From an uncultured Dehalococcoidia bacterium (lineage in GTDB: Bacteria; Chloroflexota; Dehalococcoidia; Lucifugimonadales; UBA1127), in NCBI GenBank assembly GCA_951812285.1, contig OX638292.1, positions 1,464,551-1,528,550 on the forward strand: DNA of 64,000 bases. Reading direction: 5' to 3'. This document shows, one piece after another, positions 1-64,000 of this stretch. The position numbers and the translations under genes are program-made. The notes under the pieces were generated by a model. That model was not told the origin of the DNA. It did no database searches and worked only from the letters and a program-made list of their open reading frames with translations. Positions within the stretch are counted from its first letter, which is position 1, and the number at the start of each line of letters is the position of its first letter.

Positions 1-995
1 CGCAGGCGGACGCGGGCATCGACATTGTCAACGACGGCGAGCTCAGCAAGGCGGGGTTCTCCGACTACATCAAGGACCGTGTGAGCGGGCTGGAGGGGGT
101 GGACCCGTCGCCGCAAGCGCCGTCGGAGGTCGATTTCCCGGAGTTTGCCGAGTGGTGGCGGACGGCCGGGTTCATGGGGAGCGTCACGTTCCCGCGGCCT
201 GTGTGCGTCGGGCCGATGGCGTGGACGCACCCGGAGACCGTCGAGGCGGACGTGGCAAACTTCCGCGACGCGCTGGAGGGCGTCGACGTGGCGGGGGCGT
301 TCATGACGGCGTCGTCGCCGGGCATCCTCGACCTTCGGATTGCAAACCAGCACTACTCGACGGAAGAAGAGTACGTGTACGCGCTGGCGGAGATGATGAA
401 GGTTGAGTACCGGGCCATCGCGGACGCGGGATTCGTGCTGCAGGTAGACGCGCCGGAGATGGCGATGGGGCGAAATTGGGCGCGGTTCCGGGACGGCTCA
501 TTGGAGGACTTCCGCCGTGCAATGGGGCTGTGGGCCGAATCGCTTAACCATGCGCTGGAGGGCATCCCGGAGGAACAGGTGCGCTACCACATCTGCTGGG
601 GGAACTCGGAGGGGCCGCACGTGTGGGACGTTCCGCTGCGTGACATTGTGGACATCGTGCTGCAGGTGCGCGCGGGCGCGTACTCCGTCGAGGCGTCGAA
701 CCCGCGGCACGCGCACGAGTGGCGTGTGTGGGAGGACGTGAAGCTGCCGGAGGGGAAGACGCTCATCCCGGGTGTGATTGACTCCACGACGAACTTCGTG
801 GAGCACCCGGAGCTGGTGCGGGACCGGATCCTCAGCTACGCAAACATCGTGGGACGCGAAAACGTCATCGCGAGCACGGACTGCGGCTTCGGCACCTTCG
901 CGGGGCGCTCGCGCGTACACCCCACGGTCGTCTGGGCCAAGCTGCGGGCGATGGCCGAGGGGGCGAGGCTGGCAACCGAGGCGCTTTGGGGGTAG
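1..995 (+). CDS. MetE-like (cobalamin-independent methionine synthase catalytic-domain family) methyltransferase, 5'-truncated by window edge
   Basis: Frame 3 is open from nt 3 (QADAGIDIVNDGELSK...) to the stop at 993-995. HICWGN and STDCGFG motifs match the Zn-binding MetE C-terminal domain. The listed ORF 81..995 only starts at an internal GTG. Confidence 0.8.
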   Translation, partial: QADAGIDIVNDGELSKAGFSDYIKDRVSGLEGVDPSPQAPSEVDFPEFAEWWRTAGFMGSVTFPRPVCVGPMAWTHPETVEADVANFRDALEGVDVAGAFMTASSPGILDLRIANQHYSTEEEYVYALAEMMKVEYRAIADAGFVLQVDAPEMAMGRNWARFRDGSLEDFRRAMGLWAESLNHALEGIPEEQVRYHICWGNSEGPHVWDVPLRDIVDIVLQVRAGAYSVEASNPRHAHEWRVWEDVKLPEGKTLIPGVIDSTTNFVEHPELVRDRILSYANIVGRENVIASTDCGFGTFAGRSRVHPTVVWAKLRAMAEGARLATEALWG

Positions 996-1038
996 GCTTA
1001 GGGGAGTCTCGAGGGGCGAGAGGAGACCGAGCACAGCG

Positions 1039-1482
1039 ATGCAGATGCGAAGGGGCGCCAACCCCGGCGCGCTCCAGAAGGCGGCGAACGCGCGCTTGCG
1101 GGAGTCGTTGCGGCTGCGGCCCAACGCTCAGTGGGCGGGCCACCACACGGACGACGAGGTCGAAATCAACGGCGCGAGCGGCGTCGCGGGCGGCTATGTC
1201 GGGCTCTACGGGGGGATCGTCGCAGCGCTCATCGGCGTTTTCACCGGCGACCGCGAACTCTACTTCTTCAGCCTGCTTGCCATCCTCATCGTGGGCTTCG
1301 GCTACGGGGTGCTTTCCGGAGGGGCGAGCACCAAGACGATGAAGGCCACCATCAGGACCTCTTGCATCTACGGGAGCCTCTTCAGTTTTGTGGCGATTGT
1401 GGTGGGGATCATCGTCAGCATCATGGTGATGGTACCCGTGCTGATGGTGTTCATCGCCCTCGATATTGGGCGCTACGGATAA
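1039..1482 (+). CDS. small hypothetical membrane protein (3-4 predicted TM helices)
   Basis: ATG at 1039 inside ORF 778..1482. Strong GC3 bias in this frame. Hydrophobic stretches GIVAALIGVF, FFSLLAILIVGFGYGVL, LFSFVAIVVGIIVSIMVMVPVLMVFIAL. Start choice is uncertain. Confidence 0.55.
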   Translation: MQMRRGANPGALQKAANARLRESLRLRPNAQWAGHHTDDEVEINGASGVAGGYVGLYGGIVAALIGVFTGDRELYFFSLLAILIVGFGYGVLSGGASTKTMKATIRTSCIYGSLFSFVAIVVGIIVSIMVMVPVLMVFIALDIGRYG

Positions 1483-1548
1483 TCGGCAGTCCGGCATAAT
1501 CGGAAATGCTGTATATTCCAGATTCGTTCGGTAAACCGGCGGTTTCGG

Positions 1549-1578
1549 TGGTCACTCGGGCGGAAAGCCTGATACAAT
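1549..1578 (+). promoter_or_regulatory. candidate sigma70-type promoter of the Rieske oxygenase operon (extended -10)
   Basis: TGGTCA (1549-1554), 18 nt spacer, TG-n-TACAAT (tgatacaat, 1570-1578), 43 nt before the ATG at 1622. The same 10-mer CTGATACAAT occurs upstream of purA. Confidence 0.4.
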
Positions 1579-1621
1579 CCCACCAAGACAACGGCTCCGG
1601 CAGTCTCAAAAGGAGGCGTCA

Positions 1622-2950
1622 ATGCTCACGCAAGTAGAGACGGATCTGCTCTGTCGAGTAGGTCCCGGCACACCCATGGGTGAGCTCATGCGGCAGTACT
1701 GGCTCCCCGCAGCATACCCGTGGGAGCTTGAGCCCGACGGACAGCCGCAGCGCGTCCGCCTGCTGGGCGAGGACCTTGTCGCGTGGCGCGACTCCGAGGG
1801 CAACATCGCATTCACGCAGCAGCGCTGTCCCCATCGCGGGGCGGGCCTCTTCTTCGGGCGGAACGAGAAGGGCGGCCTCAGGTGCGCCTACCACGGATGG
1901 AAGTTCGACGTGAACGGCGACTGCATCGACATGCCCAACGAGCCGGCCACGAGCAACTTCAAGAACAAGATGCACATCACGTCCTACAAGGGCGCGGACT
2001 TCGGCGGCGTGGTCTGGTGCTACATGGGGCCCAACCAGGAGGAGCCGCCCGGACTGCCGCAGTTCGAGTGGTGCCTGGTGCCCGAGGAGCAGCGCAGCCA
2101 CTACCGGCGCTTCATCTACGAGTGCAACTGGATGCAGGCGCTGGAGGGCGAGCTCGACTCGACGCACGCGCCCATCCTCCACGGCCGCCTGAACATCGAG
2201 GACAGCCCGAAGTACGGCGGCTACACGGTCGAGAAGGCGGCGGACTTCTTCGTGGAGAAGACGTCGTACGGCCTGGTGTACGGCGCGGAGCGGAAGCAGC
2301 CGGACGGGAACTCATACTGGCGCGCAAGCCACTTCCTCTTCCCCTTCTACGGCATGTTCCCGGCGACAGCGTCAAGGGTGCCTCTGTCCATCTACGTGCC
2401 CATCGACGACTACTACACCATGCACTTCGGGTTGCAGTGGCACCCGACGGAGGCGATGGAAGGCCCCCGCTACCCGACACCGGACCTGCCTGACGAGCCG
2501 GGCGTGCTGACGCCCAACCAAGGGCCGTGGAAGCCGGAAAAGAAGGGCACCTTCTACGCCAACTGGTGGCCGGAGATCAGCCCGGAGACGGACTTCCACA
2601 TGGATCTGTGGGCCAAGAAGCACAGGAACTTCACCGGCATTCCCAGCGTCCGGCAGCAGGACGCGGCGATCGAGTGGAGCATGGGCGCCATCATGGACCG
2701 CACGAAGGAGCACCTGGGCACGGCGGACGCGAGCATCATCCGGGCACGGCGGCAACTCATCGGCGCGGCGCGGGCGTTGGTCGAGGACGGCACGCCGCCG
2801 CCAGGATCCAACGAGCCCGAGGCCTACAAGGTCCGCTCCTGTGCGGTGGTATTGCCCGGTGGCGTAAACTGGATGGAAGCGCTGGGCGACTGGTTCTTCG
2901 CCCGCACGACGGAATACCCCGAATCGGCCGGGTCACTGACCGGCCAGTAG
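1622..2950 (+). CDS. Rieske [2Fe-2S] aromatic-ring hydroxylating/demethylating oxygenase alpha subunit (phthalate-dioxygenase-like family)
   Basis: 442-aa ORF with AGGAGG RBS. Rieske motif CPHRGAGLFFGRNEKGGLRCAYHGWKF (C-x-H ... C-x-x-H). No beta subunit or reductase lies adjacent. Confidence 0.85.
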   Translation: MLTQVETDLLCRVGPGTPMGELMRQYWLPAAYPWELEPDGQPQRVRLLGEDLVAWRDSEGNIAFTQQRCPHRGAGLFFGRNEKGGLRCAYHGWKFDVNGDCIDMPNEPATSNFKNKMHITSYKGADFGGVVWCYMGPNQEEPPGLPQFEWCLVPEEQRSHYRRFIYECNWMQALEGELDSTHAPILHGRLNIEDSPKYGGYTVEKAADFFVEKTSYGLVYGAERKQPDGNSYWRASHFLFPFYGMFPATASRVPLSIYVPIDDYYTMHFGLQWHPTEAMEGPRYPTPDLPDEPGVLTPNQGPWKPEKKGTFYANWWPEISPETDFHMDLWAKKHRNFTGIPSVRQQDAAIEWSMGAIMDRTKEHLGTADASIIRARRQLIGAARALVEDGTPPPGSNEPEAYKVRSCAVVLPGGVNWMEALGDWFFARTTEYPESAGSLTGQ

Positions 2951-2979
2951 CCTGAACGCTTAGGGAGAGGAGTCGAAGG

Positions 2980-4266
2980 ATGCTGACGCCAGAAGAGAAC
3001 GAACTGCTGTGTAGGGTCGGACCGGACACCCCCATGGGCAACATGATGCGGGAGTACTGGTTCCCGGGACTGCAGTCGATCGAGCTGCCGGAGCCTGACT
3101 GCGCGCCTGTTCGCATCAAGCTGCTGGGTGAGGAGCTCGTTGCGTTCCGTGACAGCAACAACAACGTTGGCCTGATCGACAACTACTGCCCGCACCGACG
3201 AGCGAGCCTGTTCTTCGGCCGGAACGAGGAGGAGGGGCTTCGCTGCGTGTACCACGGGTGGAAGTTCGACGTTAACGGTAACTGCGTCGACATGCCGTCG
3301 GAGCCGGCGGAGAGCAACTTCAAGGACAAGGTCAGGATCAAGTCGTACCGCACCCATGAGCGGAACGGCATCATCTGGGCGTACATGGGCTCGCGCGAGA
3401 TCCCGCCGGCGCTGCCGGAGCTCGAGGGGAACATGCACGACAACTACTCCATCACGGTCCTCCACAGGAACTGCAACTGGATGCAGGGGCTCGAGGGCGA
3501 GATGGACACCGTCCACGTGACGTTCCTGCACCTGGGGCACTTCACCATCTACAACACCGAGCCGGGCTCGATGAACTACCACCAGGCGAAGAACCGCTAC
3601 GGCAAGTTCAGCGTCAAGGAGACGGAGCACGGCACGTCGTACGGCATGTGGCGCCCCACGGACGATGGGCAGGAGTATTGGCGGGTCGGGCACATCCTCT
3701 TCCCGTTTTACGCGATGGTCCCGGGCATCGACAACCAGCTCGGCTCAAACGCCGGGTTCCTGTGCTACGTGCCGATGGACGACCACCACACGCTCGAGTG
3801 GGGCGTGCGGGCGCTGAAGCCGGGCGAGGAGCCTCGGGACCAGTCTCGCGACTACATCCCGAACGGCACAGGGTGGTACGACCGGTACAACCTGGACCAG
3901 AACTGGGGCAACGACTTTGAGATTGATCGTGAGGCGCAGAGGAACAACGTCAGCTTCACAGGCATCAAGGGCATTCGCCAGCAGGACATGGCGATGACCG
4001 AGAGCATGGGGAGCATCTACGACCGGACCAAGGAGCACCTGGGTACGACGGACCAGATGATCATCCGGACTCGCCGACGCTTCATGGACGCCGCTCGTGC
4101 ACTGATGGAGGACGGCACGCCGCCGCCGGGGCTGGAGACGCCGTGGGCGTACCACCAGCGGTCGGGGCAGGCGGTGCTTCCGGCGGGCGTCGACTGGTGG
4201 GAGTACACCAAGGACGTCCGGGAGCGGTTCGAGCCGAGCGGGCTGGTCATGGAGATGGGCGGCTAG
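2980..4266 (+). CDS. Rieske [2Fe-2S] oxygenase alpha subunit, paralogue of 1622..2950
   Basis: 428-aa ORF. CPHRRASLFFGRNEEEGLRCVYHGWKF. Colinear similarity to the upstream gene from the first residues (MLT..E.LLCRVGP.TPMG). Confidence 0.85.
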   Translation: MLTPEENELLCRVGPDTPMGNMMREYWFPGLQSIELPEPDCAPVRIKLLGEELVAFRDSNNNVGLIDNYCPHRRASLFFGRNEEEGLRCVYHGWKFDVNGNCVDMPSEPAESNFKDKVRIKSYRTHERNGIIWAYMGSREIPPALPELEGNMHDNYSITVLHRNCNWMQGLEGEMDTVHVTFLHLGHFTIYNTEPGSMNYHQAKNRYGKFSVKETEHGTSYGMWRPTDDGQEYWRVGHILFPFYAMVPGIDNQLGSNAGFLCYVPMDDHHTLEWGVRALKPGEEPRDQSRDYIPNGTGWYDRYNLDQNWGNDFEIDREAQRNNVSFTGIKGIRQQDMAMTESMGSIYDRTKEHLGTTDQMIIRTRRRFMDAARALMEDGTPPPGLETPWAYHQRSGQAVLPAGVDWWEYTKDVRERFEPSGLVMEMGG

Positions 4267-4293
4267 CGGCAAGGCTCATTCAGGCGACATAAC

Positions 4294-4329
4294 GAGAGGG
4301 GCCATGAACGTGGCCCCTCTCTCTTGTAA
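4294..4329 (+). terminator. rho-independent terminator after the Rieske pair
   Basis: Perfect 11-bp stem GAGAGGGGCCA / TGGCCCCTCTC (4294-4304 / 4311-4321), 6-nt loop, followed by TCTTGT. Confidence 0.7.
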
Positions 4330-4337
4330 TAGGAGGA

Positions 4338-5099
4338 ATGGTGGCTAGAGAGAGTTTTCCCCCAGAGGTTGAGTCTGAGCTTGGCTGGTATGTATACAGG
4401 CTCGTTGACCCGCGCAATGGTGAAACCTTCTACGTCGGAAAGGGCAAGGGCAGCAGGGTCTTTGCCCACGCCCTAGGCAGCCTCGATGACGAAACCAGAA
4501 CCAAGATGATGAACGATGGGCCTGCAGACCCCAAGTTGGAGCGGATCAACGAAATCAAGGCTGCTGGATTGGATGTGTCCCACGTCATCCACCGCCATGG
4601 ACTCTCTACGGAGGCGGTGGCGTATGAGGTTGAGGCCGCGCTGATTGACGCGTTCCCCGGCCTAACGAATAGACAAGGCGGAAAGGGGTCTCGAGATCGA
4701 GGATGTCGCCACGCGGATGAAATCTGCGCTGAGTTTGAGGCGGTGCCCTTTGAGGTTAGGGAGCCGCTCATACTAATCGCAATCAACAACCTGTGGAAAG
4801 ATTGGGGCACATACCAAGCAGTTCAGTGCGCTTGGAAGATACGAATAGATAGAGCTAAGCACTACAACCTTGTGCTGGCACATGTTCATGGAGTAGTACA
4901 AGGAGCGTATCGACCCACTGAATGGCGGGCAGCCACCAGATTCAACTTCCCCCAATTGGGCGACGATATGCCGGGGAGAGTGGGGTTCTACGGCAAGGAA
5001 GCGGAGAAAACGGTGCAGGACTACTATCTGAAGAAGCGAGTACCTGCCATTTACAGGAGAAGGGGCGCTCAGAACGCCATCAGATACTGTGATTTCTAA
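4338..5099 (+). CDS. GIY-YIG nuclease superfamily protein (free-standing, lower-GC gene)
   Basis: 253-aa ORF. The N-terminus WYVYRLVDPRNGETFYVGKGKGSRVFAH fits the GIY...YVG core of GIY-YIG domains. Local G+C is visibly lower than the flanks. The AGGAGG lies almost on the ATG, so GTG 4341 is an alternative start. Confidence 0.65.
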   Translation: MVARESFPPEVESELGWYVYRLVDPRNGETFYVGKGKGSRVFAHALGSLDDETRTKMMNDGPADPKLERINEIKAAGLDVSHVIHRHGLSTEAVAYEVEAALIDAFPGLTNRQGGKGSRDRGCRHADEICAEFEAVPFEVREPLILIAINNLWKDWGTYQAVQCAWKIRIDRAKHYNLVLAHVHGVVQGAYRPTEWRAATRFNFPQLGDDMPGRVGFYGKEAEKTVQDYYLKKRVPAIYRRRGAQNAIRYCDF

Positions 5100-5254
5100 G
5101 ACCCCTTTCAGTTCACTATTCCCCTATTGGCGCGGTTGCCCTGGCATCTGATACAGTTGCGCAACGCTCGCGCCGGTAGCTTCGTCATGCCCATCTGGGA
5201 TTGCTGGTCTCCGCGGGCAACTTGAAAGAGCATCAGCCGCGAAAGGGGAAAAAG

Positions 5255-6286
5255 ATGGCTGCCAAGAAACTGGTGTACGTCGACCGCTTCATTGCTCCGG
5301 TGGGTGAGCAGGCGCTGCAGGGGCACCCGTCGGAGGTGGAGCTGGTGAAGGTGAGCTCACAGGAGCCGGACACTCTGTGGGCGGAGCTGGCGAACGCGCA
5401 CGGCCTCCACGTACACGGCCGCGCGATGCCGCCGAACACGCAGGAGGTGATCGACCGGAGCCCGAACCTGCTGGCAATTGTATCGGGGCTGGCGGGCTAC
5501 GACACCATCGACATCCCGGCGTGCACGGAGGCGGGGGTGCTGGTCTGCAACCAGACCGGCATGGGCAACGAGCCTGTCGCGGAGCACGTTACGGCCGCGA
5601 TGCTGATCCTCTCGAACCGAGCGCTGTTGGCAGACCGACAGCTGCACGCGCGGATCGAGCGGAGGCCGGGGGAGCTCGCGGGCAACGACATGGTCGACAA
5701 GACGGTGGGGATCGTCGGGTTCGGCGCGATCGGGTCACGGGTGGGCGAGATCCTGCGGGCGGCGTTCAACTGCCGCATCCTGGTCCACGACCCGATCATG
5801 GGCGACGAGGAGATCGCGCGGCGCTGCGGGGAGAGCGTCGAGCTGGACGAGCTGCTGCAGGAGAGCGACTACGTCACGCTGCACACGCCGCTGACGGACC
5901 AGACGCGGAACATGATCGGCGAGCGGGAGTACCGGCTGATGAAGCCGACGGCCTTCTTTGTGAACGCGGCACGGGGCGGCCTGTTCGACGAGGACGCGCT
6001 GGAGCTCGTGCTCAAGGAGGGCGTCATCGCGGGCGCCGCGATTGACACATGGGAGATCGAGCCGCCGTCCTTCGACCACCCGCTGCTGAAGCTGGACAAC
6101 GTGCTCGCCACGCCGCACAGCGCCGGGCAATCGCAGGAAGGCATGTACAAGATGAGCGAGAACGCGGGGAAGCAGTGGCTGGCGATCTTCAGGGGACAGC
6201 GGCCGTCGCCGATCGTGAACCCGGAGGTGTGGCCGGCGTACGTGGCGCGGTACAAATCAATCGTCGGCGAGGAGCCGGCTGGGTAG
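5255..6286 (+). CDS. D-isomer-specific 2-hydroxyacid dehydrogenase family protein (PGDH/glyoxylate-reductase-like)
   Basis: ATG 5255 preceded by AAAGGGGA. NAD-binding VGIVGFGAIGSRVG. Catalytic-region motifs NAARGGL and ATPHSAG. The ORF listed from 5201 has no RBS. Confidence 0.85.
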   Translation: MAAKKLVYVDRFIAPVGEQALQGHPSEVELVKVSSQEPDTLWAELANAHGLHVHGRAMPPNTQEVIDRSPNLLAIVSGLAGYDTIDIPACTEAGVLVCNQTGMGNEPVAEHVTAAMLILSNRALLADRQLHARIERRPGELAGNDMVDKTVGIVGFGAIGSRVGEILRAAFNCRILVHDPIMGDEEIARRCGESVELDELLQESDYVTLHTPLTDQTRNMIGEREYRLMKPTAFFVNAARGGLFDEDALELVLKEGVIAGAAIDTWEIEPPSFDHPLLKLDNVLATPHSAGQSQEGMYKMSENAGKQWLAIFRGQRPSPIVNPEVWPAYVARYKSIVGEEPAG

Positions 6287-6360
6287 CGGCGGCGGACCAT
6301 TCACAGGGCCTATCCTCTAGATAATGAATTATTAATATCTGTGATTGCGTTGGAAAGGCA

Positions 6361-6389
6361 TTGACATCTGGCAACTGGATTCCTACGAT
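6361..6389 (+). promoter_or_regulatory. strong sigma70-type promoter for the solute-binding protein gene
   Basis: TTGACA (6361-6366), 17 nt spacer, TACGAT (6384-6389). AT-rich tract upstream (6320-6350). The leader contains hairpin 6415-6439 (GAGGGCGCAG/CTGCGTCCTC). Confidence 0.6.
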
Positions 6390-6481
6390 TCATAGCAACA
6401 ACCAAACGCGATTGGAGGGCGCAGTATGCCTGCGTCCTCTTCAATTGTATAAGGCGGGCGACAGTCCGCCAGGAGGAAGAG

Positions 6482-8296
6482 ATGCATTCGTGTAGACGTT
6501 TATCCGGGATTGCGGCGTTGCTGGCGATGAGCCTTGCGCTGCTGTTGGTGGTCGCGGCGTGCGGCAGTGACGACGGCGGCACCACGGCCACCACGACGAC
6601 CACAACGACGACCGACACGTCGAGTTCGGCGCCGGCGGCCGCGCCAACTGCGGCACCCGGAGAAACGACCTCGACGGATACGACGACAGCGGCGCCGGCG
6701 GACGCCATGATGCCGAAGGCAGTAGTTGACCGGCTGATCTTTGCGACAACTCCTCCCTCCGCCGAACACAGCGACCAGCGGGTGCTCTGCTGCTTCAACG
6801 CGTTGCAGCTCAGGCCGATGTACGAAAACCTGCTGGCCGTGAACCCGGAAGGTGAGTTTGTGCCGGGATTGGCCACGTCCTGGGCGCTGGAGCCCGACGG
6901 CCAGTCCCTTCGGATCGAGCTCCGCGAGGGCGTCGAGTTCCATAACGGGAACGGCGAGTTTACCGCCGATGACGTGATCAACTTCTTCGACCAGTTTGTG
7001 ACGTTTGAAGACGCCCACGTCTTCTCCCGCATCTTCTGGCGCGCCTTCACGGAGTCGGTTGAGAAGGTGGACGACCACGAGATCGTCTTCAGGATGAGCC
7101 GCCCGAACAGCTTCCTGCAGCTGGCGCTCTCCGACCGGTGGACGCAGTTGCCGGTGGTGAGCAAGGCTGACTGGGATGCCAACGGCGCGCCTGAGAACCC
7201 GAACAGCACGCCTCTGGCAGGGACGGGCCCATACCAGTTCGTCGACCGGGATCAGGGCCGGTTCGTTCTCTTCGAGAACGCGCCCGGCGAGCACTGGCGC
7301 GCAGAGCCAGACTTCAATGAGCTGGAGTTGCGCTGGGTCGGTGAGGTCTCGACGCGGCTGTCCGCGCTGCTGACCGGAGAGATCCACATGACGGACATCC
7401 CGCCTGACCTGCAGGGGCAGGCCACTTCTGCGGGCTTCGAGATCAAGAGCAACTCCAACTTCGGCACCCGCGTATGGATGCAGTTCTACGCGGCCTTCCC
7501 GGACCCGGAAACGGGCGTAGACGGCTGGCCGCTCTACCCGGACGCCAAGCTGCTTGACCTCCGCGTGCGGAAGGCGTTGAACAAGGCCATCAACCGGCCG
7601 GAGGTCATGGGCGCCTTTGCTCCACACGGAGAGCTGATGATCCTCAACCACTTCCACCCACAGTTCACGGGCTGGAACCCGGAGTGGCAGAATCGTTTCG
7701 ACGAAGAGTACGGGTATGACCCGGCTGCTGCGCGGACCCTGCTGCGTGAAGCGGGTTACGACTCCAACAACCCGCTTGAGATCAAGACCCGCATACGCTC
7801 CTGCGTGGTGATGGCCGGCTGCGAGGACGTCACCGAGGCGATCTCGGGATACTGGCACGACGTCGGAGTGGATGTGGAGCTTGTGACCATCGACGGCGCA
7901 TCGCGGAACGCGCTGAGCCGGGCAACCCGAGGTGGTACGGCGGGCGTTGGCGAAGGGATCGTCGACTGGGTAGACGTGGACAACAGCAGCACGCACCCGG
8001 TGTTCGCGCTGGCGAACCGGCAGACGTGGCACGCCACTGGCGGCGTCAACGGCTTCGCGACGCCGGAGATGTACGAGATCGTGGGCCGGATCCAGGGAGA
8101 AATGGACTGGTCCAAGCACGAGGCGGACATCCGGGCAGTGGGTGACCTAAGCTACAACCTGCACGCCAACGTGCCGCTGTGGTACCTGCCTGCACAGGTA
8201 GCGGTGGACACGGATGTCATTGATGAGTACGTCTGGAACGGCACGGAGCACGGGACATTCACACACCTCGAGGAAATCGTGGCGGTGAAGAAGTAA
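6482..8296 (+). CDS. ABC transporter substrate-binding lipoprotein, family 5 (peptide/nickel/opine type), no cognate permease or ATPase adjacent
   Basis: 604-aa ORF with GGAGG RBS. Signal peptide with lipobox LLVVAAC, then a Thr/Ser/Ala-rich linker. Overall length and motifs are typical of DppA/OppA-like SBPs. Confidence 0.8.
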   Translation: MHSCRRLSGIAALLAMSLALLLVVAACGSDDGGTTATTTTTTTTDTSSSAPAAAPTAAPGETTSTDTTTAAPADAMMPKAVVDRLIFATTPPSAEHSDQRVLCCFNALQLRPMYENLLAVNPEGEFVPGLATSWALEPDGQSLRIELREGVEFHNGNGEFTADDVINFFDQFVTFEDAHVFSRIFWRAFTESVEKVDDHEIVFRMSRPNSFLQLALSDRWTQLPVVSKADWDANGAPENPNSTPLAGTGPYQFVDRDQGRFVLFENAPGEHWRAEPDFNELELRWVGEVSTRLSALLTGEIHMTDIPPDLQGQATSAGFEIKSNSNFGTRVWMQFYAAFPDPETGVDGWPLYPDAKLLDLRVRKALNKAINRPEVMGAFAPHGELMILNHFHPQFTGWNPEWQNRFDEEYGYDPAAARTLLREAGYDSNNPLEIKTRIRSCVVMAGCEDVTEAISGYWHDVGVDVELVTIDGASRNALSRATRGGTAGVGEGIVDWVDVDNSSTHPVFALANRQTWHATGGVNGFATPEMYEIVGRIQGEMDWSKHEADIRAVGDLSYNLHANVPLWYLPAQVAVDTDVIDEYVWNGTEHGTFTHLEEIVAVKK

Positions 8297-8334
8297 TGTG
8301 CTCGTGTCCGACCTGGAAGGCCTAGTAACCTGAG

Positions 8335-8364
8335 AGGGAGGGGACGGCGTGCCGTCCCCTCCCT
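8335..8364 (+). terminator. 13-bp GC-rich hairpin after the SBP gene (terminator/attenuator-like, no clear U-tract)
   Basis: AGGGAGGGGACGG cgtg CCGTCCCCTCCCT. Confidence 0.4.
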
Positions 8365-8395
8365 TGACATAAAGGGATGCGTCAAAGGAGGAGCC

Positions 8396-9628
8396 ATGAA
8401 CGACGGCAAGCTGTGCATATCCGCGGACTCGCACGTGGTGGAGTCGGTGGAGTTCTTCGAGCCGCTGGCCGACATGTTCGGCGAGAAGGCGCCTCGCGTT
8501 GTTATCGCGGACCCGGCGATTGGGCCGCAGCTGAATCTCGGCGACGGGCGGCTGGGGCTGAGGATCACCGGGTTCTTCATGCAAAACGTTGACTTCACCA
8601 AGCCCGAGGCACAGGAGCTCCTCGCAAAGGGCTACGAGCTCGCACGCCCCGGTTGCTACGACGTGAAGGAGCGGCTGCTGGACCAGGACATCGACGGGAT
8701 CGACGCAGAGGTCATCTACCCGAGCGTTATCTTCAACGTCTACCAGGTGGAGGACCGGAACGTGCTCAACGCCACCTTCCGGCTCTACAACGACTGGGTG
8801 GCGGACTATTGCAAGAAGGCGCCAGACCGGCTGTTCCCGCTGGCGAGCCTGCAGCTCTACGACCTGGACGAGGCCATCGCGGAGATGGAGCGGAGCAAGC
8901 TAATGGGGCACGTGGGCGCGTCCATCCCGGCGTCGGCGCCGCCAGACAAGCAGTACGTGGACCCGTGGTACGACAAGTTCTGGGCTGCCGCCGAAGAAAT
9001 GCAGATGCCGCTGAACATGCACATCTTCACGGGCGCGACAGCCGACCACGGCCTGCCCAGAAACGACCCTCGCAGCCGTGCGAACGGGCCGATGGCCTTC
9101 GCGGGCGTTGCGCTGACGGTGGCCGACATCATCCAGTCAGGCGTGTGCGAGCGGTTCCCGAACCTGAAGTTCGTTGTGACCGAGTTCGAGACGGGCTGGA
9201 TCGGCCACGTGCTCAAGCGGCTCGACTGGGCGTACGTGCGCGGGGGCGGCGAGCGGAGGATGGGGCTGCCCAAGCTGCCCAGCGAGTACTGGCGCAGCAA
9301 CTTCTACTGCACCTTCGAGGACGACCCGCTAGGCATTCGCACGCGGGACTTCATCGACGTGAACACGATGCTGTGGGGCAGCGACTACCCACACGGCGAC
9401 TCGATCTTCCCGCACTCGCAGCAGGTGCTTAGCGAGATCCTGGACGGGTGCACGCCGGAAGAGAAGTGGAAGATGACGGTGAAAAACGTCGTCGACCTGT
9501 ACCACCTGCCGTACGAGGTGACGGGACCGGAGCAGGCGCGCATCAACTACGTGCCCACGCCGGAGGTCAAGACGTGGCGGAACTCGCTGCCGTTGACCGA
9601 GGTGACGCAGTCCACGCCGATGGTTTAG
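8396..9628 (+). CDS. amidohydrolase-2 (ACMSD/decarboxylase-hydratase type) family metal-dependent hydrolase
   Basis: 410-aa ORF with AGGAGG RBS. N-terminal CISADSHVVE (metal-binding H-x-H-like start of the TIM barrel). Also DAEVIYPS, MHIFTG, WGSDYPHGDS. Confidence 0.8.
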   Translation: MNDGKLCISADSHVVESVEFFEPLADMFGEKAPRVVIADPAIGPQLNLGDGRLGLRITGFFMQNVDFTKPEAQELLAKGYELARPGCYDVKERLLDQDIDGIDAEVIYPSVIFNVYQVEDRNVLNATFRLYNDWVADYCKKAPDRLFPLASLQLYDLDEAIAEMERSKLMGHVGASIPASAPPDKQYVDPWYDKFWAAAEEMQMPLNMHIFTGATADHGLPRNDPRSRANGPMAFAGVALTVADIIQSGVCERFPNLKFVVTEFETGWIGHVLKRLDWAYVRGGGERRMGLPKLPSEYWRSNFYCTFEDDPLGIRTRDFIDVNTMLWGSDYPHGDSIFPHSQQVLSEILDGCTPEEKWKMTVKNVVDLYHLPYEVTGPEQARINYVPTPEVKTWRNSLPLTEVTQSTPMV

Positions 9629-9688
9629 TATTGGGGTGGCGGTCTCAGACCGCCTGGATTCGGGCGCCAAAGGGGACAAGGAGGAGAG

Positions 9689-10909
9689 ATGGACAAGCTG
9701 CTTTGTATCTCTGCAGACTCGCACATCGTCGAGCCGCCGGAGCTGTTCGAACCGCTGATCAAGAAGTATGGAGAACGTGCTCCGCACATGGCCGTTTCCA
9801 ATCCGGAGATGGGACCGCAGATGCACCTGGGCAACGGCAAGATCGGATTGCCGGCCGCCGGTTTCCTGCAGCAGAACGTCGACTTCACCAGCCCGCAGGC
9901 GCGGGCGGACATGAAGCGCGGCTACGACCTGGCGCTGCCGGGCTGCTACGACGTCGCGGAGCGGATGAAGGAGCAGGAGCAGGACGGCATCGACGCGGAA
10001 GTGCTGTACCCGAGCCTTCTGTTCAACGTCTACCAGGTCGAGGACCTGAATATCGTCAAGGACACCTTCACGGTATTCAACGACTGGATCACGGACTATG
10101 TCAGCCCCGCACCCGAACGCCTGTTTGCGCTCGGCGCAGTGCAGCTCTGGGACCTGGACCAGGCAATCGAGGAGATGGAGCGGTGCAAGTCCATGGGCCA
10201 CGTCGGCGTGTGCGTGCCCATCACGGCGCCGCCCGACCACCTGTACGTGGACACCTGGTACGACAAGTTCTGGGCGGCCGCGCAGGACATGGAAATGCCG
10301 CTGAACATGCACCTGTTCACGGGCGCGACGGACAACCACGGCCTTCCGCCCCGGCAAGCGCCGAGCCGTGCAAACGGCCCCATGGGCTTCGCCGGCGCAG
10401 CCTTCACCATTGCCGACATGATCCAGTCCGGCGTCCTGGAGCGTTTCCCGAACCTCAAGGTCGTCATCACCGAGTTTGAGACCGGTTGGATCGGGCACGT
10501 GCTGAAGAGGCTTGACTGGGCGTACATCCGCGGCGGCGGCGAGCGGACGTCGGGGCTGCCGATGCTGCCGAGCCACTACTGGCTGCGCAACTTCTACGCC
10601 ACCTTCGAGGACGACCCTCTCGGCATTCGGACGCGCGACTTCATCGGCACGAAGACGCTGATGTGGGGCAACGACTACCCGCACGGCGACTCCGTGTTCC
10701 CGCACTCGCAACAGGTGCTGAGCGAGATTCTCGACGAGTGCACGGCGGAAGAGCGGTACGAGATGACCGTGAAGAACGTGGTCGAGCTGTACAATCTGCC
10801 GTTCAAGCTTGAGGGCCCGGAGCAGGCCAAGGCCAACTACCTGGACTTCGGCAAGGAGAAGACCTGGCGGGCGTCGCTGCCCGGCTACGCGACGGCGCTG
10901 ACCGGCTAG
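9689..10909 (+). CDS. amidohydrolase-2 family protein, paralogue of 8396..9628
   Basis: 406-aa ORF. CISADSHIVEPPELFEPL, DAEVLYPS, MHLFTG, WGNDYPHGDS. Colinear with the upstream gene. Confidence 0.8.
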   Translation: MDKLLCISADSHIVEPPELFEPLIKKYGERAPHMAVSNPEMGPQMHLGNGKIGLPAAGFLQQNVDFTSPQARADMKRGYDLALPGCYDVAERMKEQEQDGIDAEVLYPSLLFNVYQVEDLNIVKDTFTVFNDWITDYVSPAPERLFALGAVQLWDLDQAIEEMERCKSMGHVGVCVPITAPPDHLYVDTWYDKFWAAAQDMEMPLNMHLFTGATDNHGLPPRQAPSRANGPMGFAGAAFTIADMIQSGVLERFPNLKVVITEFETGWIGHVLKRLDWAYIRGGGERTSGLPMLPSHYWLRNFYATFEDDPLGIRTRDFIGTKTLMWGNDYPHGDSVFPHSQQVLSEILDECTAEERYEMTVKNVVELYNLPFKLEGPEQAKANYLDFGKEKTWRASLPGYATALTG

Positions 10910-11029
10910 CGACCGGCGTTCGAAGCGAAGACTCGACATAAGCACGCGAGGGTTGGGGGACACTCCAGCCCTCGCGGCGCGTTCTGGGACATTCATGCAG
11001 GGCGAGGCCAGAACACACAGAGGTGCAAT

Positions 11030-12055
11030 TTGAAGAAGCGGCTTGTCTACTTTGGCCATTGGACCAATCCCATGGGCGAGGAGATGCTTGCGCAGGATGA
11101 GAACACGGAACTGGTGTGCCTGGAACGCTCCGCGCCGCTGGAGGAGAAGTTGGAGGCGCTGAAGACGGCTCACGGCCACCTGCTTTCCATGGGGGACATT
11201 CAATTTGACGCGGCGATGGTAACGGAGTGCCCGGACCTGCTGGCCGTCGGCTCACGCGTGGCGGGCTTCGAGGCGGTGGACGTGGACGCATGCACTGAGG
11301 CGGGCGTGCTCGTTGTCAACCAGGGCGGCATCGGCAACGAGCCTGTGGCGGAGCACGTCATCGCGGCGATGATCAGCCTGTCGAAGCACATTCCGCAGGC
11401 CGACCGAGCGCTGCGCCAAGGCATCGTGAAGCGGCCGGGACAGTTTGTCGGCGACAACGTACAGTACCGCACCATGGGCGTCATCGGCATGGGCAACATC
11501 GGCGCGCGGGTGGCGGACATCTGCAAGCTTGGGTTCCAGATGCGCGTGCTGGTGCACGACCCATTTCTCAGCGACGAGGAGATTGCGCAGCGCGGCGGGG
11601 AACCATGCTCGCTGGACGAGCTGATGCAGGAGAGCGACTACATCACGCTGCACGTGCCGCTGAGCGAGCAGACGCGCGGGATGATAGGCGCGCGGGAGTT
11701 CGGCCTGATGAAGCCGACAGCGTACTTCATCAACACGTCGCGTGGGCCCAACATCGACGAGCGGGCGCTGACGATCGCGCTGCAAGAGGGCTCGCTGGCG
11801 GGGGCGGCGCTGGACGTGTGGGACCCGGAGCCGCCGCTGCCGGACAACCCACTGCTCCAGATGGACAACGTGCTCGCGACGCAGCACACGTCGGGTCCCA
11901 CCAAACAAGCGCACGCGGCGATGTCGGAGTCGGCGGCGCTGCAGTGGGCGGCGATCTTCCGCGGCGAACGGCCTCCGCGACTCATCAACCCGGAGGCGTG
12001 GCCGGCTTACATCGAGCGGCACACGCGCATCGTGGGGGAGCCGCCGCAGGACTAG
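11030..12055 (+). CDS. D-isomer-specific 2-hydroxyacid dehydrogenase, paralogue of 5255..6286
   Basis: 341-aa ORF with a TTG start; the start is supported by alignment [11 protein letters not shown] vs [39 protein letters not shown]. Confidence 0.8.
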
Positions 12056-12807
12056 CCGCGGCCGATGAAGGGCATCTTGGTGGCCATGATGGTCATGAAC
12101 TGGACGTTGGCCCACAGGGGTAGGCTGTCCATGTAGAGGATAGCCTCGCCAGATTGCCGCGCGGTCATCTTCGGCTCCTCGATGAACTGGCCGTTGGGCT
12201 GCTCGTTGCCGCCGCGAGCGGCGGTACGCTCGGTCGCGGCGTTGCCGATGTCGATCTGGCACACGGCGATGTCGTACTTTCGTCCGTCGAGGGCGGAGGC
12301 CTTCGTGAGGCCGGTGACGGCGTGCTTTGTGGCGGTGTAGGGGGCGGAGTTGGGTCGCGGCGCGTGGGCGGAGATGGAGCCGTTGTTGATGATGCGGCCG
12401 CCCATGGGCGTCTGACTCTTCATAATCTTGAAGGCTTCCTGGGTGCAGTAGAAAACGCCGTTGAGGTTGACGTTGACCACCGTCGTCCACTGCTCGACGG
12501 TCAGGTCCTCGAGGGGGTCACGGGGGGAGAACTGACCGGCGTTGTTGAAGAGCAGGTCCAGGCGGCCAAAGGTCTCTACAGTCTTGGCAAAGAGGTTCTT
12601 GATCGAGTCAATATCGCTTACGTCTGTCGGGACGGCGAGGGCCTTTCCTGCCGGGGCGCCGGCCTCCTCGATGGCGGAGTCGAGCAGCTCTGCGCGGCGG
12701 CCCGCCAGGACGACCGAGTAGCCCGCTTCCAGCAACACGAGGGCCGACTGCCTGCCGATGCCGCTGCTCGCGCCCGTGATGACCGCAACCTTGTCCGTAG
12801 CTTCCAT
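12052..12807 (-). CDS. short-chain dehydrogenase/reductase (SDR)
   Basis: ATG 12807 with [19 protein letters not shown] cofactor motif, NNAG, and the Y-x-x-x-K catalytic pair (YTATK). The 356-aa listed ORF is an upstream extension without support. Its stop overlaps the convergent dehydrogenase stop in CTAG (12052-12055). Confidence 0.85.
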
Positions 12808-13098
12808 GTCACCTTCTCCAGCGTTGGTTGACGCGCGCGGCCGCGAGGGGCAATCGCGCACCCCGCTATCATCGCACAGCGGCGCGGGTTGCACCACGTT
12901 CGTCCGATATAGGCAACGGCGTATGCCTGCATGTTGAGCGCTAGGCAGCACCAAAGTATCTTGCGCGGCGAATCCTCCAGCGCGACAATCGCGATGGAGG
13001 GCCAAGGGACTCAGTGGCGCGGATCGGCGGGTGGCCCCGTGGCGAGGCAGCAAGCGGCTGAACGCCGCTCGGGCAGAGGCGCAGGAAAGGAGGACCCC

Positions 13099-13707
13099 AT
13101 GGCAGGTGCAGGACCGGCCCAAGTTGGTCTTGGCGTCGAGTACTCGGAGCGTTTATCGAGGCTTGTGTTGTTGCTCAAGACGTTCCTAGGGTGGCTCTAC
13201 GTCGCGATTCCCCATGGCATCGTCCTGGGCATACTGTCGTTCGTTGCGCTGGTGTTGCACGTCGTCGCCTTCGTCATCGTGCTGTTCACCGGGAAGTATC
13301 CGCGCGGGATTTACGACATAATGATGGGTTACCACGCTTGGAGCGCGCGGGTGGACGCGTACCTGAACCTGATGACGGACAAGTACCCGCCGTTTGCGTT
13401 GTCGGCGCCGGACTACCCAGTGTACGTGCACATCGAGTACCAGGAGGAGGTTTCGCGTGGGACGGCGGCGCTGCGGTTCTTTCTCGGGTGGCTGTACGTC
13501 GGCATCCCGCACGGAATTGCGCTGTTTGTGCTGGGGCTGATTGCGTTCGCGGCGATCGTCATCGGGTGGTTCGCGATCCTGTTCACGGGGCAGTTCCCAC
13601 GCGCGCTCTTCGACTTCGTCGAGGGGACGATGCGATGGGGGCTTCGTGTGAGCGCGTACCTGTACCTGCTGAACGACAAGTACCCGCCGTTCAGCCTCAA
13701 GCCGTAG
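13099..13707 (+). CDS. DUF4389-type membrane protein (two internal repeats)
   Basis: ATG 13099 after AGGAAAGGAGG. Two copies of the module FLGWLYV.IPHGI..........FTG.YPRG.....G...W..RV.AYL.L..DKYPPF. Confidence 0.7.
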
Positions 13708-13737
13708 GCCGACGGACACTACGGGCCTGAAAATGCG

Positions 13738-13786
13738 ATTGGCCAAGCCTCGGGTGGGCGTGCGCCCGGCCGTTGGCTTGGCCAAT
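13738..13786 (-). terminator. terminator hairpin downstream of tmRNA (also faces the DUF4389 gene)
   Basis: 12-bp arms ATTGGCCAAGCC / GGCTTGGCCAAT with a GC-rich structured loop. On the minus strand it is followed by CATTTTC. Confidence 0.55.
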
Positions 13787-13798
13787 CTTTGTGTGCGC

Positions 13799-14148
13799 TG
13801 GTGGAGACGGGGGAGAGTCGAACTCCCCGTCCAAGAAGCGCTCAAGGGGATGTACTCCAGGCGTAGCCGCTGTATTGGGTTTCGCCATCGCAGCCCCCGG
13901 CGGCAGGGTCTGGTCAGGCTAGCCGAGACTGGACTTAAGCCTTCGCGGATCGGCGTGAGCTAGGGCCGCACCCTGTTTTTGTTGCGCCCGGCTCTTCCCT
14001 ACAGGGAAGGGAAGGACGGACGGGCCGCTCTAGGCGGCCAGTGCGAGTTCGCGCTCGCCAGTTACTTTTGTTCCGCCTGTTTAACGAGGAGGGCGGACCT
14101 CGGCCTGCAATCCCGCTCTGCTACCCCCTGTCGAAACCACGCGTCCCC
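13799..14148 (-). ncRNA. ssrA: tmRNA (SsrA), one-piece
   Basis: Minus strand starts GGGGACGCGUGGUUUCGACAGGGG and ends GGACGGGGAGUUCGACUCUCCCCCGUCUCCACCA. Acceptor stem has the G3:U wobble. Internal tag frame ...GGC GAG CGC GAA CUC GCA CUG GCC GCC UAG gives ...GERELALAA* (14030-14059). It lies immediately next to smpB. Confidence 0.93.
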
Positions 14149-14203
14149 GTGTTGTTTCCAGTGTATCACGGAAGGGTTGACGGAAGAGGGGTGCGGGCCG
14201 CGG

Positions 14204-14707
14204 CTAGCGGTACTCCTTCATGTGCCGCTGGGCCTCGAGGTCGAGGTCGCGGGCGATGATGGCGTCCTTCTTGCTGTACTGTCGCTTGCCCTTGGCGAGG
14301 CCCAGGAGCACCTTGGCGACGCGGCCCTTGATGTAGAGGCGCAGCGGGACGATGGTGTGGCCCTTCTGCGAGACGGCCACTGCGAGGTCGTCCATCTGGT
14401 TACGATGGAGTAGGAGCTTGCGCGGGCGCCTGGGCTCGTGGTTGTGGATGTTGCCCTGCTCGTAGGGGGCGAGGTGCATGCCCTCGAGCCAGAGCTCGTG
14501 CTTGAGCTCGCGGGCGTAGGCGCCGCGGAGGTCGACCTTACCGGTGCGGATGGACTTGATCTCGGTGCCGGTCAGCACGAGCCCGGCCTCGACGGTGTCG
14601 AGGATGTCGTAGTCGTAGGTGGCGCGGCGGTTCACCGCGACGGTGCCTCCGCGCTTGAGCGTCGATTCGGGGGACTTGGCCGACTTCCGGCCCTTCTTAG
14701 TGGACAT
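14204..14707 (-). CDS. smpB: SsrA-binding protein SmpB
   Basis: 167-aa ORF. VAVNRRATYDYDILDTVEAGLVLTGTEIKSIR... and a basic C-terminal tail. Adjacent to tmRNA. Confidence 0.93.
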   Translation of the reverse strand: MSTKKGRKSAKSPESTLKRGGTVAVNRRATYDYDILDTVEAGLVLTGTEIKSIRTGKVDLRGAYARELKHELWLEGMHLAPYEQGNIHNHEPRRPRKLLLHRNQMDDLAVAVSQKGHTIVPLRLYIKGRVAKVLLGLAKGKRQYSKKDAIIARDLDLEAQRHMKEYR

Positions 14708-16166
14708 AACGCATACTCAACGGCCTCCGTGGCTGGCCTTCACCCGACGGAGTCATTTCAGCTATCAGGTCCAGCGCGAACAGCATCTGCTCGTCCCGTT
14801 GTATGGGCCCGCGCTCAACCTCGATGTCCGGGCCGAGTCCACTGCCCTCTATGAGGCGGCCGTTGGGAGTATACCAGCGCCCGTACGAGTAGTAGAGGCC
14901 GCCGCCGTCCGACAAGGGCGCGAGCTGGTTGATGCTGCCCTTGCCGAAGGTCCTGACGCCGACGACGGTGGCGCGCTCACGGTCCTGCAGCGCGCCGGCG
15001 AGGACCTCGCCAGCGCTGGCGGAATGCTGGTTCACCAGCAGGACGAGCGGCAGCTCCGTCGCGACGCCGCCCTCCTCGGCGTTCCAGTCCTTACGCTCGT
15101 TCGCGCCGTCGAGCTCGTAGACGACGAGGCCGCCGTCGAGGAACAGGCTCGCGATGTTGACGGTCGTCGTGAGCAGGCCTCCGGGGTTGTTGCGGACGTC
15201 GAGGATGAGCCCCTTCGCGCCGGACTCTATTATCTCGACGAGGGCATCTTCCACCGCCTCGTCGGTGTTGGCGTAGAAGCCGGAGAGGCGGATGTAGGCG
15301 TGTCCGCTGGGCGTACTCTGCCACGTCACGCTCTGCAGATTGATGGGGGCCCGGGTGATGGAGATCTCCACCACTTGCGTCTCGCCCTCATGGATGATGC
15401 CGAGCACGACGACGGTGTCCGAGGGTCCGCGCACCTTGCTCACGACGTCCAGCGTCGTCCAGCCCATGACGCTCTCTCCGTCTACGGTGAGGAGCTGGTC
15501 GCCGGGGCGGAGGCCGGCTTTCTCAGCGGGGCTGTCCGGCATGGGCGTGAGCGTGAAGGTGTCCTCGTCGGCGTGCACTTCGGCGCCGACGCCCTGATAG
15601 CTGCCGATGAACTCGAGGTCCTCGAGCTCGTATTGCTGGGGCGGGACGTAGGCGGAGTGCGGGTCGTCGAGGGCGTCGACGATGCCGCGCATGGCGGCGC
15701 GCGAGAGTGCGAGGGGGTCGGGCGGCTCGTCCCCATTGTATTCGGTGTAAATGGCGGACCATGCGTCCCATAGGGGCGCGAACTCCTCCGGCAGGGCTTC
15801 GGGCGGCTCGATTACCGCTTCGGGAATGGGGGCGTCGCGTAACTCGGGCTTGTCGGCGGCCGAGATGAGGCGGTCGACGGCGCCCTCGGCCAGGACGGAG
15901 GCGTCGATCATCGCACGGTCTACGTGCCTGGTCGACAGGATCTCCCAGATGTCGCCGACGGGGCTGAGGGCGAGGACCGGGACCTCGCCCGGCTGGAGCT
16001 CCTCGGCCTCCGCCAGAATGGCTGTCGCGGTGCTCGTGGAGGAGACGCTGGGGAGGCGTTCGCAGGCGGTCGTGAGCGCGGCGACGGCCAGCAGGACCAC
16101 CAGCGCGCGCAACAGTGCATTGGCAGCGAGCGGAGAACCCTTCATCCGTGGGCAAAGATACGGCAC
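14697..16166 (-). CDS. S41 family C-terminal processing peptidase with PDZ domain (lipoprotein signal)
   Basis: 489-aa ORF, GTG start with AAGGA RBS. Lipobox LTTAC. PDZ region GLRPGDQLLTVDG. S41 motifs LDVRNNPGGLL and SASAGEVLAGALQD. Overlaps the smpB start by 11 nt. Confidence 0.85.
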   Translation of the reverse strand: MPYLCPRMKGSPLAANALLRALVVLLAVAALTTACERLPSVSSTSTATAILAEAEELQPGEVPVLALSPVGDIWEILSTRHVDRAMIDASVLAEGAVDRLISAADKPELRDAPIPEAVIEPPEALPEEFAPLWDAWSAIYTEYNGDEPPDPLALSRAAMRGIVDALDDPHSAYVPPQQYELEDLEFIGSYQGVGAEVHADEDTFTLTPMPDSPAEKAGLRPGDQLLTVDGESVMGWTTLDVVSKVRGPSDTVVVLGIIHEGETQVVEISITRAPINLQSVTWQSTPSGHAYIRLSGFYANTDEAVEDALVEIIESGAKGLILDVRNNPGGLLTTTVNIASLFLDGGLVVYELDGANERKDWNAEEGGVATELPLVLLVNQHSASAGEVLAGALQDRERATVVGVRTFGKGSINQLAPLSDGGGLYYSYGRWYTPNGRLIEGSGLGPDIEVERGPIQRDEQMLFALDLIAEMTPSGEGQPRRPLSMRYVH

Positions 16167-16251
16167 TTGCAGTCCTTTCGCGGTGCTGGCTGCGCGTGGT
16201 TCACCTACTAAAATTGTAGCACGGGCGAAGTGGCTCCCTGGTTAGCATTCG

Positions 16252-16281
16252 TTGACACTACACATAGGCGAGTGCTAGCAT
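16252..16281 (+). promoter_or_regulatory. candidate promoter of citrate synthase
   Basis: TTGACA (16252-16257), 18 nt spacer, TAGCAT (16276-16281). It would give a roughly 140-nt leader with two 8-bp hairpins. Confidence 0.35.
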
Positions 16282-16428
16282 GAGCCAGAAGAAACGCCCA
16301 ATTGCTTGCGCATTAAGTGCAGATAAGGAATTGGGCATTCTACCGCGCCCCAAGTCTTCCCTCAATGCGGACTTGGGACAACGATGTCCAAGTGAACATG
16401 CAGTTGAGTATTCTGGAGGGCATCTGCC

Positions 16429-17568
16429 ATGGCAACTCGATCAGTTGAGCTGAAGCGTGGCCTGAAAGACGTCTACCTCGACAGGACGCAGGCCAGCTTC
16501 ATCGACGGAACCGAAGGCAAGCTGCTCTACCGTGGGTACAACATCCACGACCTGGCGGAAAAGTCCACCTTTGAAGAGGTGGCTTATTTGTTGTTGTACG
16601 GCAGCCTGCCCAACCAGGAGCAGCTAGACGAGCTGGACGCGACGCTCAAGAGCACCCGCACGATACCGGAGGAAGTCTACCGCGTCATCGACCTCACGAA
16701 GGACGGCCACCCGATGGACGTTCTGCGCACGGCCGTGTCCGCCCTCGCATCCTTCGACCCCGATGTCGAAGACAACACGGCCGACGGCGTGCGACGGAAG
16801 GGGCTTCGGCTGACGTCGCAGGCGGCAACGATCATCTGCGCCCACTACCGGGCGCGCCAGGGGCTTCCCCCCATCGCGCCGGACCAGTCGCTAAGCCACG
16901 CGGCCAACTTCCTCTACATGATGCGCGGCGTCGTCCCGGACGAGGACGAGGCCAAGCTCATGGATGTGGACTTCATCCTGCACGCGGAGCACGGGGCCAA
17001 CGCCTCGTCGTTCGCCTCCCGGGTGACGGCGTCGACGCTGGCGGACCTGCACGCGGCGATCGTCACGGGCATCGGCACGCTGAAGGGGCCGCTGCACGGC
17101 GGCGCCGCCGAGTCCGTCATGAAGATGGCCGAGGAGATAGGCGATCCAGCAGAGGCGGAGGCATACGCCAAGCGTGTTCTTGGCGGCCACGGGCGCATCA
17201 TGGGCTTCGGACACCGGGTGTACAAGGCCGAGGACCCGCGGGCGCAGCACCTTCGCGACCGCTCCCGCTCGCTGGGAGAGAAGCTGGGGCAGCCGCAGTG
17301 GATCCAGATCCTGGACGCTCTGGTGGAGGCGATGGCCCCATACCGGGCACGCGGCATCCATGTGAACGTCGACTTCTTCGCCGGGTCCATCTACTACCTG
17401 ATGGACATCCCGGAGGACCTCTTCATCCCGATCTTCGCTCTGGGACGCATCCCAGGCTGGACGCTGCAGGTGCTGGAGCAGTTTGAGAACAACATCCTCA
17501 TCCGGCCGCTGCTGTGGTACGAGGGGCCCATGGATCTGGAGTACGTGCCGATCGAGGCGCGGGCGTAA
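16429..17568 (+). CDS. gltA: citrate synthase (small, type I/2-methylcitrate-synthase-like)
   Basis: 379-aa ORF. LHAEH, GPLHGGA and GFGHRVYK signature motifs. Confidence 0.9.
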   Translation: MATRSVELKRGLKDVYLDRTQASFIDGTEGKLLYRGYNIHDLAEKSTFEEVAYLLLYGSLPNQEQLDELDATLKSTRTIPEEVYRVIDLTKDGHPMDVLRTAVSALASFDPDVEDNTADGVRRKGLRLTSQAATIICAHYRARQGLPPIAPDQSLSHAANFLYMMRGVVPDEDEAKLMDVDFILHAEHGANASSFASRVTASTLADLHAAIVTGIGTLKGPLHGGAAESVMKMAEEIGDPAEAEAYAKRVLGGHGRIMGFGHRVYKAEDPRAQHLRDRSRSLGEKLGQPQWIQILDALVEAMAPYRARGIHVNVDFFAGSIYYLMDIPEDLFIPIFALGRIPGWTLQVLEQFENNILIRPLLWYEGPMDLEYVPIEARA

Positions 17569-17595
17569 CGCCGGGCAACAACGCAAGGACACTCG

Positions 17596-17636
17596 GAGGG
17601 GCTACTGCTGCCGGCGGTGGCCCCTTCGCTTTTGGG
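17596..17636 (+). terminator. terminator-like hairpin after citrate synthase
   Basis: GAGGGGC ... GCCCCTT stem followed by CGCTTTTGG. Confidence 0.4.
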
Positions 17637-17668
17637 GACGACCGGAGGGCGCTGCTTCGCCGCGGGGA

Positions 17669-18140
17669 GCAAAGCGGGGGTCTTCGGCCTGATGGCGGGC
17701 AAACGCACAAGCTGGGCCGCGAAACGGGCTGTTTCGGGGCCTCCTGCGGACACCGGCTCTCCAAGTCCCCGAAAACGGCCGCTTTTGGTCTTGAGCCGGG
17801 CGGCCCACCATCCGGCCCTCGAAAGGGCTTTTGGGCGGGCCAAGGGACAACCGTCGTGCAGGGCTCGAAAACGGGCGTTTTGCAGGCTCAGGCGGACTCC
17901 GCGCCACCCTGCATCGCGAAAGCGCCGCAATGCGGCTCCTGCGTTGCAGCATCGAAACAGCGTCTCTCCAGGTCGTTTCAATTACTTCGCATCACTGCAG
18001 TAACCTAAAGTAGTATTCTACATAAGATAAATATTATGTCATTCTTGAGGGGTTAAACGTACATAATGAATATAGTGCGAAGTGCTTCTCAGCGATTCTC
18101 CAGAGCTTCCGGACCGCGCGAAAACGCGCGTCTTGACTCC
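17669..18140. repeat. array of short inverted-repeat units (core CGAAA(A)C-N4-8-G(T)TTTSG) in a 628-bp convergent intergenic region
   Basis: Core starts at 17720, 17770, 17820, 17866, 17917, 17953 and 18119 (spacing 50, 50, 46, 51, 36 within the main run). Weaker copies at about 17669 and 17699. An AT-rich core at 18001-18075 interrupts the array. Confidence 0.7.
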
Positions 18141-18196
18141 AAGGCGGGCCTCGGGGTCGGGTTGAACCTCTTCGGGCCCAGTTTACGCGCTGAGCG

Positions 18197-18640
18197 TCAC
18201 GCTCCCGCGCCCGCCATGCCGGCCAGGATCTCGTCGGTGCTCGGCATGCCGCGCTGGTAGTAGACGACCACACCTCGCTTGTCGATGCCTACCACGGTCC
18301 GCAGCGGTGCGATCTTCTGCAGCGTTCGCGCACCGTAGGCCTGACCCACCTCGCCGCCGTCGTCCACGAGGAGGCTGAAGGGGAAGTTGTTCTTCTCGCT
18401 GAACCGCTGGTGGGACTTCATGCTGCCGGGGTTGACGCCAAACACCACGGTTTCGGCGTCCTCAAACCTGTCCCTGTCATCACGCAGGGCACACAATTGC
18501 CGCGTTCAGCCGGGCGTGTTGTTCATGGGGTAGAAGACCAGCACGACGTTCTTCTTGCCCCGAAAGCTGGACAGCGTCACGTCTTCATCGGGCGGGGTGC
18601 CCTTCAGGGTGAAGGCAGGGGCAACCGATCCCACGTCCAT
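18197..18640 (-). CDS. bcp: Bcp-type peroxiredoxin (AhpC/TSA family) with in-frame TGA = candidate selenocysteine at the peroxidatic position (U45, resolving C50)
   Basis: ORFs 18506..18772 and 18197..18496 are in the same frame, separated only by TGA (18506-18508) plus 3 codons. The joined sequence reads VLVFYPMNNTPG-U-TRQLCALRDD, colinear with the FYP...TPGC....C..RD motif of Bcp. ATG 18640 has a GGAGG RBS. Confidence 0.75.
18469..18493 (-). promoter_or_regulatory. candidate bacterial SECIS stem-loop for the peroxiredoxin TGA
   Basis: RNA UGU(G)CCCUG-CGUGAUGA-CAGGGACA. The stem starts 13 nt after the UGA (position +16 counting the U as +1) and the apical loop spans +25 to +32. Confidence 0.5.
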
Positions 18641-18683
18641 AACGATGCGTCCTCCCCGCGTTGCGCCTCTCGCGCAAGCGCTG

Positions 18684-19970
18684 TCAGTCGATAAAGTGCA
18701 CCTGAGACCCCGAGAGCGCGCCGACGGGCCGCGAGTCGATTCGCTGCACGATGGCGTCCAACAACAGGTCAAGGCCCCAGCCCTCGGCGGCGGACACCAT
18801 GACGCCGCCCTCCGCGCTCTCGCCGAGGGACGACAGGTCGGGCCCGGACCCGTTCTCGGCGTGCACGGCCAGGTCCATCTTGTTCAGCACCAGCAGCCGC
18901 GGCTTGGCGTCTAGATCCAGCTCGGCCAGTGTTTCCTCAACGACTTGCACGTGCTCGGCGGCGTTGTGGTGGCTGACGTCGACGACGTGGAGCAGCAGGT
19001 CGGCCTCGGCGAGCTCCTCGAGGGTCGCCCGGAAGGCGGCTACGAGCGTGTGGGGCAGCTTGTGGATGAAGCCGACCGTGTCCGTCAGGAGGGCGAAAGT
19101 CCCGTCGGGGAGCGCCATGCGCCGCGTAACCGGGTCCAGCGTCGAAAAGGGCTTGGCCTCAGCGACGACGCCCGCACGCACCAGCGCGTTGAAGAGGGTG
19201 CTCTTGCCCGCGTTGGTGTAGCCCACCAGCGAGACCATCGGCGCCTGGGCCGCCTGCCTCCGACTGCGGTGCCGCGAACGGTGTGCCCGGACGGTCTCGA
19301 GGTCGCGCTTCAGCCGGCTGATGCGCTCGCGGACGAGGCGGCGGTCGGTCTCGAGCTGGGTCTCGCCGGGGCCCCGGGTGCCGATGCCGCCTCCGAGACG
19401 CTCGAGGTGCGACCACTGCCCGGCGAGCCTCGGCAGCAGGTACTCGTGCTGCGCGAGCTCGACCTGGAGCACGCCCTCTTTGGTGCGGGCCCGGTCGGCG
19501 AAGATGTCCAGGATGAGCGCGCTGCGGTCAAGGACCTTCACTTCGAGTGCACGCTCAAGGTTCCGCTGCTGCGCCGGCTTGAGCTCATCATTGAAGACGA
19601 CGACAGTGCTCTCGGATGCCGCGCGCGTCTCCTTTATCTCCTCGAGCTTGCCGTGGCCGACGTAGACCGACGTCGGCCGGTCGATGTTCTGCGTCACCTC
19701 GCCGACGACCTCGCCACCCGCGCTGCGCACAAGCTGCCCGAGCTCGCCCATGGAGTCGGCGAGCTCCCATCGGGCGTGGCGAGCGTTTCGTGGCGCGATG
19801 CCCACGAGCAGCGCGCGCTCGGGCCCGGTGGCCGTCGCGTGCAAGCCGTTGCCGTTGGACCTGTCTCGGCGTCTGGCCAGGGTGGGCGCTCCTTCTCCGG
19901 CGGGCGGGAAACCCCGCTGTTGGTGTCTAGTTTGAGTCGTTATGTCTTGTGCGGGCACGATATCGCCCAA
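18684..19970 (-). CDS. hflX: GTPase HflX
   Basis: 428-aa ORF. HflX N-terminal domain followed by the G domain GYTNAGKSTLFNAL, DTVGF, NKMD. Exact start uncertain (TTG at 19970). Confidence 0.88.
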   Translation of the reverse strand: MGDIVPAQDITTQTRHQQRGFPPAGEGAPTLARRRDRSNGNGLHATATGPERALLVGIAPRNARHARWELADSMGELGQLVRSAGGEVVGEVTQNIDRPTSVYVGHGKLEEIKETRAASESTVVVFNDELKPAQQRNLERALEVKVLDRSALILDIFADRARTKEGVLQVELAQHEYLLPRLAGQWSHLERLGGGIGTRGPGETQLETDRRLVRERISRLKRDLETVRAHRSRHRSRRQAAQAPMVSLVGYTNAGKSTLFNALVRAGVVAEAKPFSTLDPVTRRMALPDGTFALLTDTVGFIHKLPHTLVAAFRATLEELAEADLLLHVVDVSHHNAAEHVQVVEETLAELDLDAKPRLLVLNKMDLAVHAENGSGPDLSSLGESAEGGVMVSAAEGWGLDLLLDAIVQRIDSRPVGALSGSQVHFID

Positions 19971-20115
19971 GGCGCTGCCTAGATTCTACTCTCTGTGGCA
20001 AGGCAGAGACATAGGGAGAGGCAGAACACCGAGGAAGAACCGGCGGACCGGCACGGTGCGAAACACGCGGGAAGCCACCGGGAGGCCGCTCGCCGAGGGT
20101 AGCCGGGCGCCGCGC

Positions 20116-20781
20116 CTAGGCGTCTACCTGGTCGACGGAGAGCCCGAGGCGGTTGCGCACCTGCCACAGGAGCATCGACGCGTCGCCGCGCGGGTGCGGG
20201 GTGAGCCCTCGCGAGCGCAGCAGGTCCTTCAGCGCGTCCAGCGAGTCCATGACCCGCGACGTCCCGTCCTCGAAGTTCACGACGGGGAGCTGCCCGCGGA
20301 ACCACCGGGCGCGACGGACCGGGGCCTCGGCGGCTGACGCGGACGGAGCAGGCTCGGGCGACGGGATGGATGGGGTCATTGCCGGCGCAGGTGGCTCTTC
20401 AGCCGCCGCAGCCTCAACGGGCTCTGGTTCCGGCTCCGGGGCTTCCTCCACCACCGTTGTCGTCTCCAGAACGTCGTCAGTGGCCTCAAGGGACGGCGAG
20501 GGCGCGGAGTCGGCCTCGATAGGCTCAGGCGCTGTCTCTACGACCACTGCCTCGGGGGCGGGCTCCTCGACAGGCGGCTCCAACGTCGCGACGTCGGCGG
20601 GGGGCGGGGATGAGGGCGCGGGCGGCGTTGGCTCCGGCTCGGGATCGTGTCCGTTTTCAAGCTCCAGTCGACGCGCTTCAAGCACCTGCGAAGCTAACCG
20701 CAGGTACAGAGGCGTCTCAGGCGCCTTCAGTGACACCTCACCCAGCAAAAGTTCAAAGGATGGCCTTGATTGTTGTGTCAT
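20116..20781 (-). CDS. hypothetical protein with a central Pro/Glu/Ala-rich linker
   Basis: 221-aa ORF upstream of hflX. Structured N- and C-terminal segments flank the low-complexity run PEPEPTPPAP...EPEPEPVE. The opposite-strand ORF 20153..20794 looks like a shadow. Confidence 0.5.
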   Translation of the reverse strand: MTQQSRPSFELLLGEVSLKAPETPLYLRLASQVLEARRLELENGHDPEPEPTPPAPSSPPPADVATLEPPVEEPAPEAVVVETAPEPIEADSAPSPSLEATDDVLETTTVVEEAPEPEPEPVEAAAAEEPPAPAMTPSIPSPEPAPSASAAEAPVRRARWFRGQLPVVNFEDGTSRVMDSLDALKDLLRSRGLTPHPRGDASMLLWQVRNRLGLSVDQVDA

Positions 20782-20931
20782 GTCACGACCTTAGCGTCAC
20801 ATGACGACTCTGTCAACCCCTTGTAGAAAAGTCACATTCAGTCTCCAAGTGGACGTCTCTTTGCGTCCCGGCGTTGTGTCATGTTGGTGACGTGCCTGGA
20901 CGGACCTCCTGAGTGTAACCGTCTCTTGGAC

Positions 20932-21020
20932 TTCCCCACACCTTTCCCACGCTGGCTGTGGGAAGTCCTTGGGAACCCAGGTTCACGGATGTGGGGAATT
21001 CGTGGACTGCCTGTGGGAAA
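20932..21020. promoter_or_regulatory. phased array of five DnaA-box-like 9-mers (TGTGGGRAA / TTYCCCACR)
   Basis: TTCCCCACA 20932-20940, TTTCCCACG 20943-20951, TGTGGGAAG 20958-20966, TGTGGGGAA 20990-20998, TGTGGGAAA 21012-21020. Same-orientation spacings are 11, 32 and 22 bp. Located in the 385-bp gap downstream of dnaN. Confidence 0.45.
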
Positions 21021-21100
21021 CCCCTGGGGGGAAGACTTTGGCGACACGTTATGTCTCGCCGTTGTGCCTGCCGGGCGCTGAGGGGTCTGGCTGACAGGTG

Positions 21101-21133
21101 AAGGAGCCTGCCACCGTAAGTGGCCGGCTCCTT
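21101..21133 (-). terminator. long hairpin just downstream of dnaN
   Basis: AAGGAGCC-T-GCCAC cgtaa GTGGC-C-GGCTCCTT, 13 bp of pairing, no obvious U-tract. Confidence 0.4.
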
Positions 21134-21166
21134 GCTGCGTCTGTGCCGGGTGCGCGGACTAACGCG

Positions 21167-22291
21167 CTACCACTGGACGAACATCGGCATTACCACGTGG
21201 ATGTAGTTCTCTGTGTCCTTGGGCCGCAGCACGCCGGGGCTCGACGGCGTAGTCACCTCGAGCGCGACGCGGTCCGTGCCGATGACGCCGAGCACGTCGG
21301 TGAGGTACTTGGCGTTGAAGGCGATCTTGGCTTCGTCGCCTTCAACCTCAGCGTCAATCTCGGCGAGGTTTTCGCCAACCTCATCGGCGCGGGCGACGAA
21401 CTGCAGGGCGCCGGGCTCGCCGGGCTGGATGTGGAGACGCACGATGCCGGAGCTGTCGCGGGCGAAGATTGCGGCCGTGCGCGCGGCGCGCAGGCACTCG
21501 TCGACCGCCAGGCCAGCGCGGGTGGTGTAGCGCTCCGGAATGAGCTGCGAGTAGTTGGGGAAGGACCCCTGGATGAGCTGCGACACCATCTCGACGTCGC
21601 CGAAGCGGAAGAGGGCCTGGCCGCGGGCGGAGGAGATTACCATCTCGACCGTCTCATCTTCATCGTTAAGCAGCCGGTTGAGCTCGTTCATGGTGCGGCC
21701 CGGGATGATGACCTCAACGGACTCGGACGCGGCCTCCTGCAGGGTGCCATGGTGGACGGCAAGCCGGAAGCCGTCGGCGGCCGCCATCGTGAAGCGATCG
21801 TCGTCGATCTCCATCTTGACGCCGGTGAGGACCGGTCGCGACTCTTCGGTGGCGGCCGCGAAGACTACCTGCCCTATTGCGGCCTTGAGCGCCCGCGCAG
21901 AGACCTTCGCTACGACGCCCTCGTCGACTGTCGGGATCGGCGGGAATTCGCCAGCGTCAGTGCCGATGATGCGCGCCTGGTTTCGCGCGCAGTTCAACTC
22001 CATCGCGTGGGGCTGTGTCGAGGTCTTTACGTCAACGCGCTCGTTTCGCAGCGTGTTCACGAACTCGGACAGCAGACGCGCCGGCACGGTGATCTCGCCG
22101 TCTTCCTCGACCGTGGAGCCGACCCACGTACTGATAGCGACCTCGAGGTTGGTGGCGGTCAGCCGCAGCCTGCCCTGATCCGTAGCTATGAGCACGTTCT
22201 GCGTGATGGGAAGGGTGGACCGGTTGGGCACAGCCCTGCCCACGACGCCAAGGCCCTTGTTCAACGTCTCCTGAAGGCAGGAAACGATCAT
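21167..22291 (-). CDS. dnaN: DNA polymerase III beta subunit (sliding clamp)
   Basis: Starts MIVSCLQETLNKGLGVVGRAV at ATG 22291, 7 nt after GGAGGG. Three-domain length (374 aa). The listed ORF extends further upstream without an RBS. Confidence 0.9.
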   Translation of the reverse strand: MIVSCLQETLNKGLGVVGRAVPNRSTLPITQNVLIATDQGRLRLTATNLEVAISTWVGSTVEEDGEITVPARLLSEFVNTLRNERVDVKTSTQPHAMELNCARNQARIIGTDAGEFPPIPTVDEGVVAKVSARALKAAIGQVVFAAATEESRPVLTGVKMEIDDDRFTMAAADGFRLAVHHGTLQEAASESVEVIIPGRTMNELNRLLNDEDETVEMVISSARGQALFRFGDVEMVSQLIQGSFPNYSQLIPERYTTRAGLAVDECLRAARTAAIFARDSSGIVRLHIQPGEPGALQFVARADEVGENLAEIDAEVEGDEAKIAFNAKYLTDVLGVIGTDRVALEVTTPSSPGVLRPKDTENYIHVVMPMFVQW

Positions 22292-22466
22292 ATGCATCCC
22301 TCCTTGGGATTTGCACCAAGTATAGGGCGCAGTGAAACCTCGCCGCAACGCGTTTGGCAAGCGGCTGTTAGCAGTTTTCCCCATTGCGCCCAAAGAAAAA
22401 GCCCCTGCGCCTCCCCCTCCGAGGTGCAGGGGCCAGTTCCACGGCCACGCGGACTATGAAAGGTGT

Positions 22467-22703
22467 TTATCTGCTTTCGTGCTTGATCTCCAGGGTCTCA
22501 TCAGGAGCCAGGGCCACCCGGCGGTACTGGATGCCCAGTTTCAGCAACCAGTAGCCGATCGTCGCCTTGCTAACGCCAAACTCCTGTGCAGTCCCCGTCA
22601 GGCCCCTCTCATTCACCATTTCGGGAAGCAGCCGGGTAAGCGGCCTCTTGTACTGCTCTTCAACCCTGATCATCGCCGGTGTCATCCTGGGCATTTCGCT
22701 CAC
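22467..22703 (-). CDS. small helix-turn-helix DNA-binding protein, co-oriented directly upstream of dnaN
   Basis: 75-78 aa. Probable HTH GLTGTAQEFGVSKATIGYWLLKLGI. ATG 22694 (after GGGGGTG) is a likelier start than GTG 22703. Confidence 0.6.
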   Translation of the reverse strand: MSEMPRMTPAMIRVEEQYKRPLTRLLPEMVNERGLTGTAQEFGVSKATIGYWLLKLGIQYRRVALAPDETLEIKHESR

Positions 22704-22732
22704 CCCCTTGCGGGAACTGTCTCACTAGAGCT

Positions 22733-22761
22733 AGTCTACAGTGTGTTCCTGCCGTTGTCAA
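22733..22761 (-). promoter_or_regulatory. sigma70-type promoter for the HTH-dnaN unit
   Basis: Minus strand TTGACA (22761-22756), 17 nt spacer, TAGACT (22738-22733). Confidence 0.55.
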
Positions 22762-23052
22762 GCCCCTGTCCAGACAATCTCTCAAACAAGTCTAAAACTT
22801 TCTAAGACAGAGTACAGAACACCAAGATTTTATACTATAATCGTTGGTATACATTCTTAGATTCTTGTTTGTCACAGCAAGGCGCTTGAGTGTGGAAACA
22901 TCAGATTGTGGCGTCTCAATCCAAGCGGTTGCAGGGTTAGGGCGTCAGAGAGCCTATTCGGTGCCGACTCTTGTGTCGTTCACCCCGTGTGCACTGGAGT
23001 ATGGTGTCGTGCCTTGCCACGCGGATCTGCGAACCTCTCCCGATCGCATTCG

Positions 23053-23082
23053 TGGACAGCTTTCGCACGGCCTGCCTATAAT
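23053..23082 (+). promoter_or_regulatory. sigma70-type promoter for acpS-nnr-coaX-coaBC
   Basis: TGGACA (23053-23058), 18 nt spacer, TATAAT (23077-23082), 60 nt before the acpS ATG. Confidence 0.6.
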
Positions 23083-23141
23083 GCCCTCGCCCGGAAGCTC
23101 ATCTTGTATGCACATACCACTGACGCATGGACTGAGGCTGC

Positions 23142-23522
23142 ATGCTCCGTACCGGCGTAGACATCGTGGAGATCTGGCGTATCGGGGAAGCGGTCGCCCG
23201 CTGGGGTGACCGCTTCTTCAACCGCATATACACGCCAGGAGAGCTCGCTTACTCGCGGGACCGACTCCCGCAGCTTGCCGGGCGCTTTGCGGCGAAAGAG
23301 GCCGTCATGAAGGCGCTCGGCACGGGCGTACGGGGCGTCGGCTGGCGCGAGATCGAAGTTGTGCGCAAGCCTGGGCAGGCGCCCACCGTCGTGCTGCACG
23401 GCCGCGCCAAGGCGCGCGCCGAGCGGATTTGTCTCGGCGAGATCTCCATCTCCATATCGCACTCGCGCGACTACGCCGTTGTAGTGGCCGTGGGGGAGAT
23501 CGATGAAGATTGTCACAGCTAA
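23142..23522 (+). CDS. acpS: holo-[acyl-carrier-protein] synthase
   Basis: 126-aa ORF. GVDIVEI..., FAAKEAVMKALG, ISISHSRDYAVA-like motif. Confidence 0.88.
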   Translation: MLRTGVDIVEIWRIGEAVARWGDRFFNRIYTPGELAYSRDRLPQLAGRFAAKEAVMKALGTGVRGVGWREIEVVRKPGQAPTVVLHGRAKARAERICLGEISISISHSRDYAVVVAVGEIDEDCHS

Positions 23523-25182
23523 TGCCATGCGCTCGCTGGAGCGCCGTGCCGTAGAGGCGAGTTCCCCCGATGGACAGCGTGTGGGCTCCCTAGACGACCT
23601 CATGGAGCGCGCGGGGCTCCTCTCCGCCCGCGCCGCATGGGACATGCTGAACGCCGACGATGGTTACGCGCAAGCGCGTCCTGTCATGCAGCCGCCTCCC
23701 GTTATGTCCACGTCACCAGTCTCCGAAGAGATGGCCGCGCCGCGCATCGTGGTGTTGGTGGGGCCGGGCAACAACGGCGGCGACGGCTTGGTCGCGGCCC
23801 GCCACCTGCAACGGTGGCACGGCGGCGTCATCACGATCATCCTGGCGGCACGGCAGGGCGATGACCCGAAGCGCGCCCTCGCGGTCGGCGCGGGCGTGAC
23901 CATCGTCGGGCCGGATGACGACCCCATCTCGACGCTAGAACGGTCGCTGCCTTCCGCGGCGCTCGTCGTCGACGCGGTGCTGGGCATCGGCGCCTCGCGG
24001 CCACTCGAGGGGACGCTGCGGGACGCTATGGCCCTCGTGAACGCGGAGCGGGAGCGGCGGCCGGCGCTGCAGACGCTGGCGCTGGACGTGCCGACGGGCA
24101 TCGACGCGGACGATGGAGAGGCGGACCACAACTCGCTGGACGCTACGGCCACCGTGAGCTTCGGCTTCCCCAAGCACGGCCACTTCCGGTTCCCGGCTGC
24201 CGCTCGCGTGGGGCGGCTCATCGTCGCGGACATCGGCGTGCCCGAGGCGCTTGCAGAGGACATCGCGGAGGAGGCCGTGACGACGGCGTGGGCACGGTCA
24301 AAGCTGCCGCGGCGGCCTCTGGACTCGCACAAGGGTTCGTTTGGCAGGGTGCTGGCGCTGGCGGGCTCTCGGAGCTACATCGGCGCGGCGCAGCTTGCGT
24401 GCCTTGGCGCCGCCCGGTCCGGGGCCGGGTACATCACGCTGGCGGTGACGCCCGTGGTGCAAGCGCTCATGGCCGCCCGGTTGGCGGAGAGCACCTATCT
24501 GCTGCTGCCGGACGATGGCGACGGCGTCGCGGACCCGGAGGCGGCGAGCTCGCTGCGGGACACCATGCCCGCCTGCGACGCACTGCTCGTCGGGTGCGGA
24601 CTGGGGCAGCACGACACGACGCGGCGGCTGCTCGACCGGCTGCTGCTCTCACTCGAGCCACTGCCGCTGCCGGCGGTCATCGACGCGGACGCGCTGAACT
24701 TTCTGGCGCGGACCGACGGATGGTGGGAGCGCTGGCAGGGCGACGCCGTGCTGACGCCGCACCCGGGCGAGATGGCTCGGCTGCTCGATTGCAGCATCGG
24801 CGACGTCGAGGGCGACCGCATAGGGGCCGCGAGGAGCGCCGCTGCGCGGTGGGGCGTCACGGTGCTGCTGAAAGGTGCATTCACCGTGGCGGCCGCGCCT
24901 GACGGCCGCGTGCGCGTCCTGCCCTTCGCCAACCCCGCGCTGGCCACGGCGGGAACGGGCGACGTGCTCGCTGGCTGCGTGGCAGGGCTGCTCGCGCAGG
25001 GGCTGTCGACGTTTGACGCGGCGACACTCGGGGCGTTTGTCCACGCTGCCGCAGGGCAACTTGCGGCCGAGGAGATTGGCGAGGCGGGCGTCATTGCGGG
25101 GGACCTGTTGCCGCTGCTGCCCAGGGCGATCGGGATGCTGCGCGAGGGGAGCTTCTCGGGCGGCATTTTCCACATAGGCTAG
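23503..25182 (+). CDS. nnr: bifunctional NAD(P)H-hydrate repair enzyme (epimerase + ADP-dependent dehydratase, YjeF family)
   Basis: 559-aa ORF. N-terminal YjeF_N (GPGNNGGDGLVAARHL) and C-terminal carbohydrate-kinase-like domain (GSRSYIGAAQLA..., TAGTGDVLAG). Overlaps acpS by 20 nt. Confidence 0.88.
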   Translation: MKIVTANAMRSLERRAVEASSPDGQRVGSLDDLMERAGLLSARAAWDMLNADDGYAQARPVMQPPPVMSTSPVSEEMAAPRIVVLVGPGNNGGDGLVAARHLQRWHGGVITIILAARQGDDPKRALAVGAGVTIVGPDDDPISTLERSLPSAALVVDAVLGIGASRPLEGTLRDAMALVNAERERRPALQTLALDVPTGIDADDGEADHNSLDATATVSFGFPKHGHFRFPAAARVGRLIVADIGVPEALAEDIAEEAVTTAWARSKLPRRPLDSHKGSFGRVLALAGSRSYIGAAQLACLGAARSGAGYITLAVTPVVQALMAARLAESTYLLLPDDGDGVADPEAASSLRDTMPACDALLVGCGLGQHDTTRRLLDRLLLSLEPLPLPAVIDADALNFLARTDGWWERWQGDAVLTPHPGEMARLLDCSIGDVEGDRIGAARSAAARWGVTVLLKGAFTVAAAPDGRVRVLPFANPALATAGTGDVLAGCVAGLLAQGLSTFDAATLGAFVHAAAGQLAAEEIGEAGVIAGDLLPLLPRAIGMLREGSFSGGIFHIG

Positions 25183-25255
25183 TTGCCGCCGCCACTTGCG
25201 GGCAAAGGGTCCGTGTCAGGGCCCAGATTCCCCATCTGCTATACTCACCCCTACC

Positions 25256-26038
25256 ATGCTGCTTGCCATTGACGTCGGAAACACCAATATCACCATGGGC
25301 GCGTTCAACGGGGACGCCCTGGCCGCGACGTGGCGCATGTCGACGGAGTCGCGGTGGCAGCCCGACGAGTGCAGCGTGGTCCTGCGGTCCATGATGACGA
25401 TGAAGCACGTCAGCCCTGAGGACGTGGAAGCCGTCGTCATTTGCAGCGTGGTCCCGCCGCTCACGCCGGTCTTCGAGGAGGCGTGCGTGAACACGTTCGG
25501 CACTGCGCCGCTCGTAGTAGGCGCGGGCACGCGGACGGGCGTGCGCATCCTCTACGAGCCACCTCGAGACGTGGGCGCGGACAGGGTTGTCGACGCGGCG
25601 GCGGCCTACAGGCTCTACGGCGGACCGCTGGTCGTCGTGGACTTCGGCACGGCGACCGTCTTCGACGCCGTCACCAAGGAGGGCGACTACTTGGGCGGCG
25701 CGCTGTTCCCGGGGATGCAGATCGCCTCGGAGGCGCTGGTGCAGCGGACGTCGCAGCTCCGCCGCGTCGAGCTGACGGCGCCGAAGTCGGCCATCGGGCG
25801 CAACACCATCGCGGCGCTGCAGTCGGGGCTGGTGTACGGGCACGTCGCGCTGGTCGAGGGGATGATCGCGCGGTTTCGGAGCGAGCTGGGAGAGGACGCC
25901 CGGGCCGTCGCTACCGGAGGGCTGGCCGATCTGGTGGCGTCACAGACGGACGTGTTTCACGCCGTCAACCCGGACCTTACCCTCATCGGCCTCCGAATGG
26001 TGTACGATATGAATCAGAATGGAGGCGCGTCCTCCTGA
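25256..26038 (+). CDS. coaX: type III pantothenate kinase
   Basis: Starts MLLAIDVGNTNITMG. VVDFGTATVFD motif. The ORF listed from 25196 has an unsupported extension. Confidence 0.88.
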   Translation: MLLAIDVGNTNITMGAFNGDALAATWRMSTESRWQPDECSVVLRSMMTMKHVSPEDVEAVVICSVVPPLTPVFEEACVNTFGTAPLVVGAGTRTGVRILYEPPRDVGADRVVDAAAAYRLYGGPLVVVDFGTATVFDAVTKEGDYLGGALFPGMQIASEALVQRTSQLRRVELTAPKSAIGRNTIAALQSGLVYGHVALVEGMIARFRSELGEDARAVATGGLADLVASQTDVFHAVNPDLTLIGLRMVYDMNQNGGASS

Positions 26039-26075
26039 GCGGGCCCCCGGCCCTTACCCCTGAAAGGAAGGGACC

Positions 26076-27293
26076 ATGCCAGACCCGTTGGTTGGTAAGC
26101 ACGTCATCCTGGGCGTCACCGGAAGCATCGCGGCCTACAAGGCAGCTGACCTAGCCAGCAAGCTCACACAGGCCGGTGCGCAGGTGGACGTCCTCCTCAC
26201 CGAGAGCGCCACGAAGTTCGTGTCTCCGCTCACCTTCCGCAGCCTCACCCACCGGGCCGTCGTGACGGAACTCTTCGACGCGGACTCTCCGGAGGCCATT
26301 GAGCACGTCGCCATTGCGCGCCGGGCCGACGCGCTGCTCATTGCGCCCGCGACGGCCAATACCATGGCGAAGCTCGCGCTCGGGCTTGCCGACGACGTCC
26401 TGACGACGACGGCGCTCGCTGTCACCGCGCCCGTGATCGTGGCGCCGGCGATGGATGCGGGCATGTGGGAGCACCCGACGGTGCAGCAAAACGCCGAGAC
26501 CCTCTTGGGGCGCGGTGCCCACATCTCCGGGCCTGGCGCCGGACGGCTGGCGTCAGGGCTGATGGGGCGCGGCCGGATGCTGGAGCCCGCTGAGCTGGTG
26601 GAGCACTTGCGCTGGGCGCTTGCGCAGAGCGGCGATCTGGAAGGGCGGCACGTGGTGGTCACGGCGGGCGGCACGCAGGAGCCCATCGACCCTGTGCGCG
26701 TTGTGACAAACCGCTCGTCTGGAAAGATGGGTTACGCAGTGGCACAGGCTGCCCGGGATCGTGGCGCACATGTCACACTTGTCACAGCAACCTCCAATCT
26801 GCCGACTCCATACGGCGTGAAGATCAACCGCGTCACGACTGTCGCGGACATGCGCTCGGCGGTGCTCGACGCATGCGCCTCTGCGGACGCGCTGGTGATG
26901 GCGGCGGCCGTGAGCGACTACCGGCCAGCAAACGTGGCCTCACAGAAGATCAAGAAGGTTGGAAATGAAGCCAGTGACGGAATTTCGCTGGCCATGGAGA
27001 AGACCAACGACTTCTTCCTGGAGGTCCCCGAGGGTGTGCTGCGCATCGGGTTTGCGGCGGAGACCGAGGACCTCATCGAGAACGCGCGCTATAAGCTGGC
27101 CTCGAAGTCGATGGCGCTCATCGTAGCCAACGATGTGACAAAGGAAGGCAGCGGCTTCGAGGTGGACACCAACCAGGTGACAATCATCGGAGCGGATGGT
27201 GTGACAAATGAGCTGCCGTTGCTCACCAAGTACGAGGTGGGTGACAAAATCCTTGACCGTGTCGTCACATTGCTTGCCAAGCGTGACGATTAG
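26076..27293 (+). CDS. coaBC: bifunctional phosphopantothenoylcysteine decarboxylase / phosphopantothenate-cysteine ligase
   Basis: 405-aa ORF. Flavoprotein domain (ILGVTGSIAAYKA, PATANTMAKLA) plus the CoaB domain (TAGGTQEPIDPVR..TNRSSGKMG). Confidence 0.9.
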   Translation: MPDPLVGKHVILGVTGSIAAYKAADLASKLTQAGAQVDVLLTESATKFVSPLTFRSLTHRAVVTELFDADSPEAIEHVAIARRADALLIAPATANTMAKLALGLADDVLTTTALAVTAPVIVAPAMDAGMWEHPTVQQNAETLLGRGAHISGPGAGRLASGLMGRGRMLEPAELVEHLRWALAQSGDLEGRHVVVTAGGTQEPIDPVRVVTNRSSGKMGYAVAQAARDRGAHVTLVTATSNLPTPYGVKINRVTTVADMRSAVLDACASADALVMAAAVSDYRPANVASQKIKKVGNEASDGISLAMEKTNDFFLEVPEGVLRIGFAAETEDLIENARYKLASKSMALIVANDVTKEGSGFEVDTNQVTIIGADGVTNELPLLTKYEVGDKILDRVVTLLAKRDD

Positions 27294-27296
27294 GTG

Positions 27297-27317
27297 ATGT
27301 CACATTGTTTGTGACAT
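27297..27317 (+). terminator. perfect inverted repeat ATGTCACA-ttgtt-TGTGACAT right after the coaBC stop (terminator or operator-like)
   Basis: 8-bp arms, 5-nt loop, followed by ACTTGTTTG. Part of a local excess of TGTCACA/TGTGACA heptamers. Confidence 0.45.
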
Positions 27318-27395
27318 ACTTGTTTGAACCCATGTTGTCACATTAACCATTATGTAGTGAACGCGTTGTCGCCATCCCACATCTTTCGTTTCGGC

Positions 27396-27511
27396 GGCAA
27401 AAAACTTGCCATCCACCGAAAACACCGTCGCGAGGACGGCCCGAAACTGCCGTTTTGGCGTGCGCGACCGTGCTGGAGACCGCTCCCATCCGGAAAAACG
27501 CCGCTTTGGGG
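27396..27511. repeat. second cluster of the CGAAAC...GTTTTG hairpin family
   Basis: GGCAAaaaacTTGCC (27396-27410), CCGTCgcgagGACGG (27425-27439), CGAAACTGCCGTTTTGG (27442-27458), CCGGAAAAACGCCGCTTTGGGG (27490-27511). Again between convergent genes. Confidence 0.55.
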
Positions 27512-27584
27512 CTCATCCGTAGCTAAGCGCGATTGCATCAGGGTCATCAGGGGCGGCGTTATGTCCATCATGCTTCCATCGGTT

Positions 27585-28859
27585 TCATTGACGCAAGTCT
27601 CCCGTGTCAGTCTCATCGGACGGAGCGCCGCCTCCCTGGCGGGCCTGTTCCTCCGGCGGGCGGATGTTGCGGAACTGGTGGAGCAGGAGGAGATCGTAGA
27701 TGACCTTCACCGTCCCGCCGATGATGAGGGGGGCGCCGGGCAGCGAGGCAGCGACGAGCTGGCCGGCGATGTAGGGCGACGGGAGCTGTCCTCCCTGCCT
27801 ACCGAGCTGGGAAAGCCCCGCCGCAACGGTCTGTTCCGCCGGGTCCACCACGGCCATCGTGTAGGACTGCCGCGTCGGCACGTCCATCTGCGAAAGGAAG
27901 CCACGGAGGAGCATCATGCTGACCGCCAACCACGCGAGAGGCGCGAATGCCATTCCTATAGACAGCAGGTTCGCGGGGATGTGCGTAAATACCATCGTGT
28001 TGAGTAGGCCGATACGCTTTGCCAGCCATACGGCAATGAAGGCAGACAGGCTGCTGAGAACGTTGACGCCGAAGAAGACTCCGGCGAGGGACTCCAGCGA
28101 CAGGTCAAACCGGATGCTGAACCAGTAGGCCATGAAGGTCTGGACCATGAGCCCGTCACCTGCGGAGTCCATCGCACCGAGGGCCGTCAGCCTGTAGATG
28201 ATGCCTTTCGAGCGGCGGGGCCATGAGAACAGCGAGCGCCTCCCCTCAGTCGCAGGGGCTTCGGCGGCCGAGGACAGCCGCGTGAATACAAGGACGATCA
28301 GAACGCCGACGCACGCGTACAGGAAGAACATGACGCGGTAGGCGTCGAGCGCTTCCACGCCGAGCACGCGTTCCAAGATCACCGGCATGCTGCTGAACAG
28401 GGCGCCGAGAGCTGCCGACATCCCGCGGATGACGTGGTAGTAGGCGAAGAGCGTCGTGCGGTTGGTATCGAGGGTGGAGCGTGCGAGGATGGGCTGCTCG
28501 AGCGCGCCGTGTGCGCCGCGGTCGGCGCCGCCAAGGCCAAAACCCGCGAAGCCGGCGACGAGGAGCAACGGGAGGAAAGACTCGGTCAGCGGAAAGAGGG
28601 CGCCACCCAGGATGGTGAGGAGGGTCAGGGCGATGAAGAACCGCTTACGGCCAATGCGGTCGGCGAAGAGGGAGGCGAGCATGATGAAAAAGGTGCTACC
28701 TGCCAAGACCGCAGCAAGAACAGCGCCAATCCTTACGGCGTCGAGTCCCGTCTCGGCCAAGTAGAGGCCGAGCATGACGCTAACGAAGCCGACGGAGAAC
28801 GAGCGCAGGCTGGAAGTCAGCAGTACAAGGCGGCCGTCGGGGGCGAGCCATCTTAGCAC
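27585..28859 (-). CDS. MFS transporter (424 aa), downstream copy of a tandem pair
   Basis: 12-TM-like hydrophobic profile. The GTG start shares its G with the TAG stop of the upstream copy (TAGTG). Confidence 0.8.
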   Translation of the reverse strand: MLRWLAPDGRLVLLTSSLRSFSVGFVSVMLGLYLAETGLDAVRIGAVLAAVLAGSTFFIMLASLFADRIGRKRFFIALTLLTILGGALFPLTESFLPLLLVAGFAGFGLGGADRGAHGALEQPILARSTLDTNRTTLFAYYHVIRGMSAALGALFSSMPVILERVLGVEALDAYRVMFFLYACVGVLIVLVFTRLSSAAEAPATEGRRSLFSWPRRSKGIIYRLTALGAMDSAGDGLMVQTFMAYWFSIRFDLSLESLAGVFFGVNVLSSLSAFIAVWLAKRIGLLNTMVFTHIPANLLSIGMAFAPLAWLAVSMMLLRGFLSQMDVPTRQSYTMAVVDPAEQTVAAGLSQLGRQGGQLPSPYIAGQLVAASLPGAPLIIGGTVKVIYDLLLLHQFRNIRPPEEQARQGGGAPSDETDTGDLRQ

Positions 28860-30133
28860 TAGCTCGCTCCTTCAGCGGGGGTAGTCGCTCTTGCATCGGC
28901 CTGTTCCGGCTGGCGGACCTGCTCCTCCGGCGGGCGGACGTTGCGGAACTGCTGCCAGAGGAGGAGGTCGTAGACGATCTTGATGAGGCCGCCCGCAATC
29001 AGCGGGGCGCTGGTGAGCGATGCGGCGACCAAGAGACCCGAGATGTATGGGGAAGGCATCTGCCCGCCCTGCCGGCCCAACGTCGACACGCCGGCGGCGA
29101 CGGTCTGCTCCTCGGGGGCGACGACGGCCATCGTGAAAGACTGGCGCGTGGGGACGTCCATCTGCGACATGGACTCGCGAAGCAGCAACATAGCTACTGT
29201 GAGCCACGCGAAGGGTGAGAAGGCCATCGCAACGATGAGGAGATTCGCGGGGATGTGCGTCCACACCATGGTGTTGATGAGACCGATGCGCCTGGCGAGC
29301 CATGCCGCCATGATGGCCGAGAAGCTGCTGATGATGTTGGCGGCGAAGAAGACGCCTGCCAGCGACTCGAGTGTTAGGTCGTAGCGGAGGCTGAACCAGT
29401 AGGCGAGGAAGGTCTGGAACATGAAGCCGCCGCCGAAGGAGTCCATCGCGCCGAGGGCGGCGAGCCTGTAGATGATGCCCTTGGAGCGACGCGGGAGGGT
29501 GATGCCGACGCGGCGGCCATCGACGGCGCGTGCCTCTGCGGCCGGGGTGAGCCGCAGGTAGACAAGGGTCACGAGCGCGCCAACGCCGGCGTAGAGGAAG
29601 AACATCAGCCGGTAGCCGTCGAGGAGGTCCATGTCCAGGGTGTTCTCCAGGATGACGGGCATGCCGCTACAGAGCGCGCCGACCGCGGAGGCGAGGCCGC
29701 CGATAACGTTGTAGTAAGCGAAGAGCATCGTGCGGCGCTCGGCGGGGGCGGCCCTCGCGAGGACGGGCTGCTCAAGCGAGCTCTGCGCCGCGCGGTCCTT
29801 GCCGCCGAGGCCGAAACCGGCCATGCCTCCGACGAACAGGAGCAGGACGAAAGAGTCGGTCAGGGGGAAGAGGGCACCGCCGATAATGGTGAGCATGCTG
29901 AGGGACATGAAGGAGCGCTTGCGTCCGAAGTGGTCGGCGAAGAGGGACGCGAGGGTGGTGAAGAAGGCGTTGCCGGCAAGCACGGCGGCGAGCACCGCGC
30001 CGACGCGGACCGGGTCGAGGCCAGTCTCCCTCAGGTAGAGGGCCAAGAGGACGCTGACAAAGCCGACGGCGAACGAGCGCAGGCTGGTCGTCAGCAGGAT
30101 GAGGCGACCATCAGGGGCGAGCCAGGGCAGCAC
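28859..30133 (-). CDS. MFS transporter (424 aa), upstream copy of a tandem pair
   Basis: Colinear with 27585..28859 (MLPWLAPDGRLILLTTSLRSFAVGFVSV vs MLRWLAPDGRLVLLTSSLRSFSVGFVSV). Starts 4 nt after the valS stop. Confidence 0.8.
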   Translation of the reverse strand: MLPWLAPDGRLILLTTSLRSFAVGFVSVLLALYLRETGLDPVRVGAVLAAVLAGNAFFTTLASLFADHFGRKRSFMSLSMLTIIGGALFPLTDSFVLLLFVGGMAGFGLGGKDRAAQSSLEQPVLARAAPAERRTMLFAYYNVIGGLASAVGALCSGMPVILENTLDMDLLDGYRLMFFLYAGVGALVTLVYLRLTPAAEARAVDGRRVGITLPRRSKGIIYRLAALGAMDSFGGGFMFQTFLAYWFSLRYDLTLESLAGVFFAANIISSFSAIMAAWLARRIGLINTMVWTHIPANLLIVAMAFSPFAWLTVAMLLLRESMSQMDVPTRQSFTMAVVAPEEQTVAAGVSTLGRQGGQMPSPYISGLLVAASLTSAPLIAGGLIKIVYDLLLWQQFRNVRPPEEQVRQPEQADARATTPAEGAS

Positions 30134-30137
30134 TGGC

Positions 30138-32807
30138 TCACTCGCTCAACTGGGTGAGAAGCTCCTGGAGCCGGGCCTTCCGTTCCTCCGTTGCGCGTTG
30201 GCGGTCCCGTTCCCGCTCGACGACCTCTTCCGGCGCCTTCTCCAGGAACTGAGCGTCGGAGAGGCGGGCACCGAGGCGTTCGAGCGCCTGCTGGGCGTCG
30301 GCCAGCTCGCCGGACAGGCGCATGCGCTCGGCGCCAATGTCGACGAGGCCCTCGAGGGGGATGGCCATGACTGCTCCGCCTACAACGGCGGTTGCGGCAC
30401 CGGTGGTTGGTAGCTGGTCCCGGCCTTCCAGGAAGCGGAGGGGCTCGACGCGGGCGAGGGCCCGGATGAGGGGCGCCTCGGCCTCGAGCGCGGACTGGGG
30501 AGCCCCGGGGTCGACCAGCAGCTCCAGCGGCTGTGCCGGCGGGATGCGGAACTCGGCGCGGGCGTTGCGTACCAAGCGGATCGCCTCGCGAACGGAGGCG
30601 ATCGCATCCTCGGCTGCGTCGTCGAACGCGGAGGCGTCGGCGACGGGGTAGGGCGCCACCATGATGGACGGGGCGAGCTCGCGCTCGCGGGGTACGCGGG
30701 CGACGAGGTTTGACCAGGCCTCCTCGGTGACGAAGGGCATGAAGGGGTGGAGGAGCCGCAGCGTGGTCTCGAGCACGTGCACGAGCATGGGCACGGGCGA
30801 GGGGCCGTCGGCGCTGCGGATGCGCACCTTGGCGGCCTCAATGTACCAGTCGCAGAACTCGCTCCAGAGAAACTCGTAGATGGACTGCTCCGCCTCGCCG
30901 AGCTGGTAGTCCTCGAGCTGGCGGTTCACGCGGGCGACGAGGCGGTTGAGGCTGCTCTTGATCCAGCGGTCCTCGAGGTGGACGGCAGGCGGGTCGCTCC
31001 AGCCGGTGAGATCATCGGCCTCCTCCATCGCGCGTGCGACGTAGCGGGCCGCGTTCCAGATCTTGTTGGCAAAGTTGCGCGCGGCCTCGAGCTTGCTGGC
31101 GCCGAGACGGGCGTCGTTGCCGGGGGCGTTGCCGACGGTCAGGGCGAAGCGCAGGGCGTCGCAGCCGTACTGGTCGATGGCGTCGAGCGGGTCGAGCACG
31201 TTGCCGCGGGTCTTGCTCATCTTCGCGCCCTCTACGTCGCGGATGAGGCCGCTCAGGAAAACGGTGTGGAAGGGCGCTTTGCCGGTGTTTTCGATGCCCA
31301 GCATGATCATGCGGGCCACCCAAAAGAAGAGGATGTCGTGGGCAGTTTCCATGACGCTGGTGGGGTAGAAATAGCCGAGATCCTCCGTCTCGTCCGGCCA
31401 CCCGAGGGTGGAGTGCGTCCAGAGGCCGGAGGAGAACCAGGTGTCCAGCATGTCCTCGTCCTGGGTGAGGTCACGGGAGCCGCAGTGGGGGCAGGCGTCG
31501 GGGTCCTCGTACTCGACGATCTCCTGATCGCAGGCGCCGCAGTACCAGACCGGGATGCGGTGGCCCCACCAGAGCTGGCGGCTAATGCACCAGTCGCGGA
31601 GGTTCTCCATCCAGTTCTCGTAGATACGGGTGAAGCGCTCTGGGACGATGCGCACCGTGCCGTCGCGCACGACGTCCAGGGCGGGCTTGGCGAGCGGAGC
31701 GATGCGCACGAACCACTGCTTGCTGACCATGGGCTCCACGACCTGGTCGCAGCGCTGACAGTGGCCGACGGCGTGGCGGTGGTCCTCGACGAGCTCCAGC
31801 AGGCCGTCGCGCTGCAGATCTTCCACGATCTGGATGCGAGCCTGGAAGCGGTCGAGGCCCTCATAGGGGCCGGCTTCGGCGTTCATGGCGCCGTTGGGGT
31901 GCATGACGGTGACGATGGGGAGGCCGTGGCGCTCGCCGAGATCGAAGTCCGTCGGGTCATGGCCGGGCGTCACCTTGAGGGCGCCGGTGCCGAAATCGGT
32001 CTCGACGGCCTCGTCGCCGACGACGGGGATGCGCCGGCCGAGCACGGGGAGCACGACGTCCTTGCCGATGAAGGCCGCGTAGCGCGGGTCCTCCGGGTTC
32101 ACGGCCACGCCCGTGTCGCCGAGGAGGGTCTCGGGGCGCGTGGTGGCGACGGTTAGCCGGCCGTTGCCGTTGGCGAGCGGGTAGTGGATGTAGTAGAGGT
32201 TGCCATCGGTCTCGCGGTGCTCCACCTCCAGGTCGGAGAGGGCGGTGGCGCAGCGGGGGCACCAGTTGATGATGCGCTCTCCGCGGTAGATGAGGCCCTT
32301 GCGGTAGAGGTTAACGAAGGTGTGGCGCACGGCGCGGCTGGGTCGGGGGTCCAGCGTGAAGACCTCTCGCGACCAGTCACAGCTTACGCCGAGGCGACGG
32401 TGCTGCTCGCTGATGCGGCCTCGCGACTTGCCGACCCAGTCCCAGACGCGCTCTTGGAACTTCTCGCGGCCGAGGTCGTGGCGGGTCAGGCCCTCGGCAG
32501 CTAGCTCACGCTCGACCACGACCTGCGTCGCGATGCCGGCGTGGTCGAGGCCGGGGAGCCAGAGGGCGGCGTCGCCAAGCATGCGATGCCATCGCGTGAG
32601 GGCGTCCTCGACTGTGGCGCGCTGGGCGTGGCCGAGGTGGAGCTCGCCGGTGACGTTGGGCGGCGGCTGGATGACGACGAAGGGGCGCTTGGCCGGGTCG
32701 ATGGTTGGGGTGAAGTACCCGGCGTCCAGCCACTTCTGGTAGAGGCGCTGCTCTACGGAGGCCGGGTCATAGGCGCTTGGAAGCTGCTGCGGGGTCTCGA
32801 GGGTCAT
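30138..32807 (-). CDS. valS: valine--tRNA ligase
   Basis: 889-aa ORF. PPNVTGELHLGHA (HIGH), KMSKTRGN (KMSKS), editing domain and C-terminal coiled coil. Confidence 0.93.
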   Translation of the reverse strand: MTLETPQQLPSAYDPASVEQRLYQKWLDAGYFTPTIDPAKRPFVVIQPPPNVTGELHLGHAQRATVEDALTRWHRMLGDAALWLPGLDHAGIATQVVVERELAAEGLTRHDLGREKFQERVWDWVGKSRGRISEQHRRLGVSCDWSREVFTLDPRPSRAVRHTFVNLYRKGLIYRGERIINWCPRCATALSDLEVEHRETDGNLYYIHYPLANGNGRLTVATTRPETLLGDTGVAVNPEDPRYAAFIGKDVVLPVLGRRIPVVGDEAVETDFGTGALKVTPGHDPTDFDLGERHGLPIVTVMHPNGAMNAEAGPYEGLDRFQARIQIVEDLQRDGLLELVEDHRHAVGHCQRCDQVVEPMVSKQWFVRIAPLAKPALDVVRDGTVRIVPERFTRIYENWMENLRDWCISRQLWWGHRIPVWYCGACDQEIVEYEDPDACPHCGSRDLTQDEDMLDTWFSSGLWTHSTLGWPDETEDLGYFYPTSVMETAHDILFFWVARMIMLGIENTGKAPFHTVFLSGLIRDVEGAKMSKTRGNVLDPLDAIDQYGCDALRFALTVGNAPGNDARLGASKLEAARNFANKIWNAARYVARAMEEADDLTGWSDPPAVHLEDRWIKSSLNRLVARVNRQLEDYQLGEAEQSIYEFLWSEFCDWYIEAAKVRIRSADGPSPVPMLVHVLETTLRLLHPFMPFVTEEAWSNLVARVPRERELAPSIMVAPYPVADASAFDDAAEDAIASVREAIRLVRNARAEFRIPPAQPLELLVDPGAPQSALEAEAPLIRALARVEPLRFLEGRDQLPTTGAATAVVGGAVMAIPLEGLVDIGAERMRLSGELADAQQALERLGARLSDAQFLEKAPEEVVERERDRQRATEERKARLQELLTQLSE

Positions 32808-33236
32808 TCTGCCGCCTGTTCAATGGGATTTGGCCGCCAGGGCCGTCGCCCGGGGCACTTTCCATTGTAGCGCATGGCGTCGAGGGAGACGGACTTGGGG
32901 TCGTGGGTCGGCCGAGGGCGCGAGGACCGGGTGGGACTAAGACGATGGCAAGCCTTATCTGGGAAACAATTCCTATCTGGAATTGGCAGTTTCGCATACG
33001 AGTTGTTTTTCGTAACAATTCCCGCGTGTTCTCGACGATTACCGTCATCGTGGTCGGGCGGCGAGCCTCGGGTGGCTGTGGGTCGAGTGATCCATGGAGG
33101 GAGGGTAAAGGGGATTTGAGGTTTGGGGCAAGGGGGAAGTGGCAGGGTGGGGTGCGGCCTTCGACGGGATCGGGTTGGACGGGGCATGAGAGGTCGACTG
33201 TCCGCGAATCGCACGTACGCGAGAGGGCCCCGCCCA

Positions 33237-33346
33237 TGGATACCGGCCTCCGCCGGTATGGAGGTTGGGGGTGGTGTGGGTGGTAGACGTTATTCTTGCG
33301 GGGATGCCCCCGCTCCGCGCCTCTGGATTCCTGCCTTCGCAGGAAT
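33237..33346. repeat. two palindromic REP-like units (ATACCGGC-ctcc-GCCGGTAT and ATTCCTGC-cttc-GCAGGAAT)
   Basis: Hairpins at 33240-33259 and 33327-33346. They translate as ..WIPASAGM.. and ..WIPAFAGMT.. in the spurious ORF 33123..33455. Confidence 0.65.
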
Positions 33347-33446
33347 GACGACGGGGTGGGCGGGAATGACGACGGGGTGGGTGGGAATGACGACGGGGTG
33401 GGCGGGAATGACGACGGGGTGGGCAGGAATGACGCGGGGGCGGACT
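33342..33446. repeat. 21-bp tandem repeat, 4 good copies + 1 degenerate (GGAATGACGACGGGGTGGGYG)
   Basis: Unit starts at 33342, 33363, 33384, 33405 and 33426 (exact 21-bp period). The first unit overlaps the right arm of the 33327-33346 hairpin. Confidence 0.85.
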
Positions 33447-33537
33447 ATGGAGTGACGGTTGGGGAGTAGGAACGACGTGGGGGCGCTACCGCCATTTCTG
33501 GGACCCTTTGGCGGGCTCAGGGCGAACTGTGCTATGC

Positions 33538-33990
33538 CTACTGCGGGGTGCGGTCTCCGAAGGCTACTACTATGCGCTGGTCGTCCTCGAAGACTATGTC
33601 CCGGTAGTTGTCCTCGTAGCGGACGCCGTTGAGGGAGACGTTTTCTACGGTGGCGTTGGGGCGGGTGGAGGGGTTGTCGGGCCAGACGTCGAAGAAGTCG
33701 CCCACGGTGTAACTCTTGTCGCCGACGATGTAGACGTAGGAGGAGTTGTCTATGGTGTGGACGGGGCGGATGCAGGTGTCGTTGACTCCAATGCCCTCGG
33801 GGAGGAACTCGGGGGTGCCGTTCCAGACGGTGACGAGGGTGACGCGGATGCCGGAGGCGCGGTCGGTTTCGTCGACGCAGGCGGTGGTGGCGTCGTCGGC
33901 GAGGTCCGTGCCACAGGCGGCTGCGGCGAGCGACAGGGTGAGGGCTGCCGCAAGGGTGATGGCGAGGCGCATGTATCGCTTGGGGCTCAT
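33538..33990 (-). CDS. hypothetical secreted lipoprotein (150 aa)
   Basis: ATG 33990 after AAGGAC. Signal peptide plus lipobox LAAAAC. The 236-aa listed ORF is an unsupported extension. Confidence 0.6.
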   Translation of the reverse strand: MSPKRYMRLAITLAAALTLSLAAAACGTDLADDATTACVDETDRASGIRVTLVTVWNGTPEFLPEGIGVNDTCIRPVHTIDNSSYVYIVGDKSYTVGDFFDVWPDNPSTRPNATVENVSLNGVRYEDNYRDIVFEDDQRIVVAFGDRTPQ

Positions 33991-34037
33991 CTGTTTGTCC
34001 TTGGCGCTTAAGGTTTGATGCGGGCGTCGCAAGGCTG

Positions 34038-34796
34038 TTATCGCCGATGGGTGGCCAAGTGTGCTGCTAGCTCCTCGGCGGCGACTGAGGGGAGGGCGCC
34101 GAGGCGCTCGTGGAGCCACTCCAGCGCCTTGCGGGTGTCGCTGGCGACGCGGGCCGGGTCGGAACGGTAGACGCGCAGCTTGAAGAGCCAGTAGGTGAAT
34201 GCCTTGAGCTCGGTGCCGGGCGCGTCGTCGGGGTCGCTCAGGGGCCATTCGGCGCGGAACTCCGCAAGGAGCTCGCGACGGGGGCGGCCGTAGATCTTGC
34301 CGAAAACGTCGTCGGTCACGCCGCGGCGGGCCCGGACGCCGAGGCTCATGCGTTCCTTGCGGACCTCCTGCTGCACGGCGAGCTGGAGGGCCTGCTCCAC
34401 GGTGACGCCATACCAGTAGTTCAAGTATGAGCGGTACTTGGTGACGCCGAGGAGTCGGCGCACCTCTTCCATGGGCATCTCAAGCATGAAGTGGCCCGTG
34501 TGGAGCTTGTTGCGGCGCTCGTCGTCGGGGATGAGCTGGACGACCTCGGCGCCGAGGCGGCGGGCGAGGAGGAGCCAGTCAAAGGCCTCGCCGAGGAGGA
34601 GGTAGCGGCGGTGGACGCCGCCGATGGTCTCCTCCGGCATGGTCCACTGTTCCATGGCCTGGAGCAGGGCTTCCTGCCAGGGGTGTCCGTTCTCGACGGC
34701 CTGCCGGAGGCGGAGGGTGGTCTGGGCGACCTGCGCCTCCTCGGAGACGGCGCCGTCGACGGTGGCGGTGCGGCCGCGCGTTCGAGAGCCCGTCAT
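34038..34796 (-). CDS. hypothetical protein (252 aa, no domain recognised), translationally coupled to the upstream PolX-N-like gene
   Basis: ATGA start/stop overlap at 34793-34796. Good GC3 bias. No motif I can assign. Confidence 0.6.
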   Translation of the reverse strand: MTGSRTRGRTATVDGAVSEEAQVAQTTLRLRQAVENGHPWQEALLQAMEQWTMPEETIGGVHRRYLLLGEAFDWLLLARRLGAEVVQLIPDDERRNKLHTGHFMLEMPMEEVRRLLGVTKYRSYLNYWYGVTVEQALQLAVQQEVRKERMSLGVRARRGVTDDVFGKIYGRPRRELLAEFRAEWPLSDPDDAPGTELKAFTYWLFKLRVYRSDPARVASDTRKALEWLHERLGALPSVAAEELAAHLATHRR

Positions 34797-35292
34797 CGCT
34801 GCGCCGCCACGGGGGCAGACTCGGCGAGACCGGCGAGGAGCTCGCGGACGGCCTCAACGGAGCGGGAGCCGGTGGCGGGCAGCCACGCTCCGGCGCCGGC
34901 GTCGAGGGCGGCGAGGAGGGTGTCGGGTGTGCCGGCGCCTGTCTCGTCGAGGAGACGGCGGACGGACGCGCCGCCGATGCCGGGGACGTCGAGCAGGGCG
35001 AGGGCGAGGCGAGAGACGTTGGCGGCCTCGCGGTCGTAGGTGCGGACGCGGCCGGTTTCGAGGAGTTCGCGGATCTTGCCGTCGATAGCCTTACCTATGC
35101 CGGAGACATTCTGGAGGTTGGCGCCTGACGCGACCATCCCGGTCAGCGCCTCGGGGATGTCACGGATGGCCTGGGCGCCCTTTCGGTAGGCGCGGGCCTT
35201 GAAGCCGTCGCTCTCCTGCATCTCGTATAAGCCCGCCAGCCGGTCGAACAGCCGGGCGATGGACTCGTTGGAGTGGTGGGTCGGCTCAGACA

Positions 35293-35293
<1 letters not shown>
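34793..35293 (-). CDS. stand-alone DNA polymerase X N-terminal module (8-kDa lyase-like domain + helix-hairpin-helix), no polymerase or PHP domains
   Basis: NESIARLFDRLAGLYEMQESDGFKARAYRKGAQAIRD, then LQNVSGIGKAIDGKIRELLETG, then LLDVPGIGGASVRRLL. This is colinear with the first ~160 aa of bacterial PolX. Start ATG(s) at 35296/35293 overlap the secA stop (ATGATG). Confidence 0.65.
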
Positions 35294-38001
<2,708 letters not shown>

Positions 38002-38049
38002 GCAACAGTCCCTTCAGTCCATTCCGTCCGGCCCGAGCCGTTTCAGGCG

Positions 38050-39000
38050 CTAGTCGGAGAATAGCTCGCCCACGGAGCGGCCCTCGTGGATGCGGCAGAT
38101 CGCCTCACCCAGCAGGCTCGCGACGGACAGCACCTTGATCTTGGGCACGTTGGTGGAACAGGCGCTCGGCAGCGTGTCCGTCACCACCATTTCCCGGATG
38201 CCCATGTCGCTTATCCTGTCGACGGCCGGCGACGTGAACACCCCGTGGGTGGAGCAGGAGTAGACTTCCCTGGCGCCGGCTTCCAAAGCGGCATTGACCG
38301 CGAGCTGCAGCGAGCCGCCCGTACCCGTTTCATCGTCAAAGGTGATGGCCGTCCTACCCTTCACTTCTCCTATAACGTTCATGACCTCAGTATGATCAAG
38401 GTTGTCCAACCGACGCTTCTCGATAATAGCCAGCGACGCGCCCAGCTTCGTCGCCATGTCGCGCGCCCGCTTGCTGATGCCGATGTCGACCGCGACCACC
38501 ACCGGGGCATCCAGGTCCTTGCGCTGGAAGTAGTCGGCCAGGAGGGGCAGGGCCGTCAACTCGTCCACGGGGATGTTGAAGAAGCCCTGGATCTGGCCCG
38601 CGTGCATGTCCACCGTCACCACCCGGTTCGCGCCGGCGACGGTGAGCAGGTCCGCCAGCAACCGCGCCGTGATGGGGACGCGGGGCTGGTCCTTCTTGTC
38701 GGTGCGGCCGTAGGCGTAGTAGGGGATGACGGCCGTGATGCGGCCCGCCGACGCCCGCTTGGCCGCGTCGATCATGATGAGGAGCTCCATGATCGTGTCG
38801 TTTACGGGGTAGGAGAATGGCTGGATGATGAAGACGTCCTGCTGCCTGATGTTCTCCTCGTACTGCACAAAGGTGTTGTCGTTGGAGAACTTGGAGACGC
38901 GGGCCTTTCCCAGCGGCATTTCGACGTATTCGCAGACGTCCTCTGCCAATGCCGTATGGGAGGTCCCAGTAAAGATCTTCATCTCTTCCAAATACGGCAT
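38050..39000 (-). CDS. prs: ribose-phosphate pyrophosphokinase
   Basis: 316-aa ORF. KIFTGTSH start region, PYYAYGRTDKKD and PRPP-binding VVVAVDIG / DDETGTGGS motifs. Confidence 0.92.
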   Translation of the reverse strand: MPYLEEMKIFTGTSHTALAEDVCEYVEMPLGKARVSKFSNDNTFVQYEENIRQQDVFIIQPFSYPVNDTIMELLIMIDAAKRASAGRITAVIPYYAYGRTDKKDQPRVPITARLLADLLTVAGANRVVTVDMHAGQIQGFFNIPVDELTALPLLADYFQRKDLDAPVVVAVDIGISKRARDMATKLGASLAIIEKRRLDNLDHTEVMNVIGEVKGRTAITFDDETGTGGSLQLAVNAALEAGAREVYSCSTHGVFTSPAVDRISDMGIREMVVTDTLPSACSTNVPKIKVLSVASLLGEAICRIHEGRSVGELFSD

Positions 39001-39076
39001 GCCATCTCCTCCTATCCATTTGGGAAGCTAGCGCGCCACGGCAGCATGTGCCACGGCTCATGTCACAGCCACAACG

Positions 39077-39085
39077 ATTATAGCA
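39077..39085 (-). promoter_or_regulatory. extended -10 element TGCTATAAT upstream of prs
   Basis: Minus strand reads TG-C-TATAAT. No good -35. Confidence 0.45.
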
Positions 39086-39186
39086 TGCACTTTTCGACGA
39101 AAAACCCCGAATACGACCGCATCAGACGCCGGTCACCGGTCAGGACGCGGCGCGGCAGGCACAGGTTCCCATTGCAAGGCCGTATC

Positions 39187-40533
<1,347 letters not shown>

Positions 40534-40587
40534 CCAATCCGTTCCCGCAACCCTTCGATCTTCCCCAGGGCGAACGGATTCTTGCAG

Positions 40588-41640
40588 TTACTCCACTTGC
40601 ACGCCGTCCACGAAGCACGCCAACCGGTGCTCTGCGACTATGCGCACGTCCACCTTCGTTCCAACGCCGTACAGACGCGTGTGGTGCTGCATTACCCGCA
40701 CTGAGCGGCCGTTGTCGAGGGCAACCGCGTACAGGTACGTCGGCCCGAGGAACTGCCGTTCCATGATGGTGCTCTGCCCGGACTCCGAGGGGGTTAGCGA
40801 CAAGTCGTCCGGGCGGAGCAGCACCTCTGCACCGTCGGGGATGCCATCGCTCGGCCACGGCAGGGGACCGGCGGCAGTCATCAGCCGGCCATCCTCACGG
40901 TGGATGGACAGAAAGTCCCCGATTCCGATGAACTCCGCAACAAAGCGCGTGGCCGGGCCGTGGTAGATTTCCTCCGGCGTCGCAACCTGCTGAAGCATGC
41001 CATGGTTGAGAATGGCCACCCGGTCGCCCATGAAGAGCGCCTCGTCCTGGTCGTGGGTGACGAAGAGAGCCGTGGTGCCGGTGAACTTCAGAATGTCCCT
41101 GACCTCGCTGCGCACCTGTTTGCGGAGCGCCTCGTCCAGGTTGGAGAATGGCTCGTCCAGGAGCAGCACCGCCGGCTGGGGGCACAGTGCGCGTGCCAGC
41201 GCAACCCGCTGCTGCTGCCCGCCCGAAAGCTCGTGAGGCATCCGATTTTCCAGCCCTGCCAGACCCACCAACCCCAGCACTTCCGCAACGCGCCTAGTGC
41301 GCTTGGACTTGTCGTTTACCCCGAACCCCACGTTCGCCATTACTGTGAGGTGGGGGAAGAGGGCGTATTCCTGGAAGACCATGCCTATACGGCGGCGGTC
41401 CGCGGTGACGAATCGACCGGGGCCAGCCACCTGCTGGCCGGCGATGTCGACTGTGCCGGTGTCCGGGGTCTCGAACCCCGCGATGATGCGCATCGCCGTC
41501 GTCTTGCCGCTGCCGCTCGGGCCGAGGAGGGCGACGATGCTGCCGGCTTCCGCCTCCAGGTCTAGGCTGTGGAGCGCAGACGTTTCGGCGCCGGGAAAGC
41601 GCTTGGAAACACCCTGGCACAGAACGGCGGGAACGCTCAC
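40588..41640 (-). CDS. ABC importer ATP-binding protein (FbpC/PotA-type, with C-terminal TOBE-like domain)
   Basis: GTG 41640 after AGGAGG, overlapping the permease stop (GTGA). Walker A GPSGSGKTT, signature LSGGQQQRV, Walker B LLLDEP. The 592-aa listed ORF is a spurious extension across the permease gene. Confidence 0.85.
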   Translation of the reverse strand: MSVPAVLCQGVSKRFPGAETSALHSLDLEAEAGSIVALLGPSGSGKTTAMRIIAGFETPDTGTVDIAGQQVAGPGRFVTADRRRIGMVFQEYALFPHLTVMANVGFGVNDKSKRTRRVAEVLGLVGLAGLENRMPHELSGGQQQRVALARALCPQPAVLLLDEPFSNLDEALRKQVRSEVRDILKFTGTTALFVTHDQDEALFMGDRVAILNHGMLQQVATPEEIYHGPATRFVAEFIGIGDFLSIHREDGRLMTAAGPLPWPSDGIPDGAEVLLRPDDLSLTPSESGQSTIMERQFLGPTYLYAVALDNGRSVRVMQHHTRLYGVGTKVDVRIVAEHRLACFVDGVQVE

Positions 41641-43280
41641 CGTCCCCTCCTTGGTTCTCGGAGAATAAGAAACGCTGTTGGCACCGCGGAGACGGCCACC
41701 AACAGCAGGGCCGGCACCGCCGCCTGCGCGAAGAACGCCTCCTCGGCGGCGGCCCAGATCGACGTGGCCAGTGTGCCATAGCCAATGGGGCTCAGCAACA
41801 ACGTGGCCGGCAGCTCCTTCATTGCCGTCAGGAACACCAGTGCACCGCCCGCCAGCATGCCGGGGAGCATCAGGGGCAGGGAAATGTGCCAGATGATGGC
41901 GAGAGGACTCTTGCCGAGGCCGTATGCCGCCTCGCCGAGCCGCGGGCTCACTTGCAAATACGAAGACCGCACCGCGCCCAACGCCTGGGGGAAGAATAGG
42001 ACCACGTAGGCAAACACCAGCAGGAAGAGGGTCTGGTAGAGGGGCGTCGCGAACCGGGCGCCAAAGAAGATCAACGCCAGCGCAACGGCGATGCCAGGCA
42101 ATGCGAAGCCGGTGTACGAGAGCCGCTCCACAACCCAACTGAGGCGGCCGGGAAAGCGCAGCGTGAACATGACGACGGGCACGGCAGCGACCACGGCGAC
42201 GATTGCGGCGAGCCCGGACGCGTAGACGGAGTTGAGCGCGTTGCCCCACAGCAGCCGCACAGGCTCGCCCGCCGCGACGCCTCGAATTGCCCAGAATGCC
42301 AGCAGCGAGAGCGGCGCGGCCAGCGACAGCGCCGTCACGGCTGCCGTGAAGCCAAACGCGGGCCACTTAAGCCGTCCCAGCGCCACGAGTGACGTGGGCC
42401 GCGCCGCGCCCGTGGCAGCACGGTAGTAGCGCGAGCGCCCTCGTGCTTGCGCCTCGATGACTACGAGGCCCAACGCCATCGCGATCATCACCAGCGAGAG
42501 CCCCGCGGCCAACGCTCGATTGAACGCGGTCTCGTATTGCAGGAAGATGGCCCACGTGAAGGTCTCGTAGCGAAGCAGCGACACCGCGCCAAAGTCGCTC
42601 AGCGTATAGAGGGCGACCAGCAGGGACCCCGCGGCAATCGAGGGCCGGAGGAGCGGCAACGTCACGCGCCAGAGGGTCCGCCATCGACCATTGCCCAGCG
42701 CACGCGACATCTCTTCCAGCGCGGGGTCCTGACCCCAGAGGGACGCTCGGACGCTGAGCAAAGTGTAGGGAAAGCTCAACAGCGTCAGGGCCAGCGCCGC
42801 ACCTACCAAGCCCGAGATGTCCGGCAGCCGCTCGATATCGACAAATCGCTCCAGAAACCCGTGCAACATGCCTCGCGGGCCCAGCGCAACTACCAACAAG
42901 AACGCGCCCACATAGCTGGGTATCACCAAGGGGAGTACGGTCACAACGGACCAGAATCGCCTGAGGGGCAGGTCCGTTCGGACAGTGAGCCACGCGAGTG
43001 GGACGGCAATCAGGGCCGACGCCACGGTGACCACCACGACTAGCACGGCAGACCGGAACAGGATCTCCAGGGTCCGCTGCCGCAGCAACAGGTCCACCAC
43101 CTCGCCGCCGCCGTCCAGCGAACGCTCGACGAGATACACGAGCGGGAGCACCATGGCCAGCGACACGAGGAGGGCCGGCGCCCAGAACACGAATGGTGGC
43201 CGACGCTGCCGGTTTGGCGCGCCGCCCATCCCAAGCAAGCGCCGCAACGAATTGCCGGTATGTGGACCTACGGCTTGCAT
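41637..43280 (-). CDS. ABC importer permease, fused two-domain (Fe(III)/thiamine FbpB-type)
   Basis: 547-aa ORF. Two repeats of a 6-TM binding-protein-dependent permease module. Confidence 0.82.
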   Translation of the reverse strand: MQAVGPHTGNSLRRLLGMGGAPNRQRRPPFVFWAPALLVSLAMVLPLVYLVERSLDGGGEVVDLLLRQRTLEILFRSAVLVVVVTVASALIAVPLAWLTVRTDLPLRRFWSVVTVLPLVIPSYVGAFLLVVALGPRGMLHGFLERFVDIERLPDISGLVGAALALTLLSFPYTLLSVRASLWGQDPALEEMSRALGNGRWRTLWRVTLPLLRPSIAAGSLLVALYTLSDFGAVSLLRYETFTWAIFLQYETAFNRALAAGLSLVMIAMALGLVVIEAQARGRSRYYRAATGAARPTSLVALGRLKWPAFGFTAAVTALSLAAPLSLLAFWAIRGVAAGEPVRLLWGNALNSVYASGLAAIVAVVAAVPVVMFTLRFPGRLSWVVERLSYTGFALPGIAVALALIFFGARFATPLYQTLFLLVFAYVVLFFPQALGAVRSSYLQVSPRLGEAAYGLGKSPLAIIWHISLPLMLPGMLAGGALVFLTAMKELPATLLLSPIGYGTLATSIWAAAEEAFFAQAAVPALLLVAVSAVPTAFLILREPRRGR

Positions 43281-43425
43281 GTGACCTCTTCAGGCCTAGC
43301 GTACAACATTTGCATGGGAACAACCCAACCTGCTCGCCGGACTGCACCTGGGCTGTCATGCGGGCAGGTTGGGTCGACCGCTCTTCGCTTAGGCTCCGAA
43401 TGTCGCCAGAAAGGAGGCGATTTGG

Positions 43426-44487
43426 CTACGGTGTGATGCCCACTTCCCGCAGCAGCGCCTGCGTCCCCTCTAGGTCCGCCATCTCCCTTGGCGTGACCAG
43501 CGGGTTGTTGATCTCTTGAATGGGTGTGAGACCGCGCTGGGTATTGACGCCTTCGACCAGCGGGTACTCGTACGTCTGGCTGGCGAAGTACTGTTGGGCC
43601 GCCAGGGACAGCATGAACTCGATGAAGCGCTGGGCGTTTTCCTTGTTTTCGGACGTCGAGAGGATACCGGCTCCCGCGACCATCACGAGCGCGCCGGGGC
43701 CGCCGCCGCGTGGGTGGTAGTTGCGGGCGGTGAACGAGTCACCCTCCTCTGTGAGGAAGCGGTGCAGGTAGTAGTGGTTGACGAGGCCGATGTCGATCTC
43801 GCCCGCAGCAGCGGCGGCCACCTGCGGGGTGTTCTTGGGGTACACGGTAGGCTCGTTGGCCTGCATGCCCTCAAGCCACTCGCGGGTGGCGTCCTCGCCC
43901 CAGCGGCTGCGCATGGCAGTCACCATGGCCTGGAAAGAGCCGTTGGTCGGCGCCCAGCCGATGCGTCCCTTCCACTTTGGGTCGGTGAGATCGCGGATGT
44001 CGTCGGGCAGGTCCGGCTCCGTCAGCGTCTCCGTGTTGTACACCATCGTGCGGGCGCGACCGGAGGTGCCGACCCAACGTCCATCGGGCGAGCGCGCCCA
44101 CTCGGGCGCGAGGCCGAGGACCGACTGCGGCAACTGATCAAGGCGGTCTTCGACGGCGCCGAGGCCGCCGGGGTCCTGGGCGAAGAACACGTCGGCGGGG
44201 CTGTTGTCGCCCTCTTCCAACAGCGTGGCGGCGATTGCGGCTGTGCCCGCGTACCGCACGTTCACCTCGATGCCCGTCGCGTCGGCGAATTGCTCGATGA
44301 TGGGTGCGACCAGGGACTCACTGCGGCCCGAGTAGACGGTCAGCGAGCCGGGACCGGAGTCCTCGGCCTCGCACGCCAGGGCCGCCGCGCCAACGAATGC
44401 GGCCAAGGCCAACAGCGCGAACAGGCGGCCATGGCCAACAGCGATTCCGGACTCCCTCCGCCCCAATAACGACCATAGGAATTGCAT
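43426..44487 (-). CDS. ABC importer periplasmic Fe(III)-type substrate-binding lipoprotein (family 1)
   Basis: 353-aa ORF. Signal/lipobox AAALAC. LTVYSGRSE...YAGT... pattern is typical of FbpA/AfuA-like SBPs. Confidence 0.8.
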   Translation of the reverse strand: MQFLWSLLGRRESGIAVGHGRLFALLALAAFVGAAALACEAEDSGPGSLTVYSGRSESLVAPIIEQFADATGIEVNVRYAGTAAIAATLLEEGDNSPADVFFAQDPGGLGAVEDRLDQLPQSVLGLAPEWARSPDGRWVGTSGRARTMVYNTETLTEPDLPDDIRDLTDPKWKGRIGWAPTNGSFQAMVTAMRSRWGEDATREWLEGMQANEPTVYPKNTPQVAAAAAGEIDIGLVNHYYLHRFLTEEGDSFTARNYHPRGGGPGALVMVAGAGILSTSENKENAQRFIEFMLSLAAQQYFASQTYEYPLVEGVNTQRGLTPIQEINNPLVTPREMADLEGTQALLREVGITP

Positions 44488-44563
44488 ATACTAACCTCCT
44501 GAGGGAGTGAAGTATCCCATGTGCGGCAAAGCTACAGGGATCTCTAGCAAACCAGCGCCTACT

Positions 44564-44592
44564 GGTATATCACTCAATGAAAAACGTGTCAA
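44564..44592 (-). promoter_or_regulatory. sigma70-type promoter of the Fe-type ABC operon
   Basis: Minus strand TTGACA (44592-44587), 17 nt spacer, TATACC (44569-44564). The spacer carries an imperfect palindrome TCATTGAGTGA. Confidence 0.5.
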
Positions 44593-44808
44593 CACATGAA
44601 GATAGTTCGTATACACGATTTACTGTACTTGTCTGCCTAAACATGGGGCTTCGTGCGTAAGAACACTTGTTGGCGGCGGCTCAGGTCACCCGCGGACGAC
44701 GCTCTCGTTCCTCAATCTCGGGCCAAACCCGCGCAGGGGCTCATTGACGCGGCGCGACGCGTGGGTGCTACCATCCCGGCAGCCCGTTTCATTCGCATTG
44801 GAGGCGCT

Positions 44809-45423
44809 ATGGACACGCTTGAAGCCCTCGTACAGGCCGTGGAGACTTGCACGGACTGTACGCTGTGCGAGCAGCGCACTCGGAGCGTGCCGGGGGAGGG
44901 GCCTGAGCGCCCGGACATCATGTTCATCGGCGAGGGGCCGGGCTACCACGAGGACCAGCAGGGGCGGCCGTTCGTGGGGCCGGCCGGAAAGCTGCTGGAG
45001 GACCTGCTGGCGGCCATCGGGCTCACTCGGCGCGACGTGTACATCGCGAACGTGGTCAAGTGCCGGCCGCCGAACAACCGCGACCCGCAGCCGGACGAGA
45101 TCCAGGCGTGCCGCAAGTACCTTGACCAGCAGATCAGGCTGCTGGACCCGCCGGTCATCGTCACGCTGGGACGGTTCTCGATGGCGCGCTTCATGCCGGG
45201 CGTGACCATCTCGCGCGTTCACGGCAAGCCGGTGCAGTGGGGGAAGCGCACCATCTTCCCGATGTACCACCCGGCGGCCGCGCTGCACCAAGGAAGCCTG
45301 CGCCGGTACCTGGAGGAGGACATCCGCAAGCTGCCTGCGCTCGTCGAGGAGGCGCGGCGTGCGGCGGTTGCGGCCGTCGAGGAGGAGCCACCGCCTCAGC
45401 CCGAGCAGCTCAAGATGCTGTAG
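44809..45423 (+). CDS. uracil-DNA glycosylase, family 4 (Fe-S type)
   Basis: ATG 44809. C-x2-C-x-L-C region TCTDCTLCE, FIGEGPGYHEDQQGRPFVGPAG, NVVKCRPPNNRDP. Confidence 0.88.
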   Translation: MDTLEALVQAVETCTDCTLCEQRTRSVPGEGPERPDIMFIGEGPGYHEDQQGRPFVGPAGKLLEDLLAAIGLTRRDVYIANVVKCRPPNNRDPQPDEIQACRKYLDQQIRLLDPPVIVTLGRFSMARFMPGVTISRVHGKPVQWGKRTIFPMYHPAAALHQGSLRRYLEEDIRKLPALVEEARRAAVAAVEEEPPPQPEQLKML

Positions 45424-45581
45424 GCGCGAGGGAGGCGGGCAACCACGAGTGTTGCCCCTATGGGTGGTGGGATGCCTTGCCGGCCTGCGGTAGTCAGCTA
45501 CGTGTATCCCGTGTACCATGGATGTACACGGCCCTCGACTACCGGGGCCGACCCGACGATTGACAAGGCTAGACTTCCCTC

Positions 45582-47336
45582 ATGCAAAACCTAGGACGGT
45601 TTCTGGGGCGGCACGACAGGCCGCTCGGCGACGACTCCCCCGAGGCCTCGGCGTCTCCATCGACTTCACCGTATGGCGCGAACGGCGCGCTACGCGTCAT
45701 TCCCCTCGGCGGTTTGGGCGAGATCGGCAAGAACATGATGGCGCTCGAGTACGGCGACGACATCATCGTCGTGGACGCGGGCGTCATGTTTCCCGAGGAG
45801 GACATGTTTGGGGTCGACCTCGTTATCCCGAACATCACCTACCTGCTGGAGAACCAGCACAAGGTGCGCGCCATCCTCATTACGCACGGCCATGAAGACC
45901 ACACGGGCGCCGTCCCATTCGTGCTTCCGGAGCTGAACGTCCCTGTCTACGCCCCCAAGCTGGCTCACGGGCTCATCGAGGTGAAGCTGCGCGACCACCG
46001 GATACTCTCGGCATCGGAGCTGCACGCGATCGAGCCGGGGGAGACGTTCACCTTCGGCGCGTTCCACTGCGAGTTCTTCCATGTGTGCCACAGCATCCCG
46101 GACGCGACGGGGATCGCCATTCACACGCCGGTGGGCCTGGTCATTCACACGGGCGACTTCAAGTTCGACCACACGCCCGTCGACCAGGTGCCGACGGACT
46201 TTGCACGGCTGGCTGAGCTCGGCACGGAGGGCGTCACGCTGCTGCTATCGGACTCGACGTACGCGGAGTCGGAGGGGTACACGCCCTCGGAGGCGGTGCT
46301 TGACCCGAACCTCGAGCGAATCATCGCAGAGGCGCCTGGGCGGGTGATGTTCGCCACCTTTGCGTCGCTCATTGCGCGCATCCAGCAGATTGCGAACGCA
46401 GCCGCCAAGAACGGGCGCAAGGTAGCCGTCATCGGCCGGAGCATGGTCAACAACGTGGCAATGGCGCAGCAAATGGGCTATCTGCGGGTGCCCGAGGGCG
46501 TCATCGTGCCGGCCGAGAGCATCGCGGGGCTGCCGCCGGAGCAGACCGTCATCATCATGACGGGAGCGCAGGGCGAGCCGACCGCGGCGCTGTCCCGTAT
46601 CGCAAACGACGACCACCGCGACTTCTCGGTGTCGCGGGGCGACACCATCGTCCTGTCCGCGTCGCCGATTCCCGGCAACGAGGCGGTGATCATGAGGACG
46701 ATCGACAACCTGCTACGGCAGGGGGCGCGGGTGCTCCACTCACGGAACGCGCAGGTACACGTCCATGGCCACGCCAGCCGGGAAGAGCTGAAGCTCATGC
46801 TGCGCATGATCAAGCCGCAATACTTCGTGCCAATCCACGGGGAGTACCACCACCTGGTTGCGCATGCGGGCATCGCCGTAGGCATGGGGGTCGCGCCGGA
46901 GAACACCTTCATCCTGGAGGACGGCGACGTGCTGGAGCTCGGCGAGGACGGGGCGGACATCGTCGACCGGGTGCCCGCGGGGCACGTGTTCGTGGTAGGC
47001 CGACACCTGTGGGACCCGTCGAACGGCGTCTTCAAGGAGCGGCAGACGCTTGCACGCGACGGCGTCGTCGTCGCAGCGGTCACCGTCGACGCGACGACGG
47101 GGCGGTTGAGCGCGCCGCCCGCGCTCAAGGCGCACGGCTTCGAGGCGCCGGACGACCACCATGAGGTGATGGAGGCGGCGTCGCAGAGGCTGCTGGAGGC
47201 GCTGGAGCAGCAGCAGTGGCCCGAGGACGACATCGAGGAAGCCGTCCGGGAGCAGGCGGGGCGTGTGCTGTCCCGGATTCTGCGCGACGCGACGGGCAGG
47301 CGCCCGGTGGTGTTGGTGCTGGTCTCCTCGACGTAG
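45582..47336 (+). CDS. rnj: ribonuclease J (metallo-beta-lactamase / beta-CASP)
   Basis: 584-aa ORF. LRVIPLGGLGEIGKNM, ITHGHEDHTGA, beta-CASP and C-terminal domains. Confidence 0.9.
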   Translation: MQNLGRFLGRHDRPLGDDSPEASASPSTSPYGANGALRVIPLGGLGEIGKNMMALEYGDDIIVVDAGVMFPEEDMFGVDLVIPNITYLLENQHKVRAILITHGHEDHTGAVPFVLPELNVPVYAPKLAHGLIEVKLRDHRILSASELHAIEPGETFTFGAFHCEFFHVCHSIPDATGIAIHTPVGLVIHTGDFKFDHTPVDQVPTDFARLAELGTEGVTLLLSDSTYAESEGYTPSEAVLDPNLERIIAEAPGRVMFATFASLIARIQQIANAAAKNGRKVAVIGRSMVNNVAMAQQMGYLRVPEGVIVPAESIAGLPPEQTVIIMTGAQGEPTAALSRIANDDHRDFSVSRGDTIVLSASPIPGNEAVIMRTIDNLLRQGARVLHSRNAQVHVHGHASREELKLMLRMIKPQYFVPIHGEYHHLVAHAGIAVGMGVAPENTFILEDGDVLELGEDGADIVDRVPAGHVFVVGRHLWDPSNGVFKERQTLARDGVVVAAVTVDATTGRLSAPPALKAHGFEAPDDHHEVMEAASQRLLEALEQQQWPEDDIEEAVREQAGRVLSRILRDATGRRPVVLVLVSST

Positions 47337-47428
47337 CCGCCCCTGCCAATCGTCCCATCGCGCGCCCGCGCATGGAACTGTCCCCCCTGTTCATTCGTTG
47401 CGTACAATAGTGGTAGTGGTCGTAATGT

Positions 47429-50191
47429 GTGACGCGGCGGAGTGGAGTACGACAGAAACCCCTCCGTCCCATGAGGTGCCCGATGGTAGATATGAAGAGG
47501 CCTACCCCCAGCAGGCGTCCTGTCAGAAGGCCGGAAGCCCCCACTGAGCCGACGCCCCGACCGAGTACCGGACAGTCTTCTATGCCCATATTCATCCTCG
47601 GCGGCGGGAGCATTGTGCTGATTACGCTTGGCGTGGCGCTGTACGTTGCGTGGGAGCCCGTCAGCGCAACCGCTGCGCAGGTCTGGGAGGCGCTCCGCTG
47701 GACCTGGCTGGCGCTCGCCGTGTGGGCGGTCGCATTCCCGGTGGCCCTCGTGCAGCGCCGGGACCTCATCAAACACCACCCTCACCGCTGGTTTGCGGCG
47801 CTGGTAATGGTTCTTGTCGTGGCGGGCTGCCTTCAGCTAGCCGGACAGGGTCTCGGCGGAGCGTTCGGCGGGTGGCTCATCGGCTCCAGCGCTGCGTGGG
47901 GGATCGCGCGCATGGCGGTAGTCTTCTCCGCGGCGCTCGCAATTGCGGCGCCAGCGCCGGCGCTGTGGGTCGGCAGGATTCTGCTCATCGGGCTGGGATT
48001 CTTCTCCGTTTACCTGTGGGATGCCCTGGGATACCTCTTCCGCGGGTTGCAGGCGGCGGGGGTCTGGATCGGCCTGAAGTGCACGGAGGTCTCGCCAAGC
48101 CTGGCCAGGGGCGTCGCCAAGGTGTGGCGCGGGGTGTGCGCGGTGTACAACAAGGTCCCCGTTCACATATACATCATTGCTCTATTTGTCATCCTCAGCA
48201 GCTTCATCCTGCGCCGTCCCGCCCCAGCTCGGCGGCGCGTGGGGCCGATTGCGAGCGCGTACGAGCCGTACCCATATCCGGCGGGGGTCTTCGAGAATGT
48301 GGGTTCCTACGGGGAGACCACGTTCGCGCCGCCGCCACGGCCCGCAGCGGCTTCCGCTCCTGTAGGTGAACTACTGCGCTACGAATCGCCGTCGTTCCTG
48401 CGGCAGGACACTGTACAGGCCTCGCCGCCGCCTCACGCCAACGGCATGCATGCCGAGGACAAGGACGATGAGGGCGACAGCGTTATGTCTGCTGAGGTCG
48501 CGGAAGTCGACGAACTTGAAGACGTTGACGCCGAGATTGACGAGGACGACGAGGAGGATGGTGAGGTGGAATCCCCGCCATTCGACCTGTACGACGACGA
48601 GCTGGACGAGGATGACGATGAGGACGACGACCTTGTTGTTGCGGCTGACCCGGAGGTCATCGACCTGCGCAGCACGTCGGCTCGCACGGGCGGCCGTATT
48701 GCGGCGACGGCCACCAAGTGGGAGCTGCCACCGCTCGACCTCCTGAAGAGCGTGCCGCGCAAGGAGATCTCGGACGATGTCCACCAGGACACCGCCCGGC
48801 TCATCGAGCAGACGCTGCTCGAGTACAACATCGAGGTGCAGGTCAAAGAGATCCGGCCCGGGCCCGTCGTCACGCAGTACGGCGTTGTGCCAGGCTGGGT
48901 GCGCCGGTACAAGGACGTCCGCGAGCGCAACCCCGACGGGACGCCCGCGCGCGGCGCCGACGGCAAGCTGGTGAGCCGGCGCGTCGAGGAGAAGACGCGC
49001 GTCAGAGTCGACCACGTCCTCGCACGGGAGAAGGATCTTGCGCTTGCGCTGGCGGCGCCGAGCCTGCGCTTCGAGGCGCCGGTGCCGGGCGAGTCCTTCA
49101 TGGGCCTCGAGGTACCCAATGCGCAGCGCGACGTGGTGACGCTACGGTCGTCGCTGGAGAGCAGCGCCTTCCAGGCCATCCAGAAGAAGGCCAAGCTGCC
49201 GGTCGCGCTCGGCCTCGGCAGCGGCGGCGAGCCGGTGATCATGGACCTCGCCGACATGCCGCACCTGCTGATCGCGGGATCGACGGGCAGCGGCAAGAGC
49301 GTGTGCATGAACACCATCATCTGCTCGCTCATGATGCAGTGCACGCCCAACGACCTGCAGATGTACTTGGTCGACCCCAAGCGGGTTGAACTCACGGCCT
49401 ACAACGGCCTGCCGCACCTCACCGCGCCGGTGCTGGTCGAGGTGGACCAGGCCGTGCCGGCACTGCACGCACTCATTGCGGAGATGCAGTCGCGGTACAA
49501 GAAGTTCGAGGCACGGGGCGCGCGCAACATCGCGACGTTCAACGGCAAGCTGGCCCGCGGCGAGGAGCGCTTGCCGTACCTGATGCTCGTCATCGACGAA
49601 CTGGCCGACCTGATGATGACGGCCTCGGGCGACGTGGAGCACGCTCTGTGCCGGCTGGCGCAGCTTGGGCGCGCGACGGGCATCCACCTGGTCGTCGCGA
49701 CGCAGCGGCCGTCCGTCGACGTGCTGACGGGGCTTATCAAGGCCAACTTCCCGAGCCGGATGAGCTTTGCCGTCTCCTCACAGGTTGACTCACGGACGGT
49801 TCTCGACAGCGTGGGGGCCGAGAAGCTCCTAGGGCGGGGCGACCTGCTATTCCTGCCGACCAACGCCGTGAAGCCCAAGCGGCTACAAGGCGCATTCATC
49901 TCGGACGAGGAAGTAGACGCGATCGTCGAGTTCTGGCAGAAGCAGGGCAACAAGCCCAAGCCGGCGATCCAGATGGAGATCGCGTCGCCCGACAACGAGG
50001 AAGACACGATGCTGCAGGAGGCGCAGAAGCTGGCCATCAACCACAGCCGGATCTCCGCCTCGCTGCTGCAGCGGAAGCTGGGCATCGGGTACGCGAAGGC
50101 CGCGAGCCTGCTCGATCACCTGGAGGACCGGGGCGTCGTGGGCCCCGGCGACCCGGGGAAATCGCGGGAGGTCATTACTCCCGGCGGGTAG
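47429..50191 (+). CDS. ftsK: DNA translocase FtsK/SpoIIIE
   Basis: N-terminal TM segments, long acidic linker, motor domain (GSTGSGKSV Walker A, LVIDELADLM Walker B) and C-terminal winged-helix gamma domain. Exact start uncertain. Confidence 0.88.
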   Translation: MTRRSGVRQKPLRPMRCPMVDMKRPTPSRRPVRRPEAPTEPTPRPSTGQSSMPIFILGGGSIVLITLGVALYVAWEPVSATAAQVWEALRWTWLALAVWAVAFPVALVQRRDLIKHHPHRWFAALVMVLVVAGCLQLAGQGLGGAFGGWLIGSSAAWGIARMAVVFSAALAIAAPAPALWVGRILLIGLGFFSVYLWDALGYLFRGLQAAGVWIGLKCTEVSPSLARGVAKVWRGVCAVYNKVPVHIYIIALFVILSSFILRRPAPARRRVGPIASAYEPYPYPAGVFENVGSYGETTFAPPPRPAAASAPVGELLRYESPSFLRQDTVQASPPPHANGMHAEDKDDEGDSVMSAEVAEVDELEDVDAEIDEDDEEDGEVESPPFDLYDDELDEDDDEDDDLVVAADPEVIDLRSTSARTGGRIAATATKWELPPLDLLKSVPRKEISDDVHQDTARLIEQTLLEYNIEVQVKEIRPGPVVTQYGVVPGWVRRYKDVRERNPDGTPARGADGKLVSRRVEEKTRVRVDHVLAREKDLALALAAPSLRFEAPVPGESFMGLEVPNAQRDVVTLRSSLESSAFQAIQKKAKLPVALGLGSGGEPVIMDLADMPHLLIAGSTGSGKSVCMNTIICSLMMQCTPNDLQMYLVDPKRVELTAYNGLPHLTAPVLVEVDQAVPALHALIAEMQSRYKKFEARGARNIATFNGKLARGEERLPYLMLVIDELADLMMTASGDVEHALCRLAQLGRATGIHLVVATQRPSVDVLTGLIKANFPSRMSFAVSSQVDSRTVLDSVGAEKLLGRGDLLFLPTNAVKPKRLQGAFISDEEVDAIVEFWQKQGNKPKPAIQMEIASPDNEEDTMLQEAQKLAINHSRISASLLQRKLGIGYAKAASLLDHLEDRGVVGPGDPGKSREVITPGG

Positions 50192-50264
50192 CTGTAAGGT
50201 GTATTATGGTAATCGGGGAGTCTTCGGGCGCAGTGGCGAGGCGCACGTTCCCTGAAGGAGTCTG

Positions 50265-52271
50265 ATGGTACCTCGGCGCATATCCGGTGTAATCGGCACG
50301 CTGCTTGGGCGCAGGAACACTGTCGGCGGCACGGCCGCGCTTGCGCAGGAGGTCTGCCTGTTTTGCGGCACATCCCTCGTTGACGACGTCGTGTACCTCG
50401 AGACGCGTGTTTGCCCCGACTGCCGCTTCCACTACAGCATCACGGCCCGTGAACGCATCCAGTTGGTGGCGGACCGCAAGTCCTTCAAGGAGAAGTTCCG
50501 CGCGGTCATCTCTATCGACCCGCTGCTGTTCAACAGCCGGGACACGTACCGCAGCGACATCTTCAACGCGCAGCTTCGCACGGGCCTCACGGAGGCCGCC
50601 ATCGTCGGCCAGTGCCGCATCGAGGGCATATCCACTGTGCTGCTTGCCCTGGATTTCAGCTTCCTAGGGGGGAGCATGGGACTTGTCGTAGGGGAAAAGG
50701 TGGCGCTGGCGTGCGAGTTGGCCCAGAAGAAGGACCTGCCCCTGGTCGCGCTGGTCACCAGCGGAGGCGCGCGGCTGCAGGAGGGCGCGCTGTCGCTGAT
50801 GCAGATGGCCAAGGCGGCCACGGCCGTCGGGGCGCTGCACCGCAAGGGGTTGCCATACATCGCGGTGTTTGCGAACCCGACGACGGGCCAGGCCTACGCG
50901 AGCTTCGCGAACATGGCCGACGTCCTCCTCGCGGAGCCGGGGGCGCTGATGGGCTTCGCGCCGCTTCGCGTGCTGCAGGAGTCGGCTGGCCAGACGTTGC
51001 CAGAGGACTCGCACACGGCCGAGTCGCACCTGCGGAACGGCATGCTCGACAACATCGTCGACCGGGAAGACATGCGCGGGGCCATCGCGACGATCCTGCG
51101 ACGCCTGGTGCCCGCTCGGACGCGCGTGCGGCTACTGGTGCCGCGCGAGCGCAACCAGCGGCCTGAGGGGCAGCTCGGCGCGTGGGAGGCCGTCCAGCGG
51201 ACGCGGCACCCGCAGCGGCCAACTTCCCGAGACTACATCGATCGCGTGTTCCGCGAGTTCGTTGAGTTCCACGGCGACCGCCTAGCGTCCGACGACCCAT
51301 CGGTCATCTGCGGCGTCGGCGACCTGTACGGCGCGTCCGTTATGGTGGTCGCGCAGCAGCGCACGGTGACGCCGGAGGGCGAGAGCCAGCCCCCGTTCAT
51401 CGGGCCAGAGGGCTTCCGGAAGGCGCAGCGGGCGATGCACATGGCGGAGAAGTTCCGCATCCCTGTCATCACCCTCATCGACTGCGCAGGGCCTGCACTC
51501 ACACTGGAAGCGGAGGAGAAGGGGCTGGGCAACGCTCTAGCCAACACCATCTTCACCATGTCCAACCTGCCCGTGCCTACAATCGCAGTCATTCTCGGCG
51601 AGGGCGGCCGGGAAAGCGCGCTTGCATTCAGCATCGCGGACCGCATTCTGATGCTGGAGGGCGCGATATACACGCCGGCCTCGCCGGAGGCTGCCGCGTC
51701 GATGCTGTACCGCGACGACAGCCGCGCGCCGGATGTGGCCCTGTCGCTGCGGCTCACGGCCAAGGACGTGAAGGATCTCAACATCATCGACGCCGTCGTG
51801 CCGGAGCCCGTGGGCGGAGCGCACGTGGACCCGGAGGCGTCCGCCTACACGCTCGAGCGGGCGCTCGTTCGCGCAATCGCTCGGGTGGAGCGGTACTCCA
51901 CCAAGCGGATGCTTAACGAACGGCACAAGCGCTTCCGCAAGAAGGGCGAGTACGGTGCGTATTACCAGCAGTTTCTGACGAAGGAAGCCCAGCACATCCA
52001 GCGGGTCAAGGGAACTCCAAAACCGACGTCAATGCCCGAGGACGTGCTAGAGACCGAGATCCTCGCCTTCCCCGTGCTCCCGCAGGACTACGACGTCGAC
52101 GACGAGGACGATAACCGCGACGGCGTCACGCCCCTGCTCACCTTCACGTCGGACACCAACGACTTCCCGGTAGACGTCGAGCCGACTGAGCAGCCCGGGG
52201 AGCCGGAACCTGAGCCAATTGGGGAGCTAGAGCCCGAGTTGCAAGGGGAGCCAGAGGAGCCGCTACGCTAG
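50265..52271 (+). CDS. acetyl-CoA carboxylase carboxyltransferase, fused beta-alpha (AccD-AccA) polypeptide
   Basis: 668-aa ORF. N-terminal Zn ribbon C-x2-C...C-x2-C (CLFCGTS..VCPDCRF) of AccD. AccA-like half from about residue 300 (RHPQRPTSRDYI...). Acidic Pro/Glu tail. Confidence 0.82.
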   Translation: MVPRRISGVIGTLLGRRNTVGGTAALAQEVCLFCGTSLVDDVVYLETRVCPDCRFHYSITARERIQLVADRKSFKEKFRAVISIDPLLFNSRDTYRSDIFNAQLRTGLTEAAIVGQCRIEGISTVLLALDFSFLGGSMGLVVGEKVALACELAQKKDLPLVALVTSGGARLQEGALSLMQMAKAATAVGALHRKGLPYIAVFANPTTGQAYASFANMADVLLAEPGALMGFAPLRVLQESAGQTLPEDSHTAESHLRNGMLDNIVDREDMRGAIATILRRLVPARTRVRLLVPRERNQRPEGQLGAWEAVQRTRHPQRPTSRDYIDRVFREFVEFHGDRLASDDPSVICGVGDLYGASVMVVAQQRTVTPEGESQPPFIGPEGFRKAQRAMHMAEKFRIPVITLIDCAGPALTLEAEEKGLGNALANTIFTMSNLPVPTIAVILGEGGRESALAFSIADRILMLEGAIYTPASPEAAASMLYRDDSRAPDVALSLRLTAKDVKDLNIIDAVVPEPVGGAHVDPEASAYTLERALVRAIARVERYSTKRMLNERHKRFRKKGEYGAYYQQFLTKEAQHIQRVKGTPKPTSMPEDVLETEILAFPVLPQDYDVDDEDDNRDGVTPLLTFTSDTNDFPVDVEPTEQPGEPEPEPIGELEPELQGEPEEPLR

Positions 52272-52305
52272 GACTGCCGGGGCACCCCAGTTGTACTCTC
52301 AGACA

Positions 52306-52344
52306 CGCAAAGAATCGCCGGGGCCAATGCCCCGGCGATTCTTG
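52306..52344. terminator. bidirectional terminator hairpin between convergent accDA and SIMPL genes
   Basis: GCAA(A)GAATCGCCGGGGC caat GCCCCGGCGATTCTTGC, 17-bp stem with one bulge. Confidence 0.65.
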
Positions 52345-52382
52345 CATCATGCCAACGACGGACTCGCCAGCTAGCAGTTCAA

Positions 52383-53363
52383 TCAGCTGCTCTCGATGTC
52401 AAACACCGCCTGCACCGTCACCCTGATCTCCTGCTCGCCGGGGCTGATGGGCGTCGACGAGCTAGCATCCGCCGCCACTGAGGCGAAGGCACGCTCGGCG
52501 AAGACTGGTTGTCCGACAACCTCCGACAGGTAGACCATGCGGCCAAGGACAACGCCGGAGTAGGAGGCCAGCTCGCTGGCCTTCGACAGCGCGTCCTCAA
52601 CAGCCATCTCGCGGGCCTGCTTGGCGAGCTCGGTGGTGTCCTCGATGCGGAAGGTGATCCCGTTGACGCGGATGAGGTCGCCGCCGGCGGTCACTGCGCC
52701 GTCAAGGAGCTCGCTCGTGCTGTCCAAGTCGCGTACGAGCACCCGGACGGTGTTCGAGACCTGGTAGCCGGTCAGGACGCGCTCGCTGCGGCGGACGCCC
52801 TCCTCGAAGACCTCCTGCCAGTCGTACTGCGGCTGAATGGAGATGTGCTGCGTGCGGATGTCTGCGTCGGCGACGCCGCTGCCCTTGAGGTAGCCGATCA
52901 TCGCGGTCATGGCCTCGGCTGCGCTCTGCCGCGCCTCAGAGACAGTGTCCGCCGTTGCCGAGACGCCCAGGTTCAGCTCGACCAGATCGGGCGCCGCGGA
53001 GACGCTACCTGCACCGTTCACCCAGATGCCCGTATTCTGCGAGTCTCCGATGACGCCAAACTTGGACGCGTCATCCTTGTCCACCATCGCCGTCTTGTCC
53101 GCCATGGCTGACTTTTCTGCCATTGCAGAGAACATCTCGACGAGCTCCATCACCGTGGAAAGGTCAAACTCCTCCATTCGCATGGAGTCCTTGTCGTCGT
53201 TGTCGTGCTCCGGCTCTACCGGGACCGCGGTCGCTTGCTCAGCGACGGTGTCCGAATCGACGGCGTCCGTGTCCTGCTCGTCGTCCTCGCACGCTATTGC
53301 AGCGAGGAGCAGCGCCAGGATGGCTACAACCAGGAGCGCTCTGGAAATGCGCGCAATGCTCAA
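52383..53363 (-). CDS. SIMPL (DUF541) domain lipoprotein
   Basis: 326-aa ORF. Lipobox LAAIAC, acidic linker, and a SIMPL-like core (GIWVNGAGSVSAAPDLVELNLGV...). Confidence 0.7.
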   Translation of the reverse strand: MSIARISRALLVVAILALLLAAIACEDDEQDTDAVDSDTVAEQATAVPVEPEHDNDDKDSMRMEEFDLSTVMELVEMFSAMAEKSAMADKTAMVDKDDASKFGVIGDSQNTGIWVNGAGSVSAAPDLVELNLGVSATADTVSEARQSAAEAMTAMIGYLKGSGVADADIRTQHISIQPQYDWQEVFEEGVRRSERVLTGYQVSNTVRVLVRDLDSTSELLDGAVTAGGDLIRVNGITFRIEDTTELAKQAREMAVEDALSKASELASYSGVVLGRMVYLSEVVGQPVFAERAFASVAADASSSTPISPGEQEIRVTVQAVFDIESS

Positions 53364-53445
53364 GCTCTACCTCCCAGAATGGTCGGGGTATAAGTGCCCC
53401 TTCAGAAAAAGGGACGCGGTTAGACGCCGAGGGGTTCCGGAGCAG

Positions 53446-54147
53446 CTAGGAAGAGGACGTGCGGCGGCGCAGAATGATGGAGAAGGCCGCCATTGCGGCG
53501 GTCAACGCCAGCAAGCCGAGCTCCAGCGGCCACAGTTCCAGGCGGTACCAAGAATGCACGGGGAGGGTTGCTTCCGGCGCCGTCGGTTCGGCAACGGGAG
53601 CGTCCACGACAGGCGCGTTGCCCGCGTCGGGGGCAGGAACAGGGGGTTCGCCTAGAATCGGGTTCTGCTCAGGGCCGGGCGGGTTACCAGGTCCTACAAG
53701 TGGGTTGGGATCCTGAATACCTACCTGGACGGGAGCTTCCGGCGTGCCGATGATGCCGGAGACGTCGCCGGCGAATACCACCGCGAGCGCGAGGGCTGCG
53801 GCGGCTGCCATCGCTCGGACGCTGGTCATCGGAGATGGCATGGTCAGGGCTCGCAAGCCTGCAATCGGGGCGGGCTGCCACCACGGCCGTGCGGGCTCGG
53901 CTACGAAGACGCGAGCGGGAGCGGGGATCGCGAAGCTGCGAGGCGCGGGAACCGTGGGCATCATGCGGAGGACGCCCACTACGGACCTCATCTCCTCAAT
54001 ATGCTGTGCGCAGTCGGTGCAGGATGCCAGGTGGGACTCCACCCGCTGCATCTCCCTCTCACGCAAAGCACCGTCCAGGAAGGATGAAACCGTTTCCAGT
54101 GAGCAGTGCCGGTCCCCAAAGCCCTCGCCAAAGAGCCGCATGGACAA
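53446..54147 (-). CDS. anti-sigma factor (zf-HC2 type) with C-terminal TM segment
   Basis: H-x3-C-x2-C (HLASCTDCAQH) near the N-terminus. Pro-rich linker and a TM helix near the C-terminus. Directly downstream of the ECF sigma gene. Confidence 0.7.
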   Translation of the reverse strand: MSMRLFGEGFGDRHCSLETVSSFLDGALREREMQRVESHLASCTDCAQHIEEMRSVVGVLRMMPTVPAPRSFAIPAPARVFVAEPARPWWQPAPIAGLRALTMPSPMTSVRAMAAAAALALAVVFAGDVSGIIGTPEAPVQVGIQDPNPLVGPGNPPGPEQNPILGEPPVPAPDAGNAPVVDAPVAEPTAPEATLPVHSWYRLELWPLELGLLALTAAMAAFSIILRRRTSSS

Positions 54148-54153
54148 CCTCCA

Positions 54154-54732
54154 CTAACCAGAACGAATCTGGGCGGGCAAAAGTTCCCGCTGGGTGGAGA
54201 GCGCGGCACGCATTGCTTCCCTGGCGCGGCTAAGCCTGGACTTCACCGTGCCGACGGGCGTCTTCAACGCGCGCGCCGCTTCCTCGTAGCTGAGCGCCTG
54301 TATATCTACAAGGATCAGTACCATGCGCTGGTCCGTCGGAAGCGTCGAGAGCGACTGCTGGATGAAACTCGAAAGCTCCCTGCGAACTGCGTATTCTTCG
54401 GGCGTCTCCTGCTCGCTGGTGAAGCTGAACGATGAGCTTTCAACCAGCGCGTCAAGCGAGGTATTGCGCCGCACCTGCGCGGACCGCAAATGGTCACGGC
54501 AGGCGTTGGTGGCGATGCGGAAGAGCCAGGCGCGGAAGTTGCCGGCCGAGAAGGTGTGGAGCGCGCGGAAGGCCGAAACGAAAGTTTCCTGCGTTATGTC
54601 TTCCGCCACCGCGGCATCGCCGACCATACGCAGGGAAACGTTATATATCGAGGTCTGGTAGTGCTCCACCAGACGGTTGAAAGCCCCTGCATCACCTGAT
54701 TTGCTGGCTTGCAGAAGCGCCTGTTCGTCCAT
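54154..54732 (-). CDS. ECF-family RNA polymerase sigma-70 factor
   Basis: 192-aa ORF. Region 2 (FRAWLFRIATNACRDHLR) and region 4 HTH (LSYEEAARALKTPVGTVKSRLSRAR). Confidence 0.88.
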   Translation of the reverse strand: MDEQALLQASKSGDAGAFNRLVEHYQTSIYNVSLRMVGDAAVAEDITQETFVSAFRALHTFSAGNFRAWLFRIATNACRDHLRSAQVRRNTSLDALVESSSFSFTSEQETPEEYAVRRELSSFIQQSLSTLPTDQRMVLILVDIQALSYEEAARALKTPVGTVKSRLSRAREAMRAALSTQRELLPAQIRSG

Positions 54733-54966
54733 CGGCGTTCCCTATACTCCTACTTCTGCGAGTATAGCATACCCGTATGCCACCATCATACTGCGGAGAT
54801 ACGGTGTTGCGCACCCCTCGACCGAGGGCGGCAGCAGGGTTGGAGGAGTGTTCACTCTGGGCGCTGGCGCCCGCGCGAGGCCCCAAGGCGCCCTGGACAA
54901 CAATTTCGGGGCCAGCAACGTTACACTATAGGGCGCAACCCCAAGCACACCCGTGGGCGGGAGAAC

Positions 54967-55554
54967 GTGAAGACCTTTCTGTTCGAGGCGCTGGAGACGC
55001 TGCTGCTGGGACTGGGCGCATTCCTGATCCTGCAGGCGTCCGTGCAAAACTTTCGCGTGCAGGGCGAGAGCATGGACCCGACGCTCGCGAATCAGCAGCA
55101 CCTGCTGGTGAGCAAGCTGGCCTACGCGGTCGTGCCCTTCCAGACGGCTTTTGCCGCCACCGTCGGCGCTCCGGACGGCGAGGCATTCGTCTTCAACCCG
55201 CCCCAGCGCGGCGACATTGTCGTCTTTCATATCGCCGACCGGGAGGGGGCGGACCTCGTCAAGCGCGTCGTCGGGCTGCCCGGCGAGACGGTGGAGATGC
55301 GCGACGGCAGGGTGTACGTCGACGGCGAGCTGCTGAAGGAGCGCTATCTCGACGCGTTCGACGACTCGAACGAGCCGCCCACGCTGGTGCCGGAGGGGCA
55401 ATACTACGTGCTGGGCGACAACCGGGCCGTGAGTTACGACTCGCGAAGCATGGGTCCGATCCCGCAGGAGCACATCATCGGCAAAGCGTGGGTCTCGTAC
55501 TGGCCGCTTGACCGCCTGGACGTCCTCGACTCGGACGCGCCGCCGCTCCAGTAG
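54967..55554 (+). CDS. lepB: signal peptidase I
   Basis: GTG 54967. GESMDPTL (catalytic Ser box), GDIVVF, VKRVVGLPGE (Lys box), GDNRAVSYDSR. Confidence 0.88.
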   Translation: MKTFLFEALETLLLGLGAFLILQASVQNFRVQGESMDPTLANQQHLLVSKLAYAVVPFQTAFAATVGAPDGEAFVFNPPQRGDIVVFHIADREGADLVKRVVGLPGETVEMRDGRVYVDGELLKERYLDAFDDSNEPPTLVPEGQYYVLGDNRAVSYDSRSMGPIPQEHIIGKAWVSYWPLDRLDVLDSDAPPLQ

Positions 55555-55690
55555 CCGGGTCCAAGGTAATTGGAAACACTGCTTGGCTACAAATAAATAT
55601 GTATAACAATTGTAATGCATTTGATTGTCAATAACTAAACGTAGGGCATGGCTGCGCCAGTGTGTAGCTACTCTGCTACAATACAGATAC

Positions 55691-55766
55691 GGGCCGTTAG
55701 CTCAGTCGGCAGAGCACCGGACTTTTAATCCGGGTGTCCAGGGTTCGAGCCCCTGACGGCCCACCA
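55691..55766 (+). tRNA. tRNA-Lys (anticodon UUU), CCA encoded
   Basis: Cloverleaf folded by hand: acceptor GGGCCGT/ACGGCCC, D arm GCTC/GAGC, anticodon arm CCGGA-CTTTTAA-TCCGG, T arm CAGGG-TTCGAGC-CCCTG. Confidence 0.93.
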
Positions 55767-55906
55767 TTTCCCGGCTTCCTGTAAAGGCACAATGCCTGTC
55801 CGGCTTATGGGCCAAAATCCAGCAGAAACAACACAGCAGTACGCGCTCGCCACGGAGACTGGGCCCAATGCGCCGTCCGTCCCTCGGGAGCAGGTGCGGT
55901 TGTCGT

Positions 55907-57166
55907 TCAGGATGCAGGGCCGCCGATGGGTTCGCTTTCGTAGAGTGCATAGCCTGCATCGCGCAGGCGCTCTTGTATCTCGACCGAGTGATCCTGGTTC
56001 CTGGTCTCCAGGGTAAGCTGGATCTCCACGTGGCCTAGGTGCACGGACGCGGCATGCCTGAGATGGCCGATGTCGAGCACATTCACGTTGGCGCTGGACA
56101 CAATGTTCAGCAGGCGATTCAGCTGGCCGGGCCTGTCTTCGACCGTTACGCGTATAACCAGGTAACGGCCTGCGTGGGCGAGGCCGTGCTCCAATACTCG
56201 TGCAATCAGGTGCGTGTCGACGTTGCCGCCACTGAGCACGGTCGCCACCCTCTTGCCAGCTACGGGGATCTTGCCCCCGAGCACAGCGGCTAGCCCGACG
56301 GCGCCCGCACCTTCGACCAGAAGCTTGCCTCGTTCCAGGAGCAGCAGCATGGCCTGGGTGATCTCCTCCTCCTGGACCAGCACCATGTCGTCCACATAGC
56401 GCGAAACCAGGGGCAGTGTGATCTCGCCCGGCGTCCCAACCGAGATTCCATCGGCCACAGTGGCCTGACCCCTGACTATGACACGGCGGTTGGCCTTGTA
56501 GGAGTCGACAACGGCGCTGGCTGCCTCTGCCTGGACTCCCACCACCTTGATGCCCGGATTGGTTTCCTTGATGGCCAACGCGATTCCGGATATCAGGCCA
56601 CCGCCTCCGACTGGCACGACTACCAAGTCAAGATCGTCCGCCTGCTCCAGCATCTCGAGGCCAATGGTGCCCTGCCCTGCAACGATTGCGGGATCGTCGA
56701 AGGCGTGGATCAGGGTCAGGTCGTTTTCATGTACGAGGAGCCGGGCGTGGGCTGTGGCTTCGTCAAAGTCATCGCCATGGAGGATGACCGTCGCGCCGTA
56801 GCCACGGGTGGCCTCCACCTTCGGGATTGATGCGCCTTTGGGCATGACGATTGTGCAGGGAATTCCAAGGTTGGCGGCGGCGAGGGCGACCCCTTGTGCG
56901 TGATTTCCAGCGCTGGCGGCAATCACGCCCTTCGCCTTCTGCTCAACGCTAAGGGAGGCGATCTTGCTTGCGGCTCCTCGAACCTTGAATGAGCCTGCCC
57001 TTTGGAGGTTCTCGGCTTTCAAGAGAAGGTCGCAGTTCGCCAGCTCGCCAAGGGACCGCGCGGGCAGCATGGGCGTCCTGATGGCCAAGTGGCTAATGAC
57101 GTCGCGGGCTTGCCGGATATCCTCCACCGTGACAGTGGGCGTCATAGTTGACCTCGTATACCGCAA
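55907..57166 (-). CDS. ilvA: threonine ammonia-lyase (threonine dehydratase) with one C-terminal ACT-like domain
   Basis: 419-aa ORF. PLP lysine region (SFKVRGA), GGGGLISG glycine loop, regulatory domain at the C-terminus. Confidence 0.88.
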   Translation of the reverse strand: MRYTRSTMTPTVTVEDIRQARDVISHLAIRTPMLPARSLGELANCDLLLKAENLQRAGSFKVRGAASKIASLSVEQKAKGVIAASAGNHAQGVALAAANLGIPCTIVMPKGASIPKVEATRGYGATVILHGDDFDEATAHARLLVHENDLTLIHAFDDPAIVAGQGTIGLEMLEQADDLDLVVVPVGGGGLISGIALAIKETNPGIKVVGVQAEAASAVVDSYKANRRVIVRGQATVADGISVGTPGEITLPLVSRYVDDMVLVQEEEITQAMLLLLERGKLLVEGAGAVGLAAVLGGKIPVAGKRVATVLSGGNVDTHLIARVLEHGLAHAGRYLVIRVTVEDRPGQLNRLLNIVSSANVNVLDIGHLRHAASVHLGHVEIQLTLETRNQDHSVEIQERLRDAGYALYESEPIGGPAS

Positions 57167-57329
57167 GGGCTTCGGAGTATTGAGTCCCTCTAATTCGAGT
57201 ATATCTCAGGCCTTTCCCAGATGCAGGAGCCCGATTCTTTATGCCTCACGGAACACTGGGAGAGTGGTAGGGGAAAAGACAGTTAGCCCCGGCGTTTGCA
57301 GGAATCGCAGACGATTCTATCCCTAGCTG

Positions 57330-58103
57330 CTAAAGCTCCACAGGGTTGCTGCTTTCCATCCATTCCGCGAAGGAGCCGTCGTAGAGGCGGACGTTGTAGC
57401 CGGCGTGCCGCATGGACAAGTAGGCGAGCGATGCCCGGACGCCGCTCCGGCAGTAGGCGACGACCGGCTCTTGCGGCGCGATGCCCGCTGCGGACAGCCG
57501 GCTGCGCAGGAGGTCCGGCTCTATGAGGAGCTTTCCTTCGGCGCCGGTCATGTCGGAGTGGGGCACGTTCACGGCGCCGGGGATGTGGCCGGGGCGCAGG
57601 TCTGCTTCCGCTTGACCAAGGAATTCCTCTGAGGTGCGTGTGTCCAGGAGTTTAGCGTCGCCCGGGGCAGCTACGTCGGCCGTGGTGGCTCGCACTGACG
57701 GGTTGAGGTGCGGGGAAAGGGACGAGGGTTGCGCCTTTACGGGCCGGTAGAGGACCTCCCGGCCCTGTTCCTTCCAGGTGTCGAAGAAGAGGTCCATGAC
57801 GTGGACGTCGGTGCGGCCGAGATACTCGAGGACCCAAGCCGCCATGGCGGCATTGCGGCCGTCATGGTGGTCGTAGAAGATTGGAATTATGTCATATCCC
57901 AAGCCAGCGTCGCCGAAGGCAGCGGCAAGCTGCTCCGGCGGGCCGAGGCGGCCGTTCGAGCCCTGCAGCTTCTTGTACGGGACGCTTACGGCTCCTGGAA
58001 GGTGGCCCATGAGGTAGCGCATGGCCGACCGGGGGTCGATTAGCAGGTAGCCCGGCTGTCCGATATGGTCAGAGACCCAATCCGCGGTAACAAAGGTGAC
58101 CAT
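57330..58103 (-). CDS. two-domain rhodanese (thiosulfate/3-mercaptopyruvate sulfurtransferase family)
   Basis: ATG 58103 overlaps the stop of the upstream OsmC gene (TGATG). Active-site loop CRSGVRAS in the C-terminal domain. Confidence 0.8.
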   Translation of the reverse strand: MVTFVTADWVSDHIGQPGYLLIDPRSAMRYLMGHLPGAVSVPYKKLQGSNGRLGPPEQLAAAFGDAGLGYDIIPIFYDHHDGRNAAMAAWVLEYLGRTDVHVMDLFFDTWKEQGREVLYRPVKAQPSSLSPHLNPSVRATTADVAAPGDAKLLDTRTSEEFLGQAEADLRPGHIPGAVNVPHSDMTGAEGKLLIEPDLLRSRLSAAGIAPQEPVVAYCRSGVRASLAYLSMRHAGYNVRLYDGSFAEWMESSNPVEL

Positions 58104-58636
58104 CAACCAACCATTTCGAAGTCCGTCTCGACCGAGGTTGGCTTGGCGACGGACTGAGTGACAGGGGAGCCTTCGACGGCCAGGCGCCAGATCTCCCGCA
58201 GGGTCGGCTCGTCGGCGTCGGCGCGGACGAAGCACTTGGCCGAGATCCTGCCGTAGCCGGGGTTGCCCTCGTCCTCAACGCCAGCCCACTTGCGGATGTT
58301 GTCGAAATAGCCCTCGACGGCTATCTCCAGGTCGTGGATACGGACGCCCTGCTTGGTGGCATTGACCACGAAGCCGACGGTCATGCAGCTTCCGATGGCC
58401 GACAGAAGCTGCTCGTGGGCGCTGGCGGCTGCGTCGGTGGCGGTCAGGTCGCCGGGCTCGTCCATCTCAACCTGGTGGTTGCGCATGTAGGCCTTCGCCC
58501 GCATGCCGTCCTGCCAGACGACGCGCGACTTCCAGGGGCCGGTTACAGCCTGGAAAACCTCGGGGTCCCGAAAGGAATCGAGGACTTCGGCCAGCTTCTC
58601 CTGGGGCAGCCCGTTAAGGTTTCTCTCCTCGGTCAT
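58103..58636 (-). CDS. OsmC/Ohr family peroxiredoxin-like protein
   Basis: ATG 58636 six nt after AAGGAG. LLSAIGSCMTVG motif is typical of the OsmC fold. Confidence 0.75.
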   Translation of the reverse strand: MTEERNLNGLPQEKLAEVLDSFRDPEVFQAVTGPWKSRVVWQDGMRAKAYMRNHQVEMDEPGDLTATDAAASAHEQLLSAIGSCMTVGFVVNATKQGVRIHDLEIAVEGYFDNIRKWAGVEDEGNPGYGRISAKCFVRADADEPTLREIWRLAVEGSPVTQSVAKPTSVETDFEMVG

Positions 58637-58691
58637 GTCCAACTCCTTTGCATGCCCGTACACACTTGGGCGACTGCTCAGTATTCCGGCG

Positions 58692-59855
58692 CTACCGGTA
58701 TTCCGCCCTGATCTGTTCGGCGGCCTGTGTGATTACCTGTATCTTCTTGATTGCCATTTCAGTAGTGTTGACGTTTCTCTCGGCGAAGGTACCGAAGCCA
58801 CAGTCGGGGTTGAGGTAGATCTTGTCCGGGTCGAAGTACTGAAGGAGCTCCTTGACCCTGGCAACGATCTGCTCCGGTGACTCCATGTCGTCGGTGCGGG
58901 GATTCACCACTCCGAAACCCATTTCCCACTCGTTGCTGTACTCCTTGAAGACGTCCATTTCCCCCGCCCTAGGCGTGGCGCATTCCAGCACGAGCTGGTC
59001 AATATTCATCTGGGCGAGGTAGGGAAGCATCGGCCCGTAGTTGCCGGTGAGGAGCACGTCTTCCTTCCTGCTCCAGTTGCCTCGGCAGATGTGGACGCCA
59101 GTCTTGATGCCGGTGATGCCGTCCAACGTCTCGTTCATCAGCCGGACCGCGAACTCCAGCTCATCGGTGGGGTCGCGGCGATTGGGCAGGGCGGCACACA
59201 TGAACGTCTCAGTGCTCTCTTCGCCGAAGACGACCTGGCTGAGGATAGGCTCGTCGAGCTGGACGAAATCGCAGCCCTGGTCCCGGAGGGCGATGATCTC
59301 CTCACGAAGGATGGCCACGACGTCCGCCGCGAGGTCTTCGGGGGTTGGGTAGACGGCGTCTGAGAGACCCTCGAACCAGCTGGAGCGTGTCAGCATGTAG
59401 GGTCCGGGCAGGGGAATCTTGATCTGGCGGTCCGTGTGCTCCTTCAGGAAGGCGAATTCGTCGAGGGCAAGGCCCTGCCGCGTCCCGAGCCGGTCGACCG
59501 CGATGGGGCTCTTGATGGCGAAGGCAGGCACGTCGAGCGCCCGCAGCATCTCCTCCATGCGAGCCCTGTCATGGGAATAGTCCATCACTTCCGAGACTTT
59601 CATGAGCCGCATTCCGGTCAGCTTGTCCACGGCGAAGGAGTAGAAGTTGTCCCGGCGCAACTCACCGTCGCTGATGATGTCGACGCCGGCCTCTTCCTGC
59701 GCCCGGATGCATGCCAGGACCTCAGCGTCGGCGATGGCACTGAACTCGGCGTAGGTGATCTCGCCAGCCTCCTTGCGACGGAGGGCCCGGACGAGCTCGG
59801 TGGAACGTGGCCAACTGCCGACGACGGTTACGGGAAACAGTGGGGTCTTAGCCAT
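58692..59855 (-). CDS. MetE-like (cobalamin-independent methionine synthase catalytic-domain family) methyltransferase
   Basis: 387-aa ORF. VVGSWPRS, HICRGNW and NPDCGFGT Zn-ligand motifs. Single-domain length, same family as the gene at the left window edge. Confidence 0.8.
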   Translation of the reverse strand: MAKTPLFPVTVVGSWPRSTELVRALRRKEAGEITYAEFSAIADAEVLACIRAQEEAGVDIISDGELRRDNFYSFAVDKLTGMRLMKVSEVMDYSHDRARMEEMLRALDVPAFAIKSPIAVDRLGTRQGLALDEFAFLKEHTDRQIKIPLPGPYMLTRSSWFEGLSDAVYPTPEDLAADVVAILREEIIALRDQGCDFVQLDEPILSQVVFGEESTETFMCAALPNRRDPTDELEFAVRLMNETLDGITGIKTGVHICRGNWSRKEDVLLTGNYGPMLPYLAQMNIDQLVLECATPRAGEMDVFKEYSNEWEMGFGVVNPRTDDMESPEQIVARVKELLQYFDPDKIYLNPDCGFGTFAERNVNTTEMAIKKIQVITQAAEQIRAEYR

Positions 59856-60033
59856 CCAGATTCCTCCCGGATTCGCGCGTCACAAGAGTACGCTTCTTAC
59901 CTTTGCGGCAAGGCATAGTGTATCCCACGCCGCAAGCCAGTACAAATTGGAGACCGTACCGGCGCAGGCAGGAGTAGCCGTTCTCGGACCCAGCTTGAGG
60001 CGCAAGTTGGGGAAGTTCCAGCGCAGGCTACGC

Positions 60034-61584
60034 TCAGGGCCCCGTGTACAGCTCCGTGTCCGGGTGGAACTGGTACCAGCCAAACCAGAAGGACATGTGC
60101 GTGGGTATGCGCGCAAGCTTCTCAGTCCCGTCAGCTTCATTGACGAGGTATTCCTCGGTCACCCGCCACACATCGCCGTCGCCGTCCACAACCTGGACGG
60201 GGAGGAGGAGGCTGTTGGCCTCGCCCGGCGCGAGCTTGAATGTCCTGCCGCCCCGGTAAAAGGACCTGGCGCCCTCACTTCCGGCTGAGGCGAGCACCAG
60301 GATCTCCTCGCCGCCCACCACGTCGTTGATGATGCGCGCCACTCGAAGTGCGTCGGAGGCGTAGGCCTTGTAGCTGTCGCTGAGTTGGACGCCCAGGACG
60401 ATGTCCTTCGTTTCGAGGCCGTCGTGCCGGTCGGGGACCGGGAACATCGTCTCAGGGTCGGTGAAGTAGCCGAAGTAGATGGCCTCCGGGTCGTCTTCGG
60501 GAGCGTAGAAATCAGCGTTGTATACGCCCGTCGACTGGGCGAGCACCGTAGTGTCGGGATGGAGTGCGAGCCACTCCTCCCACGTTGTGAGCATGACGGG
60601 GAAGAATTCGAGCTTGATGCCGGAGTCCCACAGCGGACCGATGACAGGCTCGCTGGTGAGTTGGTTCCAGAGGGAGTTGGTCAGGCGGTCGTACATGACC
60701 TTGTTGCTGCGGTAGAGCATGCCCGACGTGCCAAATGTCGTTGGCTCTCCGTTGATTTTGGCGGAATACACGATTCCGGTGCCGCAGAGGGTTCAGTAGG
60801 CAAGGGAGATGGGCTCACCTCCCAATATGTCGTTGGCCATCTCATGGGCGTTCACGATCCGGAGCGGGTAGGCCCTGTGCTTGCCGTTGATAGACACGCC
60901 GAAGACCCGGTCGGTCGGCAGCAGGTAGTCCTGGTCGTCCGCAGCGACGACGGGGGCCTGTTCCAAGGGCGGGATGCCGTCGGGCCGGACGCCTCCCCAC
61001 GCGATTTCCGCGACGTTAATCCTGGACCCCTGCTCCGCCGGGGACAGGAAGTCGCCGAATCTGTAGTCGATCAGATTCATGAGATCGACCTTCCACGCCA
61101 CGTAGCCATCAGGGGGTGGGTAGTCGTGGCCATTCCGGCCAAGCCATTCCATCCACTCGAACCAGCCACGGGCGTAAGCCTCAAAGTACTCGCCGGTGAG
61201 CTCAGAGAGAGCCTCCTTGGTGTCCTCAACGAGCGTCCAATTCCCGAAGAAGCGGAGCATCTCGATCATCACGGGGACCATAGACTTGTCGTTATTGGCG
61301 ACAGCCAGCTTGATGGCCTCCTGGGATTGCGCGGGCTGAGTCCCATAGCCCGCGAATAGCCTGTACATGTTCTCGTTGGAGTCGTAAGGCCCAGAGGGAG
61401 CCGATGCGGCAGTCGGCTCGGCCGCCGCAGTTGCAGGCGCGGCGGCCACTTCCGCTTCCGCGGGCACCGCCGTCGGCGTGACCTCGAGTTCAGGGAACGG
61501 CTCATCCACCCCAGAGCATGCCACCGTGACAGCCACAAGGGACGTTACCGCCAGCAAAACGAATCGACGCAAGAGCCTGTTCAC
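60034..61584 (-). CDS. DUF3179 family lipoprotein with in-frame TGA = candidate selenocysteine in a U-x-x-C motif (U264, C267)
   Basis: ORFs 60793..61584 and 60034..60771 are in the same frame, joined by TGA (60793-60795) plus 7 codons. The junction reads GGEPISLAY-U-TLCGTGIVYSAKING, where DUF3179 proteins (from memory) carry Y-C-P-L-C. GTG start after GGAAGGA. Lipobox VTVAC. Confidence 0.72.
60760..60783 (-). promoter_or_regulatory. candidate bacterial SECIS stem-loop for the DUF3179 TGA
   Basis: RNA GG-cac-C-GGAAU-CGUGU-AUUCC-G-CC. The core stem spans +19 to +33 from the U of UGA and the apical loop +24 to +28. Confidence 0.45.
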
Positions 61585-61834
61585 TGGTGTCCTTCCCGGG
61601 GAAGCCCCGACCCGCCCCTGACGGTCGTTCTACTAGCAATATTACACCCTCATAGGCGCATAGGGCGAAAGGGGCGCGAGGAAGCTCCATATGTGGAGCA
61701 GTTTCAGGCCACGCAGCACCGAAACAAGTTCGAATACTCTTGGACCACGCCAAGACGGTCCACCAATGACACCAGTTGCTACGTCGACGGGACTGCGGTT
61801 GCCCCGACCCCGGGCCCGTGGTAACGTCGCCAAC

Positions 61835-62569
61835 ATGCAAACTACAGCCGTGGTCGAAGCAAGAGACGTCTCATTCAGCTATGGGACGCGGGAGGTGTTG
61901 AGCGGGCTCTCACTGTCGGTGTCGGAGGGCGAGATCTTTGGTGTGCTGGGCGCGAACGGCTCAGGCAAGACCACGCTCATGCGCATGATGGTGGGCCTGT
62001 TGAGCGCCGACGGCGGGGGGCTCAGCGTTCACGGCAACACCCCGTCGGCGCGGCAGGCGGCGCAGGTCGGCTATATGCCACAACTCAGCGCACTCTACCA
62101 GGAGCTGTCGGCACGGGAGAACGTCGACTTCTTTGCGCGCATGTACGGGATGTCCGACCGCCGGGCGCGCGCCGAGGCCGTTGACGAGGCGATCGCCATC
62201 GTGGACCTGGCCGACCGAGGTGGGGACACCATCCTGAACCTCAGCGGCGGCATGCGTCAGCGCGTCAGCCTTGCCATCGCACTGGTGCACCGGCCGGCAT
62301 TGCTTTTGCTCGACGAGCCGACCGTGGGGCTCGACCCGGACTTACGCGCGGCGTTCTGGGAACGGTTCCGGCAGATGGCCAATGCGGGGACGACCATCCT
62401 AATCTCCAGCCACACGATGGATGACGCGGCCCACTGCGACCGGCTGGCCTTTCTGCGCGACGGCCGCGTGATCGCCATGGACACGCCGTCGGCGTTGCGC
62501 GCGGCGACGGGACGCGCCGACGCATCCCTCGAGGACGCGTTCATTCACTTCCTGCGGATGTCGGACTGA
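61835..62569 (+). CDS. ABC-2 type exporter ATP-binding protein
   Basis: ATG 61835. Walker A GANGSGKTT, signature LSGGMRQRV, Walker B LLLDEPT. Confidence 0.85.
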   Translation: MQTTAVVEARDVSFSYGTREVLSGLSLSVSEGEIFGVLGANGSGKTTLMRMMVGLLSADGGGLSVHGNTPSARQAAQVGYMPQLSALYQELSARENVDFFARMYGMSDRRARAEAVDEAIAIVDLADRGGDTILNLSGGMRQRVSLAIALVHRPALLLLDEPTVGLDPDLRAAFWERFRQMANAGTTILISSHTMDDAAHCDRLAFLRDGRVIAMDTPSALRAATGRADASLEDAFIHFLRMSD

Positions 62570-63297
62570 TGTCCACTGACCGCGTCCTGGCCATCACCGA
62601 GCGGATCGCCCGCCAGATCCTGCGTGACCGACGGTCCATCGGGTTGCTCATCGTCGGGCCGCTCATTGTTATGTCGCTTGTTGGCTTCAGCCTCTATGAG
62701 CAGCGGGAAATACTCGACCGGGTCGCTCCCGGCTTGCTCGGGGTGTTCGTGTTGTTCTTCACCTTCATCCTGACGGGCGTCGGGTTCCTGCGGGAGCGAG
62801 CGCAAGGGACGCTCGAACGGCTGCAGACGACGCTGGTAGGCAGCTTCGACATCATGCTGGGCTACATGCTGGGCTTCCTCATCTTTGCCGTTGTACAGAC
62901 GGTCGTGATCTTCACGTTCACCATCTTCGCGCTGGACATCCAGTACAAGGGCAGCCTCTGGGAGATTGGCGTCGTACTCTTCCTTGTGGTTGCTGTCGCA
63001 GTCAGTCTCGGCATCTTCATTTCCAGCTTCGCCAACAACGAGTTCCAGGTCGTGCAATTCATCCCCATTGTGCTGGCGCCGCAGATTTTCCTGTCGGGCG
63101 TCATCATTCCCGTGGAGCAGATGCCTGAGGTGTTCGAGTGGCTGTCCGTCGTCCTGCCGCTCACCTACGCCGTGGATGCTCTGCACGAGATCATGCTGCA
63201 GGGCACTGACCTGACGAACGTGTGGGGGGACCTGGCGGCACTGGTGGTGTTTTCGACAGCGCTGCTGGGGGCTGCTGTAGCAACGCTGCGACGGTAG
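62569..63297 (+). CDS. ABC-2 type transporter permease
   Basis: 242-aa ORF with six hydrophobic segments. Start overlaps the ATPase stop (ATGA-type coupling). Confidence 0.8.
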   Translation: MSTDRVLAITERIARQILRDRRSIGLLIVGPLIVMSLVGFSLYEQREILDRVAPGLLGVFVLFFTFILTGVGFLRERAQGTLERLQTTLVGSFDIMLGYMLGFLIFAVVQTVVIFTFTIFALDIQYKGSLWEIGVVLFLVVAVAVSLGIFISSFANNEFQVVQFIPIVLAPQIFLSGVIIPVEQMPEVFEWLSVVLPLTYAVDALHEIMLQGTDLTNVWGDLAALVVFSTALLGAAVATLRR

Positions 63298-63401
63298 CTT
63301 TTGACCATTCACCTTGTCCCTTCACCAATACGGTGCTACCATCTCGCAGCCAAAACTGCCCTTGCATTGCCTTCCTGTGGGGATGATGAGGAGGACGTGG
63401 T

Positions 63402-64000
63402 TTGGAGCTCCATGAGGCCCTCTTTACCGTAGGCGCGCTCATTGTCGCCGCCAAGCTCCTCGAGGGCGTCTTCAAGCGGGTGGGACTGAACGCTATCTTC
63501 GCTTACGCAGTGGCAGGCGTCGTCCTCGGCCCAGTCACCGGCCTCGTACACACCGGACCCAGTGTCGAGCTCATTCTTGGCATTGGCATCTTCATGTTCT
63601 TCTTCCTCATCGGGCTGGAGGAGCTGGACATCACCGGGTTTGTGGCCGCGATCCGCGGCCGGATCTTCTTCACCGCTGTCCTTGCCGTAACGCTCTCGAT
63701 GCTTGCCTCCCTGGCCGTCACGACAGACGTTTTCGTCGACCTGCAGTTGGGCCTCACCTTCACCCAGGCACTGGGGCTTGCGGGGGTGCTGTCGCTTTCC
63801 AGCCTCGGCGTCGTCGCGAAGGCGCTCATCGATGAGGGCCGCCTTCGGCAGCCCGTCGGCGTGCAGATCTTCACCGCCGTCATCATCGTGGAGCTCATCG
63901 CGCTTTTCGTCGTGGGCTTCGCCATCAGCGAGCACTTCTCCTCTCGAACTGAAGGGGGGCTCGAGGCGATGACTGTGGTCCGCATTGTCGGAGAGATCAT
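63402..64000 (+). CDS. cation:proton antiporter (CPA2/Kef-NapA type), 3'-truncated by window edge
   Basis: Not in the ORF track because it has no stop within the window. TTG 63402 lies 7 nt after GAGGAGG. Own translation: LELHEALFTVGALIVAAKLLEGVFKRVGLNAIFAYAVAGVVLGP...FMFFFLIGLEELD... is typical of the Na+/H+ exchanger family. High GC3. Confidence 0.7.
   Translation, partial: MELHEALFTVGALIVAAKLLEGVFKRVGLNAIFAYAVAGVVLGPVTGLVHTGPSVELILGIGIFMFFFLIGLEELDITGFVAAIRGRIFFTAVLAVTLSMLASLAVTTDVFVDLQLGLTFTQALGLAGVLSLSSLGVVAKALIDEGRLRQPVGVQIFTAVIIVELIALFVVGFAISEHFSSRTEGGLEAMTVVRIVGEI

Follow-up and report, generated by a model that had tools for sequence, protein, structure and literature searches.

In a window of 64,000 nucleotides (the whole stretch of DNA analysed here) from an uncultured Dehalococcoidia bacterium, a gene of the peroxiredoxin family carries an in-frame TGA at the codon where the peroxidatic cysteine is expected. 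Is this gene broken, or is the TGA read as an amino acid? Sequence comparison makes it very likely that the gene, referred to here as prx, is intact, that it specifies a selenocysteine (Sec)-containing peroxiredoxin of the Bcp/PrxQ type, and that its internal UGA is read as Sec.

Reading frame and family of the interrupted gene

Two ORFs had been listed for this region, 18506..18772 and 18197..18496, and the preliminary description took them to be a single gene. They do share one frame, in which the TGA (18508-18506) is followed by ACG CGG CAA and then by the TTG at 18496, and the minus strand holds one gene of 147 codons, running from the ATG at 18640 to the stop at 18197, with the TGA internal and in frame. 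The upstream bound of 18772 did not hold. The TTG at that position is not the start; the start is the ATG at 18640-18638, which is preceded by a ribosome-binding site (RBS), a purine-rich GGAGG-like block that is mostly kept in the aligned relatives. The upstream ORF starts with ~44 codons that run over the tail of hflX (18684..19970) and lie outside prx; hence, the feature to be considered is 18197-18640. The coordinates are collected in Table 1. Reading through the TGA gives a protein of 147 residues, MDVGS...VLVFYPMNNTPG-U-TRQLCALRDDRDRFED.... Gene callers cut prx into ORFs of 43 and 83 amino acids in every assembly, and the close matches in the protein collection searched were split fragments only, with no full-length product among them.

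Table 1. Features of prx and of the second TGA-containing gene in the window.
Feature	Position	Strand	Basis or remark
Complete CDS, predicted Sec-containing Bcp/PrxQ-type peroxiredoxin	18197..18640	-	Translation; TGA stop 18199-18197
In-frame UGA, codon 45, predicted Sec at peroxidatic position (P38-x3-T42-x2-U45)	18506..18508	-	Conservation and Bcp1 alignment
TGT codon, Cys50, predicted resolving cysteine (U45-x4-C50)	18491..18493	-	Alignment with Bcp1 residue 50
RBS GGGGAGG, 10-nt spacer to ATG 18640-18638	18651..18657	-	Sequence
Candidate bacterial SECIS hairpin core, CCCUG-CGUGAYGA-CAGGG	18472..18489	-	RNAfold and conservation
Hairpin stem CCCUG/CAGGG; 8-nt loop CGUGAUGA	Stem 18489-18485/18476-18472; loop 18484-18477	-	Fold
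Extended lower stem, -9.7 kcal/mol in window sequence	18467..18496	-	Not conserved in every relative
DUF3179 gene with in-frame TGA 60795-60793, ...SLAY-U-TLCGTG..., UxxC	60034..61584	-	Pfam and conservation
DUF3179 hairpin CGGAAU-CGUGU-AUUCCG	60778-60762	-	20 nt past UGA

The read-through protein matched the Pfam family AhpC-TSA (PF00578) over residues 3-127 of 147 (E=3.4e-32). Its best match in the PDB was Sulfolobus solfataricus Bcp1 (3DRN, E=7e-24), and Bcp4 (3HJP) was also matched. Bcp1 has been placed in the Bcp/PrxQ subfamily (PMC7465337), and its catalytic residues are Cys45 and Cys50 (PMC7265447). In the 3DRN alignment the TGA column falls on position 45 of Bcp1 and Cys50 on position 50, while the Bcp1 residues Arg53 and Arg112 correspond to R53 and R114 of the window protein. 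The likeness to the Bcp/PrxQ active site that had been pointed out earlier, with the TGA exactly at the peroxidatic Cys, was thus borne out (P38-MNN-T42-PG-U45, then C50), and the CP-x4-CR spacing is kept as U45-TRQL-C50 together with the conserved active-site Arg. The two best NCBIfam models were those for Bcp (NF006960, the top one) and PrxQ (NF053650). For NF006960, the E. coli Bcp equivalog model, the score of 79.9 bits was below the cut-off of 140, and for NF040737 (peroxi_PrxU) the score of 42.2 bits was below the cut-off of 270. Judged by these profile matches, the window protein belongs to the Bcp-type family without being an equivalog of E. coli Bcp.

Conservation of the TGA and of the hairpin behind it

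When 12 Dehalococcoidia sequences of 68-96% protein identity, taken from independent short- and long-read assemblies, were compared, the TGA was found to be invariant in all 12. Neighbouring wobble positions vary across the same sequences while the TGA stays fixed, so that its conservation is far beyond chance. Cys50 is likewise invariant, its codon alternating between TGT and TGC, and the hflX-prx-citrate synthase synteny is common to all those of the 12 for which flanks are present. Among the carriers of this gene are the complete chromosomes OZ220679.1, OZ244559.1 and OZ252245.1 and the contig CBDHDD010000001.1. More distant full-length homologues (25-58% identity) have Cys at the TGA column, the nearest of these Cys forms being 50-58% identical to the window protein; the one exception is a Gemmatimonadales sequence (L014, 35% identity), which also has TGA. 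The column thus holds TGA or Cys, as the preliminary description would have it. A sequencing or assembly artefact at codon 45, for which nothing specific speaks, is barely conceivable, the same TGA being present in independent ENA, Logan, JGI-type and NCBI assemblies produced with different technologies.

Both parts of the gene are under purifying selection. The dN/dS ratios were mostly 0.07-0.48 on the N-terminal side of the TGA and 0.11-0.49 on the C-terminal side, at dS values of 0.3-1; being well below 1 on both sides, they indicate that both halves are translated and constrained. No scattered stops were seen, in agreement with the earlier remark that the gene shows no decay. In L003, one of the relatives, a 1-nt deletion lies just past the hairpin described below, and the other 11 sequences are without further stops or frameshifts. 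The near-identical L009 is intact, so that the deletion probably stems from a homopolymer error of long-read assembly.

These results bear on the possibility that a nonsense mutation turned TGC or TGT into TGA in a Cys-type Bcp and that the gene is now decaying. One third-position transition or transversion would suffice for such a change, the split calls recur in all assemblies, and L003 is additionally frameshifted. It is nevertheless very improbable that prx is a pseudogene: the TGA has been retained across 12 sequences whose divergence reaches dS 0.4-1 and which are not near-clonal copies (their projects, assemblers and divergence levels differ), selection acts on both sides of it, and a conserved hairpin accompanies it that is missing in the Cys forms. 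Global reassignment of TGA was also considered and is ruled out. TGA is the stop codon of 14 of the 44 confident window genes, including hflX and prx itself; hence, the code is not reassigned and the recoding is specific to its context.

The hairpin has a spacing of 21 nt from the UGA, and its core encodes A51-L52-R53-D54-D55-R56. [quoted passage not shown] The prx hairpin agrees with all four criteria of this model, having a loop of 8 nt with G at position 2 followed by U, a stem of 5-6 bp and the 21-nt spacing. Its MFE, calculated by RNAfold with flanking nucleotides, ranged from -7.7 kcal/mol in the window sequence, which barely clears the threshold of -7.5, to -12.7 kcal/mol in one relative (L013). 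The stem-loop at 18469-18493 that had been proposed as a SECIS sits inside the extended hairpin (18496-18467), around the core at 18489-18472. Pairs of the lower stem are lost where the Cys50 codon is TGC instead of TGT.

In the 12 sequences, 18 of the 19 nt of GCCCTGCGTGAYGACAGGG are invariant, and the lone variable base preserves a G-C or G-U pair. All four sites of at least fourfold degeneracy inside the hairpin are invariant, compared with 5/40 elsewhere (Fisher p=9e-4), and both of its Arg codons, CGT and AGG, are rare (8.4% each). Six homologues of the Cys form have no SECIS-type hairpin, three of these six being high-GC and sharing the CTRQLCAARDD peptide; the conserved hairpin is restricted to TGA forms. 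In the Gemmatimonadales TGA form, no hairpin with 5 bp or more agreed with the SECIS criteria. Two-sided compensatory covariation was not seen in the hairpin, as its stem is invariant (six pairs never vary). Folding of the 72-nt region after the TGA was no better than that of shuffled controls (z=-0.13); in a genome of 65% GC, stability alone is hence not evidence here.

It may also be asked whether two polypeptides are made, i.e., a 44-residue N-terminal peptide and a C-terminal fragment started at TTG 18496 or at the callers' GTG, which would assemble non-covalently. Potential start codons do lie downstream of the TGA, and both parts are under selection, but no RBS precedes the internal starts, and frozen synonymous sites that form a hairpin at SECIS spacing would be left unexplained. 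Such a complex would have no peroxidatic residue and would consequently be catalytically dead. We give this scheme next to no credence.

A second TGA-containing gene and probable Sec decoding

A gene unrelated to prx in the same window also has an in-frame TGA in a Cys position. Its match to the Pfam DUF3179 profile is split across the TGA (2-64 / 74-292), and gene callers split this gene too. Its TGA and hairpin are kept in L028 and L029 (66-67% identity); at this position L031 has Cys and L030 has Ser. The hairpins of the two genes have the same CGUG loop start and spacings of 20 nt (DUF3179) and 21 nt (prx), and these are the only two sites within the window where a TGA and a CGUG hairpin occur in real coding frames. 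Other matches to this combination (20611+, 22176+, 35458+, 31863-) were either on the strand opposite known genes or not in frame. DUF3179 (PF11376, UxxC/T) is a known predicted selenoprotein family (PMC13188914). With a second gene of the same architecture, from a published selenoprotein family and conserved in relatives, this genome very probably decodes Sec.

Neither the 64-kb window nor the ±10-kb flanks around related loci yielded any selA, selB, selD or tRNA-Sec. ARAGORN and Rfam detected only tmRNA and tRNA-Lys in the window, and ARAGORN detected no tRNA-Sec in nine related loci. When the 20 largest window ORFs still unassigned were scanned with NCBIfam, no SelA, SelB or SelD appeared, and the functions were housekeeping ones only; ValS, SecA, DnaN, CoaBC, PurA, RNase J, FtsK, AccAD, IlvA and others were among them.

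Could the UGA be recoded independently of Sec, with a near-cognate tRNA for Cys or Trp decoding it, or through generic read-through that the hairpin stimulates without SelB? The search results for the Sec machinery in the window and flanks would be compatible with this, as would the fact that the inserted amino acid is not identifiable from sequence alone. To our knowledge, no dedicated Sec-independent UGA read-through of such a kind has been established for bacterial peroxiredoxins. This explanation is very improbable: the UGA stands at a redox-active Cys column, the hairpin matches a SelB-type bSECIS model, the DUF3179 gene has the same arrangement, and Sec-rich genomes occur in the class, Dehalococcoidia MAGs being among the most selenoprotein-rich bacteria (BSepDB).

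Proposed mechanism, known relatives and significance

In the mechanism that we propose, UGA codon 45 of prx would be decoded as Sec instead of stop during translation. The hairpin inside the A51-R56 codons would act as a bacterial SECIS and, by the established bacterial Sec mechanism, would recruit SelB-GTP-Sec-tRNA(Sec) to the UGA-paused ribosome, so that selenium would be incorporated. In the resulting product of 147 residues (~16 kDa), Sec45 is predicted to be the peroxidatic residue, becoming oxidised to selenenic acid as peroxides are reduced. Cys50, five residues further on, would then attack to give an intramolecular selenenylsulfide with Sec45, which a thioredoxin-type reductant would reduce. 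By homology, the whole would be an atypical 2-Cys Bcp mechanism with Se replacing S. We know of no biochemical characterisation of such U45-x4-C50 selenenylsulfide chemistry in an atypical 2-Cys peroxiredoxin.

The closest relatives of the window protein are the Cys-type Bcp/PrxQ proteins (Bcp1, E. coli Bcp), with which it shares CP-x4-CR at 45/50 and the conserved Arg53 and Arg112/114; unlike these, it has the predicted Sec45 and a candidate SECIS hairpin in its mRNA. PrxU of Eubacterium acidaminophilum is an experimentally verified Sec-peroxiredoxin, thioredoxin-dependent and carrying Sec as its peroxidatic residue. The score of 42.2 bits against the NF040737 cut-off of 270 shows that the two proteins are not orthologues. 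PrxU has ~230 residues and belongs to a different Prx subfamily, whereas the window protein has 147 and is of the Bcp/PrxQ type, its predicted resolving Cys standing five residues behind Sec. COG1225 is the COG of Bcp. The Sargasso Sea survey assigns Sec-peroxiredoxins to COG1225 (PMC1088965), and the tie between the published family and the Bcp/PrxQ type rests on that assignment together with the identity of COG1225.

Sec-peroxiredoxins (TxxU, COG1225) have long been established, since 2004-2005, as a widespread family with several independent Cys-to-Sec conversions (PMC1794560, PMC1088965, PMC13188914), and a Sec-containing Prx is, as had been supposed, plausible rather than exotic. The window gene resembles them in its AhpC-TSA domain, in T42-P-G-U45 and in the predicted SECIS hairpin just downstream in the coding region, and no difference in kind was apparent, the likeness being drawn from the description of the family (reference sequence WP_011365628.1). 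A literature search for an explicit description of a 'Sec-containing BCP/PrxQ' gave nothing specific. The Prx-like thiol:disulfide oxidoreductases (UxxC/UxxU) are of the same Pfam clan and are also selenoproteins; their active site has the thioredoxin-like form UxxC instead of TxxU (PMC1088965). With TPGU followed by x4-C, the window protein falls outside that family.

Most likely, then, the window gene is an ordinary further member of a long-known bacterial selenoprotein family, in an uncultured Dehalococcoidia, and existing knowledge of Sec decoding and of peroxiredoxins is unaltered by it. A bolder reading, which falls somewhat short of an even chance, is that Bcp/PrxQ was converted from Cys to Sec independently within this high-GC Dehalococcoidia lineage, a SECIS being placed in the codons of a conserved alpha-helix, A51-R56, through almost only synonymous changes, and that a SECIS type with a CGUG loop and 20-21-nt spacing is common to unrelated selenoprotein genes. 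If true, two such genes in 64 kb would hint at a large and mostly unannotated selenoproteome.

For annotation, the result concerns the split calls of the prx and DUF3179 genes in this Dehalococcoidia lineage. As every caller splits both genes, the lineage's antioxidant repertoire and its selenium dependence are under-reported. The prx gene would also be an example of a SECIS overlaid on a conserved helix through rare synonymous codons. Together, the two genes offer a lineage-specific SECIS template (UGA, 20-21 nt, a 5-6 bp stem and a CGUG... loop), which could help to recover the remaining selenoproteome of these Dehalococcoidia MAGs.

Layout and active site of the split peroxiredoxin

The preliminary description had reported two ORFs (18506..18772 and 18197..18496) lying in one frame and parted by TGA ACG CGG CAA, and had read them as one peroxiredoxin split by a TGA at its peroxidatic cysteine. 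Both the single-frame layout and the placing of the TGA were confirmed. The nominal TTG start of the upstream ORF was not the start of prx, as the Bcp/PrxQ-type gene is called here; it falls within the 3'-terminal part of hflX, and the real prx gene is therefore the shorter one listed below. The read-through product is MDVGSVAPAFTLKGTPPDEDVTLSSFRGKKNVVLVFYPMNNTPG-U-TRQLCALRDDRDRFED....

Features of the two TGA-interrupted genes and of hflX (window positions)
Feature	Position	Strand	Description
hflX	18684..19970		3' end contains TTG 18772
Ribosome-binding site GGGGAGG	18657-18651	minus	10 nt upstream of prx ATG 18640
prx coding sequence	18197-18640	minus	ATG at 18640, TGA stop 18199-18197, 147 codons
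In-frame TGA, prx codon 45	18508-18506	minus	sole interruption between ATG 18640 and stop
prx hairpin CCCUG-CGUGAUGA-CAGGG	18489-18472	minus	21 nt past UGA
DUF3179 gene	60034-61584	minus	Pfam domain split 2-64 / 74-292 by TGA
In-frame TGA of DUF3179 gene	60795-60793	minus	...SLAY-U-TLCGTG..., UxxC
DUF3179 hairpin CGGAAU-CGUGU-AUUCCG	60778-60762	minus	20 nt past UGA

When the read-through protein was searched with Cys substituted at the TGA, Pfam AhpC-TSA matched it over nearly its full length (E=3.4e-32). The two top NCBIfam models were those for Bcp and PrxQ, the score against Bcp (NF006960) being 79.9 bits, short of its equivalog cut-off (140); COG1225 is the Bcp COG. The closest solved structure was that of Sulfolobus solfataricus Bcp1 (3DRN, E=7e-24), which is assigned to the Bcp/PrxQ subfamily (PMC7465337). 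Bcp1 has its catalytic cysteines at 45 and 50, with Arg53 and Arg112 as nearby positive residues (PMC7265447). The TGA column and Cys50 of prx align with positions 45 and 50, and R53 and R114 are the counterparts of the two arginines. Hence, the TGA falls exactly at the peroxidatic residue, in the motif P38-x3-T42-x2-[C/U]45 with the resolving Cys five residues on.

Conservation of the TGA and selection on both halves

Among 5.8 billion proteins searched, the five nearest clusters (83-96% identity) were all C-terminal fragments of 83-84 aa, and the next matches were full-length Cys-type proteins of just 50-58% identity; among the close matches in this collection no full-length product appeared, split fragments only. 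The contigs behind the fragments all carried a 43/44-aa N-terminal ORF followed by an 83-aa ORF, and the relatives' contigs that have flanks shared the gene order hflX - prx - citrate synthase - CtpA - SmpB - tmRNA. A scan of species-representative genomes gave six further close relatives (68-83% identity), all from Dehalococcoidia or Chloroflexota MAGs, three of them closed chromosomes. Codon 45 was TGA in 12/12 related sequences, with neighbouring third positions free to vary; more distant homologues have Cys in this column. The 12 sequences originate in separate projects, some assembled from short reads and others from long reads, which rules out a sequencing or assembly artefact common to all of them.

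By the Nei-Gojobori method, applied to pairs among eight representative sequences, dS was 0.3-1, with a few higher values. The dN/dS ratio was 0.07-0.48 for the 44 codons ahead of the TGA (the noisy exception being the pair of relatives L012-L013, at 1.15) and 0.11-0.49 for the 102 codons past it. On these ratios, the parts before and after the TGA are each translated and under constraint, and prx cannot be a pseudogene. The absence of decay described earlier for the window gene thus holds in its relatives, dN/dS being mostly well under 1 on either side of the TGA.

One relative, L003 (ENA ERZ24894577 ctg434327l, ~9790-9800), lacks one nucleotide of a TTT run just past the hairpin (GACAGG-TTGAG), which shifts the frame. 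As the nearly identical prx of L009 (OZ220679.1) is intact, the deletion is likely a homopolymer error of long-read assembly. TGA occupies the peroxidatic column in a distant Gemmatimonadales homologue too, L014 (MAG CAVZZO010000001.1, 10001-10423; 35% identity). Its active site, ...FYPMNNTSG-U-NRQLSAVRDE..., carries Ser in place of the resolving Cys, and the gene is predicted to be a 1-Cys-type Sec form.

The surroundings of prx were also inspected. Between its stop and that of the convergent citrate synthase gene lies a gap of ~630 nt (17569-18196). It has no coding-like ORF, and parts of it are conserved in L001 and L009. An AT-rich block in the gap contains a sigma-70-like site, ATGACA-16-TAGAAT (18042..18015, minus strand), past which a near-palindrome of ~20 nt, GCNCGAAAACGGGCGTTTTG, recurs in several degenerate copies (17767-17786, 17863-17882, 18116-18135). 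The gap may represent a small RNA not yet annotated, or else a REP-like element; Rfam gave no significant match for it (best Chlorobi-1, 17 bits, E=0.12). The tmRNA gene (13799-14148, minus strand) adjoins smpB and encodes the tag peptide GERELALAA, identical in all Dehalococcoidia relatives examined (syntenic loci L001, L002, L008, L009, L011-L013) and thereby a convenient lineage marker. A few kb beyond dnaN, L001 (ENA ERZ25084374 contig_18, 1-4300; 88% identity) has CRISPR-associated genes (Cas1, Cas4 and Cas3-like), whereas that side of dnaN is occupied in the window by genes for NAD(P)H-hydrate repair and CoaBC; the neighbourhood therefore diverges there.

The hairpin downstream of the UGA

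The bacterial model (bSECIS) of the SECIS, the hairpin directing Sec insertion at UGA, is given in a 2026 review as a loop of 3-9 nt, a stem of 4-16 bp, a spacing of 16-37 nt, an MFE <= -7.5 kcal/mol and a G in the first two loop positions, usually then G or U (PMC13188914). The stem-loop proposed in the preliminary description (18469-18493) contains a hairpin that fits this model, with an 8-nt loop starting C-G-U, a stem of 5 bp that lengthens to 6-7 bp in L012 and L013, a 21-nt spacing and an MFE of -7.7 kcal/mol in the window and up to -12.7 kcal/mol in relatives.

Against shuffled sequences, the folding stability was unremarkable for a genome of 65% GC (z=-0.13). No two-sided covariation was found in the stem among the 12 sequences, because the stem never varies. 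Within the 19-nt core, GCCCTGCGTGAYGACAGGG, one base (the Y) varies among these sequences, and it retains a G-C or G-U pair. Among amino-acid-invariant columns, codons of at least 4-fold degeneracy were invariant in 4/4 cases inside the hairpin versus 5/40 elsewhere (Fisher p=9e-4); for all degenerate columns the counts were 5/6 and 14/60 (p=0.006). Both Arg codons in the hairpin, CGT and AGG, are rare (each accounts for 8.4% of the 1,253 Arg codons counted over 44 confident genes of the window). A hairpin fitting the bSECIS criteria was present in none of six Cys-form homologues, three of which are high-GC relatives that have the near-identical peptide CTRQLCAARDD but employ the codons GCC GCC CGC GAC GAC. 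It is the frozen core and synonymous sites, the rare Arg codons and the absence from Cys forms that support the hairpin; stability alone does not. In L014, the sequence past the TGA yielded no hairpin with 5 bp or more that fits the model, just a weak structure of 3+3 bp whose loop is CGUGC.

A full-length selected frame runs through a conserved UGA, followed at SECIS distance by a conserved hairpin specific to the Sec form. The conserved TGA, the selection on both halves and this hairpin support the Sec interpretation put forward earlier, and prx is very probably a genuine selenoprotein gene. In the established bacterial pathway, SelB-GTP-Sec-tRNA(Sec) would bind the apical part of the hairpin and, competing with RF2, deliver Sec at the UGA. 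If the enzyme works as its Bcp/PrxQ homologues do, Sec45 would attack the peroxide to give a selenenic acid, which Cys50 would resolve into an intramolecular selenenylsulfide, to be reduced by a thioredoxin-type system.

A second candidate, probable Sec decoding and the place of prx

A scan of the 64-kb window for TGA-bridged coding regions gave exactly one real case besides prx, the DUF3179 gene. Its hairpin and that of prx have an identical CGUG loop start and near-identical spacing (20 vs 21 nt). In two metagenomic relatives (L028 and L029, 66-67% identity) the TGA and hairpin are kept despite surrounding synonymous changes; the TGA column holds Ser in a 50% homologue (L030) and Cys in a 35% homologue (L031). 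As its N-terminus resembles a signal or lipoprotein sequence (...LVAVTVAC-SG...), the product may be an exported selenoprotein. DUF3179 (PF11376, UxxC/T) is itself among the families already catalogued as predicted selenoproteins. Elsewhere in the window, a protein with a double rhodanese domain (Pfam PF00581; 57330-58235, minus strand) has an uninterrupted frame and is presumably a Cys form; Sec forms (UxxG) of rhodanese-related sulfurtransferases are also known (PMC13188914).

TGA terminates 14 of the 44 confident window genes, hflX and prx itself included, and its recoding is therefore context-specific, not global. No tRNA-Sec was found in the 64-kb window (tmRNA and tRNA-Lys only) or at related loci. 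Likewise, no selA, selB or selD was found among the 20 largest otherwise unassigned window ORFs, which are housekeeping genes. The presence within 64 kb of two unrelated genes, both with a conserved TGA where a redox Cys would stand and with SECIS-type hairpins that resemble each other, is strong indirect evidence for a Sec trait. Dehalococcoidia MAGs are among the ten most selenoprotein-rich bacteria in the bacterial selenoprotein database BSepDB, with 46-49 genes each (PMC13326102), and close relatives of prx may already be entered there.

TxxU Sec-peroxiredoxins are a classic bacterial selenoprotein family, for which a 2006 count gave twelve genes, with Cys-to-Sec conversion inferred five times (PMC1794560); the 2026 review enters it as PF00578 / TxxU (PMC13188914). 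The predicted prx product agrees with this family in every sequence-level criterion, and thus appears to belong to an already known kind of Sec-peroxiredoxin. PrxU is not its orthologue (42 bits against the NCBIfam cut-off of 270), and the 'Prx-like' family, which is UxxC, does not include it. As a selenoprotein gene, prx would be no surprise to a specialist; its practical value lies in a corrected annotation and a lineage-specific SECIS template.

Follow-up and report, generated by a model that had tools for sequence, protein, structure and literature searches.

DUF3179 domain-containing proteins (pfam11376/PF11376, UxxC/T) are entered in two published selenoprotein lists (PMC9312934, 2022; PMC13188914, 2026), with MBW1804167.1 and MDJ0986319.1 as example sequences. 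PMC9312934 credits the DUF3179 selenoprotein to the Olavius symbiont metagenome study of Zhang & Gladyshev (2007). An initial annotation of the window (the whole 64-kb stretch of DNA analysed here) had proposed that a DUF3179 gene with an in-frame TGA represents an unlisted selenoprotein family. In view of the two lists that proposal does not hold, and the window gene adds a well-supported member to a known selenoprotein family rather than defining a new one. With the listed DUF3179 selenoproteins it shares the Pfam domain, a predicted selenocysteine (Sec) in the first position of a U-x-x-C motif, Cys-containing homologues and a stem-loop after the UGA. It differs from them in its source, an uncultured marine Dehalococcoidia-type genome unlike the source cited by PMC9312934, and in an additional helical N-terminal region of ~140 residues, seen in the sequence and in a homologue model, together with a lipoprotein signal. 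Because DUF3179 is already catalogued and the abundance of selenoproteins in marine Dehalococcoidia is already on record (PMC13326102), the gene adds little as a discovery.

Three further systems are close enough to compare. The majority of the family carries Cys in place of Sec. These Cys forms (for example P0001-P0120, ~540 residues) have the same architecture, 41-55% identity and a C-T-L-C-G motif at the same position; they differ from the window gene in having TGY for TGA, in lacking the hairpin and in continuing mostly with the peptide G-I-A-Y-H/S, whereas the window protein continues with G-I-V-Y-S. Exported or thiol-oxidoreductase UxxC selenoproteins of marine metagenomes (DsbA-like, thiol-disulfide isomerase-like and Prx-like) have the U-x-x-C motif and an inferred extracytoplasmic site in common with the window protein, but DUF3179 is without the thioredoxin fold and is modelled as a duplicated beta-rich protein. 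For the RNA element, E. coli fdhF provides an experimentally characterised example of a bacterial SECIS. As in the bacterial SECIS model (bSECISearch; PMC13188914), the window element follows the UGA directly, still within the coding sequence, and has a small loop; unlike the model, its stem is short and weak, and it has no resemblance to a known Rfam element.

A complete DUF3179 gene with TGA at a cysteine column

The features of the gene are collected in Table 1. Two open reading frames on the minus strand, 60793..61584 and 60034..60771, had been noted to lie in one frame, separated by the spacer TGA ACC CTC TGC GGC ACC GGA ATC. Both the shared frame and the spacer were confirmed, and the TGA at 60793-60795 is the only interruption in the 516-codon gene. 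Translation of the window sequence through codon 264 gives ...EPISLAY-U-TLCGTGIVY..., and the peptide spanning U264 in the predicted protein is IVNAHEMANDILGGEPISLAY-U-TLCGTGIVYSAK. In the ORF-based gene map TGA is also the terminator of 13 of the 49 other predicted genes in the window, which makes it an ordinary stop in the source genome.

Table 1. Features of the DUF3179 gene and its surroundings, in window coordinates
Feature	Position	Strand	Basis
DUF3179 gene, complete, predicted selenoprotein	60034..61584	-	516 codons; sequence and translation
Shine-Dalgarno-like GGGAAGG, 6 nt 5' of the GTG start (putative)	61591..61597	-	read from sequence
GTG start	61584-61582	-	
Lipoprotein signal peptide MNRLLRRFVLLAVTSLVAVTVA-C23, lipobox T-V-A-C	61516..61584	-	M1...VTVA-C23 read in translation
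DUF3179 (PF11376) domain, residues 202-510	60055..60981	-	profile match and internal repeat comparison
Predicted Sec-UGA, codon 264 (U264), position 1 of U-T-L-C	60793..60795	-	Cys column and TGA recurrence
Cys267 codon TGC, partner of U264 in U-x-x-C	60784..60786	-	Cys in 119/120 homologues
SECIS-type hairpin (candidate), nt 18-34 from the U of UGA	60762..60778	-	conservation, covariation, association with the TGA form
Terminator TGA	60036-60034	-	

A search of the read-through translation, with U replaced by C, against the PF11376 profile returned a single domain that runs in one stretch across the TGA, with both halves intact (E 6.5e-76; score 256 bits, cut-off 27; profile positions 2-292 of 292). 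The domain is itself an internal tandem duplication, whose two copies share 26% identity across 133 residues (E 4e-9), and the U/C-x-x-C motif is confined to the first of the two repeats. The TGA had been assigned to the first Cys of the DUF3179 CxxC motif, creating U-x-x-C, and the alignment bears this out: 117 of 120 full-length homologues have Cys in its column (motif C-T-L-C-G), and 119 keep the second Cys of the motif.

The TGA recurs at the equivalent codon in at least 119 species-level genomes, almost all of them Dehalococcoidia/Chloroflexota MAGs. At these 119 loci homologues align over both halves with a protein identity of 39-84%, the frame remains open for ~240-255 codons beyond the TGA, and at 106 loci it is also open over at least 230 codons on the 5' side. 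These loci were chosen with a pattern that fixes much of nt 1-24, so that the independent evidence in this set lies in the free third positions and in nt 25 onward. The initial annotation had called for a count of TGA versus TGY in this column, and we obtained one from a metagenome sample in which relatives were found independently of the TGA site: 29 of the 34 carry TGA and five carry TGC. Such repeated occurrence of TGA at one codon, with open frames around it, goes far beyond chance. Carriers of the TGA form include the complete chromosomes OZ240229.1 and OZ253476.1. The Sec and Cys forms of DUF3179 are phylogenetically mixed.

This recurrence bears on two alternatives in which the codon is not decoded at all. 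An assembly or sequencing error, or a recent pseudogene, would have nothing in its favor but the stop codon itself, and it is excluded for practical purposes: independent genome assemblies, at least 119 of them, carry the same TGA with intact frames, as do 29 metagenome contigs. GC3, at 0.78 and 0.84 on the two sides of the TGA, likewise speaks against it. It is highly improbable that the UGA terminates translation, whether the locus is then a split gene with two separately expressed ORFs or a regulated truncation that stops after the N-terminal 263 residues. A single domain match runs unbroken across the TGA, and the GTG found 21 nt after it, which could be taken for a second start, is the Val codon of the conserved hairpin loop, has no evident ribosome-binding site and would produce a downstream half without a signal peptide. 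A split gene would also be expected to drift, whereas 148 loci at 39-84% identity retain the TGA at precisely this codon in an open frame. In favor of termination, a degree of it is normal at Sec-UGA codons.

The hairpin downstream of the TGA

The RNA 3' of the TGA contains a hairpin in which C-GGAAU pairs with AUUCC-G around the loop CGUGU, giving a stem of 6 bp and a loop of 5 nt. The GGAAU-CGUGU-AUUCC core begins 15 nt after the UGA, the spacing from UGA to loop is 20 nt, and the loop has G at position 2 followed by U. It is possible that a lower GG/CC helix stretches the candidate SECIS to 60760-60783. An alternative closing pair, 15-34, was rejected because there is no association between the two positions.

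Comparison of the related loci shows that this RNA is constrained. Third-position entropy is 0.2-0.4 bit over the hairpin versus 1.1-1.6 bit on the flanks, and 94.9% of the hairpin cells are paired versus 17-64% in slid controls (pair counts without phylogeny correction). The closing pair couples two sites 16 nt apart, a synonymous third codon position and a first position; it is C-G in 57 cases, U-A in 34 and G-C in 2 (table [[61,3],[0,34]]); 97 of 114 are paired versus 69.6 expected, again as counts uncorrected for phylogeny. In one locus (L130) the stem has undergone a double compensatory change to GGGAU/AUCCC. We relied on these explicit pair counts for covariation in place of RNAalifold, which returned no consensus structure for 119 aligned downstream segments. 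The loop CGUGU is present in 138 of the 148 TGA loci, and among the metagenome relatives the hairpin accompanies all 29 TGA forms and none of the five TGC forms. Since the hairpin is inside the coding sequence, the peptide G-I-V-Y-S is fixed along with it. The GGAATCGTGTATTCC core, which is near-invariant and lies 15 nt past the TGA, makes the Sec form of DUF3179 easy to diagnose.

Bacterial SECIS elements are expected to have a loop of 3-9 nt, a stem of 4-16 bp and a spacing of 16-37 nt (PMC13188914 Fig. 2A), together with a G within the first two loop positions and a minimum free energy no higher than -7.5 kcal/mol (PMC13188914). A SECIS prediction had been suggested for this site. The window element agrees with these values in the size of its loop, the length of its stem, the loop G and the spacing; its free energy is borderline, and both Rfam and RNAalifold are blank. 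The window element (nt 4-48) folds at -7.0 kcal/mol, just short of -7.5, and the 6-bp hairpin alone at -4.4; over 66 nt the fold reaches -10.6 kcal/mol, a value that shuffled sequences match as well (z = 0.34). Among the relatives the median free energy is -9.7; 128 of the 148 pass the -7.5 filter and ~14% fall short. Rfam found no SECIS family in the whole window at gathering thresholds, nor in 60650-60850 at permissive ones; the matches it returned were at chance level. For SECIS modelling this means that the window element and ~14% of its relatives miss the usual free-energy filter despite strong comparative support. Such sub-threshold DUF3179 hairpins bear on the 12.6% of selenoprotein database entries that are reported without a canonical SECIS.

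Decoding of the UGA

Pfam annotation of 30 window genes identified no selA, selB or selD in the 64-kb window, and ARAGORN identified no tRNA-Sec in the window or in 157 related loci; we therefore infer the Sec machinery from the lineage. Chloroflexi are known Sec decoders. One of the TGA-form loci (L042) comes from the carrier genome UBA1141, for which 49 selenoprotein genes are recorded in a database built from species having the Sec pathway (PMC13326102). A tblastn search with an approximate E. coli SelD query gave one weak match in a related locus (L010; 27% identity, E 1e-6), which may be another AIR-synthase-type protein.

A scan of the window for in-frame TGA codons was very noisy at 65% GC, and two sites alone held up. 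The first is the DUF3179 site, and the second lies in an AhpC/TSA peroxiredoxin gene with the TGA at the peroxidatic Cys. The peroxiredoxin hairpin has a CGUG loop start and a distance from the TGA equal to that of the DUF3179 hairpin.

The reading of the motif as a selenocysteine U-x-x-C, put forward in the initial annotation, is the best supported one, on the strength of the Cys/TGA column, the recurrence of the TGA, a hairpin found only with TGA and the second TGA gene. On this comparative evidence, codon 264 of the exported DUF3179 protein is almost certainly a selenocysteine codon. Decoding would follow the standard bacterial route: with the ribosome positioned at the UGA, SelB carrying Sec-tRNA(Sec) would bind the hairpin that lies 15 nt further 3'.

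It is very unlikely that the UGA is instead recoded to a residue other than Sec, whether Cys (through a tRNA with a UCA anticodon and a SelB-like factor) or Trp/Gly by near-cognate read-through. The inserted residue cannot be identified from sequence alone, and annotators do treat the codon differently, the P0106 gene call giving W, but that W is most simply a mistranslated TGA. Against such recoding, TGA is a normal stop in the source genome, the signal is local and SECIS-like, Cys in the homologue column makes a classic Cys/Sec pair, and the lineage is a documented Sec user.

There is a consequence of Sec decoding for annotation, in that gene callers split or mistranslate the DUF3179-Sec gene. 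The public protein mentioned above has W in place of Sec and, after it, the peptide G-I-V-Y-S that the candidate SECIS encodes.

Export, predicted structure and possible chemistry

The initial annotation had also credited the protein with a lipoprotein signal, and this is present. A lipobox follows the pattern [LIVMFWSTAG]x2-[LIVMFYSTAGCQ]-[AGS]-C, which MNRLLRRFVLLAVTSLVAVTVA-C23 fits by inspection of the sequence, and 89 of 106 related loci have a like signal (basic, hydrophobic, [AGS]-C). The signal is followed by an Ala/Pro/Glu-rich tether that extends to about residue 65. Export by the Sec translocon and lipidation at Cys23 would place the protein on the outer face of the cytoplasmic membrane.

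For structure we used the model of a Cys homologue that is 52% identical to the window protein. In this model the region equivalent to the tether has pLDDT < 50, and the remainder includes a duplicated beta-rich domain with a repeated strand/helix pattern. A PDB sequence search and Foldseek against the PDB found no significant structural relative of the DUF3179 protein; Foldseek returned faint Rieske-ferredoxin-like matches (probability 0.41, E > 0.4, query-normalised TM-score <= 0.12). The sole match in a viral library was an uncharacterised giant-virus protein. Membership in the thioredoxin fold was rejected, as there is no Pfam match of thioredoxin type and the model has no thioredoxin-like match in the PDB; the protein may nevertheless act in the manner of a thioredoxin-fold thiol-disulfide oxidoreductase.

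Our best guess is that U264 and C267 would form a reversible selenenylsulfide redox centre. The activity might be that of a thiol/selenol oxidoreductase or of a peroxide or disulfide reductase, for which Sec would be more reactive than Cys. Neighbourhood analysis of related DUF3179 loci gave no conserved partner gene, and since there is neither a conserved gene neighbourhood nor a solved structural relative, we can only guess at a redox role from the motif. Taken as a whole, we consider it very probable that the locus is an intact gene for a lipid-anchored DUF3179 protein in which UGA 264 is read as Sec through SECIS and SelB; that U264 and C267 make up a redox centre is our best guess within this reading.

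There is another possibility for the motif, which we consider rather unlikely: the U-x-x-C may be a metal or metalloid site (for example Cu, Hg, Zn or Fe, maybe with His247 and His342) in an extracytoplasmic metal chaperone, sensor or detoxifier. The UxxC/UxxU families of the published tables include several that handle metals, namely a cation-transporting ATPase, a putative mercuric reductase and a CobW-like protein. His247 and His342 are invariant across the DUF3179 family and E248 is nearly so, and the Rieske-ferredoxin-like matches point in the same direction, but at their E values and TM-scores these structural hints are not significant, and no metal-transport genes recur beside the DUF3179 gene. 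With a metal site the DUF3179 protein would still be a selenoprotein; the chemistry alone would differ.

The prevalence of the Sec over the Cys form in marine relatives (29 to 5), the export signal and the lack of a solved structural relative make DUF3179-Sec a reasonable study target. Its interest would lie in selenium use or in cell-surface redox chemistry in abundant deep-ocean Chloroflexota. A more far-reaching proposal, which we regard as unlikely, is that marine Dehalococcoidia, SAR202 among them, have in DUF3179-Sec an extracytoplasmic enzyme that spans the lineage and depends mostly on Sec, with an unsolved fold and a chemistry unlike that of characterised selenoenzymes. In that proposal the invariant 15-nt core (GGAAUCGUGUAUUCC), whose CGUG loop start is common to the window peroxiredoxin, might be a Chloroflexota-specific SelB signature that SECIS energy filters under-call. 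In the window, the DUF3179 gene neighbours a MetE-like gene.

A well-supported selenoprotein gene of a catalogued family

The two ORFs that the initial annotation had joined across a TGA are borne out as halves of one minus-strand frame, with the junction reading ...GGEPISLAY-TGA-TLCGTGIVYSAK... and the TGA as its single interruption (see the table). GC3 is 0.78 upstream and 0.84 downstream of the TGA, and on this measure both halves appear coding. The N-terminal sequence, MNRLLRRFVLLAVTSLVAVTVA-C23, fits the lipoprotein signal already proposed for it, and an Ala/Pro/Glu-rich tether comes next. TGA terminates 14 of 50 window genes in an ORF-based map that counts the two ORFs of this gene (TAG, 29; TAA, 6), and it also terminates the DUF3179 gene itself. 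Thus, there is no genome-wide reassignment of TGA.

Features discussed in the text, in window coordinates
Feature	Position	Strand	Basis
DUF3179 selenoprotein gene	GTG start at 61584; terminator TGA 60034-60036	minus	sequence and translation
GGGAAGG	6 nt upstream of GTG 61584	minus	seen in sequence
In-frame TGA, codon 264 (U264)	60793-60795	minus	single interruption of frame
SECIS-type hairpin	60762-60778	minus	
DUF3179 domain	60055-60981	minus	
Candidate Bcp/AhpC-TSA peroxiredoxin selenoprotein	ATG 18640 to stop 18197; TGA 18506-18508	minus	read-through domain match
Peroxiredoxin hairpin CCCUG-CGUGAUGA-CAGGG	about 18472-18489	minus	3' of TGA, 21 nt from UGA to loop
tmRNA gene, tag peptide GERELALAA	13799-14148	minus	Rfam, 147 bits
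ORF adjoining tmRNA, SmpB-like	14204-14707	minus	sequence appearance
Two-domain rhodanese and OsmC-like genes	57330-58663	minus	
Three adjacent gene pairs with similar N-termini	1622-4266; 8396-10909; 27585-30133		

When the TGA is read as Cys, the translation matches the Pfam DUF3179 profile (PF11376) with an E value of 6.5e-76, residues 202-510 covering profile positions 2-292 of 292 in one stretch, which places the TGA inside a single domain. We searched ~5.8 billion proteins and obtained 2,994 relatives, of which the best 120, nearly all full-length (about 430-590 residues; 41-55% identity), were aligned with the query. In this set, 117 of 120 proteins have Cys at the TGA column and 119 of 120 have it at the +3 column, which yields C-T-L-C-G; the TGA therefore falls, as originally placed, on the first Cys of the CxxC motif. 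Two of the 120 proteins, P0098 and P0101, have lost both motif cysteines (D-V-Q-T; A-Y-D-V-Q-T-G), and judging from them the CxxC centre is not required by every member of the family. In a third, P0106, W occupies the Sec column and the SECIS-encoded G-I-V-Y-S comes next; this protein is most likely a mis-annotated selenoprotein in which the gene caller translated TGA as Trp.

The window gene is well supported as a genuine selenoprotein gene, and the initial reading of the sequence was correct. Its central proposal, that the family is unlisted, fails because DUF3179 already appears among prokaryotic selenoprotein families with the motif UxxC/T (PMC9312934, 2022; PMC13188914, 2026), the former crediting the entry to Zhang & Gladyshev 2007.

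Recurrence of the TGA form and Sec use by the lineage

A scan of one genome per GTDB species with the degenerate pattern L-A-Y-TGA-T-L-C-G-x-G-I, in which TGA was preselected, identified at least 119 TGA-form DUF3179 loci. Among the matches listed, 76 of 80 titles denote MAGs of Dehalococcoidia or Chloroflexota, a SAR202 bin and UBA1141 among them. The frame is open 3' of the TGA in all 119 listed loci (about 240-255 codons unless the locus ends sooner) and 5' of it for at least 230 codons in 106, and all 119 translations are homologous to the window protein and align with it across the TGA (39-84% identity; L023, at 84%, is the closest listed). Because this set was selected for TGA, we seeded a metagenome scan with six peptides that exclude the TGA column. 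The TGA-versus-TGY count for which the initial annotation had called came, among the 34 metagenome relatives covering the site, to 29 TGA and 5 TGC. Recurrence of the TGA with open frames in genome and metagenome loci rules out a pseudogene and a sequencing error, including the assembly error at 60793-60795 that had been raised as a concern, and makes a split gene a very unlikely reading of these sequences.

Two separate TGA-form genes lie on one chromosome, OZ240229.1 (L002 and L056), and the Sec form is therefore present as paralogues within one genome. For six Cys forms the nearest neighbour is a Sec form, and the two forms are intermixed in similarity space, which suggests that Sec/Cys switching happened repeatedly in DUF3179. 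The Sec form predominates in marine Dehalococcoidia; this and the intermixing of the two forms are details perhaps beyond the published lists.

In gene content the window resembles any stretch of ordinary chromosome (dnaN, secA, ftsK, RNase J, tmRNA, citrate synthase, Rieske oxygenase and amidohydrolase genes); no tRNA-Sec was found in its 64 kb, and no selA, selB or selD among the 30 of its genes that we annotated. Three indirect lines support Sec use by the source organism: (i) a second candidate selenoprotein gene, (ii) UBA1141 and (iii) the phylum. The second candidate reads ...VFYPMNNTPG-TGA-TRQLCALRDD..., and its read-through yields a full AhpC/TSA domain (PF00578; E 3.4e-32, profile 1-123 of 124) with the TGA at what we take to be the peroxidatic Cys position of Bcp-type peroxiredoxins. 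UBA1141, a Dehalococcoidia bacterium, carries a TGA-form DUF3179 gene with the hairpin (L042) and, with its 49 selenoprotein genes, ranks in the top ten of selenoprotein-rich bacteria according to a database limited to species with the Sec pathway (PMC13326102). Chloroflexi are documented to decode Sec and have a tRNA-Sec type of their own (PMC1794560, PMC5389517).

At another locus, L010:3643-4116, tblastn with an E. coli SelD query gave a weak match (27% identity, 160 residues, E 1e-6) within a few kb of a TGA-form DUF3179 gene; the match could represent either SelD or a different member of the AIR-synthase family.

The hairpin downstream of the UGA

With the U of UGA as nt 1, nt 19-33 are GGAAUCGUGUAUUCC and form a 5-bp stem with loop CGUGU, with a sixth, closing pair between nt 18 and 34. 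Across 119 sequences (the window and 118 loci), third-position entropy is 0.2-0.4 bit over nt 21-33 versus 1.1-1.6 bit at flanking free synonymous sites; the search pattern ended at nt 24, and the low-entropy stretch reaches past it. An explicit pair count finds 94.9% of cells in the 6-bp helix paired, versus 17-64% overall with slid partners. The closing pair joins a synonymous third position to the first base of an Ala (GCN) or Thr (ACN) codon 16 nt further on, as C-G in 57 sequences, U-A in 34 and G-C in 2. C at nt 18 occurs with G at nt 34 in 61 cases and with A in 3, U with G in 0 and with A in 34, and 97 of 114 pair versus 69.6 expected, statistics that ignore phylogeny. An alternative 15-34 closing pair shows no association. 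In one of the metagenomic TGA forms, L130, both sides of the stem have changed in a compensatory way (GGGAU/AUCCC), even turning Ser into Pro.

The hairpin is present in 29 of 29 metagenomic TGA forms versus 0 of 5 TGC forms, and accordingly the peptide after the motif is G-I-V-Y-S in Sec forms versus mostly G-I-A-Y-H/S in Cys forms. A nearly invariant 15-nt SECIS core that dictates the peptide may likewise exceed what the lists record. The peroxiredoxin hairpin shares the CGUG loop start, at about the same distance from the UGA (21 versus 20 nt).

The bacterial SECIS model specifies a loop of 3-9 nt with G among its first two positions, a stem of 4-16 bp, spacing of 16-37 nt and a free energy of at most -7.5 kcal/mol (PMC13188914). 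The SECIS element sought near the UGA was found in part: loop (5 nt, G second, then U), stem (6 bp) and UGA-loop spacing (20 nt) are within these limits, and the energy (nt 4-48) is borderline at -7.0 kcal/mol. The median energy over 148 TGA forms is -9.7 kcal/mol, with 128 of 148 passing -7.5. The comparative signals are strong, but the single-sequence fold of the window element is no better than that of shuffled sequence, RNAalifold predicts no structure and Rfam has no match for the hairpin; the SECIS case is thus comparative, not thermodynamic. Hairpin-directed Sec insertion at U264 through SelB is well supported.

A few TGA-form loci (L031:237-293, L039:5585-5641, L077:1017-1073 and L089:6988-7044) do not have the GGAAUCGUGUAUUCC core. 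L031 and L077, from MAGs titled simply 'bacterium', and L039, titled Nitrospinota, have a common alternative downstream sequence that could form GGAUC-GGG-GAUCC nearer the UGA. DUF3179 genes may here use another type of SECIS, and such loci may also be a detail beyond the lists.

Putative function and other genes in the window

We found no characterised DUF3179 member in the literature searched, no NCBIfam model and, by sequence search, no PDB relative. For a Cys homologue sharing 52% identity, AlphaFold gave a confident model (pLDDT 85.9, pTM 0.79) in which the N-terminal region is helical and the domain after it is beta-rich. This domain, DUF3179, consists of two tandem repeats that represent an internal duplication (26% identity over 133 residues, E 4e-9); only the first repeat has U/C-x-x-C, the second having A-S-A-G-S-E-G there. 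Foldseek against the PDB gave no significant neighbour (best E 0.47; faint Rieske-ferredoxin hints at probability 0.41). The sole significant structural neighbour, from a viral library, is BFVD A0A1V0SD44, an uncharacterised protein of the giant virus Indivirus ILV1 (E 2.4e-8; TM-score 0.61 normalised to target), and this model-based match suggests that the fold also occurs in Klosneuvirinae. No conserved gene neighbourhood was seen, the commonest neighbour occurring in 15 of 119 listed loci.

Since the protein is an exported lipoprotein with U-x-x-C, we favour a putative selenenylsulfide redox centre, which would work outside the cytoplasmic membrane. The main functional rival is a metal-binding site involving His247 and His342, both of which are invariant.

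Rhodanese and OsmC-like genes lie just downstream of the MetE-like gene neighbouring DUF3179. Sec forms of both families have been published from ocean metagenomes; here both are Cys forms (AYCRSG; GSCMTVG), in an arrangement not conserved in related loci. As listed, the two ORFs share 133 nt, and the true rhodanese start is therefore probably further downstream. The ORF adjoining the tmRNA gene looks like SmpB. The three adjacent gene pairs are of Rieske/LigXa-like oxygenase, Amidohydro_2 enzyme and MFS transporter types (Pfam on one member per pair); paralogue expansions are described for SAR202-type Chloroflexota, which these pairs would fit if they are duplications.
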